From assembly GCA_965223425.1 (NCBI GenBank), contig OZ245003.1, forward strand, positions 1,856,001 through 1,920,000: DNA of 64,000 nucleotides. Reading direction: 5' to 3'. The position numbers were made by a program, and so were the translations under genes. This document shows, piece by piece, positions 1-64,000 of this stretch. This DNA comes from Nitrosopumilus sp. (GTDB lineage Archaea; Thermoproteota; Nitrososphaeria; Nitrososphaerales; Nitrosopumilaceae). The stretch's first letter is position 1, and every line of letters starts with the position of its first letter. A model generated the notes under the pieces. That model did no database searches, was not told the DNA's origin, and was given only the letters and a program-made list of their open reading frames with translations.

Positions 1-41
1 GAATCGCTTCCCATACGCCAGTCCAAACCGCCTACATGATC

Positions 42-362
42 TCAGGCTTGGGACACATTTCGCTTAGCTGGAATAAAGCCTTTGATTCGTCTAAGTGAAT
101 ATACGATCAGACAGATGCAAGATATTCCATAACCAATAACCAGCAGCGACAGCCTCAGGTTAAAGTGGCATTCTTCTGGCGCCTCCTCTATGTTGCTGTC
201 CATTAATAATTGTGAATACTCCACGGTCTCCAACATGCACTGATACGTAAACAGGTAAACCGTGTTTACATCCCCCGGGAGTTGTGGAAATGAGGAAAAA
301 AATGAAAACAAGCACAGTAAAAATATCCCAGAGAACAATAATGCAAATGTTTTTTTGAACAT
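42..362 (-). CDS. hypothetical membrane protein
   Basis: 106-aa ORF with ATG start and two hydrophobic segments; family not recognised. Confidence 0.45.
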   Translation of the reverse strand: MFKKTFALLFSGIFLLCLFSFFSSFPQLPGDVNTVYLFTYQCMLETVEYSQLLMDSNIEEAPEECHFNLRLSLLVIGYGISCICLIVYSLRRIKGFIPAKRNVSQA

Positions 363-684
363 GATAAAAAAAGGGATGGTTATGGATAGTCAATTAATGC
401 TTCTGACTGTCCAGTCTGCCGTGATTGTCCATGATAAAACACAAACAGGTATTCTGGCAGTCGTCTTCCCAACTACAATGTTAGTAATGTTGACTGCGCC
501 ATTCATATTCGCAACGGTTGACGGTAACAACGATTGGCCGAATGCGCTTACACTCGAGGTCTAGGTGGCTGTCGTGATCCTCATAGCCAAGGTTAACACC
601 CGACCCATTTTGGGAAAACCATCCAAAGAATTAACAGTGTATAAAAAACGTTAGTAATAAATCACAGAGTATCAGACTATCGAT

Positions 685-969
685 ATGACTGAATTAGAAC
701 ACAAATACGAAGTTGAAATCAAAGAAAGGGAAGAAAAGCAAAAACTACCTGATGATGTGAAAGCTGAGCTAAAAGCATCAGGAATGATGGATGACAAAGG
801 AAAACTCAAGCTAAAAGGAGTCAGTCCAAAAATGCTCAAAAGAATGAAACAGGAATATGTAGAATGTCCGGTTTTAAAGGCAGACACACAGTTTATCCAG
901 TGTTTTGTGTGTCCAAATTTCCAAAGCAGGGTTACAGGCAAAGTTCTTTGTAAAGGTGATCCTCTCTAG
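685..969 (+). CDS. small hypothetical protein with Cys cluster (possible metal binding)
   Basis: 94 aa, backbone-like composition, C-x10-CxxC-x12-C near the C-terminus, directly upstream of proS. Confidence 0.75.
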   Translation: MTELEHKYEVEIKEREEKQKLPDDVKAELKASGMMDDKGKLKLKGVSPKMLKRMKQEYVECPVLKADTQFIQCFVCPNFQSRVTGKVLCKGDPL

Positions 970-1021
970 TATTCAAACAAATCGAGGTTCTCACGAAAAG
1001 CTCATTAGTTAAATTAATTCT

Positions 1022-2476
1022 TTGAATTCTAGTTTGAGTAAAGAAGACAAAGGAATCACGGTTTCAAAAAATGAAGATTTCAGTGAGTGGTACACCCAAG
1101 TAGTTCTAAAAGCTAAACTTGCAGATTATGCTCCTGTAAAAGGACTAATCGTACTCAGGCCAGACGGGTATTCTATTTGGGAGTCATTAAGAAGCACACT
1201 TGATAAAAAATTTGCAAATAATGGAATAAGGAATGGATTTTTGCCGATATTAATTCCAGAGTCATTGTTAGGAAAGGAGCAAAAACATTTTGCGGGATTT
1301 AATCCAGAAGTGTTTTGGGTTACCCATTCAGGAACCAATAAAGTTGGCGACAGACTCGCATTAAGACCAACATCTGAAACACTAGCATACACTCTATATT
1401 CTAAGTGGATTCAAAGTTGGAGGGATTTACCACTAAAGATTAATTTTTGGAATACTGCGTTAAGAGCAGAAATTAAAGGAACAAAACCATTTCTTAGAAC
1501 ATCAGAATTTTTGTGGCAAGAGGGACACACTGTACACGCAACACAAGAAGAGGCAGAGAGGGAAGTAATGAAAATTTTAGAGATTTACAGAGACACTGTT
1601 GAAGACGAGTTAGCAATTCCAGTAACCACAGGAAAAAAAAGTGAAAGTGAAAAGTTTGTAGGTGCAGTATACACTACTACAATGGAATCAATCATGCCTG
1701 ATGGAAAGGCATTACAGATGGGCACGTCACACTTTTTGGGTCAGAATTTTTCTAAACCATTTGAAGTCAAATTTGCAGACAAAGATAATGTAGAACACTT
1801 TGCATGGCAAACCTCATGGGGGGTTTCTTGGAGGTTGATTGGTGCAATGATCATGATACATGGGGATGACAAAGGGTTAGTCTTACCACCAAAGGTAGCG
1901 CCAGTGCAAGTAGTAATTGTGCCAATATACAAAAATGATGAAAGCAAGGCCAGCATATCATCTAAAGTAGAGGATATTAGAAAAAGCCTAGAATCAAAAG
2001 GAATCAGAGTTCACATAGATGATAGAGGCGAATTGTCTCCAGGATACAAATTCAACGATTGGGAACTAAAAGGAGTCCCAATACGAATAGAGATAGGCCC
2101 CAAAGACATGGAAAAACAAAGTGTCATAATAGCAAAAAGATACAATCAGGAAAAATCAAGTCTGTCTTTTGCTGAAATTGAAAAAGTTTCTACGATTTTA
2201 GATGAAATTCAAACGGACATGTTAAAGGCTGCCAAAGAACAATCCAAGGAAAACATCATGGATATTTCAGACTATACAGAATTCAAGTCAAGGATTGAGA
2301 AAGGGGGCTTCTTTAGCGCTCCCTGGTGTGGAAAGTTGGAATGTGAGGAGAAGATCAAAGAAGAAACAGGCGCAGACATCAGAGTAATTCCTTTTGGAAG
2401 TGAAAATACAGGAGAAAAATGCATGTATTGTCAAGAACAAAGCGTCTCAATCATTATTTTTGCAAGAGGGTACTAG
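1022..2476 (+). CDS. proS: prolyl-tRNA synthetase (archaeal/eukaryote-like type)
   Basis: FSEWY, LRPTSET, FLRTSEFLWQEGHT, QTSWGVSWR motifs, anticodon-binding domain and C-terminal Zn domain; true start may be TTG at 1034. Confidence 0.97.
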   Translation: MNSSLSKEDKGITVSKNEDFSEWYTQVVLKAKLADYAPVKGLIVLRPDGYSIWESLRSTLDKKFANNGIRNGFLPILIPESLLGKEQKHFAGFNPEVFWVTHSGTNKVGDRLALRPTSETLAYTLYSKWIQSWRDLPLKINFWNTALRAEIKGTKPFLRTSEFLWQEGHTVHATQEEAEREVMKILEIYRDTVEDELAIPVTTGKKSESEKFVGAVYTTTMESIMPDGKALQMGTSHFLGQNFSKPFEVKFADKDNVEHFAWQTSWGVSWRLIGAMIMIHGDDKGLVLPPKVAPVQVVIVPIYKNDESKASISSKVEDIRKSLESKGIRVHIDDRGELSPGYKFNDWELKGVPIRIEIGPKDMEKQSVIIAKRYNQEKSSLSFAEIEKVSTILDEIQTDMLKAAKEQSKENIMDISDYTEFKSRIEKGGFFSAPWCGKLECEEKIKEETGADIRVIPFGSENTGEKCMYCQEQSVSIIIFARGY

Positions 2477-2526
2477 CACAAAACTACCCACAAACATAAT
2501 AATACAAAAACTAGAATTTTTCAGTA

Positions 2527-3837
2527 TTGACCTCAAACCCGGAGCTAGCACAACAAAGACCCTTGTTAGAGCAGTTCAAAGAGACAAGAAATAGGACTTT
2601 GGAACTTGTAAAAACTTTAGAGGAAGATGATTTTGTGGTTCAGACTGCATTTTTCACGAGTCCGCCAAAATGGCATATTGGCCATGTAAGTTGGGTTTAT
2701 GAGGTAGTTATGAGCAAGATTGATAAAAATTATGAATTTTACTCTAAAGAATTTTCTGATTATCTAAATTCCTATTATCAACAGTTTGGGGTTCCACAGG
2801 ACAGGGGATTACGAGGAGTAAGTTCAAGACCCACCGTTGGCCAAGTTTTCCAATATTTTAGCACAGTAAATCAAAGAGTGGAAAAAATTATTGAGACTCA
2901 AACCTTGGATGATGAGCAAATTAGATTGATTACAATGGGGTTTCATCATGAATGTCAACATCAGGAGCTTTTAGTTTATGATCTACAGCATTTGCTTGCA
3001 GAGCAATACAGGCCTGTTAGAAAAAACAACATCCAAAAACCAAACAATGTTGAGAAAAAATCAGTTGGGATCAAAGGAGGTCTATACACGTTAGGATACA
3101 ATGGGGATGAATACTGTTATGATATCGAACTTCCAGAACACAAAGTATACCTTAATGACTACAAAATGGATGTTTTTCCAATAACAAATCAACAATATCT
3201 AGAATTTGTTGAAGATGGGGGATACAAGACATACAAATACTGGCTATCAGATGGCTGGGAGAAAGTCAAAGAAAAAAAATGGGACGCTCCTATGTATTGG
3301 GAGAAAATTAACGGTGAATGGCATGTTAGGGATTTTCTAGGAATCAGAAAAATTAATCCAGATGAACCAGTGTGTCATGTTAGCTATTACGAATCTGACG
3401 CATACTGTAAGTGGGCTGGAAAAAGATTGCCTACAGAAGCTGAATGGGAAAAAGCTGCTAGCTGGAATGAGGAAAAACAAGAAAAAACAATCTACCCGTG
3501 GGGAAACAAACAAGCATCAACAGAAAAATGTAATTTGCTTGAATCATACTATTGGGGATGCACTGAAATTGGGACATTTCCAGAGGGGATCAGTCCATCA
3601 GGATGTCAACAGATGATAGGCGACGTATGGGAATGGACATCGTCAGAATTTTCAGGGTATCCAGGATTCAAATCCGGGTTTGATGAATACAATGACAAGT
3701 GGTTTACAAACCAAAAAGTTTTGAGAGGGGGCTCATTTGGAACTCCAAAAATGTCAATCAGAAGCAGTTACAGGAACTTCTTCAGACTAGATGAGAGATG
3801 GTTATTTTCAGGATTCAGATGTGCAGAAGACACCTAA
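2527..3837 (+). CDS. egtB: ergothioneine biosynthesis sulfoxide synthase EgtB
   Basis: SPPKWHIGH and HECQHQE iron ligands (DinB_2 domain) plus FGE-sulfatase domain (RLPTEAEWEKAA, GDVWEW, VLRGGSF, SGFRC); adjacent to egtD. Confidence 0.9.
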   Translation: MTSNPELAQQRPLLEQFKETRNRTLELVKTLEEDDFVVQTAFFTSPPKWHIGHVSWVYEVVMSKIDKNYEFYSKEFSDYLNSYYQQFGVPQDRGLRGVSSRPTVGQVFQYFSTVNQRVEKIIETQTLDDEQIRLITMGFHHECQHQELLVYDLQHLLAEQYRPVRKNNIQKPNNVEKKSVGIKGGLYTLGYNGDEYCYDIELPEHKVYLNDYKMDVFPITNQQYLEFVEDGGYKTYKYWLSDGWEKVKEKKWDAPMYWEKINGEWHVRDFLGIRKINPDEPVCHVSYYESDAYCKWAGKRLPTEAEWEKAASWNEEKQEKTIYPWGNKQASTEKCNLLESYYWGCTEIGTFPEGISPSGCQQMIGDVWEWTSSEFSGYPGFKSGFDEYNDKWFTNQKVLRGGSFGTPKMSIRSSYRNFFRLDERWLFSGFRCAEDT

Positions 3838-4856
3838 GATTTTGATACCAAGGTCAATGAGAAATACTTGTTGTCATCTAACCACGTATGTTTAATTTCA
3901 AATCCTATACTATCAAGCATGTCATGAATTTGGGATAGCTCATACTTGTGCGAATGCTCAGTGTGAATTAATTCATTTTTTTCTAGATTCAATAACAGGT
4001 TAGATTTGGATATCACAGTTGATTGCCTTACAAGGGATTCAAGATACATCTCAATTCTTTGATCTTTCTTATTGTATATGACACGATGTGCAAAGTTTTT
4101 CAAATCAAAATCAGCATCAAGTTCGTCATTAATCCTAGAAAGAACATTAAGATTAAATTCTGCAGTTACACCTTGAGAATCGTCATATGCAGATTCCAAA
4201 GTATGTGTGTCTTTTACTAAATCCAATCCAATTAAAAAAAGATCATTAGGTTTCATTGTTGAGTTTATCCTCTGCAAAAATTTGCAGCCGGCAGTAGGTG
4301 AAAAGTTGCCAAAGCTAGAGCCCAAAAAGATAATCAAATTTCTTTTATCGTCATAACTTTTAAGAAATTCCAAGCCACCCTCATATGTGTCAATAATGCC
4401 GGTAATCTGCAAACTGTCGTAATCAGATAGTAGTTGTTCAGAGCTTTCGGCAAGAATTTCAGAAATGTCAATTGGCACATACTCTGTTTTATCCTGTAAC
4501 TTTGTAAAAACATCAAGAATCAGTCGAGTTTTTACAGATGCGCCACTTCCAAGTTCAACTAGTCTAAATTCATCATCAAGGTAAGAAGGTAGTTTATCTT
4601 GCAATTTCCTTAAAATAGAGATTTCAGTTCTAGTGGGATAATATTCAGGCAAGGAACATATTTTTTCAAATAAATTCGAGCCTTTTTTATCATAAAAGAA
4701 CTTTGGATTTATGAATTTAGAGTCTCGATTGAGGCTGGAGGATATTTCTTCGGCAAACGTTTTTTCAATTTTGGTAGCATGTGGTTTAAAATATTGAAGT
4801 TTAGAATCTACAACATATTTTTTATAATTAAGATTTTTTTGAAGGGTGTTACTCAA
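3834..4856 (-). CDS. egtD: L-histidine N-alpha-methyltransferase EgtD
   Basis: PKFFYD, LPEYYPTRTE, LVELGSG, FLGSSFGNF, AYDDSQGVTAEFNLN, IHTEHSHK motifs. Confidence 0.92.
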   Translation of the reverse strand: MSNTLQKNLNYKKYVVDSKLQYFKPHATKIEKTFAEEISSSLNRDSKFINPKFFYDKKGSNLFEKICSLPEYYPTRTEISILRKLQDKLPSYLDDEFRLVELGSGASVKTRLILDVFTKLQDKTEYVPIDISEILAESSEQLLSDYDSLQITGIIDTYEGGLEFLKSYDDKRNLIIFLGSSFGNFSPTAGCKFLQRINSTMKPNDLFLIGLDLVKDTHTLESAYDDSQGVTAEFNLNVLSRINDELDADFDLKNFAHRVIYNKKDQRIEMYLESLVRQSTVISKSNLLLNLEKNELIHTEHSHKYELSQIHDMLDSIGFEIKHTWLDDNKYFSLTLVSKS

Positions 4857-5092
4857 GTGTTAAAATCGCAACCATTCAACATAAATGCTTTATCCCAAAT
4901 TTTTATGCGTAAATTGGGCTCTGTTTCGTCATTGGTAGTTTTCTCCGTGTCACTTTTTGGTTGCTGTAATTTGCGTGGAATCCAAAATTCTCCATCAAAC
5001 ATCCACAAAATATCTCTCCCTCAACTCTACAATCGACTACTTCCTTACACGTACGAGTTGACATCTCTTCCTCAATTAAGGATAAACAACAA

Positions 5093-5470
5093 TTAGGGCA
5101 TCTTGATAGGTTCTTCTTCTTCTTCTTCTTCTTCTTCTTCTTCTTCTTCTTCTTCTTCTTCTTCTTCTTCTTCTTCTTCTTCTTCTTCTTCTTCTTCTTC
5201 TTCTTCTTCTTCTTCTTCTTCTTCTTCTTCTTCTTCTTCTTCTTCTTCTTCTTCTTCTTCTTCTTCTTCTTCTTCTTCTTCTTCTTCTTCTTCTTCTTCT
5301 TCTTTCAAATAGAATATTTGAGCCTCCACCATTGCAATATTCCTGTCTTTATCTTTTAGTTCGTTTATCGCTTTCAAAATCCCCTGTTTCTGGGATTTGA
5401 TTTCTCCTTTCAGTCGACTTTTTTCTCGAACTAGTTCTTCAATTTGTGATTCTAGATAATATCTATCAAT
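5093..5470 (-). pseudogene. coiled-coil protein with poly-Glu tail, 5' end apparently disrupted
   Basis: frame open from 5470 (after TAA) through ESQIEELVREKSRLKGE...FYLK-(E)64-PIKMP; ORF track starts it at 5377. Confidence 0.45.
5111..5302. repeat. perfect (TTC)64 / (GAA)64 microsatellite
   Basis: 192 bp uninterrupted trinucleotide repeat. Confidence 0.97.
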
Positions 5471-5664
5471 TTACCTTTGACTCTTCCTCTGACACGCCAA
5501 CTGATAATATTTCGATATAATCTATGTGTGTTTTTTTATGTTCTTCTGATTTATTATTTTTCTCTTCTTTGATACTGTGTTATCGGTGGGGGTTCATACA
5601 TTTGCACCCAATGTTTAACGGGGCGATATGGTATTATAATGGTAGAAAAGGTGTTTGAATAAGT

Positions 5665-6156
5665 ATGAAAAATCAAATTTTGATAGAAATTAAAACATCG
5701 TTAGATAAAATGGAAGAAACAGGGAAAGTAGATCTTACTATACTTGACAATCTTACAACATTACGTAAATTTCTAAGACAACTCAAAAGTAAATGGTTGA
5801 ATGTAGATAATTCTGATGGGTTTTATTTTTATCAAGCAGTTCGTAATGTAGAATTGGTATTAGGTAAAATGGAATATTGTTTTAAAAATTCACAAAAAGC
5901 TAATGATAATCCAAAAATTGTAGAAGACTCGTTGGTATTATTACCTACAATAGATAACATTCTAGAAACTACACAAAGTTTCAAAATTAATGAAGATACT
6001 ATTGGTAATGTATTACGTAAAACACATGCCTTAAGAAATCAAGCTGCAAGTACCAATCTTATTGAGTCCTTAGACATAAGTAGAGAAAGTATCGATAAAG
6101 ATACTTTAAAATTACAATTTACTGCATTGATACAAAAATTTGATTCTAATTCTTAA
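5665..6156 (+). CDS. hypothetical protein (helical), cargo of the 4917-6710 element
   Basis: 163-aa AT-rich ORF with ATG start, immediately upstream of a PIN-like pseudogene. Confidence 0.7.
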   Translation: MKNQILIEIKTSLDKMEETGKVDLTILDNLTTLRKFLRQLKSKWLNVDNSDGFYFYQAVRNVELVLGKMEYCFKNSQKANDNPKIVEDSLVLLPTIDNILETTQSFKINEDTIGNVLRKTHALRNQAASTNLIESLDISRESIDKDTLKLQFTALIQKFDSNS

Positions 6157-6168
6157 ACCTAATAATAA

Positions 6169-6524
6169 ATGTCCGATGTTAAAGTAATACCTGCACAAAT
6201 GTAATTGTTTCGGCAAGTATAATTGAAAATTTACATGAATTAGAATTAGTAGTAAAACATCATTTTTACGATCAATCTATTCAATTATTTAGTTTGTTTA
6301 AACCTCCAAATGAAACAGATGGATATGTTATGCCAAAAATAAAATCTGAATGTTTTGGAGTTTTATCAAGGACTGTAAAAGATGTATTTGTTCCTAAACG
6401 ATTTGTGGATGGATCTGTTAAAGAGTGATTTTACAATGATGCAGTAGAAATAATTAGTTCTTCGGAACATAAAATGAGAAACTTACTTTCTAGATTAAAA
6501 AGAGTAAATTTAGATCGTCAATAA
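6169..6524 (+). pseudogene. PIN-domain (VapC-like) protein pseudogene
   Basis: restoring one base at ~6194 gives MSDVKVIP(D)TNVIVSASII..., the PIN N-terminal DTNV motif; further in-frame TGA at ~6426. Confidence 0.55.
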
Positions 6525-6753
6525 ATATGGAAGAATCAAAAAGATGATGGTAACACAAGAAATTTTCACAAGGTTTGGAATCAGATGTGATCATCCTAGA
6601 GAAATTTTCCGAATGGCCGGTGGCACGGTTTAATCAAATATATCGTTATTTTAGAAATCTCAGCAACCGAAAAGTAGTACGGAGAAAACTACCGATGACG
6701 AAACAGAGCCGTAAATTGCATTTCTTGATATACCTCTTCATTGGATAGCAATC

Positions 6754-7719
6754 ATGGACGAAATACTCAAAGTGGAGCATTTGAAGAAATATTTTACAAA
6801 AAAAGGGTTGTTTGGATCAAAATCCACAACAGTTAGAGCGGCAGATGATGTTTCATTTTCTATAAAAAAAGGCGAAGTTTTTGTCTTAGCGGGGGAATCA
6901 GGTTCAGGAAAATCAACCATAGCAAAATTAATTCTAAAATCAATCGAATCAGATTCCGGGAAAGTCTTTTTTGAAGATCAGGAAATAAACAATGAACAAA
7001 AAAATTTAGAAAAAATCAGAATGAATTGTCAGATGATTCATCAAGATCCTTATGATTCTATAAATCCAAGGATGAGAATTGCAGATATTGTTTCTGAACC
7101 ACTTGAAATCCACGGTATTGGAAGCAAGGAAGGTAGAATGAAAAGGGTGATCGAAGTTTTGCAGGAAGTAAAATTAGAACCTGCCGAAGAGCTGATGAAA
7201 AAATATCCTCACATGTTATCAGGTGGACAAAGGCAAAGAGTAGTCTTAGCAAGGGCCCTAGCATTAAAACCCAAAATCATCCTAGCTGATGAACCAGTTT
7301 CAATGCTGGATGTTTCAATTAGAGCAGAAATGCTTGAATTGTTACAGGAACTACAGAAAAAACACAGCATTTCATTTGTATACATTACACATGATTTGGC
7401 AACTGCCAAATACTTTGGTCAAAGAATAGGAATTTTGTATCTTGGAAAAATGGTCGAGATGGGGCCAATAAATCAAGTTCTTCAGGCTCCTAAACACCCA
7501 TACACGCAAGCACTAATTGATGCTATTTCAGAGCCAGACCCTGAAAATCTTCATCAGGATAAGAAAATCAGAATAAACGAGCCATCACATACTGATGTAT
7601 GCCAAGGATGCAGATTCAGCAACAGGTGTCCATACGTAATTGACAAATGTAAAGATGAGCCTGATTTGGAGAAAGTCGGCAATGACCACTATTCTGCATG
7701 TTATGTAAAACTAGACTAG
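6754..7719 (+). CDS. oligopeptide/dipeptide ABC transporter ATP-binding protein (OppF/DppF type)
   Basis: GESGSGKS Walker A, LSGGQRQR signature, ILADEP Walker B, HPYT and GCRF..RC C-terminal domain. Confidence 0.95.
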   Translation: MDEILKVEHLKKYFTKKGLFGSKSTTVRAADDVSFSIKKGEVFVLAGESGSGKSTIAKLILKSIESDSGKVFFEDQEINNEQKNLEKIRMNCQMIHQDPYDSINPRMRIADIVSEPLEIHGIGSKEGRMKRVIEVLQEVKLEPAEELMKKYPHMLSGGQRQRVVLARALALKPKIILADEPVSMLDVSIRAEMLELLQELQKKHSISFVYITHDLATAKYFGQRIGILYLGKMVEMGPINQVLQAPKHPYTQALIDAISEPDPENLHQDKKIRINEPSHTDVCQGCRFSNRCPYVIDKCKDEPDLEKVGNDHYSACYVKLD

Positions 7720-10700
7720 GATGTTCTTACAGAAGGCATTCGTTTGTCTTTGTAAGTAACAACGTTAGATACGCCGTTCTTTGGGAAAACACCGTAGATC
7801 AGTTTTGCCTTTTGAACAACAGAGTCCTTCAGAGAGACCATAATGAATTGACTTTCTTTGGATCTCTCCTCTAAGATGTTTGCCAGTCTTTTAGCGTTAG
7901 GCGCATCAAGGTGTGCGTCTACCTCATCAAACAAATAGAATGGAGATGGTTTTAGTTTTTGAAGTGCAAGTACAAACACAATTGCAGCTAATGTTTTTTC
8001 GCCGCCACTGATAGAGGTAGACTCTCTTTTTTGTTTATTTGGGAATTGAATCAGATAAGAAATGCCAGAGCTAAATATATCGTCCTCATTTTGTAATTCC
8101 AGCCAAGCATCACCACCAGTCATTTTATTGAAGATTAAATGAATTTCTTTATCGACTCTGTCAAATGCATCTAAGAATGTTTGTCGTTTGTCTTTTTCAA
8201 TACCTTCAATGAATTTTACAATAGAATTTCTTTCTTCCTCAAGAGAATTCTTTCTTGTTGACATTGAACGGTAGCCATAAGAAATTTCAACATATGTTTC
8301 AGGGGCTTTAGCGTTTAATGCATTAAGAGAAGACAGTTCTGAAGTCAGTCCTTGAACGATTGGTTCAACATCAAATGTCTCCATGTCTTTATCAAATCCA
8401 AACGCAGAGAGGATTTGTTGTAATTTGGTTTCATTTTCTACTAAATCATGTAAATCACGATTCAGGGAATCAGACTGACGCTCTAATGTGTTAATTTGCC
8501 TTGTCAGGCCCTTATCGGCATCAGAAAGGGTTTTGAGTTTATCGTCATATTCTTTAAGTTGTCCAATAGAAGAGCCAGAAGTGGAGATTAGATCTTGCTC
8601 TTTTTCTCTTAATTTTACAAGAACCTCGTTTTTTGATTCTTTTTGTTTTTCTAACCCTTGAATTTTTGTTTCTAATTCTTGGCGTTCTAAATTCAAAGAA
8701 TTTTCCTCATCATAAAGTCGATTAGATTGGGATTTTTCTCTGCTGGCTTGGGTTTGCAATGTGGTGAGTTGTGAAGATTTATCACGGTATTCATTCATGA
8801 CTGTCGTGTATAATTTTTCAATATCTGCTTTCTTCACATTAATCTTTGATAGTTCGTTTGCAATACGGGTCTGTTCTCCAGTAGAATAATTTTCCTCTAC
8901 AAGTGCAATACGTTCATGTAATGACTCGACATGGGATTCGTTTGTAGCAATTTCAGACTCGATAGTGGAATTTCTTGAAGCCAGTTTAGAAATTCTGGTC
9001 GTTAGCTGTTCTTTCATGTTTGTTGCAGAAATAATTCTTGATTTCAAATTAGAGTAATTTTCATTTGTTGTGGCAAGGGATTTTTCTGAAACAAAAAGTC
9101 TTTCAGCATAAGATTGAATCGAGTCTTCTAATTTTTTCAAAGAGTGTTTTTTCTTTAGCATGTATTTTTTGATGACACTGATGGATTGGAACAAGCCGTC
9201 AATGTCACTACTCATTGAGATTAGTTTTGTAAGTTTTGATATTTTGGAATTAATGTCAATAACGACAGTGCCGCCCTTGGCCTCAAAGTATTCACCACCT
9301 AATGTTACTGCTTTGTAACCGGCTTGCGAGATTTTATATGCGGATTCACGACTTTCTGCAAGTACAATGTTTCCAAAGAGGAATGTTTTGAGGGCAGAAT
9401 AAGCAGGATCACATTTGACATAATTGGCAAGTATGCCTAAAACTCCAGATTTTTTAGGGATTTTTAGTTTGAAGTTTGGTATAGCCTCAAGTGGGATAAT
9501 TTTCAGCTTTGGAAGTTTTTTACTTCGAGCAACTTCTGCAAGACCAAGTAGCGTTGCAAAGTCTTTTACAACAATTGCCTTTATCCAGTCAGAGCTGACT
9601 GCAAGTACAGAACGCTCATATTTTTTATCCCATGAAATCATTTCATATACAAGACCTTCGATGCCAAGTTTGTCTGCATCTTCTTTTAATTTTGCAACAG
9701 TGTAATCTTCATGCATGAATCCCTTTACAGTTTTAATTTTTGATTCATACTGATTTGCAGCTGTACTGGATTTTTCCAGTATTAATCCCAATTCTTCCAT
9801 ATCATCAGCAATCTTTAATTTTCTTTTTTGTAATTTTGTAATTCTAGATTTTAATTCAGTAATGGTTGCATCATGGTTTTTCATCATTGATTCTAACTGG
9901 GATTTGTATCCGGAAAGTTGCTCAACATCTTGTTCTAATCCAGAAAGTCTTGTGGAATTTTTCTTAATGTTAATTTCAGACTGTTCTTTTTCATGTTGAG
10001 TTTTGGAGAGTTTTAATTTAGAATCATTTAGTTGGGCGAGAAGAGACTTGATTTTGTCATCAATTTCAGATTTTTTGGCGGCAGCTTCAGACTGTTCTGT
10101 TAAAATTTTATTTCTTTGGGAATCAACAATCTTTAGATCATCATTAACCTTGTTCTTTTTCACATTCGTTTCTTCAATTGATTCTTTTGTTTTTAGAATT
10201 TGTGTGTCAATATCACTTGTAATGTTTATAATTTCTTCTAATTCTGTTTTTATTTCAGGAATTCTGTTATCAAGTTGTTCGATCCTTTTTTTAGATGCAG
10301 AAATCGAGCTGTTATCTATCTCATATTGTTCCATTGCCGTACTAATTTCTGCATCAAGTGATGCCTTTTCTTGGCTGTAATCGTTGGCCTCTGCCATCAG
10401 TTTTGATTTTTCAGTTTCCAGACTGCCAATTTCGGTTCTCAAAGCACTTCTTTCATCATCAAATTTTGTTATTTCAGCGGTAATTGTGCGCAACATGGAT
10501 TCTTTAGACTCTTTTTGGCTTGAAACAACCTTCATTTTGTTGGCAGCTGCTATTGCTTTGTATCGATTAAGTTCACGTTCTAAAATATCATGGCGTAATT
10601 TTTGATTTCGTTCTTCTTCAAGTTCATCAATTCGTTTTTTGATTTCACCCATTTTTGCCAGAGCAATTTCCAGTCTTCTATCGGCCTCATCTAGTTGTTT

Positions 10701-11273
10701 TACTGCTTCTGTCTTTTTTTCATCAAAATAAGACAAGCCGATTAAATCCTCGATTGTTTTTCTCTTTTCTTCAGATGTAAATTCTGAAATTCTAGTAACG
10801 GTTCCCTGTTGAACCGCATTTAGTTGACCTAAACCCGCATTGGCCACATCAAGCAAATCAAGAATCTGACTACGGTTTGTTTTCTTTTTATTTAGATAGT
10901 ATGTGTTTTCCCCATTTGCATCCATTTCTCTTGTTATCTCAACAAGATCAGAATCAACTGGAATCTTTCTGTCTGTATTATCAAAATGAACGCTAGATCT
11001 TGCCATTTTTGGACCACGGCGAGCTCCTTCGATATCATGGATTAATGATCGTAGTTTGTCCACTCTCATGATTTTGGGCTTGTTCTCACCCATTGCAAAA
11101 ATAATGGCATCTAAGATGTTGCTTTTACCAGAACCATTTGGACCAGAGATCGATACAAGTCCAGGCTCAAACTGAACAGTGGTGTTCTTAAACCCAAATG
11201 ATTTGAAACCAAAGATCTCAACTTTTTTGACATGAACCAATAGGTGTGTTTTCACATTTGGCTGGATAATCAA
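7716..11273 (-). CDS. smc: chromosome segregation protein SMC
   Basis: GFKSF, GPNGSGKSN, long coiled coils with hinge, SGGEK, FDEVDAHLD; real start probably near 11240. Confidence 0.97.
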   Translation of the reverse strand: MIIQPNVKTHLLVHVKKVEIFGFKSFGFKNTTVQFEPGLVSISGPNGSGKSNILDAIIFAMGENKPKIMRVDKLRSLIHDIEGARRGPKMARSSVHFDNTDRKIPVDSDLVEITREMDANGENTYYLNKKKTNRSQILDLLDVANAGLGQLNAVQQGTVTRISEFTSEEKRKTIEDLIGLSYFDEKKTEAVKQLDEADRRLEIALAKMGEIKKRIDELEEERNQKLRHDILERELNRYKAIAAANKMKVVSSQKESKESMLRTITAEITKFDDERSALRTEIGSLETEKSKLMAEANDYSQEKASLDAEISTAMEQYEIDNSSISASKKRIEQLDNRIPEIKTELEEIINITSDIDTQILKTKESIEETNVKKNKVNDDLKIVDSQRNKILTEQSEAAAKKSEIDDKIKSLLAQLNDSKLKLSKTQHEKEQSEINIKKNSTRLSGLEQDVEQLSGYKSQLESMMKNHDATITELKSRITKLQKRKLKIADDMEELGLILEKSSTAANQYESKIKTVKGFMHEDYTVAKLKEDADKLGIEGLVYEMISWDKKYERSVLAVSSDWIKAIVVKDFATLLGLAEVARSKKLPKLKIIPLEAIPNFKLKIPKKSGVLGILANYVKCDPAYSALKTFLFGNIVLAESRESAYKISQAGYKAVTLGGEYFEAKGGTVVIDINSKISKLTKLISMSSDIDGLFQSISVIKKYMLKKKHSLKKLEDSIQSYAERLFVSEKSLATTNENYSNLKSRIISATNMKEQLTTRISKLASRNSTIESEIATNESHVESLHERIALVEENYSTGEQTRIANELSKINVKKADIEKLYTTVMNEYRDKSSQLTTLQTQASREKSQSNRLYDEENSLNLERQELETKIQGLEKQKESKNEVLVKLREKEQDLISTSGSSIGQLKEYDDKLKTLSDADKGLTRQINTLERQSDSLNRDLHDLVENETKLQQILSAFGFDKDMETFDVEPIVQGLTSELSSLNALNAKAPETYVEISYGYRSMSTRKNSLEEERNSIVKFIEGIEKDKRQTFLDAFDRVDKEIHLIFNKMTGGDAWLELQNEDDIFSSGISYLIQFPNKQKRESTSISGGEKTLAAIVFVLALQKLKPSPFYLFDEVDAHLDAPNAKRLANILEERSKESQFIMVSLKDSVVQKAKLIYGVFPKNGVSNVVTYKDKRMPSVRTS

Positions 11274-11311
11274 TGGTTAACAAGTTTAGTTGACATAATT
11301 GCATAATTTTT

Positions 11312-11413
11312 CGTAACAATTCGGATTTCTGGAGTGCCGTGCCTAAATTGGATGTAAAATCTGTGATTTTGATGTGTTTTACGCATGTAACTTCATAAAC
11401 TCGAACTGTTACA
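11312..11413. mobile_element. 102-bp MITE (TGT...ACA type ends, IS481/IS3-like)
   Basis: 6-bp TSD ATTTTT; reverse-complement copy at 15697-15798. Confidence 0.85.
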
Positions 11414-11491
11414 ATTTTTCTTGTTTTACTATGAGATTTTTCGTAGCGGTGTTGTGCCTACCTATAATTATGAAGGGATTATTCTAAATTC

Positions 11492-12229
11492 ATGGTAAAG
11501 ATTGGAGTGATTCAAACCAAATCCTATACTGCAAACCAAGAAGGAATTTCTAGAATTTCTGCATTGCTTGAGAAACTTGGAAGAAATGAAACAGACATTG
11601 TTTGCTTGCCTGAACAGTGGTTAAGGATCAACGAGATTCCAGATTTTGACTCAGAGTTTTCAGATTTTAAGAAAATCGCCAAGAATTTCTCAATGACTGT
11701 AATTCCAGGAGCATTTTATAAAACAACGAGGAAAAACACCTCAATTCTTGCACCCATAATCGGACCAAAAGGGGAATTTATTGGCAAGCAGGAAAAAATC
11801 CACCCGTTTGACTATGAAAAAGACAAGGTAAAACCTGGAAAGGAAGCTAAAATCTTCAATACAGCATGTAGATTCGGAGTGATAATTTGCTATGATATGG
11901 TATTTCCAAAGGTAGCCGGCACACTAGTGAAAAAGGGGGCACAAGTGTTGTTATCACCAAGCAGGATTGTCAAAAGGGGCATAGAGCCCTGGCACATGTA
12001 TGTTCAAGTAAGAGCATTAGAGAACAGAATACCAATTCTTGCAGCTAATGTAGAGAATCACAGGTTTGGGGGCGAAAGTATTGTTGTGGATTTAACTGAA
12101 AACAACAAAGTAGTCACAACAAAAACCACTAAATTAAAAGGTCAGAGTGCAATTGCAAGAGAATTTGATCTTAAAAAATATGAAAAAACTAGAAAGAACA
12201 GATTTTCAGATTCTAACAAGTTTCAATAG
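11492..12229 (+). CDS. carbon-nitrogen hydrolase (nitrilase superfamily)
   Basis: E-K-C triad: CLPEQW, QEKIHPF, IICYD; RALEN motif. Confidence 0.92.
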   Translation: MVKIGVIQTKSYTANQEGISRISALLEKLGRNETDIVCLPEQWLRINEIPDFDSEFSDFKKIAKNFSMTVIPGAFYKTTRKNTSILAPIIGPKGEFIGKQEKIHPFDYEKDKVKPGKEAKIFNTACRFGVIICYDMVFPKVAGTLVKKGAQVLLSPSRIVKRGIEPWHMYVQVRALENRIPILAANVENHRFGGESIVVDLTENNKVVTTKTTKLKGQSAIAREFDLKKYEKTRKNRFSDSNKFQ

Positions 12230-13324
12230 CTATGTGCCTGCAACAAACTTCTCACACGCATCTTTTGCTGCAACATCTGAGGTTTGTTCTATTGGATGTT
12301 TCATCAAATAAGCACTTGCAGGTTTAATTGGTCCACCAACCCCTCTATCAAGCGCAATTTTTGCTAACCTAACTGCATCAATTACTATTCCTGCAGAGTT
12401 TGCTTTATCATCAACCTCTAAACGAACTTCCATATTATATGGAATATTTGCCCATTGGCGTCCTTCAATTCGCATAAACATGAGTTTAGTATTGCCTAAG
12501 AATGGAATGAAATCAGAAGGACCAACATAGATTTGGTCATCATCCAGTCTTTCATCGAGCTGACTTTGAACACTTTCAGTTTTAGAGATTTTTTTAGAAA
12601 CAAGTCTTTCCTGTTCTTTCATATTTAGAAAATCAGTGTTGCCTCCAACATTGATTTGGTATGTTTTTTCAATTTTAGTTCCTCTATCATTACATAATTT
12701 AGCTAAGGTCCTATGAACGATAGTTGCACCAACTTGACCCTTAATGTCATCACCAATACAAGGAATATTTTTTTCTTCGAATTTTTTGGCCCAGTTCTCA
12801 TCTGAGGCAATAAATGAGGGAATACAATTTACAAATGCAGTATTTGTGTCAAGACAAATTTGAGCCCAAAACTCGGTTACTTTATCAGAGCCTACAGGCA
12901 AATACGATACAAGAATTTCAGCGCCAGAGTCTTTGATAATTTGTTTTACTTTTTCTGCAATCTGTTCAGTGGTTTTGTCACTTTGAATTGGCTTGACTCT
13001 ATTTTCCACCCACAATCCAACTCCATCCAATACAGGACTCTCATAGACTTTAGCGTCAGTTTTTGGCATTTCACCTTTAGGAATCCAATCAACCATGTTT
13101 GGATATTCATATATTGCCTCCATGAGGGGCTTGCCGACTTTGTTTTCACCAACATCAAATCCACAAACAAAGTCTATATCATAAATGCCATATCCTGCTA
13201 ATTTTTCATGAATGATGCCAATTACTTGTTGAGAGGGATTTTTTCGATAGTATTCAATACCTTGAATCAATCCTGAAAAACAATTACCAATACCTACCAA
13301 ACCGACTTTAATTCTGTCCCCCAT
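12230..13324 (-). CDS. ino1: myo-inositol-1-phosphate synthase
   Basis: GIGNC, SYLPVGS, GDDIKGQVGAT, GGNTDFLNM, SKKISKT, DKANSAG motifs. Confidence 0.95.
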   Translation of the reverse strand: MGDRIKVGLVGIGNCFSGLIQGIEYYRKNPSQQVIGIIHEKLAGYGIYDIDFVCGFDVGENKVGKPLMEAIYEYPNMVDWIPKGEMPKTDAKVYESPVLDGVGLWVENRVKPIQSDKTTEQIAEKVKQIIKDSGAEILVSYLPVGSDKVTEFWAQICLDTNTAFVNCIPSFIASDENWAKKFEEKNIPCIGDDIKGQVGATIVHRTLAKLCNDRGTKIEKTYQINVGGNTDFLNMKEQERLVSKKISKTESVQSQLDERLDDDQIYVGPSDFIPFLGNTKLMFMRIEGRQWANIPYNMEVRLEVDDKANSAGIVIDAVRLAKIALDRGVGGPIKPASAYLMKHPIEQTSDVAAKDACEKFVAGT

Positions 13325-13405
13325 TTGAAAACTGGTGTTGTTAGACGGGTTTAAAGTTTTCTTGATAGTTACAAAAATAGTTTCAATTAAGGCAGAATTT
13401 TATAC

Positions 13406-14368
13406 TTGGCACCAACGAATCAGATTATGGTAGATCTAGGCAGGCCAGTAAAAGACATTGAAATTGACTCAAATTCGTCAATAGAAAAAATCTTTGAAGA
13501 GTTGTCTCAATCAGGAGGATTTGAGTCAGTAAATCTTGCAGATGGATTAAAAATTTTAACAGAAATGATTTCAGACGAGCAATGTCTTAAATTTGTCTCA
13601 TTTGTAGGCGCTGTTGTTTCAACAGGGTTAAGAGGAATCATCAGAAACATGATCAAAAACAATTGGTTTGATGTTGCCATAACAACTTGTGGTGCATTAG
13701 ATCATGATATTGCAAGACATTTTTCGCATTACAAAGAAGGCTCGTTTACAATGGATGACATGGAATTAGCTGATCAGAACATTCACAGGTTAGGAAATGT
13801 ACTCGTGCCCATGGATAGCTATGGGCCGCTCATTGAAGAAAAGATGCAGGCATTCTTAGAAGAAGAGTATCAGAATGGGAAAAAGGAAATGACAACTGCC
13901 GAAATATGCAAAATGATTGGCAAACACCTAGGCGAGGATTCGTTTCTTTATTGGGCAAACAAAAATGATGTCAATGTGATAGTTCCAGGAATAATGGACG
14001 GGGCAGTAGGAAGTCAGATTTGGCTATTTACGCAAAAACACAGTGATTTCAAATTAAACATGACAGGGGATGCAGATTTACTTTCTGGATTGATTTTCAA
14101 AGCTGAAAAATCAGGAGCGTTCATGATTGGAGGCGGAATTTCAAAACACCATACATTGTGGTGGAACCAATACAGGGAAGGGCTAGACTATGCATTTTAC
14201 ATTACAACTGCACAAGAGTTTGACGGCAGTCTTAGCGGGGCACTGGTAAGAGAAGCAATTTCCTGGGGAAAAGTAACACAAAAGGCAAAACAGGCAACAC
14301 TTCATGCAGAAGTAACAACGATTTTACCATTCATTTATGCAGCACTTGCTTCAAAATTAAAAAATTAG
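13406..14368 (+). CDS. dys: deoxyhypusine synthase
   Basis: HRLGNV, GGGISKHH, DGSLSGA, EAISWGK (catalytic Lys). Confidence 0.95.
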   Translation: MAPTNQIMVDLGRPVKDIEIDSNSSIEKIFEELSQSGGFESVNLADGLKILTEMISDEQCLKFVSFVGAVVSTGLRGIIRNMIKNNWFDVAITTCGALDHDIARHFSHYKEGSFTMDDMELADQNIHRLGNVLVPMDSYGPLIEEKMQAFLEEEYQNGKKEMTTAEICKMIGKHLGEDSFLYWANKNDVNVIVPGIMDGAVGSQIWLFTQKHSDFKLNMTGDADLLSGLIFKAEKSGAFMIGGGISKHHTLWWNQYREGLDYAFYITTAQEFDGSLSGALVREAISWGKVTQKAKQATLHAEVTTILPFIYAALASKLKN

Positions 14369-14402
14369 ATAAAAACTATTATCCTATTAATACAAAAACT
14401 AA

Positions 14403-15119
14403 TTGTTGTTTCCCAGAATCAGAATAAAAGAACTAAAACCACTAAATTTAGAAGAGGGCTATCTGATTGACGGGTTCCCTTCAGTGGGATTTAGCAGCGC
14501 AATTGCAACTGAATCAATGGTGCACACGTCACAGTTTGAAGTGGCCGGAGTTATCGACTCGGACAGTTTTCCCCCAATCAGCGTTATTAAAAACGGCAAG
14601 CCCAATTATCCAACCAGGATTTTTGCTAATGATGATTTGAAAGTAGGGGTGTTTTTGTCATATCTTACACTTGATCAGGCATTTCATCGAACCGTAGCTA
14701 AAACAATGCTAAAGTGGGCAAAGAAACACAAAATCGGATTAATTCTGAGCAGTGTGGCAGTCAAGACACCAGAAGGTATTGAAGAAATGGTATGCATTGG
14801 AAGTACAGATTCTGCAAGAGAGAAAATCAACAAAGCTGGTTTGAAAGTTTTAGAACATGGAACAGTTCCAGGAATTCCAGGACTGTTATTAAACGAAGGA
14901 AGCCTAACAGGTCAGGACGTGATCGTAATAATTTTCCATACGGATGGCAAGGGTCCTGATTTCAAATCAAGCGCACAACTTTGCCTTGCAATGTCCAAAT
15001 TAATTCCGGGAGTGTCATGTGATATTTCTTCGTTACAAAAAGAAGCTGAAAAAGCTGAAGTGGTGATAAAAGAGGCAGAAGAGGAATCAAAGCACCTTAA
15101 AGGTTCCATGTATAGATAG
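14403..15119 (+). CDS. PAC2 family proteasome assembly chaperone
   Basis: LIDGFPSVG N-terminal motif, GIPGLLL, PDFKSS, C-terminal MYR HbYX motif. Confidence 0.88.
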   Translation: MLFPRIRIKELKPLNLEEGYLIDGFPSVGFSSAIATESMVHTSQFEVAGVIDSDSFPPISVIKNGKPNYPTRIFANDDLKVGVFLSYLTLDQAFHRTVAKTMLKWAKKHKIGLILSSVAVKTPEGIEEMVCIGSTDSAREKINKAGLKVLEHGTVPGIPGLLLNEGSLTGQDVIVIIFHTDGKGPDFKSSAQLCLAMSKLIPGVSCDISSLQKEAEKAEVVIKEAEEESKHLKGSMYR

Positions 15120-15206
15120 AATTTTTCTGTTGTACGAAAAGTAAGTCCGCCTAGGATCAGGAGAACAATAGATGATTATTTCAGGCTGTACCGATCCAGA
15201 AAAGAT

Positions 15207-15314
15207 ATGGCAAAAAGACTGACAGAAAAATCCCGACAGCACATAATCAGACAGCGCAAAAAGGGAATCGTCTCCGCCCAGATAGCCAAGGATCTTGGCA
15301 TCACGGCAAGACAT
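15207..15314 (+). pseudogene. IS481 transposase N-terminal fragment
   Basis: MAKRLTEKSRQHIIRQRKKG..., homologous to the 5' end of the IS481 copy at 21384-22430; cut by ISH3 at ACAT. Confidence 0.8.
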
Positions 15315-15571
15315 CAGTAGTTCCCAGATGTAGATTTGTGCCCAGATGTATGCTTATGCCCAGATGCCGGTGCGTTACCGCATATTGCAATGCAAAGATC
15401 CAGATTAGGTTACGGTGTGCAAGATGTCATGAGCAATCAAACACAAGACGATCTGATCGCACACCAGTACGACATAGCATCAAACCGGTTTAAAATCTTG
15501 CGCTCGTCGTTTCAAAAGCTTGGCATGCCAATGTCTGAGAGGCACAACGCCGTATACGGATGCAACGACAT
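15315..15571 (+). mobile_element. ISH3-family left-end fragment
   Basis: IR CAGTAGTTCCCAGATGTAG, subterminal 18-bp repeats and transposase 5' end similar to 55965 onward. Confidence 0.85.
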
Positions 15572-15990
15572 CAGTAGTTCCCAGATGTAGATTTACCGCA
15601 ACCGCAACTGGCACCGGTTATATTTGCCTCGATCAATGACAAACGACTTGTTTCTGCCTGTAATGTACACGATAAACAACGCCATGGTAAGTTTTTTGTA
15701 ACTGATCGAGTTTATGAAGTTGCATGCGTAAAACACATCAAAATCACAGATTTTACATCCAATTTAGGCACGGCACTTCAGAAACACGAGCTGTTACAGT
15801 TTTTTTCCCGCAGAAGACACTCTTCCGTGCCTCTTTTCTGCATCAAGGCAGAACCTGGCAATCCTCCACAGGTTGTACAGCAGCAGCAGCGGCAGATAAA
15901 ACATCAGCAGCCTCACAGCCAGGGAGTTGCTGCATGTCCTGCCCATGATTTCCTTTATGACGCGAAACCCCGTCTCGATGCCCCATCTTG
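15572..15990 (-). mobile_element. ISH3-family right-end fragment (inserted in the previous copy, carries a MITE)
   Basis: same IR; RWGIETGFR...LYNLWR C-terminus; near-identical to 22462-22770. Confidence 0.85.
15697..15798. mobile_element. 102-bp MITE
   Basis: TGTAAC...GTTACA ends, 6-bp TSD GTTTTT; absent from the other ISH3 copies; homologous to 11312-11413. Confidence 0.9.
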
Positions 15991-16135
15991 AACACATGAT
16001 AACCACCTCGTCGTAGTTGTAGTGATGAATCGACCCCTGTGTACGTATGGGCCATGCGCCCTTGAGTTTGAATGGGGCAGTCCGAGCTGCTGTGTGATTG
16101 GGCCTTGCGCCCTGATAGGTGTATGCAGCTTCCGA
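15991..16135 (+). ncRNA. candidate IS110 bridge RNA (non-coding left end)
   Basis: two tandem stem/internal-loop/hairpin units at 16034-16077 and 16085-16130, directly upstream of the IS110 recombinase ATG (16170). Confidence 0.65.
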
Positions 16136-16672
16136 TCCGTCAAAGATCCGAAAGGAGGTGATAGAAAGGATGAGCAAAGGAACAATCAGCATAGGAATAG
16201 ACATTGGAAAGAGAAAATGTGACGTATGCGTCATGGACGGGAAGGGAAAGGTTTTGCATACTGGCCAGTATCAAAACACCGTCTCAGATGCAGACAGATT
16301 CGCAGAACAGACGGCACTCAGGTATTCTGCCAGAAGATGTCAGGCAGCATGCGAGACGACGGGCAACATGTGGAACATCACATACGGCGCCTTTGAGAGA
16401 CATGGAATCGACATAAAGCTTGCCAACACCTACAAGATGGCAATAATTGCAAAGACGGGAAAGAAGACAGACAAGATTGACGCACAAAAGATAGCAAGCG
16501 TATTGAGGATGGATTCAATACCAGAGTGTTATGTGCCGTCAGCTGACACAAGAGGAGTCCGGGCCATGGTCAGACAGAGGATCAGGACCGTACAGGACAG
16601 GACACGCGTGATAAACCGCGTCCACAGCCTGCTTGACAGATACGATGTGAAAATCGATGCCTCTGAGATGTA

Positions 16673-17781
16673 TAGTCTAGAGCAAAAGTTCTTGAGATCA
16701 AATATGTTAGACAGAAATACATTTTGATCACGCCGCACCACGCATTACAATGCCCACAGTAAAATCCGAAGACCTGAAGAAAGCGTACAAGAGGGAGAAG
16801 AACCCTCGTGTCAAGATCAGAATGGCGGCCGTAAACATGGTGTGCATGAACAATGAAAGCATTCAACATGTGGCAGACTCGCTCATGCAGTGCCCCAACT
16901 GGGTGTCCTTCTGGGTGGAACGCTTCAAGGAGGAGGAGGGCGGCATAGACGCCCTCCGGGATCTTCCAAAGACAGGCAGGCCGCCAAAGGTTCGGTTGGA
17001 CAAGATTGCAAGGGTTGTATCAGATGCAAACAGCAGCGGCATTATTACGCCAAAAAGACTCAAAAGCGACATACAAAAAAGATTCAAAGTAAAATACCAC
17101 ATAACCAGCATCAGAAAGATAATGCACAAGCTTGGAATGTCTGCCAAGACGGCTCAGCGCATCCACGTCGGCAGGGCAGAAATTGACAAAATCAAAAGGT
17201 GGCAACACAATGCAAAAAGGCGGATTTCACGCCTGGAATTGAAGGGTTTTACAACTGTCGTTTTTGACGAATCGATATTCATCGACGATCCTGCAAGTGG
17301 CGCAAAGTACTGGTCACCAAAAGGGGAGCCAATCACAACGACATACAAGGGACGGTACGGCAGGAGGGTGGTGGCATACGGCTCCATTGCGACAGACGGC
17401 AGGCAGTTCTTTAGGACATATGACAGGTTTGACAAGGAGACGGTTCTGCAATACATCAAGGAGATGACAAGTCATTTTGGCAAGGTGACAATCATCATGG
17501 ACAACGCGCCGCAGCACAAGGCAAGGATTGTAAAAGAGTTTCTTGCAGGCAACCCCGATGTCAGGACAATATGGCTTCCGACTGCAACGCCTGAGCTCAG
17601 TGTAGTTGAGGAGTACTGGCATCAGGCAAAACGGGACGTGTCGGTATCTGAATATTACGCTACGGTTGTGCACATGCGCCATGCAATGTCAGAATATTTC
17701 AGGACAGCCCGTCCCAAGCTTGATGCGATGAAGTTTATCTGTAGAAGGTCGCTCACTCTCAAAAACTTTTGATTGACACTA
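16673..17781 (+). mobile_element. IS630-family element
   Basis: imperfect IRs TAGTCTAGAGCAAAAGTTCTTGAGA / TAGTGTCAATCAAAAGTTTTTGAGA; TA duplication; removal restores the IS110 frame (EMYAIK). Confidence 0.92.
16750..17772 (+). CDS. IS630 transposase, intact
   Basis: HTH, GRPP, FDES, MDNAPQH, PELSVVEEYW DDE motifs. Confidence 0.93.
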   Translation: MPTVKSEDLKKAYKREKNPRVKIRMAAVNMVCMNNESIQHVADSLMQCPNWVSFWVERFKEEEGGIDALRDLPKTGRPPKVRLDKIARVVSDANSSGIITPKRLKSDIQKRFKVKYHITSIRKIMHKLGMSAKTAQRIHVGRAEIDKIKRWQHNAKRRISRLELKGFTTVVFDESIFIDDPASGAKYWSPKGEPITTTYKGRYGRRVVAYGSIATDGRQFFRTYDRFDKETVLQYIKEMTSHFGKVTIIMDNAPQHKARIVKEFLAGNPDVRTIWLPTATPELSVVEEYWHQAKRDVSVSEYYATVVHMRHAMSEYFRTARPKLDAMKFICRRSLTLKNF

Positions 17782-18298
17782 TATGCCATAAAGGCCGTAG
17801 AACAGATGGAGTCTGCAAGCCTGGGATCCGTACATGACGAAATAGTACCGAGTCAGTGTGCCCGGCAGATAAGGAGCCTTACCGAGGAGATAAGACACAT
17901 GGATGAACACCTGGAAAAGGAGGCATCGGTAAACGAGGATGCAAAACTTCTTGCCAGCATGACTGGCATGGGAATCTACTCTGCACTGCTGCTTGCCGTC
18001 GAGATAGCCGACATTGTCAGATTCGAGACCCCAAAGAATCCCGTCTCATGGGCAGGCCTGTGTCCGGCGATACGCCAGTCAGGCGACAAAAACTACATGG
18101 GCAGAATCAAAAAGCTTGACACCAACAGTCTGGTCAACTGGGTCATGTGCGAGGCTGCAAACACGGCGGCAATTCATGATACCAGAATGAAGGCAGTATA
18201 CGAGTCTTCCAAGAGAAGACATGCAGGCAAGCATGCACTTGCCATAGTGACTGTCGCCAACAAGATGATAACCATAGCGTGGCACATACTCAAGACCA

Positions 18299-19437
18299 TA
18301 GTAAGTACATAAAAAACCTGAACCATTTTGACAATTATTTTTGGCCAAAAGATCCAAGACCGGCCATACCGCACACACTGCATGTACAAACAAAAAAAGA
18401 GACAGGCTGCAGGGGGGCAAAATTTCTGCCAAACACCGGCGTTGCAGACCTCAAAAGGGCATACAAAAAAGAGACCGATCCCAGAAGGCGCGACAGGCTG
18501 CTTGCGTACATGCAGCGCAAGGACGGCGTGCCGCTAGACAGGATCGGAAGGATGCTGGGAAGGCCCAAGTCCACCATATCTGCATGGCTCAACCGCGCAC
18601 AGGACGAGGGAATGCGCGCAAGGTTCGAGCGCAGCGGCAGGGGACGAAAGCACCTGATAGGCGGGCCGCAGGCAAGACAGCTTGCAGCGGACCTGGATGC
18701 GGGGCCGGAGTCATGCGGCTTTGAGAGCAGCCTGTGGGACTCCAACCTCGCAAGGCTGCACATCAAGCGAAAGTTCGGCGTGCAGTACAGCAAGGCAGGC
18801 GCGCTGCAGCTGGTCAGGGAGATGGGCTTTTCGTGGAGCAAGGCGCGTCCAAAAAACCCAAGATCAGCCTCAAAAAGAAAGCAAAAAGAGTTTCAGGAGC
18901 GGGCAAAAAAACTCGTTGCAGAAAAGTCGGCGCAGGGGTACACCGTACTGGCCGGCGATGCATCCTCGATTCAAAAGGCATCAAACAGGCCCGGCTACGG
19001 GTGGAGAAGGCGCGGCAAGCGCGCCACATCCCCCTCTGTTTTGTCACGCAAGAGAAGATACATTTGGAGTCCTGTCAGCAAGCGCGTTTTACTTTATGTT
19101 TTATGAAAAGCCAGACAGCGACAGCTTTTGCAGCTTTTTGGAACGGGTTCACAAAAGATTCGGCAGGGTGCTGCTGTTTGTAGACAATGCGTCATATCAC
19201 AAATCCAAAAAGGTAAGGGAGTTTCTGGAAAGATACAACGGCGAGATAGTTCTGGAGTACCTGCTGCCGTACACGCCGGAGCTTAATCCCATTGAGATGC
19301 AGTGGAGGGTGATAAAGCGGGTACTGTCTGCAAAGGTGTTTGGCACGCTAGATGAGATGGAGCAGTCAGTACGCAAGCTGTTTGCCAGAAAGGAGATCCT
19401 GCCTGTGAAAATGTTCAATTATTTAATGTGCTAACTA
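18299..19437 (+). mobile_element. IS630-family element with frameshifted transposase
   Basis: IRs TAGTAAGTACAT.../TAGTTAGCACAT...; ORFs 18279-19106 (GDAS) and to 19434 (VDNASYH, PELNPIEMQW) join by a frameshift near 19060. Confidence 0.9.
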
Positions 19438-20211
19438 TGCTATACCATCTCTAGAATCATCAGTGCTATTTCCGGCAATGATTGCGGCAAGTGCAGTCCC
19501 ATGATCATGAGTTTTAGTTGTGGGAGGGCAATTACTGTTACCACAGTTTACTTTACCTGCTTGCTTTCCTTCCAAATCAGGATGTGAGAAATCCACGCCT
19601 CTATCAATAACTGCTACGGTAATCCCGGTACCATGATAATTATACGGATGTGCAGGAATATTGCTTGCGCCACTGGCGGATTTGGCCTGATCCATATTGA
19701 GCCCTAATTCCTCAAATGGAGGTTCGTCCCCAATCTTGTAAATGAAAGTATAGTTTGCCAGCTCAGCTATTCTGTCAATGGGAACATCCGCAGAGACAAA
19801 ATCCAACGCAGTAGACACAAAAATATCTCTGGCATTGGCAGACAATAAAATTTCACGTAACTGGTATTCAGTACCGTTGATTGTATTGATCAGTATAGGA
19901 TGTGTTGGAATACTTTGCTGTCTTGCTGTTTGGTCTGATTTTGCAGCTGTACGGTCGTATTCTATCTGCATCTGCTGAATTTTTTCATAAAAACCAGCGT
20001 CAAATTTGTACATGTTCTCTTCGTGGCATAAGATTCCCATGCAGAAAATGACATCAGTGTAATTATCAAGACCGCAACAATTAGTTTTTCAAGGTCAGTG
20101 TTTTTCATTTTTAATGTTAATCAATTTAAGAACGGTTACAATATAAATGAGCTACCGAAATCAGTTAATCATAACTTCACTTCCGAGACAACTGTCCATA
20201 TCAAATGCATC
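19435..20211 (-). pseudogene. subtilisin-like S8 protease pseudogene
   Basis: GTGITVAVIDRGVD (Asp) and HDHGTALAAIIAG (His); truncated by IS630 before the catalytic Ser; 5' end degraded. Confidence 0.8.
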
Positions 20212-20263
20212 CATTCATATGCAGAACAACATACCAAGAATCATCTTAAATTGGAAACTCTCA

Positions 20264-21367
20264 TCAGCCATAACTCAGAACATATTGATTGCCTGAGAGC
20301 GCATAATCTCCATGCCAGAGTTTCCTTTCAGGATGTCCTTTGTTGAGCAGTTCAGCTGCCACATCATGAGTTACACAGGTTGTACTGCTGTGATCATACT
20401 TGACCAGAAAGACTGGGGAATCAAGAGGGCATGCGTATTCTTCATATTTTCTGACTATTTTTTCATGTACTGACTTGTCAACGTGGTCATCAAGTCCCAA
20501 TAGTATGTATTCCAACATTATTGGCTGTATACAGAGATGGGTACCATCTGTTCTGGATATAGGTATTAGGTTTCCATAACATGGTTCCGGATGCTGCAAG
20601 CCATGACCATTCCAATAAAAATTTCCAACTAATAGCAAGTTTGGTGTTGAAGATCCATAACTTGTAAATGCATTGTACATTAATATGATATCACTGTTGC
20701 CGGGTGGCAGTTCAAAACTGAATGTCTGGGATGTGGATGTCTGGTTACGTACGGTGATCTGGTCGTCTATGTGGGATGCATTGTTAATCATATAGTTCAG
20801 AAAAAGATTCTCTGGAATGTTGTAGGAGGTTACAGGTGGATGCAATACATATGGAATCGTAACGTTAAATGTACTCTGTAAACCAACATTTTTGAAGAGA
20901 AATAATATTTCAAGCTCATCGACACCCAGATAGGAGTTCATTCTGCCGTCAGTCAGCTCATAATCCAGATCTATTTCACGATAATTATAATTAAAATGCT
21001 CGATCATGGCTCTATCCTTATACTTTATTCGATAGTCAATGTATGAGCGCAAGTCATCTGTCTTTATCTCAGCAAACCACCCCTGCTCAAGTTTGCTGTT
21101 CAGACTCTTCAATATATGCCGATGATCCGTCATTATCTCAGCAAACCCCCTTTGCCAAAGTGCTTTTACAGAAGTCTGATTTACACAGACCGGCATGCCG
21201 CTAGGCGACCTCATGAGGACTTTGGAGTCCCTGCACTGTACCTCCCCGACTGGCACTCCTTGCTTGTATTGCGCCAGGGGCGTTAAGACGGTATCTGCAA
21301 ATGCGGGGACAGTGATCAATAATACAACTGACATGACTGTCAGTCCCAGCAATACGGTATTTGTCAT
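20264..21367 (-). CDS. secreted protein with thaumarchaeal PLKQ-type two-Cys repeat modules
   Basis: signal peptide MTNTVLLGLTV...AFA, PLAQYKQGVPVGEVQC...PVCV..LWQRG plus two degenerate C-x16-17-C modules; ORF-track extension to 21556 is IS481 sequence. Confidence 0.8.
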   Translation of the reverse strand: MTNTVLLGLTVMSVVLLITVPAFADTVLTPLAQYKQGVPVGEVQCRDSKVLMRSPSGMPVCVNQTSVKALWQRGFAEIMTDHRHILKSLNSKLEQGWFAEIKTDDLRSYIDYRIKYKDRAMIEHFNYNYREIDLDYELTDGRMNSYLGVDELEILFLFKNVGLQSTFNVTIPYVLHPPVTSYNIPENLFLNYMINNASHIDDQITVRNQTSTSQTFSFELPPGNSDIILMYNAFTSYGSSTPNLLLVGNFYWNGHGLQHPEPCYGNLIPISRTDGTHLCIQPIMLEYILLGLDDHVDKSVHEKIVRKYEEYACPLDSPVFLVKYDHSSTTCVTHDVAAELLNKGHPERKLWHGDYALSGNQYVLSYG

Positions 21368-21383
21368 TGGATTTTTTTTAAGT

Positions 21384-22430
21384 TGTAATATACGGAAAGT
21401 AGATCCGCTAGTCATCGACATCTCTCTCCATCCATTTTGGGTCACTTTTTCTGATCGCTTCTGGTACTTTTTTGTTGTGGAATGCCTGTAGTGGAACCTC
21501 GCAGTTCTCAATGTCCAGTGAAAAGTGCAGCCTTTTCTCGTTGTAATAGTCGACATACTTTCTCAGGCTCTCATAGTGCCATATCTCATCTTCGATACTG
21601 CGGTGAAGGCGCTCCAGCTTGCCGTTGGTCTGCGGGTGGTACGGCCTGGAGTTTATCAGCATGATGTCCTTTTGCAGAAGCTCCTCCTCAAAGGGGGTTG
21701 GTCTCCACGTTCTGCCTTCTTTTGATTTCTTCCTCCTCTTCCTGCCGTTCTGTCCTACAAAGCACGAGCCGTTATCAGACAGTATGGATGCAGGCGCACC
21801 AAACCTCTTAATTGCAAGCCTGAGTGTCATTACCGCATTCTCTGAGGTGGCATGCTCAAACAATGCAGCACCAGTAATGCATCTTGAGGCATCATCAAGA
21901 TACGTGACTAGCTGCAGTCCCTTAAAGCGCGGATCCTTCATGGCATGCCAGTCCACATGCCACATGGCATTGGAGTATTTTCGCTCAAAGCGGACGTACT
22001 TGCGCTTCTTTGACTTTGCAGCAGATGGTGCCACCATGCCGTTCTTTTTCATTATGCGGTATACTGCGCGGTAGCTTATATCATGATTTTCCCTGTCTCC
22101 TCGCAGTGCGCAGAACCCCCACAGGGTCGTCCTGGTGCACCCCAGTTACAAGGCGTATCTGGGCAGATGTGACTGGGACATGCGGCCTGCCCATCTTCAT
22201 GCGTGTTGTTCCAATTGCCTGGAACCTGGTCCACAGCCTTCGCACATGCCTTGCAGTGATGCCAAGATCTCGGGCTATCTGGAAGGGAACGACTCCTTTT
22301 TTGCGCTACCTGATTATGCATTGCCGTGATTTTTCTGTCAGTCTTTTTGTCATGGATTTTTGTGATCGATACAGCCTGAAATAGTCAGCTGTTGTTCTTC
22401 TGATTTTAGGCGGACTGACTTTTCGTACAA
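21384..22430 (-). mobile_element. IS481-family element, transposase degraded at 5' end
   Basis: WHVDW, YLDDASR, LSDNGSCF, PYHPQTNGKLER motifs in 21408-22052; ends ...TATTACA; stop/frameshift in N-terminus. Confidence 0.9.
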
Positions 22431-22461
22431 TTGAATTGTGAAAAATCCGTGTCCCGTACAT

Positions 22462-23827
22462 CAGTAGTTCCCAGATGTAGATTTACCGCAACCGCAACTG
22501 GCATCGGTTCTACTTGCCTCGATCATTGACAAACAACTCGTTTCTGCTTGTAATGTACACGATAAACAACGCCATGGTGAGTTTTTTTCCCGCAGAAGAC
22601 ACTCTTCCATGCCTCTTTCCCGCATCAAGGCAGAACCTGGCAATCCTCCACAGGTTGTACAGCAGCAGCGGCAGGTAAAACATCAGCAGCCTCACAGACA
22701 GGGAGTTGCTGCATGTCCTGCCCATGATCTCCTTTATGACGCGAAACCCCGTCTCGATGCCCCATCTCTTGCGGTACTGCTCCGGTATGATGCCTGTCAT
22801 GGCTCTGGCGCTCCTGATGGGAATGTTTGTTGCAAACGCAATGTATTGCTCCTCCTCCTCTTCCCCCTCCCCCTTTTTCTTCTTCTTCCTGTCTCTTTTG
22901 ACAATTACAAGGTTGTAGGTCACAGTTACGCCGTCTTTGTTGGTCATTGACTGCTGCGATACCTGGCTTGCCTTTCCGTCCTTGTACATCTTGACTATCC
23001 TCTTGATCTTGGAGTTCATGATGACAGGCATAATGTAGCGGCACCCGCCCTTTCTTGCCTCTGTCATGCAGTCAACGTTGTAAAAGGCGCGGTCGTACAG
23101 GAACACAGTCTTTGAGTGTGCGCCCCCTCTGAGGATTTTCGTGCGTGTTTTGGCTATAAAATCGGCCAGTTTTTCCTTTGCCGGTAGTAGCTTCGATTCC
23201 AGGACAATCTGCGAGGAGTCCCTGCCGACTCCGTGCACTGCGACATACGAGAGAAACGTGGATGTTCCTGCCCTTGGACGCGACTTTCTTGTATGCTCCT
23301 GCAGCTGCTCCCCATGGTATGGTATGTCCGTAACGTCTATTGCAATGGCGTCGATGTCCTGCAGCATTCCTGCACGGCAGGCGTGCCGCACCGTGCGTGC
23401 CAGCGTCCTTGCACACCAGGCCTGCACGTCTGCCGGTTTGACGCCACGGACTGCAGACATGACCAGGTCTGCATCAGGCGTACGTGCACCCGTGTCTTGA
23501 AGCCTGTTGTGCCGTACGAGGGATTCTACAAACGTGTTTCTCTCAGACGCCTTGATTAGCACGTCCAGTATGTCATTGCATCCGTATACGGCGTTGTGCC
23601 TCTCAGACATTGGCATGCCAAGCTTTTGAAACGACGAGCGCAGGATTTTAAACCGGTTTGATGTTATATTGTACTGGCGTGCGATCAGTTCGTCATGTAA
23701 TTCGACTTTCATGACATATTGCACGCCGTAGCCTAATCTGGATCTTTGCATTGCAGCTATGCGGTAACGCACCGGCATCTGGGCATAAACCTACATCTAG
23801 GCACAAATCTACATCTGGGAACTACTG
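22462..23827 (-). mobile_element. ISH3-family element, full length
   Basis: IR CAGTAGTTCCCAGATGTAGATTT at both ends; 4-bp TSD ACAT. Confidence 0.93.
22510..23778 (-). CDS. ISH3-family (IS4-like) DDE transposase, intact frame
   Basis: AIDVTDIPYHG, LYDRAFY, YRKRWGIETGFR (YREK-type) motifs; start codon uncertain. Confidence 0.9.
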   Translation of the reverse strand: MPVRYRIAAMQRSRLGYGVQYVMKVELHDELIARQYNITSNRFKILRSSFQKLGMPMSERHNAVYGCNDILDVLIKASERNTFVESLVRHNRLQDTGARTPDADLVMSAVRGVKPADVQAWCARTLARTVRHACRAGMLQDIDAIAIDVTDIPYHGEQLQEHTRKSRPRAGTSTFLSYVAVHGVGRDSSQIVLESKLLPAKEKLADFIAKTRTKILRGGAHSKTVFLYDRAFYNVDCMTEARKGGCRYIMPVIMNSKIKRIVKMYKDGKASQVSQQSMTNKDGVTVTYNLVIVKRDRKKKKKGEGEEEEEQYIAFATNIPIRSARAMTGIIPEQYRKRWGIETGFRVIKEIMGRTCSNSLSVRLLMFYLPLLLYNLWRIARFCLDAGKRHGRVSSAGKKLTMALFIVYITSRNELFVNDRGK

Positions 23828-24699
23828 ACATGCCAGAAGGTCTGGTGCGGGGCGCAAACCGGTACATGACAAAAACAAGCTTGCATTTCTCTGCATACTC
23901 ACGGTGTGCCTTGACTTTACATTCAGGGACATGGAGAATCTTGCAGCTCTGCTGAGGATGCCGTGGAACGAACCCCTGCCGGATCACAGCACCATTGCCA
24001 GGTTCACGCAAAAGATTCCTGTTGCATGGCTTGAGGACACGGTTGCCGTCACGGCAGCATCGTGCCTTGCAGGATTTGATGCCTCTGATCTTGCGCTGGC
24101 ATCAGACAGCAGCGGCGTTGCCACTGACAGGTATGAAAGGGTGCAAAAAAAGGCCAAAAACAGGCACAACAGGAGGCAAAGCGTCAAAAAAAGTATCTGA
24201 AATGGCACGCGGCCTCGGTACTGGGCCTGCAGGTCATATTCTCCTGCCGCATCACATCCAACAGGATGGCAGACACTGCAGTTTTGCCTCGCTGCTAAGG
24301 AAGATCAAAAAGACAGGCATTGCCTTTGCAGGCAGGTTCAACGCAGACAGGGGGTATGACTCTGATAGGAACTGCAGGCTTGTCTTTGGTGCCGGCATGA
24401 CCCCGAACATAAAGCAGAGGGGCAATGCCGTGAACAGAACAAAAAAGTTCAGGAAAAAGGCCGCAGGGCTGTTTGACGGGGAGATCTACAAAAAACGAGG
24501 CATGATAGAGGGAATATTTGGAGCAGAGGAGACAGAGGGCCACCGGTTGCTGTGCAGGTTCAGAAAGACATCCACAAGAAGGCGGTTTGGACTGTGCAAG
24601 ACAATAGGATGGAACTTGGAAGTGTTAAACCGTCTAGAGTGCGCCGCAAGGCGAAATATTCAGGTGGTGGCAGCTTGATGTGAATTTGGCGACAACCCC

Positions 24700-25064
24700 T
24701 GTCAGACAACGGAAGGTACTTTGTTACAATGCGCAACTGGCCTCCCGGAAAGAGATGGAAGCCCACTGACTTTGAGAACGAGCTGCTAGAGCAGGGCATC
24801 GGCCTGATAAACTCCAGGCCGTACCATCCTCAGACAAACGGCAAGCTGGAGAGGTTCTTCCAGACGCTTGAGAAGGAGCTGGTTCACCGCAAGGGAATGC
24901 AGGAGTATGTCGATTATTACAACGAGAGGCGGCTTCACTGGGCACTGGATATTGACAACTATGAAAAGCCGCTTGAGGCGTTTCGCAACAAAACGGCTAC
25001 TGAAGCGATCAGAAAAAGCAACCCAAAATGGATGGAAGAGGAGGCAGATGTTAGTGAGACCTAA
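24700..25064 (+). pseudogene. IS481 transposase C-terminal fragment
   Basis: SDNG...SRPYHPQTNGKLERFF...YNERRLH. Confidence 0.85.
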
Positions 25065-25517
25065 TTTTCATATAATACATATAGATAGAATTTTTTAATC
25101 ATCTTTATTTCACCACTAGAAAATAACAACACAGAAGAACGGTTCAGGTAGACTTTGCAGTACCAGTCAGAGCTATTTCAGCATCCGGAGTTTTACATCA
25201 GATCCTCTTTTTGCGGCAAATACATCATATGGACTAGAGAAAGAGCCAAAGAGGATTGCAAAATGGCAGTTAGTCATACAATTGCCGAATTGCCATTGGT
25301 GGTTTTATTAGGAGGGGACATTTCGTTAGAAGCATTTCCGGAATTCCAAAACATGATTTCCATTTTTGGCGCAGTTACACTGTTTGTGTTTACAGGAATG
25401 CAAATCAAAACAGTATTTAGAAAAAAAGAACTCACGTTATCTAATCCAGAGTATGATGATAGGTTCAAGTTTAATTCTAATTTATTTTGAAATTACATTT
25501 TTGACAGAAATTATACC

Positions 25518-25757
25518 TTAGCTGCAATCTAAAATTTCAACTCGAGGCTCACATACGTCATTGAATAAATCAATTTTCTCAACTATGACTTCACAGACTT
25601 CAGGATCAAGAGACTTTTCATACGAAGCAATTTCATTTAAAATCACCATATGTTGTATGCCACAAGATTTATCAGAATAATTAATGAGAATTACAACAAT
25701 TGAAATTCCAATCACAATTAATATTATATTTCTTAAACTAACTTTTTGAAATGTCAA
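25518..25757 (-). CDS. small membrane-anchored hypothetical protein
   Basis: 79 aa, N-terminal TM helix, four Cys; overlaps the 3' end of the alba gene. Confidence 0.7.
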   Translation of the reverse strand: MTFQKVSLRNIILIVIGISIVVILINYSDKSCGIQHMVILNEIASYEKSLDPEVCEVIVEKIDLFNDVCEPRVEILDCS

Positions 25758-26793
25758 TTTCCATTATAGAGACGTTACGTTGTTTTCCATCTTGAGAAGT
25801 AAGAGAATCAGATGAAATTCTCACATCACTGACAACATAACCTACATAATCCATTCTTTTAACAATCATTTGGGATACATCAACTGCTTGGGTAATTCTT
25901 TTTCCTCTAGCTTTAATGGTTACAGTTTGTCTTGTTGAAAGTTGGGTTAAAGTTGCTGAAACATAAGTCATTAGTGGTTTTGTACCAACAAAAACCACAT
26001 CACGATCTTCTAAAGGTTTAGTGGAATCTGTAGTTTCGCCAGATCGTTCTGGTTCCGGTGTTGGTTCCGGTGTTGGTTCCGGTGTTGGTTCCGGTGTTGG
26101 TTCCGGTGTTGGTTCCGGTGTTGGTTCTGGTTCCGGTGTTGGTTCCGGTGTTGGTTCCGGTGTTGGTTCTGGTTCCGGTGTTGGTTCCGGTGTTGGTTCC
26201 GGTGTTGGTTCCGGTGTTGGTTCTGGTTCCGGTGTTGGTTCCGGTGTTGGTTCCGGTGTTGGTTCTGGTTCCGGTGTTGGTTCCGGTGTTGGTTCTGGTT
26301 CCGGTGTTGGTTCCGGTGTTGGTTCCGGTGTTGGTTCTGGTTCCGGTGTTGGTTCCGGTGTTGGTTCCGGTGTTGGTTCCGGTGTTGGTTCTGGTGTTGG
26401 TTCTGGTGTTGGTTCTGGTTCCGGTGTTGGTTCCGGTGTTGGTTCCGGTGTTGGTTCTGGTTCCGGTGTTGGTTCCGGTGTTGGTTCTGGTTCCGGTGTT
26501 GGTTCCGGTGTTGGTTCCGGTGTTGGTTCTGGTTCCGGTGTTGGTTCCGGTGTTGGTTCCGGTGTTGGTTCCGGTGTTGGTTCTGGTGTTGGTTCTGGTG
26601 TTGGTTCTGGTTCCGGTGTTGGTTCTGGTGTTGGTTCTGGTTCCGGTGTTGGTTCTGGTGTTGGTTCTGGTTCCGGTGTTGGTTCTGGTTCCGGTGTTGG
26701 TTCTGGTTTTGTTCTAGAGTCAAATTCTGATAAAATGTCTTCTGCGTCTTTTGATTTTTTAGAGTCACTCAATTTAAATTCCTTTTCTAACAA
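25738..26793 (-). CDS. Alba-family DNA/RNA-binding protein with long N-terminal Pro/Glu/Thr repeat
   Basis: C-terminal VFVGTKPLMTY, IKARGKRITQAVDV, RNVSIMEI Alba motifs. Confidence 0.9.
   Translation of the reverse strand: MLEKEFKLSDSKKSKDAEDILSEFDSRTKPEPTPEPEPTPEPEPTPEPTPEPEPTPEPTPEPEPTPEPTPEPTPEPTPEPTPEPTPEPEPTPEPTPEPTPEPEPTPEPTPEPEPTPEPTPEPTPEPEPTPEPTPEPTPEPTPEPTPEPTPEPEPTPEPTPEPTPEPEPTPEPTPEPEPTPEPTPEPTPEPEPTPEPTPEPTPEPTPEPEPTPEPTPEPTPEPEPTPEPTPEPTPEPTPEPTPEPTPEPERSGETTDSTKPLEDRDVVFVGTKPLMTYVSATLTQLSTRQTVTIKARGKRITQAVDVSQMIVKRMDYVGYVVSDVRISSDSLTSQDGKQRNVSIMEIDISKS
26047..26706. repeat. tandem repeat of 6/12/18-bp units encoding (PEPT/PEPEPT)n
   Basis: ~660 bp of GGTTCC/GGTTCT/GGTGTT hexamers. 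Confidence 0.97.
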
Positions 26794-26813
26794 AATCTTC
26801 TTTCGCTTTTATT

Positions 26814-27062
26814 TTAATTTTTAAGGTCTTGCCCTTTAACATAGTCTTCAAATAGCTTTTCAAGTTCTTCATCATTAGTACAATTTTTAATTTTCTCAAC
26901 TAATTCTTCTTCCTCGATTTCATAGCAATTTAGAACATCTTGAGAATCTTTGAAAATTAGAATTGCTTTATTTTTGAATACACAATGATAGAGTTTTTCT
27001 TTTTCCATCTTCTCAGGTTTAAAATTCAGACCATTCTCATCCACTGAGACAGGATATTCCAT
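26814..27062 (-). CDS. hypothetical protein
   Basis: 82-aa acidic ORF (MEYPVSVDENG...), backbone composition. Confidence 0.7.
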   Translation of the reverse strand: MEYPVSVDENGLNFKPEKMEKEKLYHCVFKNKAILIFKDSQDVLNCYEIEEEELVEKIKNCTNDEELEKLFEDYVKGQDLKN

Positions 27063-27090
27063 GAAAATAATGAAATTAATCAATATTTAG

Positions 27091-28230
27091 ATGAATACAC
27101 AATATTGTAATAATCAAAAAGAATTCAAGAAGTTATTGGAAACAAGAGTGGTTTTCCACATAGATTTTGATTATTTTTATGCCCAATGTGAAGAGATAAG
27201 ATCGCCTGAATTAAAACTCAAACCAGTTTGCGTTTGTGTATATTCAGATAGAGGCGGAGATAGTGGTGCAATTGCTACTGCAAATTATACTGCAAGAAAA
27301 TATGGCGCAAAATCAGGAATGCCGATAGTTTTTGCAAAAAAAAGATTGGAGGAAAGAAAAGACGCAGTATTTTTGCCAGTAGATTTTGATTATTATGGAG
27401 AAATCTCTGAGAAAGCAATGGAAATTATGAACAAGTATGCAGATATTTTTGAATATGTTGGCAAAGATGAAGCATACTTGGATGTAACAAAAAGAATAGA
27501 AGGAAACTTTGAAAAAGCGAGTCATCTTGCACAACAAATTAAAAATTCAATTAGAGATAAAACAAAACTTAGTTGTTCTATTGGAATCTCGCCAAATAAA
27601 TTAATGTCAAAGATTGCATCAGATTTTCAAAAACCGGATGGCATTACAATTGTATCTCCAGATAAAATTGAAGAGTTTCTAGAGTCATTAGAGATAAGAA
27701 TAATACCAGGCATTGGAGGGAAAACTGAAAAAAGATTTTCAGAAATGAGTCTAAAAACAATTCAAGATGTAAAGAGCTTAGATGTGTTTACTTTGAACAA
27801 AGAATTTGGAAGAAAAAACGGCACTTACATTTACAACGCAATTAGAGGCATCGATAACGATCCAGTCAAAGAAAGAGACGCCAGAATACAATATAGCAAA
27901 ATTACAACATTGAAAGAGGATTCAAAAGATTACCAATTCTTGTCTGAGAACATAATTGAGCTATGCAAAGAAGTGCATGAGATTATTATGAAAAATAATC
28001 AAATGTTCAAATCAATTGGAATACATTTTGTGCAATCAGATTTGTCAAACAAATCAAAATCAAGAATGCTAAGAAACCCAACTACAAATCTTGAAGAATT
28101 ACAAAAAAACGCAGAACAGTTATTAAAAGAAGCATTAGAAAACCAAGAAATTACAATTAGGCGATTAGGGGTAAGAGTTTCAGAGCTCTCAGAAGTAAAA
28201 GGCCAAAGTGATATTACAAGTTATTTTTAA
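27091..28230 (+). CDS. dinB: DNA polymerase IV (Y family, DinB/Dpo4)
   Basis: HIDFDYFYAQ, ATANYTAR, GKDEAYLD, SKIASDFQKPDG, IPGIG, RRLGV. Confidence 0.95.
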   Translation: MNTQYCNNQKEFKKLLETRVVFHIDFDYFYAQCEEIRSPELKLKPVCVCVYSDRGGDSGAIATANYTARKYGAKSGMPIVFAKKRLEERKDAVFLPVDFDYYGEISEKAMEIMNKYADIFEYVGKDEAYLDVTKRIEGNFEKASHLAQQIKNSIRDKTKLSCSIGISPNKLMSKIASDFQKPDGITIVSPDKIEEFLESLEIRIIPGIGGKTEKRFSEMSLKTIQDVKSLDVFTLNKEFGRKNGTYIYNAIRGIDNDPVKERDARIQYSKITTLKEDSKDYQFLSENIIELCKEVHEIIMKNNQMFKSIGIHFVQSDLSNKSKSRMLRNPTTNLEELQKNAEQLLKEALENQEITIRRLGVRVSELSEVKGQSDITSYF

Positions 28231-28235
28231 AATAA

Positions 28236-29177
28236 TTATCTCTCTAATTTCTTAAGACGCCTAGATTCTATCAGGATCACGACTAGAATGAATGCAAACA
28301 ACCACGGCAAAAACATGATTTCACCTGCAATTTCATGATATTTTTCCCATGCTACAGGATCAGTTGTGACTTTGAGTGCATACCATGACAATGAGAATAT
28401 TCTAATCAGGTTAACAGTGATTGTTCCAATAATTCCTAAAACAAAATAAACGGCTTTTCTGTTTCTAGGAATATTCATCTTTAGCATGAATGCGCCAATC
28501 ACCAAGGAGAATATGATAATACTGTGAACCCCGGCAGATGGCCAAAATACTTGCAGGGCCATCGAGCCATGATCACCACGCAAAAACATCACATTATCTC
28601 TAGCTACCGCAGTTCCCAGATCAAGTACGGTGATTAACCATACATTTGCTTGAACAAAGTAAGGAACGATGTATTGCAGCGGACCAAGTGTGTCATATGG
28701 GAAAAATGCATCAAGTGAAAGAATTATTGCAGTGCCAGTCAGAAAAATTGGTCCTGCAGGAGCAATTCTAATCCATCGTTTTCCAAAGAAAATTGTCAAT
28801 CCCACAACAATAAAAATTGCCATTACAATGAAATCCCACATCCACGTCCAAGAAAAGATCAACTGCACATCAAACTGTTCTGAAGACTCTACAATGTAAT
28901 CTCGTAAACCATATTCTAATGAAATTAAATAAGAGATTGTAACAAGTGCCATAGGAATTACTGCAAGTAATCGTTTCTTTGAAATGACAATTTTAAGACC
29001 AACAAGTTCAGCAGCTACAAAGACAAGGGCAAAAAGATATCCGCCTCTTCCTTCATTCCAACTCAGAGAAATCGAATCAGGAAACGCAATCATTGCAAAA
29101 AGAATTGGACTGGAAATTATCAAAATTCCAACTATGAGATTCCAATTCTGCATTATGTTTAACCTAAAAAATGGCAA
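28236..29177 (-). CDS. thaumarchaeosortase (exosortase/archaeosortase family)
   Basis: multi-TM; VFWPSAGVHS, NLIRI and YHE motifs at the positions of the exosortase nucleophile-Arg-His triad. Confidence 0.85.
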   Translation of the reverse strand: MPFFRLNIMQNWNLIVGILIISSPILFAMIAFPDSISLSWNEGRGGYLFALVFVAAELVGLKIVISKKRLLAVIPMALVTISYLISLEYGLRDYIVESSEQFDVQLIFSWTWMWDFIVMAIFIVVGLTIFFGKRWIRIAPAGPIFLTGTAIILSLDAFFPYDTLGPLQYIVPYFVQANVWLITVLDLGTAVARDNVMFLRGDHGSMALQVFWPSAGVHSIIIFSLVIGAFMLKMNIPRNRKAVYFVLGIIGTITVNLIRIFSLSWYALKVTTDPVAWEKYHEIAGEIMFLPWLFAFILVVILIESRRLKKLER

Positions 29178-29396
29178 ATAAATATCTCAACCTTACAAGG
29201 TTGAGGACTCGTCAATACCATGTAAGGTGGGAAAAGATGCTATTCTTCTACATCTTCAATCTCATCAGATTCTGGATCTCTCTTGTGAGGTCTAATCGGA
29301 ACATAAATGAATGTCACATCAGTAGTTCAACTAACTCAAAGATACATTTCAAGGTTACAAAAGTTTGCCTAATTGGTAATTTCTAGTACATCAAGG

Positions 29397-29876
29397 TCAG
29401 GGATCAAATTTACATTCAGATTTTAGGGATTTTACAGTTGTAAAATAGGCAACAGCCAAAATGGTAATTGCGATTATTCGGATTGGGATCTCATAATTTG
29501 TTACAAACGCAGTGGCAGTAGCTCCCACAGAACCAAAAGTGGAGATCACAGCAAATCCAATGGGTCCACAGCTACATGCACCGGCAACAGCACCAATAAA
29601 TGAGCCAAAAATTCCTCCGCCCATTTTTTGTTTTGAGCCTTTGAGAATATTGATTCGATATACATTCATTGGAATGACTAGCGCAGACAATGCAGAAAGC
29701 ATCACAATTAATACAAAACCCAGTTCACTTCCAGTAGGTAAGTGACTGACAACGTATGGTTCTAAGAAGATAAATTCAGACAGTATCAACAACCCAATCA
29801 TCATTGACACAAAAATTGCAGACGATAGTAGCAGATATCGATGGTTAGAAAAGACTAACTTGATTATTTGTGCCAT
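29397..29876 (-). CDS. membrane protein with CSC motif, same strand and adjacent to DsbA
   Basis: four TM segments, GACSCGP. Confidence 0.8.
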   Translation of the reverse strand: MAQIIKLVFSNHRYLLLSSAIFVSMMIGLLILSEFIFLEPYVVSHLPTGSELGFVLIVMLSALSALVIPMNVYRINILKGSKQKMGGGIFGSFIGAVAGACSCGPIGFAVISTFGSVGATATAFVTNYEIPIRIIAITILAVAYFTTVKSLKSECKFDP

Positions 29877-30542
29877 TTAGATCATAGAGTCCAGTACTTG
29901 TTTAAAGACTGGAAATGGTTGTGCGCCACCAAGCTGTTGTTGTCCATCAGGACCGACAATAAAGAATCCAGGAGTTCCTCTAACACCGTGGTCTCTAGCT
30001 TGTTGTATGTTATATTGAACGCGCTTTGAATGTTTTCCAGAATCAAGACAGCTCTCAAATAATTCCATATCAAGACCTAAGCTAAATGCAAAAGCTTCGA
30101 GTCTTTCAGAATTTGCCCAGCCTCCATCAATTTGTGGTTCTTGGGAATTGTAAAGAAGATCATGGTATTCCCAATACAGCCCTTGATCTTCGGCACAATA
30201 TGATGCTTGAGCCGCTTTTGGAGAATCACTCCCCAAAAATGCTAAATCAACAAAAACCAAATTTGCTTTTCCTGTTTCTATATAATCAGTAAATATTGCA
30301 GGTTTTGTGTCGTGAAACCAATTATAACATTGATGGCATTGATAGTCACCAAATTCAACAATAGTGATTGGCGCAGAAGGGTCTCCCAAAATTGGGGAGC
30401 CCATAGCAGTAGAAATTGTACCATGAGTTCTTCCCATATCCAGATTTACAGTTCCAGAGGGGGGAGAATATGAATACGATGCTGCAATTCCAACAACGAT
30501 TGCAACAACAATGATGCCTATAATTACGCCTTTTTTGTTCAT
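29877..30542 (-). CDS. DsbA/BdbD-family thioredoxin-fold oxidoreductase
   Basis: N-terminal anchor, EFGDYQCHQC, GVRGTP, GAQP. Confidence 0.92.
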   Translation of the reverse strand: MNKKGVIIGIIVVAIVVGIAASYSYSPPSGTVNLDMGRTHGTISTAMGSPILGDPSAPITIVEFGDYQCHQCYNWFHDTKPAIFTDYIETGKANLVFVDLAFLGSDSPKAAQASYCAEDQGLYWEYHDLLYNSQEPQIDGGWANSERLEAFAFSLGLDMELFESCLDSGKHSKRVQYNIQQARDHGVRGTPGFFIVGPDGQQQLGGAQPFPVFKQVLDSMI

Positions 30543-30574
30543 TATTTAAAACAGTAAAAATGAGTTAAAAAAAC

Positions 30575-30790
30575 TTATTCCAGATTACGTGATGGCTTTC
30601 GTTTAAATATATTTACAAATTTTGAGATGGCAGTATCAATTGGACATACCTCACAAGTAACACTTGAAGAGTGCCTATCAAAGTGCTTTTCAAACTTTTC
30701 TCTTGATTCAAAGATTAAATTACATTTATCACAGTAAACTTTTGTTACATTGTTTTTTGATGGCTTCTTCTCCACGCTTATTTTGACCAT
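30575..30790 (-). CDS. small C2H2-type zinc-finger protein
   Basis: CDKC...HFDRH plus CEVC. Confidence 0.75.
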   Translation of the reverse strand: MVKISVEKKPSKNNVTKVYCDKCNLIFESREKFEKHFDRHSSSVTCEVCPIDTAISKFVNIFKRKPSRNLE

Positions 30791-30910
30791 CTAGCGCATA
30801 TAAAGATCCTGTTAAAAGATTCTGTGTAATCTTCGGTTCATAGATTGAAATGTGGATCTTCTCCAAATTGAAATCCATGTATGGTTCTGGTAAACTCTGA
30901 TGATCTGATC

Positions 30911-31972
30911 GGTGTTGTCGCCAAATTCGACCAAATGATAATTTTGTAATTTTTCACGCATATAGATCAGGGAGGTGTGGGTTCCCCAATAACTCACCAT
31001 AAGAGACGTGATCAGTACTAGAAGTACTATCACGATGTCCACACCAGAGAACTGGATTTTCTCACATCCCACAGCTTCTTTGATTGTGGAGAATCCGTCC
31101 TGTACATGCCAGAAGGCTGGTGCGGGGCGCAAACTGGTACACGGCAAAAACAAGCTTGCATTTCTCTGCATACTATGGTGTGCCTTGACCTTGCATCCAT
31201 GGACATGGGGAACCCTGCAGCTCTGCTGAGGATGGATCCGTGGAACGAACCCCTGCCGGATCAGTACTGTTGCCAAGTTCATGCAGAAGACCCGACTGCA
31301 TGGCTTGAAGGCATCATGCCTGCACTGCAGAATCATGTCTTGCAGGGCCTGATGCCTTCTCCAAACCCAAGCTTGCATCAAAGAGCACACCGGCGTTGCT
31401 ACAGGGGATATTACGTGGTGCAAAAAAATGTCAGAAACAGGCACAGATCAGAGGTAAAACGTCAAAGGTGTGTCAAATGGCACGTGACTGCAGTGCTGGG
31501 CCTGCAGGTCATACTCTCCTGCTGCATGACAGCCAGCAATTAGCAGATACCACAGTGTTTGCATCCCTGATAGAGAAGATCAAAAAGACAGGCATTGCAT
31601 TTTCTGGCAGCGTCAACGCATACAAGGGATATGGCTCTGATGAGAACTTTAGGCTTGTCTTTGATGCCGGCATGACTCCAAACATAAAGCAGGGAAGCAA
31701 GCCATGAGCAGCTCAAAGCCATTTCGCAAAAGGGCGGCAGGAATGTTTGATGCAGATGTCTACAAAAAACGCGGCATGGTGGAGGGGATATTTGGAAGAG
31801 TAGGCAGAGGGTCACCGGTTGCTGTGTAGGTTCAGAAAAAAGTCCACAAGAAGGCGGTTTGGACTGTGCAAGACAACAGGATTGAACCTTGAGGTGCTAA
31901 ACCGTTTGGAATGCGCCGCAAGGCGGAACATAATGGTGGTGGCAGCTTAGATGTGAATTTGGCAACAACCCC
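30911..31972 (+). mobile_element. degenerate IS5-family element
   Basis: IRs GGTGTTGTCGCCAAATTC / GAATTTGGCAACAACCCC; homologous to 23828-24699; multiple stops. Confidence 0.85.
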
Positions 31973-32486
31973 ACGACAAGATCAGGGGGCGGTGAAAGAT
32001 TCGTCTTCAAGCCGGTCATCATGCCAAGGTGTGATGTTAGCCATATTTGCTCTGACGTCAGTGCAGTGAAAGATTCGTCTTCAAGCCGGTCATCATGCCA
32101 AGGGGTAGCCCACGAAAGAGTTCAGGCAGTATTGCCGATAGATACATCGTCTTTGCGACAAACCGCATGCTGCAAAATGACGCAGCTGTGATTCAAAGTT
32201 CCGGAGGAGTACAGGCAGAGGTGGGGAATTGAGACGGGGTACAGGTGTGCAAAGGGCGTCAGGCCGCGCACCACTACACCGTGTGTCAGTCCGCATGTTT
32301 CTGTTCTTCTGGCGTCTTCTTTTGTACAACACATGGATCCTTGCAAGAGTCGGATCAGGTTCTGCCGTCCGGCTTGTCACGATTATGTCCGTGATGATCT
32401 CCGAGGCATTCTGGACTGATCGGATGTTTCACAGGAGGCCTCTGGATCTTGGATGAGGCAGGCCGGGAGCACAATCGGAACTACTG
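31973..32486 (+). pseudogene. ISH3-like transposase C-terminal remnant (second subfamily)
   Basis: YIVFATN, EEYRQRWGIETGYR, LLYNTW; ends GGAACTACTG. Confidence 0.75.
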
Positions 32487-32625
32487 GGGAATGCCAACGG
32501 AATTCCAAATCCATCATTTTTTCGTAACCTGGCAATCCTTTCAGACCCATAACAGATGAGTAATCATCCTGACAGGCAGACGGGTGTGGGAAAGGCAAAA
32601 ATGCTTGCGGCATTTATGAAAAAAT

Positions 32626-33078
32626 ATGCAAGAAAAAGACACGACAATCAAAATAAGAACCAGTCTGATTCGACGACAGCAAGTCATCTTTGTTGCAATG
32701 ATGGCAGTCGGGGCATTCCTGATTACCATGAGCCAGCTAGTGGACCAAAGACTCCTAAGCGAGGGCATAGCCTTTTTTACCATTGGATTCGTAGGAATAC
32801 TAATGTCTTGGACTACAATGGATATCGGAGCTGGCATCAAGGAGGCAATCCATGAGGTCGGCCAGCAAAATCAAAGGGCAATTGCCGAAAACAATCAAAG
32901 ATTTGATAAGACTCTAAACCGCATTGCCGAATCCCAAAAAGATATTGCCGAATCCCAAAAAGATATTGCCGAATCCCAAAAAGATATTGCCAAGGTGTTA
33001 GACAATGTCACAAAATCTCAGGAACGCATGCACAAATCCCAAGACGACATCAAAGACACGATAAAAAACAAAGACTAG
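32626..33078 (+). CDS. two-TM membrane protein with coiled-coil heptad repeat
   Basis: 150 aa; three exact 21-bp repeats encoding IAESQKD. Confidence 0.75.
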   Translation: MQEKDTTIKIRTSLIRRQQVIFVAMMAVGAFLITMSQLVDQRLLSEGIAFFTIGFVGILMSWTTMDIGAGIKEAIHEVGQQNQRAIAENNQRFDKTLNRIAESQKDIAESQKDIAESQKDIAKVLDNVTKSQERMHKSQDDIKDTIKNKD

Positions 33079-33254
33079 GTTCTTCAAACATCCAAACATT
33101 TTTTCGTGACTGGGTCATAGTCCAAACCTGTTTTACCTCCAGCGCCAGCTGTGGGCCGACCCAGCAGACGGGTGTGGGATGATAAATTCTCATGCGGGAA
33201 TAAACGTCAATATGAAAAACGATGTTTTCAGAGTAGCACTACGTCTGTTCTGGC

Positions 33255-33425
33255 ATGACGGATACTGCAATACTTGACGGAATGAGGGTCTACTATAATT
33301 TCACAAAAAAACACTCTGCACTTGGAGGCAGGACATCAGCTCAAGCCTCACTCATGGAGGCTGACGGCTCTAACAAGTGGAAAACCATAATCCAAAACGC
33401 CTCACCAAGCAAGGATTCTCAATAG
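33255..33425 (+). pseudogene. IS6-like DDE transposase C-terminal remnant
   Basis: ILDGMRVYYNFTKKHSALGGRTSAQA...NKWKTIIQNAS*. Confidence 0.7.
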
Positions 33426-33512
33426 GCATGAAATTCAACCTGGAAAAAATTCACATTTCAATCTATGAACCAAAGACTAGACAGATCCTGTCAAGAATCA
33501 AAATTTGAAAAT

Positions 33513-33881
33513 TTAGATGTAATGCATTCGCATATGGATGTTGAGCTCAGTTTCATATTGTGTTACAAAACCACAATGAGCACATGAAAACATTTCAGAT
33601 TGAGGCTCACTGTCTTTTTCTACAGTTCTTCCAGAAATAGACGTTATACTTATCACATCATGACTGGAAATTACAGCAAAATTAGAGCTCTCACCAATTG
33701 AATCCAAATATTCTTTGATTGCAGAAATAACTGCATTAGCATCAATAGTTTCATCATCATCAAAAGTAGATAGAGTGAATTGGTGGTTTTTTAGAGTAGG
33801 TATGGCCTCAACCTTGTCAGAAACATAAACCAGTAAATCATTTTTGATCGATAAAACATCCTTACAGTCAACTATCAGCAT
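33513..33881 (-). CDS. protein with C-terminal C2H2 zinc finger
   Basis: CAHCGF...HMRMH. Confidence 0.8.
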   Translation of the reverse strand: MLIVDCKDVLSIKNDLLVYVSDKVEAIPTLKNHQFTLSTFDDDETIDANAVISAIKEYLDSIGESSNFAVISSHDVISITSISGRTVEKDSEPQSEMFSCAHCGFVTQYETELNIHMRMHYI

Positions 33882-33964
33882 AAACTTTCAAAGTCAAATC
33901 CATATTTTAGTTTAACACGAACATGAAAATGATTATTATGGTTTGATGTGATAAATTTTTGTAG

Positions 33965-34351
33965 ATGGCAATCTCAGAAACATTTGGCATTGAAAAAGGG
34001 CATGGAGGAGAAGTTTTGACATGGCTAAATGAACAGGTAAAATCTCAAGGTACAAAGCTTGAGGCAAGACTGTATGGTTACGATGTATCTACGAAAAATT
34101 TTGGGGATTTTGAAATGTTTTCATGGATGGGGGATGTACAAATTGCACGAAAATTGATCATAAGGGCAAGTAAGAGATTCAAGGTAAAAGTTATCGAAGG
34201 GGGATACAAGCCAAAAGAAAAAGTGTTTAGAATGAAAAAATTTGATTATGCAAAAGTCAAAAAAGGTGACAAAACGATAGGGCAGCTAGAGTTTGTAGTA
34301 TCAAGATTTGGGAACAAACAGTGGGAAATTCAAAATGAAGAACGTCATTAA
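33965..34351 (+). CDS. hypothetical protein
   Basis: 128-aa ORF, backbone composition, upstream of the dehydrogenase. Confidence 0.75.
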   Translation: MAISETFGIEKGHGGEVLTWLNEQVKSQGTKLEARLYGYDVSTKNFGDFEMFSWMGDVQIARKLIIRASKRFKVKVIEGGYKPKEKVFRMKKFDYAKVKKGDKTIGQLEFVVSRFGNKQWEIQNEERH

Positions 34352-34378
34352 ATATACGGCTTTATGGAATAAAAAACG

Positions 34379-35275
34379 ATGAAAAAAATAGGAATTATTG
34401 GGCTTGGGATGTTGGGAAATGCAGTAGCATTACACTTGCTTGATTTAGGTTTTGAAGTAACAGTTTACAATAGAACTGAAGAAAAAACAGCACAGGCCAA
34501 AGAAAAGGGAGCAATGGTTGCAACATCTCCAAAAGAAGTTGCAGAAAATTCAGAGTTAGTCATCACAGTAGTAAAAGATGCAGATGCTGTAAAAAAAGTA
34601 TCATTTGAAAAAAATGGAATCATAGAAGGAAAAAATGAAAGGCCAATTGTTGCAGACATGAGTACCATAGATCCATCAGAATCTAAAAACATCTCAAAGA
34701 AATTTCAAGAGCATGGGATTCAGAAGTTAGATATTCCGGTAATGGGGGGGCCAAATGTCGCCATAACAGGAGATTTGGTCATGATGGCATCAGGAGATAA
34801 AGAAAGTTTTGAGCATTGCAGAAATATTTTTGAAAAGACTGCAAACAAAGTGTTTTTCCTGGGAGAGTCAGGGACGGCTCATTCAGTCAAATTAGCCATG
34901 AATTTACAGATAACCATGCTTGCACTGGCGCTATCTGAAGGAATTACTCTTGTTAAAAAAGCAGATGTGGATCCAAAAATATTTCTTGAAATTTTAAACT
35001 CTACGTATTTTAAAACTGGAATGAGCGAAAAGAAAGCATACAAAATGATTGAAGGAAAATATGACACAACATTCACACTTGCCAATCTAAAAAAAGACAT
35101 TAGCACAATGATACGCGCCTCAGAATCCATGGGAATAGAACTGCCAATGACTAAAAAAGCCGAAGAGATCTACGAAAATGCAGTCAGGGAGGGATTTGGG
35201 GAGACAGATTATACTGGAATTATTGAATACATTAAAAAAATCAACAAAGGCAGACAAAACCGGATTTGTAAGTAG
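34379..35275 (+). CDS. NAD(P)-dependent beta-hydroxyacid dehydrogenase (3-hydroxyisobutyrate DH family)
   Basis: IGIIGLGMLG, YNRT, DMSTI, DIPVMGG, KLAMN. Confidence 0.92.
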   Translation: MKKIGIIGLGMLGNAVALHLLDLGFEVTVYNRTEEKTAQAKEKGAMVATSPKEVAENSELVITVVKDADAVKKVSFEKNGIIEGKNERPIVADMSTIDPSESKNISKKFQEHGIQKLDIPVMGGPNVAITGDLVMMASGDKESFEHCRNIFEKTANKVFFLGESGTAHSVKLAMNLQITMLALALSEGITLVKKADVDPKIFLEILNSTYFKTGMSEKKAYKMIEGKYDTTFTLANLKKDISTMIRASESMGIELPMTKKAEEIYENAVREGFGETDYTGIIEYIKKINKGRQNRICK

Positions 35276-35318
35276 GATGCGGCAAAAATTCTATAAGTTA
35301 CGGCAATAATACGACTAT

Positions 35319-36080
35319 ATGCGATTAAACGGCAAAGTTGCAATTGTTACTGGGGCATCAAGTGACATTGGTAAGGGAATTGTAAAGAGATTCGTAGAAG
35401 AAGGAGCCAAGGTGATCCTAATTGCAAGAAATCTAGAGGGATTGGAAAAGACACGAAAAGAGATAAGAGATGAGGATTCAACAGCATCACTAACATGTGA
35501 CTTGACTGATGAATCACAGGCATTGCAAGTTGTAAATCAAATCATGGATACGTATGGAAAAATCGACATTTTGGTTAACAATGCAGGGGCAATCAATGAT
35601 CCTGTACATTTTCATGAAATGAAAGACGCAGAAATTAAAAATCTTATCGACGTTAACTTGTTAGGTGTTTTTCATATGACAAAAGCTGTGCTTTCAAAAA
35701 TGTCAGATGTTAAAAGCGGCACAATTGTAAACATTGGCTCTATTTCCAGTGAAAGAGCAATTCCAAGAGTTCACTTGGCAGTGTATTCGGCTACAAAAGC
35801 AGCGATTTCGATGTTTACAAAATCAATTGCAGTAGAATATGCAAGAAGAGATATCAGGTGCAACTGTGTCAATCCAGGAATTATCAATTCAGGCATGATA
35901 AAGCCATATCTTGATGATCCCCAAGCAAGAAAGGTTCTAGAAGAAAGATTGCCCCTAGCAAGAGTCGGTGAGCCTGTAGATGTCGCAAATGCCGCACTCT
36001 ATTTAGCATCTGACGAGTCAAACTGGGTCACGGGAACCATTCTAAATGTTGATGGCGGTAAAACAGCTTCAGAAGGATGA
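35319..36080 (+). CDS. short-chain dehydrogenase/reductase
   Basis: [22 protein letters not shown]. Confidence 0.95.
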
Positions 36081-36674
36081 TTGATTCTGCAAAAATGTTT
36101 TTGCAAGTAACTGGGATACCCGTATGGGCTCTGGAACAGAGCCATGCAGTGTTAGTTCATCTAAAAGATGTTTGACATCGCTTAAAGTACAGCCTTCTTT
36201 TCTAACAAAGATATCGTGTGACGTGCCTAGAGTAATTTTTTCCCGTTTTCCTAGTTTTTGATATTCAGTAATTTTTGACTTGAACGAAGTTGGAAAATGT
36301 TTCTTAATCGCTCCTTCAATTCCTGTCGAGTCACGATAAGAGATCCCAATGATTGGAATTTTTAGAGAGTCGTACAATTTTTTTATGCTTATGATATTGT
36401 ACATGGACACGATTAGCCCAGAAATTAAAACATAGCTGATATCAGGCCTCTGAAGATCATCATACATTTCTAAGATGGTGTCAGTAGCATCATCCCCCTC
36501 TAGTGTTGCGCCTCCAAATACAAAACCATCAATTACAAAATCTCGACGCATGACAATTCCCGCGAAAACGGATTTTTGAGAACGTTGTTTAAAACTTTCA
36601 GCAACTGCCAATCCGCGTAAACCTTTTTTTTCAAGATGAAGAGATCTCACGGTTCTTTCTCCTCGCATATGCAC
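36069..36674 (-). CDS. DUF99 family protein (endonuclease V-like)
   Basis: GIVMRRD..IDG, GDDATD, PEPIRVS; start probably GTG near 36650. Confidence 0.85.
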   Translation of the reverse strand: MHMRGERTVRSLHLEKKGLRGLAVAESFKQRSQKSVFAGIVMRRDFVIDGFVFGGATLEGDDATDTILEMYDDLQRPDISYVLISGLIVSMYNIISIKKLYDSLKIPIIGISYRDSTGIEGAIKKHFPTSFKSKITEYQKLGKREKITLGTSHDIFVRKEGCTLSDVKHLLDELTLHGSVPEPIRVSQLLAKTFLQNQSSF

Positions 36675-36823
36675 GATAGCTTAGTCCAGTAATTATCATG
36701 ATAATTCCGGTAACTGCAGACCACATTACAAATGGCAAGATTACAGATTCATCCACAAACGATAGTGAATTTCTAAACATCTAAAGTTTCGGTTCAAGGC
36801 ACATAATTTCCAAGAGGAGTTCT

Positions 36824-36964
36824 GGTTCTGTGAAGTTGTCGGTACATGACAAAATACGGATCTTCTCTGGATTGGAATAACAAATGGAAGACTTTGATTC
36901 AAAACGCCTCATTGAGCCAATACCAGTAGTGATTTTGGTCATGTACCGATAACTTCACAGAACC
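36824..36964 (+). mobile_element. 141-bp IS6-derived MITE
   Basis: 27-bp TIRs; interior encodes NKWKTLIQNAS like the remnant at 33370. Confidence 0.85.
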
Positions 36965-37007
36965 ATCAATAGGATCACTTTAATAAGTTAGATTTCGAGA
37001 TCCCTCG

Positions 37008-37934
37008 ATGAATGGAAAACCCGTTTTGGTATTGTCGCTGTCTGTCGTATTTGTGTTGGGTGCCTACCTTGCCCCCCTGTCACACTCTGACTATCCCCCT
37101 CCATTAAAACAAATCAAAAACGGCGTAGAGTCAGAGGACATACAGTGCAACTCTGATCGCGTTCACGTGGTCCGTCCAAACGGGGATCATGCGTGTGTGA
37201 CCGAAAAAACCGCACAAAAAACCAGCTGGAGAGTCGTCCAAAAAACATCGGATGCTGATCCTGTGGAACCAAAGATGATAGAGCTCAACGTTGCATCACC
37301 TGTAGAATTTGTTGACGATGGAAGGGAGGTCAAAAGATCCGTGCTGCAAAGGTCGCCGGCCCCCTGGCCCATGTATGAGAGAATCATGGACAGCCAGATA
37401 ACCCCTGATGATGTCGGATCTGACGGTCTTGCAAGGGTTTCCAGTACTCCGCATGAGAAATACTCTGTGAATCCCGGGGTTGGATTCTATATTGGGGACT
37501 GGTTTCCAACACACATTCTAGACGGATACAAGCTGTTGTATGCTGAAACTGAATGTCACCCATCAGGTAATTGTGGTTTAACAATACAGTACGTTCCAAC
37601 CACTTTTGTGTTGCATCAAAACGTAACAAATTATGACTTGGATGTTTCAAAAGGATTTATGGTTGGTGTAAAATATAGTGTTGAACCATTAGATGAAATC
37701 GAAGATGCGATTGAAGAAGGTAAGGAAATTGACGAGTCACAACATGGTAATTATGGAAGAGGTTTTGTTAACATGACACGTGACGGAAAAACAGTTTATG
37801 CTTTTGAAGGAGGAAATTCATTGAATCATTATAGAGCTATTTTGTCTTATCAGATAAACGATCATGTCAATTTTCATGTAATATCCAACTATCACACACT
37901 TGATGAACTACTTCCGGTCTTTAACAGCATATGA
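37008..37934 (+). CDS. secreted protein with PLKQ-type two-Cys module
   Basis: signal peptide, PPLKQIKNGVESEDIQC...HACV; stop overlaps the next start (ATGA). Confidence 0.85.
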   Translation: MNGKPVLVLSLSVVFVLGAYLAPLSHSDYPPPLKQIKNGVESEDIQCNSDRVHVVRPNGDHACVTEKTAQKTSWRVVQKTSDADPVEPKMIELNVASPVEFVDDGREVKRSVLQRSPAPWPMYERIMDSQITPDDVGSDGLARVSSTPHEKYSVNPGVGFYIGDWFPTHILDGYKLLYAETECHPSGNCGLTIQYVPTTFVLHQNVTNYDLDVSKGFMVGVKYSVEPLDEIEDAIEEGKEIDESQHGNYGRGFVNMTRDGKTVYAFEGGNSLNHYRAILSYQINDHVNFHVISNYHTLDELLPVFNSI

Positions 37935-40654
37935 AATTGACCAAATTTCTCATCTTATTTTCTGTTGTATTTGCATTAGGTGTTGTTGCATATGATCAAG
38001 AAGCATTTGGAATTTTAGGCTGTGACAATCCTCACTGCTATGCGTTACAACAGACAAGCCGTTCCACTTCAATTCAAGGTATTGAATATGAATTGGATTC
38101 TCCTGACTTGTGGGTTGACAGAACGGCTTGTGCAAACATTGCAGTATCTACTGGATGGTTAGTTGCAAATACATTAAGTGGTAATAGTGGACATGAGTGG
38201 GTCGAATCAGGTGTTACAAAGGGTCATATTGAAAATGTAGGCTGTGTGACATTACTAAGCACATATTATGCTTTTAATAACCTTGACAGTCAAGATAGGC
38301 CAACATATCAAGAATACCTAGTCCCAAACGGCCGTGTTGATCCTGGAGATGATATCACAGTAAAGATACAAAAACATGGAGCAAACCAAGTCCAGGTGTA
38401 TGTTACCACCCCTGACAGGACAAGCTCGTTTCCGGTTGCTCAGATCAATTTAGATTCTAGAAACGTATACTATGGAGATTATGGAATAGAAGGCACAATC
38501 TCTGCCACAGATGAATACTCTTCAATTCCAATGAGCAAGTTTACAAACATGAAGATAAAACAAGGCACTACTTGGAGCAATCTTCCAGCCTCTGCAACTG
38601 TCTACGAACCAGATACTGACGAAGGATATCTCGGCCAAGAGTGTACAGGTAATGCATTTGTTGCTGGAAGTGTTACATCACTTGACTGTGACGTTGTTGC
38701 TACAAGAAACCAGATCCCAACTGTAAGCACTCAGGTAGTCAATGTAAACACGAACGCACCTAAAACAATCGGCCTAGATGCGATAGATACTGACAATGAC
38801 TATCTGACATACAATCTTGTAGAGCTGCCGACAAATGGATTCCTAGACCATAACAACAAAGCTCAAAAGATCCCAAACACCGATGGTGATTCGGCTTCAC
38901 TTGTTTACACCCCTGCAAATACAACTCCTGAATCCGATACAATACGATACTCTGTTACAGACAAGAGAATCGGCCACACAAGAGAGGGACTGATATCAAT
39001 AATAGGACCAACACCGGCTGACACGGTACCTGATGCGGTAGATGACTTTTCTCACACATTGGATGGAAATGTCATTACATTTACCTGGGGGATTCCAGAT
39101 GACGGGGGCTCTGAAATTACTTCGTTCAGAATGGAAAGGTCAGCAGATACCGAAAGCTGGATGCAGCATAATACGGTTTCTGAAACCACTACAAGCCTAA
39201 ACTATACCCGACAGCCGGGATACGACCAATACTTTAGAATATTTGCCAAAAATGCAATAGGATACTCTGCTGCCTCAAATCTGGTACATGTACATATCAA
39301 CGACAATACCCCGCCAACCATAAACATCAACTCCCCGACAAACGGATCCATCATAACCCAGCCCAGCATTCCAGTCTCCGGATCCGTCTCAGAGTTTGAC
39401 AACTCCGGAATAGAATATGTGCTCATCTATGTTGACGGGACCATCGTCTCCGATCCAATCTCTACTCCCTTTGTTTCGTCTACAACCACAAGATTCGAGT
39501 CCAGCATAACGGGGTTAGACAATGGAAACCATACCATTACAGTAAAATCGGCAAATGGGGACGGAGCCACTGCAAGCAAGAGCGTCGACATCACGCTTGC
39601 AGTGCCCGCTTCAACCACTCTTGATTCATTTGCTGAGGACTTTGAGGGGGAGGAGATGTCAAACTGGATTTTAACCACGGAGGACGATGAGTTTTGGTCC
39701 ATCAGGGCCAGCCCCATCGAACCTGTCCCCAACTCCAAGGCAGGAAACAAGGTGGGAGGGACAGAAGACTGTGACGATGTCTGCTCCATGATAATGATAG
39801 ACAGGGTGGACTTGACAGGAATGTCGGAGCCGACCCTCAGCTTTTACAGGTTTGTTGCAACGGGAGCTGATGTTTCAAACAACGAGGGAATCTACGTCTA
39901 TACTTCGGAAGACGATGGCGACACGTGGATCCTGCTGGACAGCTTTACTGCCAATGAATCAAAAGACGACGGAATCTGGCACTTGGAGGAATACAGCCTT
40001 GTAAATTCATCGTCATCTGATTTTAAAGTAAAATTTGACGCGCGTTCCAGCTCAAACAGCGAAGACACGGAACTTGACGATGTCCTGATTTATGATGCTG
40101 CCGCGGCCGTGGACACTACTGCTCCTGTTCTTACAGTTCCCGATGACAGAATATTCGAGGCAACCGGCACCGAGACGCCGTTAAACAACACCCAGATTGG
40201 CGTGGCGACGGCCACCGATGACACTGATCCCGCCCCGGTTGTTTCAAACAACTCCACGGGGCTGTTCGTACTGGGGGACACCGCAATTTTGTGGACTGCA
40301 ACGGATGATGCCGGCAACACTGCCAATGCAACTCAGACAATCACCATACGGGACACCACTCCCCCAGCGGTATCTGTGCAGGATGACATTGCCATGTATT
40401 TTGAACCGGGTGCCGCATACGTGGTAAACTTTGACGTGCCTGCGGCCACAGATACCGTAGACGGCGATGTAGCCGTCGCCTGTGACTATCCGCAGAACTT
40501 TGCGTTTGCCTTGGGCACTACGACCGTAACCTGTACTGCGACTGATGGTGCCGGTAACACTGCCACTACCAGCTTTGATGTAACCGTAGGCAGTTCATCT
40601 TTTGTTGGTACTCGCATCACCCCACCGCCACAATATCCGCCTACCCTACCTTAA
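37931..40654 (+). CDS. large secreted multidomain protein (peptidase-like N-terminal domain, Ig-like, Fn3, HYR)
   Basis: signal peptide; Fn3 (W..P.DDGGSEITSF, RIFAKNAIG); DTTAP/DTTPP HYR-type repeats; N-terminal WVESG and GIEG motifs. Confidence 0.85.
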   Translation: MKLTKFLILFSVVFALGVVAYDQEAFGILGCDNPHCYALQQTSRSTSIQGIEYELDSPDLWVDRTACANIAVSTGWLVANTLSGNSGHEWVESGVTKGHIENVGCVTLLSTYYAFNNLDSQDRPTYQEYLVPNGRVDPGDDITVKIQKHGANQVQVYVTTPDRTSSFPVAQINLDSRNVYYGDYGIEGTISATDEYSSIPMSKFTNMKIKQGTTWSNLPASATVYEPDTDEGYLGQECTGNAFVAGSVTSLDCDVVATRNQIPTVSTQVVNVNTNAPKTIGLDAIDTDNDYLTYNLVELPTNGFLDHNNKAQKIPNTDGDSASLVYTPANTTPESDTIRYSVTDKRIGHTREGLISIIGPTPADTVPDAVDDFSHTLDGNVITFTWGIPDDGGSEITSFRMERSADTESWMQHNTVSETTTSLNYTRQPGYDQYFRIFAKNAIGYSAASNLVHVHINDNTPPTININSPTNGSIITQPSIPVSGSVSEFDNSGIEYVLIYVDGTIVSDPISTPFVSSTTTRFESSITGLDNGNHTITVKSANGDGATASKSVDITLAVPASTTLDSFAEDFEGEEMSNWILTTEDDEFWSIRASPIEPVPNSKAGNKVGGTEDCDDVCSMIMIDRVDLTGMSEPTLSFYRFVATGADVSNNEGIYVYTSEDDGDTWILLDSFTANESKDDGIWHLEEYSLVNSSSSDFKVKFDARSSSNSEDTELDDVLIYDAAAAVDTTAPVLTVPDDRIFEATGTETPLNNTQIGVATATDDTDPAPVVSNNSTGLFVLGDTAILWTATDDAGNTANATQTITIRDTTPPAVSVQDDIAMYFEPGAAYVVNFDVPAATDTVDGDVAVACDYPQNFAFALGTTTVTCTATDGAGNTATTSFDVTVGSSSFVGTRITPPPQYPPTLP

Positions 40655-40748
40655 GAAGCACACGATCTCAGATCCTGCCGGCCTTGCAAAGGACGCGTCG
40701 GATTTCGTCTCTGCCAACTCGGTGGCCGGCAGGCCAAAAGGTCCTGTA

Positions 40749-40841
40749 CGTAGTGTCTTCATCAAATAATCGAACACAAATTTGCGATACTCTACCTGTT
40801 TTGACACGAAGATGATTGGTTTTCAAGTAAAGACACTACGG
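40749..40841. mobile_element. IS630-type MITE
   Basis: TA|CGTAGTGTCTT...AAGACACTACGG|TA; same terminal bases as the IS630 at 58576-59719. Confidence 0.6.
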
Positions 40842-41074
40842 TAGTGTCGGGGAATAGGCACGCCGTACCGGCGGAGGACGAGGCGTTCCGGGGGATCCCA
40901 CACGGACCGGGATGCGGACGGGGGAGGTGCCTCAAGCGCGCAAGACCGAAAAATGTCTACGACGGCCCCGTAGGAACGGAGGAATCGGTACGGATGACGG
41001 TTCGCAGAAAGGAGGCCGCGCCGGTCAAAGCGGCCGACTATCTAACGCGTTGACTGCAGTTCCCCTTAACCACC

Positions 41075-44000
41075 GTGTTTTTATCAACCCGGAATGCTTT
41101 TAGGCTTTTTAAGAAATTACATATTTTTTGTGATTTGAGCTCAAAGCGATGGCGTCTGGCAAACACGAAAAAGCAGAAAGGACAGCTCTCACAAGTTACA
41201 AAATTCCTTCCAGAAGCGGGGAATCTGTCTGCCTGCTCCGTGATAGTCCCCATAACGATGGACAAAAAAGAGGCGGTGGCCGCCGCCGGGGGCCTGGTCA
41301 GTGCAGGCATACGAAGCTTTGAGCTGTGGTGGGACAGCACGGAGAAGAGCCTCCGGTTCGTACTGGTGGGAGAGTCACAGGATCTCTCAAACTTCAAGCA
41401 GGCCTTTGCAAACATGTACCCCAACGCGTTCTTTGCCGACCTTGATCATACGGTTCCAACATGGTTTGACAAAAAATCAGAATATCAGATATTTGATGTC
41501 AGCACGTACCACGGCCACTATACGGCAGTCTTTGACCAGACCAGGGCGCACCAGATCATAACGCAGATTGCAAACACCATACAGCTATCAAAGCACGCGT
41601 GGATTCAATTTACGTTCAGGTATTACTCGTTTAATTCGTTTTTACGGCGGCACGTCACGCGCCTTGATGAAAAGGCCAGGGAGATAAAGCGCGGCAACTA
41701 TCTTAGCAACACCGAGATTATCATGAACCCGGACAAAAAACCGCATGACCACCCAGAGATGGGATACGACTTTACAAACAACTATGCCGGCCTCCAAAAA
41801 CATGCCACACTCAAGATGCAGAGCGCGCATCTTTTGATGAGCGTCAGGGGCATGATGAGCGGTGACTCCGAGATAAACCTGCACTTTGACGAGATAGAGG
41901 CACTTCCATTAGAAAACATCCACTCAAACCACGAGCATCTGACAAAGTTCCGGTATGATTATGGCGAGTTTTACTCTGACAAATCCAGGAAAACGCGGAT
42001 AAGGACAGGGGGGTCAAAGGAGAATCGCCGCAGGATAGAGATCTTTGAATCGCGTCTGCTGCCGGATCCGCGGCCGTTTCTGGACTCGGCGTCCGGAAGA
42101 TACTTTGAAAGAGGCCTGCTAGGCTACAGGGAGAGGGCACCACTGCCGTTTCTCGTGCTGAATTTATCGGAGATTCCGTTGTTTATCCACCTTCCAAATC
42201 CTACAACACCCAACATCGGCACCACCCGTGGCGTCTCGCTTCCAATAAAACCATCTGCAAAGACGGGCGCAAACATCGGGTTCTTCAAGATCAAAAAGGA
42301 CTTTGACTGGCAGTCAATCTGGGGAGGAATGGAGAAGTCAAAGGACATAGATGCCGCAGTCATATCGCCTACCGACTTTGCCAACCACTTTTACGGGGTG
42401 GGCGCGTCAGGCTCCGGCAAGACTTCGCTGATCAGACTGCTTGCCAAGCATCTCGAAGTCTGGAACAACAACGGCACGTTCCAGAACGCGTTCATATACG
42501 TGGATCCAAAGGGGGATGACTCTCACAAGTTCATAAAACAGTGCGAGCGGGGCACCGTATCGGAGGGACGCGCACATTTTCTTGATCCGCAGGAGACCAG
42601 GTTTTCCATAAACCCGCTGGAGCTTCCAGCATACCAGCCAAAGGAGCGTGAGGAGGTGGTATCAAGATATGTCGGGTATTTTATGAAGACCATCGAGGAG
42701 TGGTACCAGCAGTCGGCAAGCTATGTCCAGATGGAGAGGATATTCCGCGCGCTGCTGTTTTACATCTACATGAGGCATGATGCCCCCACGTTTCTGGACA
42801 TCCATGATATCATACTAAAGCTGCAAGACCGGGGAAATGACGCCCTGCCGCAGATAATCCAGACCTTTGGCGTGCCGGACCCCGAGATGAAGCAGGCCCT
42901 GAACAGCATTGCCACGCTAAAAGGCGATGCCTTTACGCCGCTGTTGAACAGGGTAGAGCAGTTTGCAACCGACCCGGTTCTAAAGAGGATGTTCTCTGTA
43001 CGGCACGGAACGGTAAACTTTGACGAACTGATACAGGCCGGCAGATACACCATAGTTAGGATCTCCCCGCTCAACATGCCCCAGCACGTACAGCCGCTTG
43101 CCATGCAGGCGTTCATACTGAAGCTGTGGTTTACCATACAGGAGAGGGCAAACAAGGTACAAAACGAAAAGGACAGGATACAGGTAGTCTTGGCCCTAGA
43201 CGAGTTTCAGATAGTAAAGGACCTCCAGGTGCTGCAGCTTATGCTGGAGCAGGCAAGGTCGCTTGGACTTGGATTGATCCTGTCACACCAGACCACGGAG
43301 CAGATAAGCGACAAGCAGCTGGGAATAATTTCCGGCAACTCTGGCACGCAGATGATAGGAAAGGTAAACGGCAAGGACGCCTCCAGGATAGCCCAGATAT
43401 GGGATCCACAGTTCCAAAAAGAGTTACAGCAGCAGTTTGCCAGCCAGGAATACTTTCACTGGACCGTCAGGGAAAAGTCACCGCCGGGTGAGGAGCAGCC
43501 GCCCCCCGTACAGTTCTGGCTGAACCTGCCGCCGGCCCTGCTTGTGGTAGATGAGGATTATGACGAGTTTTTACTCGGCCAGCTGGAAAAATACGGCAGG
43601 GGCAGGGTCGAGGATACGGCTACGAGGCAGATGATTACCCAAAAAAGCAAGTGGCTTGAGAACATTACCGTGTCGTTTCCGACACAGATGGAATGGAAGA
43701 TCATGCTCATGCTCAAAGAATCCGACATGAGGCAGGCAGACATGGTGGACAGACTGCGGGTTCAGAACCGGTCAGAGGTTCTTGCCGTCCTGAAGCAGAT
43801 GGTCTCAGACAAGACTCTGGAGAGGATTAATAGTTCCAGAACGTCCCCGTACACCCTGACTGCCAAGGCAAAAAAAGACTATTTCGAGTATGACAGTGCC
43901 GAGATTGGAACCGCACAGGATATCGAGGTGATGACCAAATCCATAGTCTCCACCTATCACAAAAAAGAAATGTTCGTGACAATGGCCGGGCAGAAGATCC

Positions 44001-44245
44001 GCAAGGGGCAGGATAGGACGGATCTTGTCGCCTATGACTATGGTTCCCAGCTTGCAATAAGCGTGGAGATCGAGTCAGAAAGCGAGGTGAACAGTCACCG
44101 GGAGCACGTAAGATACAACATGACAAAGTGGAAGAACATGGGATTCGACCGGTGTCACATGTGGTCCAAGAGCCCCAAGATCCTCAAGATTCACGACTCC
44201 CTTGATGGTGAAGAAAAAAAGGATGTAAGGTTGATGTCTATTTGA
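41075..44245 (+). CDS. VirD4/TraG/HerA-like ATPase with C-terminal wHTH and PD-(D/E)xK-like domain
   Basis: GASGSGKT Walker A, YVDPKGD, SINPL, LALDEFQ Walker B, ARSLGLGLILSHQ; C-terminal DLVAY...VEIE; start uncertain. Confidence 0.85.
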   Translation: MFLSTRNAFRLFKKLHIFCDLSSKRWRLANTKKQKGQLSQVTKFLPEAGNLSACSVIVPITMDKKEAVAAAGGLVSAGIRSFELWWDSTEKSLRFVLVGESQDLSNFKQAFANMYPNAFFADLDHTVPTWFDKKSEYQIFDVSTYHGHYTAVFDQTRAHQIITQIANTIQLSKHAWIQFTFRYYSFNSFLRRHVTRLDEKAREIKRGNYLSNTEIIMNPDKKPHDHPEMGYDFTNNYAGLQKHATLKMQSAHLLMSVRGMMSGDSEINLHFDEIEALPLENIHSNHEHLTKFRYDYGEFYSDKSRKTRIRTGGSKENRRRIEIFESRLLPDPRPFLDSASGRYFERGLLGYRERAPLPFLVLNLSEIPLFIHLPNPTTPNIGTTRGVSLPIKPSAKTGANIGFFKIKKDFDWQSIWGGMEKSKDIDAAVISPTDFANHFYGVGASGSGKTSLIRLLAKHLEVWNNNGTFQNAFIYVDPKGDDSHKFIKQCERGTVSEGRAHFLDPQETRFSINPLELPAYQPKEREEVVSRYVGYFMKTIEEWYQQSASYVQMERIFRALLFYIYMRHDAPTFLDIHDIILKLQDRGNDALPQIIQTFGVPDPEMKQALNSIATLKGDAFTPLLNRVEQFATDPVLKRMFSVRHGTVNFDELIQAGRYTIVRISPLNMPQHVQPLAMQAFILKLWFTIQERANKVQNEKDRIQVVLALDEFQIVKDLQVLQLMLEQARSLGLGLILSHQTTEQISDKQLGIISGNSGTQMIGKVNGKDASRIAQIWDPQFQKELQQQFASQEYFHWTVREKSPPGEEQPPPVQFWLNLPPALLVVDEDYDEFLLGQLEKYGRGRVEDTATRQMITQKSKWLENITVSFPTQMEWKIMLMLKESDMRQADMVDRLRVQNRSEVLAVLKQMVSDKTLERINSSRTSPYTLTAKAKKDYFEYDSAEIGTAQDIEVMTKSIVSTYHKKEMFVTMAGQKIRKGQDRTDLVAYDYGSQLAISVEIESESEVNSHREHVRYNMTKWKNMGFDRCHMWSKSPKILKIHDSLDGEEKKDVRLMSI

Positions 44246-44491
44246 TTCTGAACTTTTCCCGCGCGCTCATCTTTGTGTACATGACGGGTTTGTCTTTGGA
44301 TTCTTGCCGGTCATCCTTCATTGCCTCATCAAAGGCCCTCTCATACATGTCGATGTCTGTAAGGTCTTTTTTTGTCAGATCCTTGTCTGAAGGCATCAGG
44401 AAGACTTTTCCATTGATCGGACAAAATTTCATGTTCTTGCCTGGCTTTACCCCCATGTAATGAACGATTGGCCCTGGCACCGACATGATGT
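44238..44491 (-). pseudogene. AbrB/MazE-like protein, 5'-truncated by ISH3
   Basis: SVPGPIVHYMGVKPGKNMKF...GKVFLMP swapped-hairpin pattern. Confidence 0.55.
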
Positions 44492-45858
44492 CAGTAGTTC
44501 CCAGATGTAGATTTACCGCAACCGCAACTGGCATCGGTTCTACTTGCCTCGATCATTGACAAACAACTCGTTTCTGCTTGTAATGTACACGATAAACAAC
44601 GCCATGGTGAGTTTTTTTCCCGCAGAAGACACTCTTCCATGCCTCTTTCCCGCATCAAGGCAGAACCTGGCAATCCTCCACAGGTTGTACAGCAGCAGCG
44701 GCAGGTAAAACATCAGCAGCCTCACAGACAGGGAGTTGCTGCATGTCCTGCCCATGATCTCCTTTATGACGCGAAACCCCGTCTCGATGCCCCATCTTGC
44801 GGTACTGCTCCGGTATGATGCCTGTCATGGCTCTGGCGCTCCTGATGGGAATGTTTGTTGCAAACGCAATGTATTGCTCCTCCCCCTCCTCTTCCCCCTC
44901 CTCCTTTTTCTTCTTCTTCCTGTCTCTTTTGACAATTACAAGGTTGTAGGTCACAGTTACGCCGTCTTTGTTGGTCATTGACTGCTGCGATACCTGGCTT
45001 GCCTTTCCGTCCTTGTACATCTTGACTGTCTTTTTGATCTTGGAGTTCATGATGACAGGCATAATGTAGCGGCACCCGCCCTTTCCTGCCTCTGTCATGC
45101 AGTCAACGTTGTAAAAGGCGCGGTCGTACAGGAACACAGTCTTTGAGTGTGCGCCCCCTCTGAGGATTTTCGTGCGTGTTTTGGCTATAAAATCGGCCAG
45201 CTTTTCCTTTGCCGGTAGTAGCTTCGATTCCAGGACAATCTGCGAGGAGTCCCTGCCGACTCCGTGCACTGCGACATACGAGAGAAACGTGGATGTTCCT
45301 GCCCTTGGACGCGACTTTCTTGTATGCTCCTGCAGCTGCTCCCCATGGTATGGTATGTCCGTAACGTCTATTGCAATGGCGTCGATGTCCTGCAGCATTC
45401 CTGTATGGCGGGCGTGCCGCACCGTGCGTGCCAGCGTCCTTGCACACCAGGCCTGCACGTCTGCCGGTTTGACGCCACGGACTGCAGACATGACCAGGTC
45501 TGCATCAGGCGTACGTGCACCCGTGTCTTGAAGCCTGTTGCGCCGTACGGGGGATTCTACAAACGTGTTTCTCTCAGACGCCTTGATTGGCACGTCCAGT
45601 ATGTCATTGCATCCGTATACGGCGTTGTGCCTCTCAGACATTGGCATGCCAAGCTTTTGAAACGACGAGCGCAGGATTTTAAACCGGTTTGATGCTATGT
45701 TGTACTGGCGTGCGATCAGTTCGTCATGTAATTCGACTTTCATGACATATTGCACGCCGTAGCCTAATCTGGATCTTTGCATTGCAGTTATGCGGTAACG
45801 CACCGGCATCTGGGCACAAACCTACATCTGGGCACAAACCTACATCTGGGAACTACTG
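44492..45858 (-). mobile_element. ISH3-family element, transposase frameshifted
   Basis: same IRs, ATGT on both sides; 2-bp deletion in the YRKRWG codons near 44797. Confidence 0.93.
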
Positions 45859-45925
45859 ATGTACCGATAACTTCACAGAACCGGAGTTCTGAAACATCTA
45901 AATAGATTTGATGTAGACGAAATTT

Positions 45926-46135
45926 ATGCCTGAAATCATATGTCCTGACTGTGGAAAACGACTGTTTCACGAGAATGAGACCACTTTGAAGGTACAAGAG
46001 ACGGTTCATTCAAAGTTCTGCAGAAAAAAGGAGGGTGAAACGCACAGTTACATGCACAGAGATCCGGCACACATGGAAACTTTTGATTCAGAAAGAGAAA
46101 ATGATTCAGCAGGCGCGGCCGTTTTAAAAAAATAA
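45926..46135 (+). CDS. small zinc-finger protein
   Basis: CPDCGK...HSKFC. Confidence 0.7.
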   Translation: MPEIICPDCGKRLFHENETTLKVQETVHSKFCRKKEGETHSYMHRDPAHMETFDSERENDSAGAAVLKK

Positions 46136-46186
46136 TTCCCACAATATAGCCCAGAATTATATCCTAGGACAGGGGATGCTAGTCAC

Positions 46187-47401
46187 TTGTCAGAAGAATT
46201 CGATTATGATTTAGTGGTTGTAGGAGGGGGTCCTGCAGGGTCGTCTGCAGCATTTGCAGCTGCTAAAAATGGAGTCAGAGTCGCATTACTTGAAAAAGAG
46301 AATTCAATTGCAGAAACAGTAAGAACCAGCGGAGTTACATGGATTCAAAATATCAAAGAGTTTGGAATTCCCGATAATTGCTATAATCCAATTAAAAATT
46401 TTTCGTTTTGTTCGCCAAATAATGAGGTGACAATTGGCGATTCGATTCCAAGGGCGGCAGTCCTGGATGTAAGAAAAACATACAGATGGCTAGCTAATCA
46501 GGCAAAAAAAGAGGGGGCAGATATTTTTGTTAAAACTAATGTTAAGGAAGTTATTAAAAATTACAAAGGAGACATTGTTGGGGTAAGTGGGAGCGGGCCT
46601 AACGGGGAAACTACATTTCATTCTAAAATAGTAATTGATGCAAGCGGGTTTCCTTCAACAGTATGCAAGGCAATGGGACTTGCAACCCAATGGGAAAGAT
46701 TTGGCGCGGGGGCAGAATATGAAGTGAAAGCAGAGAATGTAGATTCTCAAACATGGTGGCTAATGGTAGGACAGCAGTATTCTCCTGCAGGATATGCATG
46801 GATTTTTCCTTTAGGAAACAATATTGTAAGAATTGGGGTGGGTGTAGGAAAACCCGAATCGGATGTGGATCCAACACAGAGACTCGAAGAAATAATGGAT
46901 GCAAAGTTGGGTCCGATAAAAAAACTAGGAAAAATAACACCGATTGAATTTCATTATGGGCTAATTCCAAATGATGGTTTGTCAAGAAAGACAGTTTTTA
47001 ACAATTTGATGTTAGTTGGGGATTCAGCCGGACAGGCAAATCCACTTGTTTTAGAAGGAATAAGATACGCAATAAAATTTGGAAGGGTTGCAGGGCAAAC
47101 TGCCTCTGATGCCATACAGTCTGGAAAAACAGACAAAGAAGCACTTTGCCCATATGAAGAGAATTGGAGAAAAGAGATTGAATCAAAAATAAAATCCGCA
47201 GGAAAGGTTCAAGACAGATGGATTGGGCTATCAGATGAAGAATGGGACAGGGAGCTAGACGTCATAAAAGAGTTGAAGCCCGAAGAATTTCTTGATTTCA
47301 TAAAGGCGGATTTTGGATTATCCAATATGATAAAATTAGCAACACGCCATCCAAAACTTGCTGTAAGGCAGCTCTTCAACTTGGTAAAAGGAAAAAATTA
47401 A
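46187..47401 (+). CDS. geranylgeranyl reductase family FAD oxidoreductase
   Basis: VVGGGPAG, GYAWIFP, VGDSAGQANPL..EGI. Confidence 0.92.
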   Translation: MSEEFDYDLVVVGGGPAGSSAAFAAAKNGVRVALLEKENSIAETVRTSGVTWIQNIKEFGIPDNCYNPIKNFSFCSPNNEVTIGDSIPRAAVLDVRKTYRWLANQAKKEGADIFVKTNVKEVIKNYKGDIVGVSGSGPNGETTFHSKIVIDASGFPSTVCKAMGLATQWERFGAGAEYEVKAENVDSQTWWLMVGQQYSPAGYAWIFPLGNNIVRIGVGVGKPESDVDPTQRLEEIMDAKLGPIKKLGKITPIEFHYGLIPNDGLSRKTVFNNLMLVGDSAGQANPLVLEGIRYAIKFGRVAGQTASDAIQSGKTDKEALCPYEENWRKEIESKIKSAGKVQDRWIGLSDEEWDRELDVIKELKPEEFLDFIKADFGLSNMIKLATRHPKLAVRQLFNLVKGKN

Positions 47402-50365
47402 TTATTTTACAGCAAAAAAGTCTGTTACCACAACATCATGGTATTGTAACCGGACAACATAGACTCCAGGATCAAATGGTTGTGACAGGACTTCATTAAA
47501 CAGTCCTGTTGGATCATCTTTGAGGGCGATTTCTTCTACATGATTGCCTTGTTGATCATAGATATCAATGAAGAGATCTTCGCTGAATTGTGTAGTTTTT
47601 AGAACACGTCCAGTTATGACAAGTTTGTCTCCATCATAAGCTGCTTCAATAGGAGCTGTGGGATTCCTTATTGGAAGATACCGTTCAATGATGGTTCTTA
47701 ATTCATGTAGATTGTCATTTACACCTTCAGCATTTTTGTCAGTGAAGCCAAATTTAATTTCGTTAATGACAGATGCAAACCTGGAATTATCATGGAAATT
47801 TTCACCGCCGAATTTTTGTGCAAACGATTCTAATTCATCAAATTCGCGTGCCAAGTCAACCATGTCCAAATCAGCTTTGCTGTATTGAGTGTCAAACTCT
47901 TCTTCAATATGAACAATTTGTGTAGCCCTGGAGTCCAGATACTGTAGTGACACAACGTAAAGTCCCGGATCTGTTGGAGCAACCCACTGGGTGTAAAAAT
48001 TCCCTTGCCTAGTATCAGTAAATTCTAGATTGCTGTGAATGCTGCCATCCATTTTGTAAATAGTGAGATAGAGATTTTCTCTGTAATCAAAACGGGATTT
48101 TTCAGTCGCACCCCGTAGAATCCAAACTTCTTTTTCAGGATCAAATGAAATATCATAGATGATGTTATCTGCATGTAAAACTAAATGGTCACTAAGATAA
48201 TCTCCAATTTCTGTTATCTTGGATTCAGCATCGACAAAGTTTGCAATTTCAATTAATTCATAAGCTTCATCCATCATCTGATTATACTCACTTGCATATG
48301 CGGCAAACTCATTGTTGTAGAAATTAGACACCATGTCCGAGTAAGCCTCTAGTTTTTCACGAAATTCAATACGTTTTATTTCATCTACAGTGTATCCAAC
48401 ATCAGAGCCATTAGGATCATCAGTATAAGCTGTTGAAACAAGAGTCCACTCATCAAATAAATCTCCGACTAGTGCATCAGCTTGATCAAGATCATTTTCA
48501 ATTACAAGATCTCTTACATCGTCAATTTTTTCATTTAGTTTTTCAGTGAACTCAACATAATTTGGCAAAAATCTATTTTTAGTTAAGCTTAGCTCAACTA
48601 GGTTTTCAAGAGATTTTGCTCGCTGTAAAATGTCACTGGCACGGATTTTGAACGCATCTTTATTGTAAGAATCCAAATCTGTTTTTATTTGAGGGGCTTT
48701 TTCACTAACCCAAGTTAACAGAACCTCAATTCTATCAATTCTAGTAATAGACGGATTACCAGATTCCATTTGTTTGGCAGTGCCTAAAATTTTCAATGCG
48801 TTATCAATTAGGAATAGATTTTGATAATCTGCTTGAATTTCAGCTTTTGTCTTCATGGATTTGTATTGGAATTCCAAAACTGTCAATGGGTTTCGTTTTT
48901 CTCTAAGTTCAGTCATTGATTGATCAAATGCAGAGACAATCTCTAAAATCTCATCTGTGGATTGGGCATTCTCAACTCTTTCCAAAAGGGATTCCCAATC
49001 AGATACAAGTGCTGAGTCAATGCCGCTTGATTGCGAAATCTCAACACTCTTGTTAATTCGTGCAGAAATATCTATAATCTGAGTCATTTGGGAGATTTTA
49101 GACTCAGAGTCTAGTATGTCATTGACGGAAGTTGCTGATGCTAAATCAGATTCCAGGCCATCCCAATCAGGCATTAAGAGATTTGCAAGTTCGCTGTTTT
49201 CTTCAGAATCAGAAGAGATGAATCTTTCAACATCGTCTAATGCTCTCAAAAGTATTGCTGCTTGATATAATTCTGAAACACTAGCACTGGAGGCAAGTAA
49301 TTCCCCAATGGATGCTTTTTCTTGTAATGATGGCTTTAGAGATTCCCAACTATTTTGCACTAGTGTGTAAAGATCGCTTTGTTTTCTTGAGATAACATCA
49401 AGGTATCTAGATTTGGAAAGAACGTCAATGAGTTCAGTAATTTCATTAGAATAAACAGGGGCAGTTCCTCGAGCAAAGATAAATCCAACTTCATGTTTTA
49501 CATCTCTACTCATTATGGTGCCAGCCTTTTTCATCAAGTTCAGTAGTGTTTCTTCTAACTCATCAAAAGTTGGTGTTCTTTGAGTAGTTTTTTCAGGGGT
49601 TACATTTCTTACATCAACAAAAGCATCAGTTAGCAAGCCAATAGCCTTAGTTTTATCATCAATTTCATAGTAAAATACTGCTGCAAAAATTGTTCTGTCA
49701 ATGGATTTTGCAATATCAAAAGATATTTCATCATCATTTAGTAGTTGTTGCACCGAATCTAATGATGAAGATATCGCAGGCCTGATTAAAGGATCTATTT
49801 CAAAAAGTAGCTCCTCTACAAAAAATTCATCCCACAAGTCAACGTAAGCAGATTCTAGATCAGATATGTCAGTAGAGGTCTGGTTTGATACAGGAGATGA
49901 AATATCAAATATTTCATTGATTAAAGATTCTTGATCAGATACCAAGGTTTGTGCTAAAGAAGTTTTTTGATCATTGTTTGGTTCAGAAAAAGAGTCAGAA
50001 GAAACATCAAATGTTGTAGATTTTGAATAGTCACCGTAGAACAGCTTAATCTCATATTCACCAGGAAGACCACAGATTCTACCTTTTAGGGGAATAACGT
50101 CTGTGATAAAAACACCGTTTGGAAGCGGTGTGAGTTGTTGAATTTGACACAAGTCTCCTTGAGGGTTAATAATTTGCATGATCAGAAAGGAATCATCTAC
50201 AATGCTTGCAACTTGTCCATAGATGAATAATGGTTCACCGCGGTCATAGGTGCCAAAAGTGTCAAGAAGTGTGATCCGATCAGAGCTTTGAGCAGACGCA
50301 TATGCGGGCACCAAAACAAGCGCAATTAGCCCCAATACAATTGGAATTTGTCTCACAAAGATCAA
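47402..50365 (-). CDS. large secreted/surface hypothetical protein
   Basis: 987 aa, signal peptide, acidic, Ig-like terminal modules (PGEY, PGLY, PGVY) around a helical core. Confidence 0.85.
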   Translation of the reverse strand: MIFVRQIPIVLGLIALVLVPAYASAQSSDRITLLDTFGTYDRGEPLFIYGQVASIVDDSFLIMQIINPQGDLCQIQQLTPLPNGVFITDVIPLKGRICGLPGEYEIKLFYGDYSKSTTFDVSSDSFSEPNNDQKTSLAQTLVSDQESLINEIFDISSPVSNQTSTDISDLESAYVDLWDEFFVEELLFEIDPLIRPAISSSLDSVQQLLNDDEISFDIAKSIDRTIFAAVFYYEIDDKTKAIGLLTDAFVDVRNVTPEKTTQRTPTFDELEETLLNLMKKAGTIMSRDVKHEVGFIFARGTAPVYSNEITELIDVLSKSRYLDVISRKQSDLYTLVQNSWESLKPSLQEKASIGELLASSASVSELYQAAILLRALDDVERFISSDSEENSELANLLMPDWDGLESDLASATSVNDILDSESKISQMTQIIDISARINKSVEISQSSGIDSALVSDWESLLERVENAQSTDEILEIVSAFDQSMTELREKRNPLTVLEFQYKSMKTKAEIQADYQNLFLIDNALKILGTAKQMESGNPSITRIDRIEVLLTWVSEKAPQIKTDLDSYNKDAFKIRASDILQRAKSLENLVELSLTKNRFLPNYVEFTEKLNEKIDDVRDLVIENDLDQADALVGDLFDEWTLVSTAYTDDPNGSDVGYTVDEIKRIEFREKLEAYSDMVSNFYNNEFAAYASEYNQMMDEAYELIEIANFVDAESKITEIGDYLSDHLVLHADNIIYDISFDPEKEVWILRGATEKSRFDYRENLYLTIYKMDGSIHSNLEFTDTRQGNFYTQWVAPTDPGLYVVSLQYLDSRATQIVHIEEEFDTQYSKADLDMVDLAREFDELESFAQKFGGENFHDNSRFASVINEIKFGFTDKNAEGVNDNLHELRTIIERYLPIRNPTAPIEAAYDGDKLVITGRVLKTTQFSEDLFIDIYDQQGNHVEEIALKDDPTGLFNEVLSQPFDPGVYVVRLQYHDVVVTDFFAVK

Positions 50366-50419
50366 CCCGCTGCTTGTCTTACTTAAAACTTGGGCAGTAA
50401 TTATACTAACACGAGTTAG

Positions 50420-50656
50420 TTAGATAAAAACAAGATATAGGGCAACTACCAAAGAGTAGTTCTCTGACTTTATTTGTGGCACAGTATTGGTCTGGTTGGA
50501 TTTCAAAGGCATGCAAATTGAATGGAATTGCTCAATTGTACATAATGCACATTTTTGACAAATCATGCTGTTTGGTTTCATACATTGAGGACATTTTGTA
50601 TTCTCAGTTAATTTTCCACCACAGCGTCGGCATGATTCGTCAGGCAACCTATTCAA
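50420..50656 (-). CDS. small Cys-rich zinc-ribbon protein
   Basis: CRRC, CPQC, CQKC, HSIC. Confidence 0.65.
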   Translation of the reverse strand: MNRLPDESCRRCGGKLTENTKCPQCMKPNSMICQKCALCTIEQFHSICMPLKSNQTNTVPQIKSENYSLVVALYLVFI

Positions 50657-50756
50657 ATTAGGTTAATGAAAATTGAATATAAGGCACACGTAAAAGTTGT
50701 TCATCTCAGAGATCAGTAAGACGAAGATTATAATGTAAATAAAAAAAATCAAAACT

Positions 50757-51404
50757 ATGGATAAGGTCAGAGAAACATTTGACAGGTGGGCTCAAAATGG
50801 AAGGGCAGAACTAATGGAGACAGAACATGGAAAAAATGTATCAAAATTTTTGCACACCATACCATTTGATGAGCCATTTATCTTTCTTGATGTAGGATGT
50901 GGGAATGGATGGGTCGTAAGAAAAATTGCACAAGAAAAAAACTGCAAGAAAGCCATAGGCATTGACAAAAGCAAAAAGATGATTCTTCAATCTAAAAAGA
51001 AGATGGCCAGTAACAAAGAAGAGTTTTTTCACACAGACATTGAATCAATGAAATACAAGGGAAAGTTTGATTTTATTTTTTCAATGGAGTCACTTTACTA
51101 TGCAGATTCTATTGAAGTGGCACTTGAAAAGATATACAAACTTCTAAAACCGAGTGGAAAGTGTTTCTGTGGAACAGATTTTTACACAGATAATAAAGCA
51201 ACAGCCAGATGGGCAAACGTTATGGAAATACAGATGCATTTACATTCAAAAAAAGAATGGAAGTCGTTTTTTCAAAACGCAGGTTTTAGTGTGAGAGCAA
51301 AACATATCAAAGATTTGAAAAGTAGAAAAAAATGGAAAAGAGAATTTGGAACTTTATTCATAATAGGCACAAAACCTCAAGCAATACTCAAATTCAAGAA
51401 ATGA
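50757..51404 (+). CDS. class I SAM-dependent methyltransferase
   Basis: FLDVGCGNG, FDFIFS, LLKPSG. Confidence 0.92.
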   Translation: MDKVRETFDRWAQNGRAELMETEHGKNVSKFLHTIPFDEPFIFLDVGCGNGWVVRKIAQEKNCKKAIGIDKSKKMILQSKKKMASNKEEFFHTDIESMKYKGKFDFIFSMESLYYADSIEVALEKIYKLLKPSGKCFCGTDFYTDNKATARWANVMEIQMHLHSKKEWKSFFQNAGFSVRAKHIKDLKSRKKWKREFGTLFIIGTKPQAILKFKK

Positions 51405-51415
51405 GTAATAGTTTC

Positions 51416-51699
51416 ATGTGAGCTGGAGCACGACACGCTGCTACGGCAGAGGAAACTCCTCCCCCCATACAGGAAATGTGATCCGGAGATGGATAATCAG
51501 AGATGGTTGGCAACGGAGCAGAAAAAAATCCAACATGGCGCACAATGATGGTAAAACCTGAGATTTCCATAGAAGGAATGAAAAAAGCCGACCCACATGG
51601 AGTAAGGCCAAACAGAACTAAGAGTTCCTGTACTAAGTTCAGGTAGGCTGCAAAGCGAAATATCGTGAAAACAGAAGGAGGGTTACTCCCAGCACACAT
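51416..51699 (+). ncRNA. rnpB: RNase P RNA (archaeal)
   Basis: P4 motifs GAGGAAACTCCTCC and AACAGAAGGAGGGTTACT; terminal helix ATGTGAGCTGG/CCAGCACACAT. Confidence 0.9.
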
Positions 51700-51879
51700 A
51701 ATTTACTATAATTCGAATATGTAAAAATCAATTAGCAGTAATTGGGGGGATGTTGTGGGAGATATTTTATAATTGATTCCCCATTGTTTGTCTGTTATTT
51801 CTTGATGAATCATAAAATGATGTTGCACCGTATTGTCAGATCCATGCTATCACCAAATGTTTACAAAATAATCTGTTTT

Positions 51880-52159
51880 AGGATGAGTTGGCAGAACAAC
51901 ATACCAAGAATCATCTTAAATTGGAAACTCTCATCAACCCCAGCTCAGAACATATTGATTGCCTGAGAGCGCATAATCCCCCTGCCAGAGTCCTTTGTTG
52001 AGCAGTTCAGCTGCCACATCAGGAGTTACACAGGTTGTACTGCTGTGATCATACTTGACCAGAAAGACTGGGGCATCAGGAGGGCATGCGTATTCCTCAT
52101 ATTTTCTGACTATTTTTTCATGTACTGACTCATTGACTGGGCCGCCAAGTTCCAATAGT
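51880..52159 (-). pseudogene. 3' remnant of a paralog of the secreted protein at 20264-21367
   Basis: near-identical to ~20220-20500; cut by the IS5/ISL2 element. Confidence 0.85.
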
Positions 52160-53705
52160 AGACTTTATGCATAATTGACCCGTCAAATTTTTTCTGCAGC
52201 ATACACTACCAAGACACACAAAGCCAGTCCAGGAAATTATTTAATTTTGATGCAAAAGATCATTGTAAATTCGCAGAAATTAGAAATCCGTGCGCACTCT
52301 TGCAGTGCCTCATGCACCCTGTGCTGTGCCGTCAATAACCAAGTGACGGCCGCTTTTTCTTTGCATCCCACAGCAGTTGAAAGTTCGCAAGGCCGGTACA
52401 CACAGCCAGCTCCTCGCGAAACTCCTCTACCGTGCCGTCATACGGGTCTGTCATCCTCGCCCACTGCTTTATTCTTCCGATGGCGTGCCCCGCCTTTACC
52501 CTCTTGGCGCTGATCCTTTTGTTCGAGTCCTTTTGCTGCTGCGTCAGCTCCGTCCGCGGCCTCTTTTTTTCCGGCATCTCAAGTGCCATTCCCGTGTAGT
52601 GATTGGCATCCCTGGTATCCCTTGTCTGCAAGCACCCGTATCCTGTCCTTTTCCGGAGTGTCTTTTTTGTACATGGATTTAGACCACCTGCCAAAGTCTA
52701 TCGGATCCTCTCTTATCATGGTAAGGTCGTGCGTCCCGCCCTCAAAGGACCTGCCTGCTGCAAGTATCAGGCCCTGCCCTGTTTGTTGTTATGGTGGTGT
52801 TAATCGTAAAGCGCTTCTTTTTGCCAGAGTACGTGTTTTTTCTTTTATCCCTGTCCTGCGGACGCTGCCTTGGCACCACCTCGGTGCCGTCAATTATGAT
52901 GGTTCTGTCCGGCATTAGCTGCTCTAGCTGCCCTGATGTCTCGGCCTTTTTTACCAGACGGGTCATCCTGTCTGCAGTAGGCAGGATCCCTGCCAGCACG
53001 GAATCTGCGAACTTGAGGTACCTGCACACGGTGGACTGGTCAACATCAAACAGTGCCCCAGAGCGTCCTGCGTCACGTTTGAGCGCTTGCGGAACAGCGC
53101 AAGCAGCAGGACGGACCTGCGGCCAGGCAGGCAGCGGTTTCCGGGATCCGGTGTTTCGTCCTCTGAAAAGAGCGGCGCGTCTTTGCTGTGCCTCTTTGAC
53201 TCTGCCACAAAGTCATTGCAGGTGTAGTCAAACTGGTCAAGGTCATACGGTAATCCCTGCAAGCTTTGCGCTGTTGTGCAGTATGCCGTGGATCACCTCC
53301 CTGATGTGCAGCAGCGACGTGTCCGTATCAGAGCGGCCTGCATCTGTAACGGCCCACAGGCTGTCCTCGCGCAGCAGCAGCTGCTCGCGCAGCAGGCCAA
53401 TCGTCTTCTCGCGCCTGCTGATTGCTGCGTCCTTTTGCTTGATTGCTCTGTTGTTCTGCTTGATTGCTCTGTTGTTCTGCTTGATTGCTCTGTTGTTCTG
53501 CTTGATTGCTCTGTTGTTCTGCTTGATTGCTGTGTCCTTTTGCTTGATTGCTGTGTCCTTTTGCTTGATTGCTGTGTCCTTTTGTTTGAGCTCCCTTTGC
53601 AGCCTGCGTATAGTCTGTTCTGAAGATTCCATTACCTGTTGCGGCGATCAAAATGGATCTAAATCTTTCGGAAAAATTTTTATGATTCAATTATGCATAA
53701 AGTCT
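52160..53705 (-). mobile_element. IS5-family (ISL2/IS702-like, DDE_Tnp_4) element, frameshifted
   Basis: 19-bp IR AGACTTTATGCATAATTGA, AGT on both sides; IIDGTE..RP...YSGKKK and NKRISAKRV motifs. Confidence 0.88.
53420..53590. repeat. 21-bp tandem repeat encoding heptads KQKDTAI/KQNNRAI
   Basis: about eight units at the 5' end of the IS ORF; second copy at 63940-64000. Confidence 0.9.
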
Positions 53706-54383
53706 AGTATACCGCATAATGAAAAAGAACGGCATGGTGGCACCATCTGCTGCAAAGTCAAAGAAGCGCAAGTACGTCCGCTTTGAGCGAAAATACTCCA
53801 ATGCCATGTGGCATGTGGACTGGCATGCCATGAAGGATCCGCGCTTTAAGGGACTGCAGCTAGTCACGTATCTTGATGATGCCTCAAGATGCATTACTGG
53901 TGCTGCATTGTTTGGGCATGCCACCTCAGAGAATGCGGTAATGACACTCAGGCTTGCAATTAAGAGGTTTGGTGCGCCTGCATCCATACTGTCTGATAAC
54001 GGCTCGTGCTTTGTAGGACAGAACGGCAGGAAGAGGAGGAAGAAATCAAAAGAAGGCAGAGCGTGGAGACCAACCCCCTTTGAGGGAGAGCTTCTGCAAA
54101 AGGACATCATACTGATAACTCAAGGCCGTACCACTGCAGACCAACGGCAAGCTGGAGCGCCTTCACCGCAGTATCGAAGATGAGATATGGCACTATGAGA
54201 GCCTGAGAAAGTATGTCGGCCATTACAACGAGAAAAGGCTGCACTTTTCACTGGACATTGAGAACTGAGGTTCCATTGCAGGCATTTAGTAACAAAAAAG
54301 TACCAGAAGCGATCAGAAAAAGTGACCCAAAATGGATGAAGAGAGATGCAGATGACTAGCGGACCTACTTTCCGTATATTACA
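53706..54383 (+). mobile_element. IS481-family 3' remnant
   Basis: near-identical to 21384-22064; frameshifted; ends TATTACA. Confidence 0.9.
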
Positions 54384-54415
54384 ACTCTGGTTGACAGCGA
54401 TCAATTCATATATAT

Positions 54416-54466
54416 TATAAAAACAAAAATCAAGGAATTTTTTTATAAAAAAATAATTTTTATAAA
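54416..54466. repeat. left arm plus palindromic core flanking the ATPase gene (core includes likely TATA box)
   Basis: 26-bp arm inverted relative to 55781-55806; 25-bp core identical to 55756-55780. Confidence 0.85.
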
Positions 54467-54489
54467 CTAGGCGCAATCAAGTCCATAGG

Positions 54490-55734
54490 ATGGCCAACAT
54501 CTGGGCAGGCCTTGGGCTGACTGACAACCCATATGATCCAAGACCGCTTTCAATTGATACAGACGACAGGAAACTGTTTGTAGGCCGTGCAGAGACACTC
54601 GACGAATTCAATATCCTTCTAAGCAGCACGAGGGGCGGCATGATAATAGTCGAGGGCGGGGTGGGAGTAGGCAAGACAAGTTTTGTAAATATCGGCCTAT
54701 ATGACAAGTTCAAGTCAGAAAGATACCTTCCCTGCGACAAGATAGAGCTGGAAGGCAACATGGACATTATCCAGTTTGTTCTTTCAGTCTTTTCAAACAT
54801 GTTTCACAGCATTGAAAAATGTGACAGGACAGAAAGGCTGGGCAGGTTTGCCGTACATGAAAAAGCAAGGGCCCTGTTGAGCCAGACCATCCAGTCCAGC
54901 TGGGGCGGCGAGGTAAAGTTTCTCGGAACAGGCGGGGGAGTGAGCAGGCAAAAATCTGCAACATCTCCAGTTGCAGTCGTCCTATCTCCTATTGTTTCAG
55001 TCATGAATGAGTGGATAGACTTTGTCATAAACAAGCTAAACTACTCTGCCATCATAGTCCCGCTTGACAACTTGGATATTGTCGATGACATGGATATTGT
55101 GGGATTTTTAAACAAAACAAGGGACACCCTGATGGGGTTTGATGGAGTATGGTGGGTGCTTGTTGGCAAGCCAAACCTGTTCTCGCTGCTAGAAAGAAAG
55201 GCAAGCAGGGTAAGCGAGATGATAACCGGAAGTCCGGTAAAACTTGATCCGTTATCAAAAAAAGAAGTCCACGGGATGATAAAATTAAGAATCAAAAACC
55301 TTTCAACAGATAAGATCGAAGCACCGGTTCCAGAAAAAGTGATAGATATTCTGTATGATGTCTCAAAAGGTGAGGCAAGATACATCCTAAAGCGATGCGG
55401 CGATCTCATCCTAAAGTTCCATGCAAAATTTCCTTCAGAAAAGACTGTTCCAGAAGAGACGGCCGTCAAGATGCTGTCAGTCATGGCCAAGGAAAGAATT
55501 GACGCCGCCAGCCTCTCACCTTCAGACAGAAAGATTCTGGAGAAGATGGCCAAAAAAGAAAGGTTCCAAAACAAGGACTACAGGTACTTTGGCAAGCCTT
55601 CTGCCCAGAATTTTAACTATGTGATCAAAAAGCTGTTTTCACTGGGGTTGATAACCAGGGAGGAGTCGTCGGGCAGGGACGTATACTATCGCACAACCGG
55701 CGATGTCAACATGGTTTTTGGCGTGAAGTCCTAA
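54490..55734 (+). CDS. AAA+/STAND-like P-loop ATPase with C-terminal winged helix
   Basis: NPY, FVGR, GGVGVGKTS Walker A, IIVPLDNLD Walker B, GEAR lid motif, wHTH-like C-terminus. Confidence 0.88.
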   Translation: MANIWAGLGLTDNPYDPRPLSIDTDDRKLFVGRAETLDEFNILLSSTRGGMIIVEGGVGVGKTSFVNIGLYDKFKSERYLPCDKIELEGNMDIIQFVLSVFSNMFHSIEKCDRTERLGRFAVHEKARALLSQTIQSSWGGEVKFLGTGGGVSRQKSATSPVAVVLSPIVSVMNEWIDFVINKLNYSAIIVPLDNLDIVDDMDIVGFLNKTRDTLMGFDGVWWVLVGKPNLFSLLERKASRVSEMITGSPVKLDPLSKKEVHGMIKLRIKNLSTDKIEAPVPEKVIDILYDVSKGEARYILKRCGDLILKFHAKFPSEKTVPEETAVKMLSVMAKERIDAASLSPSDRKILEKMAKKERFQNKDYRYFGKPSAQNFNYVIKKLFSLGLITREESSGRDVYYRTTGDVNMVFGVKS

Positions 55735-55755
55735 AGCTGGTTTTCGGGTAAAATC

Positions 55756-55806
55756 TTTATAAAAAAATAATTTTTATAAAAAAAATCCTTGATTTTTGTT
55801 TTTATA
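55756..55806. repeat. core plus right arm flanking the ATPase gene
   Basis: TTTATAAAAAAATAATTTTTATAAA followed by AAAAATCCTTGATTTTTGTTTTTATA. Confidence 0.85.
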
Positions 55807-55964
55807 GCGTATGAACCCTAAATCGATTATGATTTGCATGGGGTTGCAGAAACTGAAAATCAGACACTTGGAGCAGCAGCGTCTCTTTTGGGCATTGCCG
55901 TAACCAGGCAATCCATCCTAACTCGTCCACTTTGCAGTTTCAAACTCGGCTTTGACCGTCACAT

Positions 55965-57314
55965 CAGTAGTTCCCAGATGTAGATTTGTGCCCAGATGTA
56001 GATTTATGCTCAGACACTGGTGCGTTATCGCATAATAACTGCAATGCAAAGATCCAGATTAGGTTACGGTGTGCAAGATGTCATGAGCCTTCAAACACAA
56101 GACGATCTGATCGCACACCAGTACAATATAACATCAAACCGGTTTAAAATCCTGCGCTCGTCGTTTCAAAAGCTTGGCATGCCAATGTCTGAGAGGCACA
56201 ACGCCGTATACGGATGCAACGACATACTGGACGTGCCAATCAGGGCGTCTGAGAGAAACACGTTTGTAGAATCCCTCGTACGGCGCAACAGGCTTCAAGA
56301 CACGGGTGCACGTACGCCTGATGCAGACCTGGTCATGTCTGCAGTCCGTGGCGTCGAACCGGCAGACGTGCAGGGCTGGTGTGCAAAGACGCTGGCACGC
56401 ACGGTACGGCACGCCTGCCGTGCAGGAATGCTGCAGGACATCGACGCCATTGCAATAGACGTTACGGACATACCATACATGGAGAACAGCTGCAGGAGCA
56501 TACAAGAAAGTCGCGTCCAAGGACAGGAACATCCACGTTTCTCTCGTATGTCGCAGTACACGGAGTCGGCAGGGACTCCTCGCAGATTGTCCTGGAATCG
56601 CAGCTGCTGCCGGCAAAGGAAAAACTGGCCGATTTTATAGCCAAAACACGCACGAAAATCCTCAGAGGGGGCGCATATTCAAAGAATGTGTTCCTGTACG
56701 ACCGCGCCTTTTACAGCGTTGACTGCATGACAGAGGCAGGAAAGGGCGGGTGCCGCTACATCATGCCTGTCATCATGAACTCCAAGATCAAGAAGATAGT
56801 CAAGCTGTATGAGGACGGAAAGGCAAACCAGGTATCGCAACAGTCAATGACCAACAAAGACGGCGCAACTGTGACCTACAACCTTGTAATTGTCAAAAGA
56901 GACAGGAAGAAGAAGAAGGAAGAGGAGCAATACATTGCATTTGCAACAAACATTCCCATCAGGAGCGCCAGAGCCATGACAGGCATCATACCGGAGCAGT
57001 ACCGCAAGAGATGGGGCATCGAGACGGGGTTTCGCGTCATAAAGGAGATCATGGGCAGGACATGCAGCAACTCCCTGGCTGTGAGGCTGCTGATGTTTTA
57101 CCTGCCGCTGCTGCTGTACAACCTGTGGAGGATTGCCAGGTTCTGCCTTGATGCAGGAAAGAGGCATGGAAGAGTGTCTTCTGCGGGAAAAAAACTCACC
57201 ATGGTGTTGTTTATTGTGCATATTACAAGCAGAAACGAGTTGTTTGTCAATGATCGAGGCAAGTAGAACCGATGCTAGTTGTGGTTGCGGTAAATCTACA
57301 TCTGGGAACTACTG
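55965..57314 (+). mobile_element. ISH3-family element, transposase frameshifted
   Basis: IRs, ACAT TSD; frameshift near 56478 joins ORFs 56020-56640 and 56379-57266. Confidence 0.93.
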
Positions 57315-57598
57315 ACATGCGCGCAGTTTGGGCAAGTATCAGCTCCATCCCCCCCCCCCCGGGGGGGTTGTTTTTGATCAAAAAAACTAATTTGTCTGTC
57401 AGGAATCTTAGTTCCTGTGTGTGCCAGATGGTAACTCTTCCAGTAACCATCTTTTCTTTTGTTCATTGAAGGGGCACACACACTCTTGATCCAAATGCGG
57501 CGCTGTCCAAAAGACGTAATTCGGCACTCAGGGAATTACGCAACAACTTTGTTTACTTTAGAAAATTTATAAAGTATATAGTACATATCGTGTTTAAC

Positions 57599-57742
57599 AT
57601 GGCCTTGAGAGAAGTAAAACCATTAAATGAAAGTCAATGGAAAACACTGGTTGACACTTTAAACAAAAAACCCACATTTCGACAAAAACAAATTGTAAAA
57701 AAAGCCGTAGAGAACGGAAAGAAACTTAAAGTAATCCGATAG
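57599..57742 (+). CDS. 47-aa putative antitoxin (not in ORF track)
   Basis: MALREVKPLNESQWKTLVDTLNKKPTFRQKQIVKKAVENGKKLKVIR; TTTATAAA box upstream; abuts the GNAT gene. Confidence 0.7.
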   Translation: MALREVKPLNESQWKTLVDTLNKKPTFRQKQIVKKAVENGKKLKVIR

Positions 57743-58273
57743 TTGTACAACATTTGGTTGCCTGCTTCTTCGATTAATTTCCAGAAAGATGTTCATATTC
57801 AAAGATTGGATAAGACCAGTTTTGATCTAGATCGTTTTAAATGCAGTAAGCGGCAATATGAAAATTATATAAAAAAAGAAGCTTTTGATGATCAATCCAA
57901 AGAAATTGGACAAACTTGGCTTTTTGTATACAAGAAAAAAGAAGTGATTGGTTACGTCACAATTGCAATGGCAGACCTGAATAAAAACGAGCACAAAAAA
58001 CTAGGATCTTTTCCATATTCCAACGTCCCAGGTTTATTGATAGGGCAGATTGCAACACACAAAGATTTTGAATGCCTAGGTATTGGAAAAATGATGATTG
58101 ATTGGGTGATTACAGAAGCGAAGAGTTATCAAATTAATATAGGCTGTCGAGTAGTCGTTCTTAATCCTGAAAGCGATGTGGTTAGGTGGTATAAGAAAAT
58201 TGGATTTGTACACATACAACACAGAAGAAAACAAGATGTGATGTTTATTGATTTGGATTGGTATTCTTATTAA
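57743..58273 (+). CDS. GNAT acetyltransferase of the AtaT/TacT toxin type
   Basis: FKC....ENYIK, IGYVTI, PY..VPGLLIGQIA, GIGK, GCRVV, WYKKIGF. Confidence 0.85.
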   Translation: MYNIWLPASSINFQKDVHIQRLDKTSFDLDRFKCSKRQYENYIKKEAFDDQSKEIGQTWLFVYKKKEVIGYVTIAMADLNKNEHKKLGSFPYSNVPGLLIGQIATHKDFECLGIGKMMIDWVITEAKSYQINIGCRVVVLNPESDVVRWYKKIGFVHIQHRRKQDVMFIDLDWYSY

Positions 58274-58378
58274 AAAAATTGATCTGGTGAATTTAGTTTC
58301 GGTATGTTAGTTGGCAACATATTTTTTCCAAGTTTTGAAAATTCATCGTTTACAGGACGGCCCCGACCAATCGATTCA

Positions 58379-58573
58379 TCATCTGAGAATGACGTTTTCT
58401 GTAAATGCACCGCTATTTCCAAAGTCATCATATGCTACAAACTCTACAAGTATGGCATCGCCGCTTGACGGTGGCTCATCAGGATCGACGGGTTTGAGAT
58501 ATGTTGTATGGGACAAGGAATCAGATTGCAGTACTCTCTGGTGGGTTTTTGCATAATTACAGCACGCGGCATG
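58379..58573 (-). pseudogene. C-terminal fragment of a beta-rich (possibly pilin-like) protein
   Basis: open frame ...SGDAILVEFVAYDDFGNSGAFTENVILR* cut by IS630. Confidence 0.35.
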
Positions 58574-58575
58574 TA

Positions 58576-59719
58576 CGTAGTGCCCATAATATATAATCGA
58601 TCTTGATCCTTTTGGGAATGTTTTTTGACCGAAGGATCTAGATCATGCGGATTCCCAGCCACTCTATGAAGAAACCTAGGAATTTGGAGAGGGGATCCGG
58701 CTTTCTGAAGGGCACAGGCACAGGTTATTGAGGGAGTGCCACAAGAGGGAGACTGACCCCAAGGCACGGGACAGGCTCCTTGTGTACATGATGCGGAAGG
58801 AGGGCATGAGCATACGCGGCATCGCCGCGCGGACAAACCGCAGCTACTCCACAGTACGGGACTGGCTGGTGCGGGCAAGGGACGGCGGCCTGCGCGGCCG
58901 CCGCGACCGCGGCAGGCCGGGATGCCCGTGCAGGCTCGACGAGTCCCAGAGGGCGGAGCTGCTCGCAGATCTTGTAGCGGGACCTGAGAACTGCGGGTTT
59001 GAGACCCGGCTGTGGACGGCGAGGATCGTCTGCGCGCACATCGAGAGGAAGTTCGGCGCGGCGTACTCGCTCAACGGGGTGCACAAGCTGCTCTCAAGGC
59101 TCGGCCTGTCGTGGCGCAAGCTGCGCCCCAGGAACCCGAAGGCGGCCTCGGAGCGCGAGATCAGCGAGTTTAAAAAAAAGCGCGGCGGATCGCCCTCAGG
59201 TACCGCAGGCTGGGCTATACCGTCCTGACTGCCGACGAATGCACCCTGACGATAGGGGACAGGAGGCCCCGATACGGGTGGCAGCTCCGCGGCACAAAGA
59301 GGACGGCGCCAGTCACGCTCTCCAGAAAGAAGAAGCACGTGTTCGGCGCGCTGGGCGACGGCGAGCTCTGCTTCAGATTCTGTGACGCGCAGAACAGCGA
59401 AGCGTTCCTCGCATTCCTGAGGCACCTGCACCGCAGGTTCGGGCCGGTGCTTGTGTTCGTGGACAACGCGTCGTGGCACAGGTCGGCTGCCGTGCGGGAC
59501 GGGCTCATGGAGTTCAACGGGGAGGTGAAGCTGAGGTACTATCTGCCGCACACGCCGGAGCTGAACTCGGAGGAGCCGCAGTGGAACGTGATGAGGGACG
59601 CGATCGGCAACAGGGTATACGACAACACGCGCGAGATGGTAAAGTCAATCCGCAAGATGATCAGGAAGAACGTGATATTTCCCGTCAAGCTGAGCGATTA
59701 TTTAGTATGTTGACTACGG
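58576..59719 (+). mobile_element. IS630-family element, two-ORF transposase with -1 slippery site
   Basis: imperfect IRs; TTTAAAAAAAAG at ~59169 joins HTH ORF to ADEC, VDNASWH, PELNSEEPQW. Confidence 0.9.
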
Positions 59720-60462
59720 TAGATATGTTGCAGAACAGATAAGGTACATCCGCTCGCTAAATGACCACTTTCCGGTGTTTATTCGCGACATGATAGAGAG
59801 TAGAAAGGTTGATGCAAACTTTATCGTATCCATAAAAAAACTCTCCTCCCAGAAGAACATGGGCGGGAAATACGGCGCATTTTCAGACGTGCTAAGGCAG
59901 ATTCGGATGCGGCTTGAATACAACACAAACAGAAGCCGTCTCATATACGATGATACGGTAAGATCGTGGCGGCTGCGGATGCTCATGTTTGTGTTTCAGA
60001 CGATATGCGATGCAGGAGGCGACTCGATTGATACGCTGGAGAAGATGCACTCCTTTTCGATGTCAGTTAATTCGATAAAAAACAAGCTGTCCGACTCCAT
60101 CATGCTGTCATCTCTGATGCTGTATGTCGCACCTACAATATTCTTTGTGGCACTTGTCGGCATGTCTGTTTTTATGGGCTCGTTTTCTGCCTCGATTCCA
60201 GAAACTGCCGCCGGACATACAGGGCGTGTCGATGATGGCAGGATTGTTTGCAAAGCCGGACTTTTCATACATGCTTGAGGCGATGCGTCCGGCATTTCTG
60301 ATAATGTCGATATGTTCGGGGATAGTGATATCGCGTGTGGCATACATGTCGTTTTTTGCAACCATGCCGATAGGAATCTGCTACATGGTGGCATTTGTTG
60401 TTTTGACTGGATGGCATTTCTTTTTTGATCTGATGTCAGGTTTGATAGGGTTGGTGATTTAG
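59720..60462 (+). pseudogene. type II secretion F / TadC-FlaJ-like membrane platform fragment
   Basis: HFPVFIRDMIE..., GGDSIDTLE followed by TM segments; 5'-truncated and frameshifted near 60215. Confidence 0.65.
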
Positions 60463-61045
60463 GTTTGGCAGACTGCAGATGCATGATTGTCCGGACTGTA
60501 GAACCGCATTTGGGCTTTTTATGGAATTGTTCCATGAGGAAGGGTGAACGGATTTTTCTCCACATTAATCCACCCCGAAGATACGGATCTGGAACCGTTA
60601 GAGTTTATGGTTCCCATCGCATGCATAACATGGATGTGTGCCGCATTCATACCGGCTATAATACCGATGCCTGAAGCGATCTTTTTGATAATTGCAATGG
60701 TCGGTTCCACTGTGATCAGCCTTGGCGCCTTTATGACAAAGTTCTCACAGAAATATCTAAAGAACATATCATTCCGTGGTCGGTATCCTCATCAAATATG
60801 CCTAATTCTGACTTTGAGGCCTCTGTTTCTATCTCATCAAGAAATTGACAGGATTTGATTCTGTAATGTGAGTTAATTTGTCTCTATTTTCAAGATGAAT
60901 GTTATGTTTGTCTGCATCTCGTAAAAGTTGTTTAATTGAACCATACAGATATTGTAATAATTCTTCATTCAATTTCCAGATTTTATGTGCTCTTTTGAGG
61001 TATAAACAACATTAAGCTAATTAATAAAAAAAGAAAAAAGGTATG

Positions 61046-61696
61046 TTAATTTTTTGTTTCAGACATTATGGATGAAATGTTTCTTCCTTCTGTGTACAGT
61101 TCGTTGTATGCTTTATCACCGTGAATCTTGTATTTGCCAAATTGCCCTAATTTGACGTATTTTACATTTTTACCAATGATTTCATTTGGATCTTCTGCAA
61201 TGTGTACAATTACTCTCTCACCGATTTCATATTGCTCTTCCCCACCATCGAGTTTGAGTTTATTATCTAATAGTTTTCCAGTAATTGTTACTGTTACAAT
61301 AGAACCTGCATCCAATTCAATTTTGGATTTACTAGTTTCATCAACTTCTATGTCAATTTCTATTTTTACATTCTCACCATTTCTTATGAAATATCCTTCT
61401 GATTTTGGTGTTGGTTCAGTCCAAGTAATTGGCTCAGAGATACTTACAACAGTACCTTTGATTGTATGATCAACTTGATCTTTTACCTTGCTGATATCAG
61501 TAGTAGCAAAACTTGCTGCACCTTGTGTAACTTCATCGACAGTGGTTAATGCATAACCAATGTTTGATGGAATATAGGTGTATGATTCAGCATCATGTTC
61601 ATGATAATTTATCATAGCTACTGATGCAGTAATGGTCAACACAATTATGAGAGCTGCAATTATTGGATATGTTTTTTGCAATTTAATACTCTCCAT
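61046..61696 (-). CDS. membrane-anchored/secreted hypothetical protein, partner of the metalloprotease
   Basis: N-terminal TM, beta-rich body; start overlaps the upstream gene. Confidence 0.8.
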   Translation of the reverse strand: MESIKLQKTYPIIAALIIVLTITASVAMINYHEHDAESYTYIPSNIGYALTTVDEVTQGAASFATTDISKVKDQVDHTIKGTVVSISEPITWTEPTPKSEGYFIRNGENVKIEIDIEVDETSKSKIELDAGSIVTVTITGKLLDNKLKLDGGEEQYEIGERVIVHIAEDPNEIIGKNVKYVKLGQFGKYKIHGDKAYNELYTEGRNISSIMSETKN

Positions 61697-62294
61697 TTAC
61701 TTGTGTTTCATCACCACTTTTGATTGAATTCCAATAAATACTACAAGAATCCTTCATCATTGTGTGTGAACTAAAAACAGATCCATGATGTTCCATTCCT
61801 GCAAGGTGTCCAAATTCATGATTTGCTACTCTGCTCATTTCTGGTGTGCTTCCACAACTATTGTCACCATTTTGCTGCCAATTGATACCAGAATTATTAT
61901 TGTATTCCATATCTTTATACTCATTACCTAACGTGGTATTTACTTGTAAATCGGTTTTAGCTAATTTTCCAATATCACTTTCATAATAGGGAGATACTTC
62001 CGATTCATAAGTTCCACAACTTGTATCATGGCTGATGTTTAGATCTGTATTATTATCCATTTCATCTTCACCATATTGTATTTGACCAGCGACAGTGTTT
62101 CCTTGGTTAGTACTACCTTCATATTTTATACTGTCTAACGATGAAATGTTGTAACAAATATTCTGTGAAGATGAACTAAACCAATAATTAGAGGTATAGT
62201 CGTGTGCCAATGCTCCAGGAATTATGGAGAATCCCATAATCATTGTTGCAGATAGCAAGAATGTTGTTATTGTTTTGTTTGTTATGTTTTTCAT
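61683..62294 (-). CDS. secreted metzincin (matrixin-like) zinc metalloprotease
   Basis: signal peptide, HEFGHLAGMEH zinc motif, TMM Met-turn. Confidence 0.88.
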   Translation of the reverse strand: MKNITNKTITTFLLSATMIMGFSIIPGALAHDYTSNYWFSSSSQNICYNISSLDSIKYEGSTNQGNTVAGQIQYGEDEMDNNTDLNISHDTSCGTYESEVSPYYESDIGKLAKTDLQVNTTLGNEYKDMEYNNNSGINWQQNGDNSCGSTPEMSRVANHEFGHLAGMEHHGSVFSSHTMMKDSCSIYWNSIKSGDETQVNGEY

Positions 62295-62330
62295 GTTCTT
62301 ATCAAATCTGATAATATCTTACTATATAAT

Positions 62331-62429
62331 AGACCTTATGCGTAATCGATCAAACTAATATTGCTAGATGATTTTTACCTTAGTAAACCAATTTGATTTT
62401 GAATTCTTAGTCGATTACGCATAAGGTCT
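62331..62429. mobile_element. 99-bp IS5/ISL2-type MITE
   Basis: perfect 19-bp TIR AGACCTTATGCGTAATCGA, 3-bp TSD AAT; resembles the IR of 52160-53705. Confidence 0.88.
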
Positions 62430-62490
62430 AATCTCTATTACCAGTCTTCCCAGAAGTACCTCACGGCAGCACCGGTGGCGGTGGTTTTGG

Positions 62491-63009
62491 CTATCTGAGG
62501 TCGGGATTCCTGTCATGGTGCGGAATCTTGTGCTTGTCTATTGCAGCTACTGTCGTTTCGTTGCTGATGCGTCGCCTCATGCTGCGGCATGCCGTGTTGA
62601 CCGTATCATGCATCATCTGGTCGCAGAAACAGCTCATCTTGTCCTGCTTTATGATGCGCAGCTTTTTGAGCAGCCAGCTGCCAGACTGCATGCGTATGCC
62701 GGGAGAGCCGAGATCGCGTGCGCTGTTGGCGTATCCGTTGGAGCTGGTCATGACCAGAAGAAGTATGTGCGCTGCATCCCTGAGGCAGTACAGCGTGTTG
62801 TGTCTTGTGCCAAAGGCAAGGCTCAGGCGCTGCAACGCAGACTGGAAGATTTTAAATTCCCTGATGTCTTGGTTCTGTTGGTGTGTTTGCCCATCTTTTC
62901 TGTGCAAGTCAAGGTGGGTGAGCATGCCTTGTATTTGGATCTGGTTGATCGTGTTTTGTTCTTAAAATGATCAGTTTGGGCTATCCAAAATGTACAATCC
63001 CAACTACTG
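62491..63009 (-). mobile_element. ISH3-like left-end remnant (divergent subfamily)
   Basis: CAGTAGTT end; FKIFQSALQRL..RHN..Y and AIDKHKIP align to the ISH3 transposase N-terminus. Confidence 0.75.
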
Positions 63010-63149
63010 TCCAGTGGGAGATCCTTAAAGTCAAGTGCGGTGGTTTTTAGCCCCAATATTATTGCATGAACCCCAAGCTCGCTGTTCTTCACATCGGGCG
63101 CAAACGTGTTCTTGAATGTCCTTTGTTTAGATAAATGCTGAATCACCAT
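63010..63149 (-). pseudogene. truncated paralog of 63189-63416
   Basis: shared TFKNTFAP and ILGLKTT..DLP; cut by the ISH3-like end. Confidence 0.75.
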
Positions 63150-63188
63150 TTCCCAATCTCCTATTAAACAAACGAGGACGGCACGCCA

Positions 63189-63416
63189 TCAGGCCTTGGC
63201 GCGTGTGGCGGGATCGCCCTTGCGCCGTTTGCCCTTTTTAATTCTTTCAAGCTCCTCGCTTACGGCGTCCTGCACCTCCGGCGGGAGGTCTTCAGAGTGG
63301 AGCATCGTGGTTTTCAACCCGAGGATTACGTCGTGTACGGTAAGATATTCGTTTTCCACACGCGGTGCAAACGTGTTCTTGAAAGTCTTTTGGTCAGAGG
63401 TATCTTGAAGCGTCAT
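63189..63416 (-). CDS. small hypothetical protein (candidate antitoxin/immunity)
   Basis: 75 aa; overlaps the upstream gene; tandem paralog downstream. Confidence 0.7.
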   Translation of the reverse strand: MTLQDTSDQKTFKNTFAPRVENEYLTVHDVILGLKTTMLHSEDLPPEVQDAVSEELERIKKGKRRKGDPATRAKA

Positions 63417-63810
63417 TTCGTATCTCCATGATTGATAGTTGGTCGTACTGTTTTTTATACTTTAAAGCACGGTTCCTGTCGATTCCAGACATGATTGTTA
63501 TCACGTCCCTGTATGTTACTCCCTCCGGATCAGTCCACTGGCCAAGCATGACTGCCCTTCCCTCCATGCACAACCTGACATATGCCTTCCTCGTAGTTTC
63601 GTTAAAGTTTCTCTCATTGTTTGTGATACCTATGATGTAGACAGGCATACCGCCGTCGGTAAATTCGTCAAAGAATCTATCCTGTTCTTCTGTTTTTGCC
63701 AGGTCAACACATGACTGTAGTTTGGGAACGTAGCTGACGTTACCAGACCCGTATTTTTCGATTGCCCTGACTGCTACATGATAATCCTTTTTGCATTCCT
63801 TCTCTCTCAT
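63394..63810 (-). CDS. 138-aa hypothetical protein
   Basis: ATG at 63810 with GGAGGT just upstream; ORF-track extension to 63996 is IS sequence. Confidence 0.7.
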   Translation of the reverse strand: MREKECKKDYHVAVRAIEKYGSGNVSYVPKLQSCVDLAKTEEQDRFFDEFTDGGMPVYIIGITNNERNFNETTRKAYVRLCMEGRAVMLGQWTDPEGVTYRDVITIMSGIDRNRALKYKKQYDQLSIMEIRNDASRYL

Positions 63811-63822
63811 ACCTCCAATACT

Positions 63823-64000
63823 AGACTTTATGCATAATTGAATCATAAAAATTTTTCCGAAAGATTTAGATCCATTTTGATCGCCGCAACAGGTAATGGA
63901 ATCTTCAGAACAGACTATACGCAGGCTGCAAAGGGAGCTCAAGCAAAAGGACACAGCAATCAGGCAAAAGGACACAGCAATCAGGCAAAAGGACACAGCA
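63823..64000 (+). mobile_element. IS5/ISL2 element left end (continues beyond window)
   Basis: AGACTTTATGCATAATTGAATC..., matching the reverse complement of 53530-53705. Confidence 0.9.

Follow-up and report, generated by a model that had tools for sequence, protein, structure and literature searches.

A predicted IS1111-type bridge RNA upstream of the recombinase gene in an IS110-family element of an ammonia-oxidising archaeon

We analysed a 64,000-nucleotide stretch of DNA (the window) from the genome of an archaeon, which an archaeal AmoA match of 392 bits marks as an ammonia oxidiser. Positions 15989-16169 of the window are very probably the left end of a 1,407-bp insertion sequence of the IS110 family, IS1111 type, and encode a bridge RNA on the + strand. 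An earlier note on this DNA had proposed a thaumarchaeal IS110 bridge RNA whose two internal loops, one for the target and one for the donor, lie in the left end outside the coding sequence. Comparison among relatives bears this out, with covariation both in the stems and in all four strands of the loops. Because the stems covary and all four loop strands track the DNA, we take this to be a genuine bridge RNA, in which unit 1 is predicted to bind the target and unit 2 the donor. The structured two-loop RNA adjoins the recombinase gene; one of its loops covaries with the target and the other with the donor ends.

Anatomy of the element and state of the window copy

Table 1. Features of the element and its surroundings (window coordinates)
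Feature	Position	Strand	Basis or remark
Fragment of repeat 'IS-A', forming the left flank; the element's insertion site	15315..15988	-	copy-number profile; 36-41 copies
IS110-family non-coding left end (LE), holding the predicted bridge RNA gene	15989..16169	+	homology to other copies begins at 15987-15989
Core dinucleotide TG, common to target and both element ends; putative crossover site	15989..15990	+	junctions and empty sites
Left subterminal inverted repeat (sTIR) ATGATAACCACC	15996..16007	+	partner GGTGGTTAACAT near right end of intact copies
P1 closing stem, 5' strand GATGAATCG	16024..16032	+	pairs with 16133-16141
Unit 1, predicted target-binding loop	16034..16077	+	outer stem 16034-37/16074-77; hairpin 16049-16061
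Unit 1 5' guide, complementary to TG and right flank	16038-16048	+	
Unit 1 3' guide, equal to 4-6 nt of left flank, TG and AA handshake	16062-16073	+	
Unit 2, predicted donor-binding loop	16086..16129	+	outer stem GCTGC/GCAGC; hairpin 16100-16112
Unit 2 5' guide, TGTGT complementary to LE ACACA (15992-15996)	16091-16099	+	
Unit 2 3' guide, ATAGGTG equal to right end and core	16113-16124	+	
P1 closing stem, 3' strand CGATCCGTC	16133..16141	+	covariation, RNAalifold
Shine-Dalgarno-like motif GGAGGTGA, ahead of recombinase ATG	16154..16161	+	kept upstream of the gene in orthologues; putative function
Recombinase gene, N-terminal part, residues 1-168, DEDD RuvC-like domain	16170..16673	+	Pfam PF01548, E 1.7e-29
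IS630-family element with 340-aa DDE_3 transposase, inside recombinase gene	16674..17781	+	Pfam DDE_3/HTH_33; 12-13 genome copies
Recombinase gene, C-terminal part, up to residue 339 of 364, including GLCPAIRQSG	17782..18298	+	Pfam PF02371, E 1.6e-17; tblastn residues 167-339
Second IS630-like element, frameshifted, truncating the IS110 element	18299..19440	+	Pfam HTH_33/DDE_3; copy number (~30 copies)

We located the ends of the element by comparing its copies (Table 1). The left junction proposed in the earlier note, TGTGTTCAA, is indeed the reverse complement of window positions 15989-15997 (TTGAACACA), and the left boundary is the TG at 15989-15990. The same TG core is seen at the left junctions of 10 copies and at the right junctions of four, as well as in empty sites. 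The left and right sTIRs, ATGATAACCACC and GGTGGTTAACAT, are complementary at 11 of 12 positions, and our covariance model R1 matches 16018-16149 at 131.9 bits. In the left flank, the IS-A fragment contains the end of a minus-strand open reading frame, ...CSRWGIETGFRVIKE, and uninterrupted IS-A copies read ...GATGCCCCATC(TC)TTG|CGGTACTGCT (12 copies listed). The IS-A family gave only a sub-threshold Pfam match to DDE_Tnp_1 (E 0.0034), and a search with the open reading frames of IS-A and of a second target repeat, IS-C, pointed to no clear family; our guess from its TA flanks is that IS-C is IS630-like.

The window copy is dead and unable to move: its recombinase gene is interrupted by an IS630 element, and the last ~206 bp of the copy have been lost to a second, IS630-like element. 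This missing segment comprises 25 codons, an outward promoter-like box, the right sTIR and the right end; past the second IS630-like element, unique DNA begins at 19444. The window recombinase is 97.7% identical to that of an intact copy across residues 1-171, and homology to the intact copy breaks at the first IS630 element with a 3-nt overlap, TAT. Removing this element had been expected to restore most of the recombinase: it does restore residues 1-339 of 364, but the final 25 codons are absent, as is the entire right end. Reconstruction of the recombinase is unneeded, since an intact 1,407-bp copy is present in the same genome (G000:C1:2063371-2064777), which holds eight full copies of the RNA in all. 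The intact recombinase, 364 aa in length, matches NCBIfam NF033542, 'IS110 family RNA-guided transposase', at 212.6 bits (cut-off 140). Its predicted catalytic residues, D11, E62, D101 and D104 together with the serine of the SG motif, S267, align with the motifs of the ISCro4 chain, an equivalence by alignment, and agree in aligned position with D11/E60/D102/D105/S241 as given for IS621. The GL-P----S(t)G motif is present as GLCPAIRQSG at residues 259-268.

RNA structure and covariation of the guide loops

Unit 1 reads CCCC (16034-37), TGTGTACGTAT, GGGC-CATGC-GCCC, TTGAGTTTGAAT and GGGG (16074-77), and unit 2 reads AGCTGC (16085-90), TGTGTGATT, GGGC-CTTGC-GCCC, TGATAGGTGTAT and GCAGCT (16125-30), both exactly as first reported for 16034-16077 and 16085-16130. 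Folded alone, 15985-16175 reaches a minimum free energy of -55.2 kcal/mol compared with -54.1 +/- 3.85 for shuffled sequences (z -0.29, equalled by 75 of 200 shuffles), and the two units are not drawn in this fold. Rfam 15, searched at E <= 1 with window positions 15000-19500, left the RNA region unmatched; its sole hit, at 15628-15712, was to a microRNA and is put down to chance. The significance of the structure thus derives from comparison among relatives, the single sequence being no better than chance. The comparison set consisted of eight copies from the same genome and about 25 orthologues with 36-70% protein identity. Given 19 left ends aligned simply with MAFFT, RNAalifold independently predicted P1 and both units. 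With the structure given, 92.3% of cells are paired, versus 31-47% when the partners are slid, and compensatory changes occur in 18 of the 26 pairs; none of 500 shuffles reaches any of these measures. The corresponding values for a model-aligned set of 34 sequences are 94.2% and 19 of 26, and compensatory pairs in P1 number eight of nine in the first alignment and nine of nine in the larger one. Stem cells contain 36 G.U versus 14 A.C combinations, which we counted toward the + strand being the RNA strand. The homologue collection and covariance model that the earlier note had called for have thus returned conserved, covarying stems, together with loops that match targets and donor ends.

Across the orthologues, each of the four loop strands changes together with a flank or an element end. 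The 3' side of unit 1 matches the element's own left flank contiguously beyond TG over a mean of 4.48 nt, with at least 4 nt in 19 of 21 orthologues; non-own pairs average 1.37 nt by the same measure and reach at least 4 nt in 13 of 420 cases. After the core, this strand continues with a dinucleotide that agrees with the element's opening two nucleotides at 43 of 48 positions; AA, AC and GA are the versions that covary. On the 5' side of unit 1, the reverse complement agrees with the own right flank at 4.64 of 8 positions, compared with 2.19 for non-own flanks (permutation p <= 5e-5, 22 elements), and this match is shifted by one base in three orthologue families (L003, L046 and L044). The 7-mer in the 3' side of unit 2 is found exactly at the right end, adjoining the sTIR, in 23 elements and in five covarying versions (ATAGGTG, ATAGATG, ATGGATG, ATGAGTG and ACAGGTG). 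The 5' side of unit 2 is complementary to the own left end over 4.70 nt versus 3.40 nt for non-own ends (p 1e-4, 23 elements); in the family of the window element, this strand matches over only 5 nt and stops short of the core. We found no handshake signal in the donor loop, where the dinucleotide following the core tracks the right flank at 14 of 44 positions only. These assignments sort out two donor matches that had been suggested, TGTGT and TTGAA. TGTGT stands, lying in the 5' side of unit 2 and complementary to the left-end ACACA, whereas TTGAA lies in the 3' side of unit 1 and represents core plus handshake rather than a donor guide. A further donor match is ATAGGTG in the 3' side of unit 2, which equals the right end plus core.

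The observed anatomy, covariation and junctions, together with one filled site and its empty counterpart, suggest how the element may work. The 9-bp P1 encloses two units, each made of a stem, an internal loop and a hairpin. In unit 1, the last two nucleotides (AA) match the first two of the element, as does the handshake guide of IS621. In unit 2, the 3' strand corresponds to the right-end terminus ATAGG plus TG, and the 5' strand is complementary to left-end nucleotides 4-8. If the element works like IS621 and the IS1111 seekRNA systems, the RNA would be transcribed and assembled with the DEDD recombinase into an RNP, which would recombine an excised circle, at its abutted ends, with a TG-carrying target. 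In the source genome, the targets are other insertion sequences.

Targets, guide variants and spread

We compared guides and flanks among the copies of the source genome. Nine of ten aligned copies or fragments retain the 3' side of unit 1, in which four versions precede TG (ATCT, AGCT, AGTT and TTTC), and the same four tetramers are found among the left flanks; the left flank of the tenth copy, c803, reads TGTT. Copy c276 occupies a filled site, ...CCCTGAGCACTAGTT-TG-TTGCATAACACGCCTAAGCCAGTC, and the same sequence is uninterrupted at C1:814378. One target, G(C/T)T-TG-TTGCATAACACGCCTAA, is a terminal inverted repeat belonging to another mobile element and lies at the end of a repeat with ~20 uninterrupted copies. 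At least two further target types are present, IS-A and the site of c850/c2135.

Guides and flanks do not always agree within a copy. The type-B 5' guide (TGTATGCATAT) fits the IS-C target with a one-base offset. In the window copy, the 3' guide specifies AGTT-TG whereas the flank reads ATCT-TG, and the 5' guide fits the right half of IS-A only with an offset of one base. Such a mismatch between own guide and own flank is seen in four of the nine guide-retaining copies (the window copy, c1969, c2135 and c276), and it requires RNA supplied in trans, recombination between copies or tolerance of half matches, the last of which is among the properties reported for bacterial IS110 elements. Both element ends are branch points in the contigs of four public runs (loose ends, L021 1318 and 2723/2724); these contigs contain no circle-junction or empty-site joint. 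Across the class, 151 genomes were sampled and 20 of them, in 12 of 48 genera, have matches to the RNA model, with up to 20 copies per genome; the 20 include the window's genome and the unpublished G132.

Relation to known systems and alternative readings

We assign the element to the IS1111 type from its sequence, because of its guide order, its 12-bp sTIR and its GL-P----SG motif, traits as defined in PMC11187229; its RNA is positioned upstream of the gene. Under the order rule given there (Siddiquee 2024, PMC11187229), IS1111 RNAs carry the top-strand complement on the 5' side of the bottom-strand match, and we find this order here; the sTIR likewise falls within the 7-17 bp of the IS1111 group. 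Our element shares sTIRs, the GL-P----S(t)G motif and guide order with the seekRNA/bridge RNA systems described for ISEc11, ISPa11 and ISKpn4 (PMC11187229), and natural reprogramming, described there for IS1111 relatives, is seen here as well. In contrast, the non-coding region of IS1111 elements is described as lying downstream of the gene in the right end (PMC11187229), whereas our RNA is upstream, in the left end. Section 6 of the same source mentions a few IS1111-type exceptions with an upstream non-coding region, such as ISMtsp17, to which our element can be likened by this description of location alone. Two further differences are that many IS1111 members have their donor-binding nucleotides in a multiloop, according to Durrant 2024 (PMC11208160), where we find a simple internal loop, and that the recombinase of 364 aa is just outside the 330-350 aa given for IS1111 transposases (PMC11187229).

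The earlier note had implied an IS621-like bridge RNA of the IS110 group, a reading that we now consider very improbable. Much of the layout is shared with IS621 as described by Durrant 2024 (PMC11208160) and Hiraizumi 2024 (PMC11208158): a left-end RNA upstream of a DEDD recombinase, a target-binding loop preceding the donor-binding loop, both as simple internal loops, in each loop a reading of both DNA strands around a 2-nt core, and a 2-nt handshake after the core on a 3' strand. The order of strands and sides is opposite, however: here the top-strand sequence to the left of the core is repeated in the 3' sides, and that to its right is complemented by the 5' sides. The guide order is thus the reverse of that of IS621, and corresponds to the IS1111-type order of Siddiquee 2024. 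The core is TG rather than CT, the sTIR measures 12 bp rather than the 2-3 bp given for the IS110 group (PMC11208160), and the recombinase, which carries the GL-P----SG motif, is only remotely similar to the IS621 protein (phmmer E 2.2e-7 to 8wt6). A covarying closing stem around both loops and the archaeal host also set our system apart from IS621. We had considered the geometry as a possibly new mirror image of IS621 and rejected this, the reversed order being the known IS1111 pattern (Siddiquee 2024, PMC11187229). It is similarly improbable that the hairpins, instead of being guides, serve as a leader (translational or transcriptional) in the recombinase mRNA or as binding sites on the DNA. 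They do lie directly upstream of the Shine-Dalgarno-like GGAGGTGA and the ATG, but a leader does not explain why loops and not stems change with flanks and termini in more than 20 independent elements, and it leaves the G.U pairs in the stems unaccounted for.

The RNA may extend beyond the left end, because the right end has a TATA box facing outward, as well as a segment able to pair with the 3' strand of the RNA. We tentatively consider that it is transcribed across the right-end/left-end circle junction from an outward archaeal promoter in the right end, with its 5' end (-61 to -50) pairing with the linker and the P1 3' strand, and with an sTIR hairpin displaying the core. In 13 of 22 elements, a TATAAA/TTTAAA/TTATAA/TTTATA/TTAAAT box is located 83-89 nt before the right end, after a conserved CTAGCGTTAGC. 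Located ~27 nt further downstream, a stretch of sequence complements the 3-5 nt linker and the 3' strand of P1 within its own element. Compensatory pairs are found in this helix (ACGGATCGGAA/TTCCGATCCGT, AGACCGGAA/TTCCGGTCT, GTGGATCAGAG/CTCTGATCCAC, GGCTGGAAAT/ATTTCCAGCC and GGCAGCAAA/TTTGCTGCC), G.U pairs occur in it in L026 and L047, and own duplexes average 7.55 versus 5.77 for non-own ones (permutation p 2e-4). The linker has no partner inside the left end, and minimum free energy folds of the right end (-72) joined to the left end contain the closing helix in 16 of 21 cases and the sTIR hairpin (at least 12 pairs) in 18 of 21. On the other hand, RNAalifold on the joined alignment picks the left-end P1, which is fully supported by covariation and competes with the right-end/left-end helix. 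Fixed columns pair in 60.2% of cells versus 25-46% when slid, a count diluted because the right ends of distant subfamilies align poorly. The TATA reading is a motif match, nine of the 22 elements have no canonical box, and the right-end segment may instead work in trans or bind a protein. Transcription across the junction refines the bridge RNA reading, our best explanation, and does not replace it.

If transcription does cross the junction, the bridge RNA gene could be split by the ends of the element, an arrangement that we regard as possible but doubtful. The right end would supply the promoter, the transcription start and the closing helix's 5' strand, and the left end the guide loops and the recombinase gene. 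Full RNA and recombinase would be expressed only once excision joins the ends, and the donor site would be transcribed as an sTIR hairpin. Such a split gene would be a built-in switch linking RNP assembly to the circular state. Bacterial junction promoters are split between -35 and -10 elements, in place of which a whole archaeal promoter would operate here.

Among programmable DNA recombinases, those guided by bridge (seek) RNAs form a recent and widely used class, and the work on them that we consulted concerns bacteria. Our literature search turned up no bridge RNA described from ammonia-oxidising archaea; large mining studies may include this one unnamed, and ISfinder lists with predicted bridge RNAs may include relatives of the element. 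The predicted bridge RNA reported here adds a well-supported archaeal family of such elements. A single genome offers four natural guide variants, three target types and an intact copy that is directly testable. The combination of IS1111 traits with a simple two-loop RNA upstream of the gene bears on the evolutionary move of the RNA between element ends, and, within an archaeal genome rich in insertion sequences, some of these would be the prey of an RNA-guided element.

Structure and conservation of the left-end RNA

The earlier note had placed two stem/internal-loop/hairpin units in the left end of an IS110-family element, and both are found exactly as it described them (see table), 40 nt upstream of the recombinase ATG. 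The single sequence folds no better than chance (z -0.29; equalled by 75 of 200 shuffles), its minimum free energy fold does not draw the two units, and Rfam 15 has no match on their region. The case thus rests on comparison. We searched the protein of the intact copy against 401 genomes of the class and found matches in 70. This count also covers IS110-family members that are less closely related, and both the window's own genome and the unpublished G283 are part of it. The best 30 loci were taken, and the region upstream of the open reading frame was readable in 26. RNAalifold on a MAFFT alignment of 19 left-end segments revealed a stem, P1, enclosing both units. With the structure as written, 92.3% of the cells in this alignment are paired, compared with 31-47% for slid partners; both-sided changes are found in 18 of 26 pairs, and none of 500 shuffles reaches any of these measures. 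The inner hairpins vary freely (GGGC/GCCC, GTGC/GCAC, GCAC/GTGC, GGTC/GACC, GATC/GATC).

A covariance model of the RNA yielded 34 matches across 39 sources; in the window's genome it finds exactly 8 full RNA copies. Of 151 genomes sampled from the class, 20 contain matches, as do 12 of 48 genera; the window's genome and the unpublished G132 are counted among them. Across the 34 matches, 94.2% of cells are paired and compensatory changes are seen at 19 of 26 pairs, in an alignment fitted to the model. Stems thus covary among homologous left ends, as expected under the bridge RNA reading of the earlier note. In stem cells, G.U (36) outnumbers A.C (14), in keeping with an RNA read off the plus strand, which also carries the recombinase gene.

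The intact-copy protein scores 212.6 bits on the NCBIfam model 'IS110 family RNA-guided transposase' (cut-off 140), contains residues D11, E62, D101, D104 and S267 as well as a GLCPAIRQSG motif, and is remotely similar to the solved chains of ISCro4 (E 7e-9) and IS621 (E 2.2e-7). By analogy with bacterial systems, the RNA would be transcribed and bound by this recombinase, and the element would form a circle, with the chemistry likewise presumed from those systems.

Copies of the element and their insertion sites

The genome encodes an archaeal AmoA (392 bits), and its host is thus an ammonia-oxidising archaeon. We located copies of the element by BLAST against the whole genome, in which the window spans G000:C1:1856001-1920000. 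Every left junction reads flank/(C/T)(T/C)TGAACACATGATAACC, and the right junctions (4 of 4) read ...GGTGGTTAACATAGGTG/flank; the TG common to target and element ends represents the core. The site of c276 has an uninterrupted counterpart with the same left flank at C1:814378, indicating a clean insertion at TG.

The copy in the window is dead, as it is interrupted by an IS630-family element and has lost its last ~206 bp, comprising 25 codons and the entire right end. Within 4 kb here, four mobile elements lie inside or against one another. This cluster lacks the remaining half of IS-A as well as the IS110-family element's right end, and the last insertion thus came with a deletion or rearrangement. 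Several other IS110-family recombinase genes in the genome are only 25-31% identical to the present one. Searched over the genome, our covariance model finds no match beside them, and they therefore probably carry different bridge RNA classes.

Features of the element, its copies and its surroundings (plain numbers, window positions; G000, the window's genome; sTIR, subterminal inverted repeat; slash in a sequence, break)
Feature	Coordinates	Description
Unique genes left of the cluster	11492-15119	ORFs that we take to resemble nitrilase-type hydrolase, myo-inositol-1-phosphate synthase, deoxyhypusine synthase and PAC2-type protein
Mobile-element cluster	15315-19440	IS-A repeat (36-41 copies); IS110-family element; IS630 inside it (12-13 copies); truncating, frameshifted IS630-like element (~30 copies)
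Start of window copy	15989-15990	TG
sTIR, 12 bp	15996-16007	ATGATAACCACC; partner GGTGGTTAACAT near right end
P1	16024-16032 with 16133-16141	
Unit 1	16034-16077	CCCC-TGTGTACGTAT-GGGC CATGC GCCC-TTGAGTTTGAAT-GGGG
Unit 2	16085-16130	AGCTGC-TGTGTGATT-GGGC CTTGC GCCC-TGATAGGTGTAT-GCAGCT
Recombinase ATG	16170	opens DEDD_Tnp_IS110 domain (PF01548, E 1.7e-29)
IS630-family element	16674-17781	within window copy
Transposase_20 domain	17782-18298	PF02371, E 1.6e-17; after the DEDD_Tnp_IS110 part
End of window copy	18298	at second IS630-like repeat
Unique DNA	from 19444	
c2063, intact copy	C1:2063371-2064777	1,407 bp, 364-aa recombinase
c850, c2135, c276		interrupted, both ends kept
c1969		truncated copy
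c129 (88%), c2362 (78%)		diverged, truncated relatives
c367, c803		fragments
Target (i)		end of repeat with ~20 uninterrupted copies; TA/G(C/T)T-TG-TTGCATAACACGCCTAA; holds c2063, c276
Target (ii)		IS-A, 36-41-copy repeat; CCCCATCT-TG-CGGTAC; holds window copy
Target (iii)		two diverged paralogous flanks; GGCGGCATCT-TG-CGCACAAAGG; hold c850, c2135
Other IS110-family genes (examples)	G000:C1 2062454-2061404, 785400-786450, 1500641-1503198, 2046362-2047330, 324346-323378, 1159089, 1203040	
L012	G000:C1:~367314-367415 (compare window 16062-16073)	deletion derivative
L024, left flank	G148:C1:~1194300	tandem duplication before the element

Guide strands of the two loops

Among the copies in the window's genome, unit 2 hardly changes and unit 1 is variable. 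On its 3' side, unit 1 has the pattern TTGA-NNNN-TGAAT, with ATCT, AGCT, AGTT or TTTC as the tetramer. The same four tetramers precede TG in the left flanks; the flank of c803, a fragment that has lost this guide, has TGTT. Counted contiguously outward from TG, this strand matches its own left flank over a mean of 4.48 nt (at least 4 in 19 of 21 orthologues) versus 1.37 nt for non-own left flanks (at least 4 in 13 of 420), using one search rule for both and leaving out own-genome copies and two near-duplicates. The loop dinucleotide after TG corresponds to the element's first two nucleotides at 43 of 48 positions, with AA, AC and GA covarying; one of the 24 rows (L033, its left end cut by a contig end) is uninformative. 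For the 5' side of unit 1, its reverse complement and the right flank agree at 4.64 of 8 positions in own and 2.19 in non-own pairs; counted contiguously from the core, the agreement extends over 3.41 versus 0.41 (permutation p <= 5e-5; 22 elements, leaving out one near-duplicate).

Right ends were located using unit 2 alone. Its 3'-side 7-mer is found exactly, adjoining the sTIR, in 23 elements, and tracks the right terminus in five versions (ATAGGTG 10, ATAGATG 7, ATGGATG 2, ACAGGTG 2, ATGAGTG 2). Its 5' side can pair with left-end sequence immediately inside the core (for example TGTGT/ACACA, TGTAT/ATACA, TAAAG/CTTTA and GCTTTC/GAAAGC; mean 4.70 own versus 3.40 non-own, p 1e-4, 23 elements). 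The earlier note had proposed to look for covariation of the loops with insertion targets and the circle junction. Covariation with targets and element ends is present for all four guide strands, and these matches identify unit 1 as the target-binding and unit 2 as the donor-binding loop.

The own guide fits the own site in c2063, c129, c850, c2362 and c367 and misfits it in c1969, c2135, c276 and the window copy, which combines a c850-type 5' guide with the AGTT 3' guide and is mismatched at two of four left-flank positions. The RNA of one copy may have acted on another's circle, copies may have recombined, or half-matches may be tolerated, as has been reported for bacterial IS110 elements.

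Further rearranged or variant loci were observed. In L012, the left end is kept for its first ~87 nt, up to and including the unit 1 3' guide ...GAGTTTGAA, and then runs without a gap into TGCATAACACGCCTAAGCC, where the IS-C repeat ends. This junction is consistent with a crossover at the second TG in each partner (TTGAA-TG-GGGC x GGTGT-TG-CATAAC), which suggests that guide-encoding DNA can itself serve as a pseudo-site. At L024, a 15-nt target half is duplicated in tandem (CCTAATAGTCTGTTG-CCTAATAGTCTGTTG) immediately before the element. In public-run contigs (run X1), a loose end (L021:1391) carries another unit 1 variant, ...CCGACCCC-TCACGCACCAT-GGTCAAAGAGA..., with a different 5' guide and inner hairpin, suggesting more natural reprogramming in related populations.

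Right end and relationship to known bridge RNAs

Of 22 orthologues, 13 have an outward TATAAA-type box, preceded by a conserved CTAGCGTTAGC, at a distance of 83-89 nt from the right end. Transcription from archaeal promoters is expected to start at about 27 nt from such a box, and ~27 nt downstream we find a 9-11-nt segment complementary to the element's own linker and P1 3' strand. These pairs covary, some as G.U, and the right-end/left-end duplexes average 7.55 for own versus 5.77 for non-own combinations (p 2e-4). When the right end's final 72 nt are joined to the left end and folded, this closing helix forms in 16 of 21 orthologues and a core-holding sTIR hairpin in 18 of 21. If this reading holds, the excised circle would be the only source of the complete RNA and of recombinase mRNA, transcribed across the joined ends. 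However, RNAalifold on the joined alignment favours P1 of the left end, and in fixed columns the junction-spanning helix pairs in 60% of cells versus 25-46% when slid. We regard transcription across the junction as possible, if on balance doubtful, and worth testing.

In the IS621 system, a 2-nt handshake guide is described after the 3' guide (PMC11208160, PMC11208158); compared with IS621, the guide sides are swapped in our archaeal element. The same reversal is reported for IS1111-family elements by Siddiquee et al., in whose account subterminal inverted repeats and a GL-P----S(t)G motif define the family (PMC11187229). The swapped sides, the 12-bp sTIR and GLCPAIRQSG are likenesses to IS1111, and we therefore file the RNA as an IS110-family bridge RNA of the IS1111 type with an atypical location, as it lies upstream of the gene, unlike the family rule. 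An upstream location is noted for 'a few' IS1111 members, such as ISMtsp17, in a passage that does not analyse their RNAs (PMC11187229). Durrant et al. describe donor-binding nucleotides in a multiloop for many IS1111 members (PMC11208160), whereas in the archaeal element they sit in a simple internal loop. The bridge RNA reading of the earlier note is thus supported, with some details corrected: the window holds a genuine bridge RNA gene, within a copy that is defective, and this gene adds to a known kind an archaeal member of unusual arrangement.
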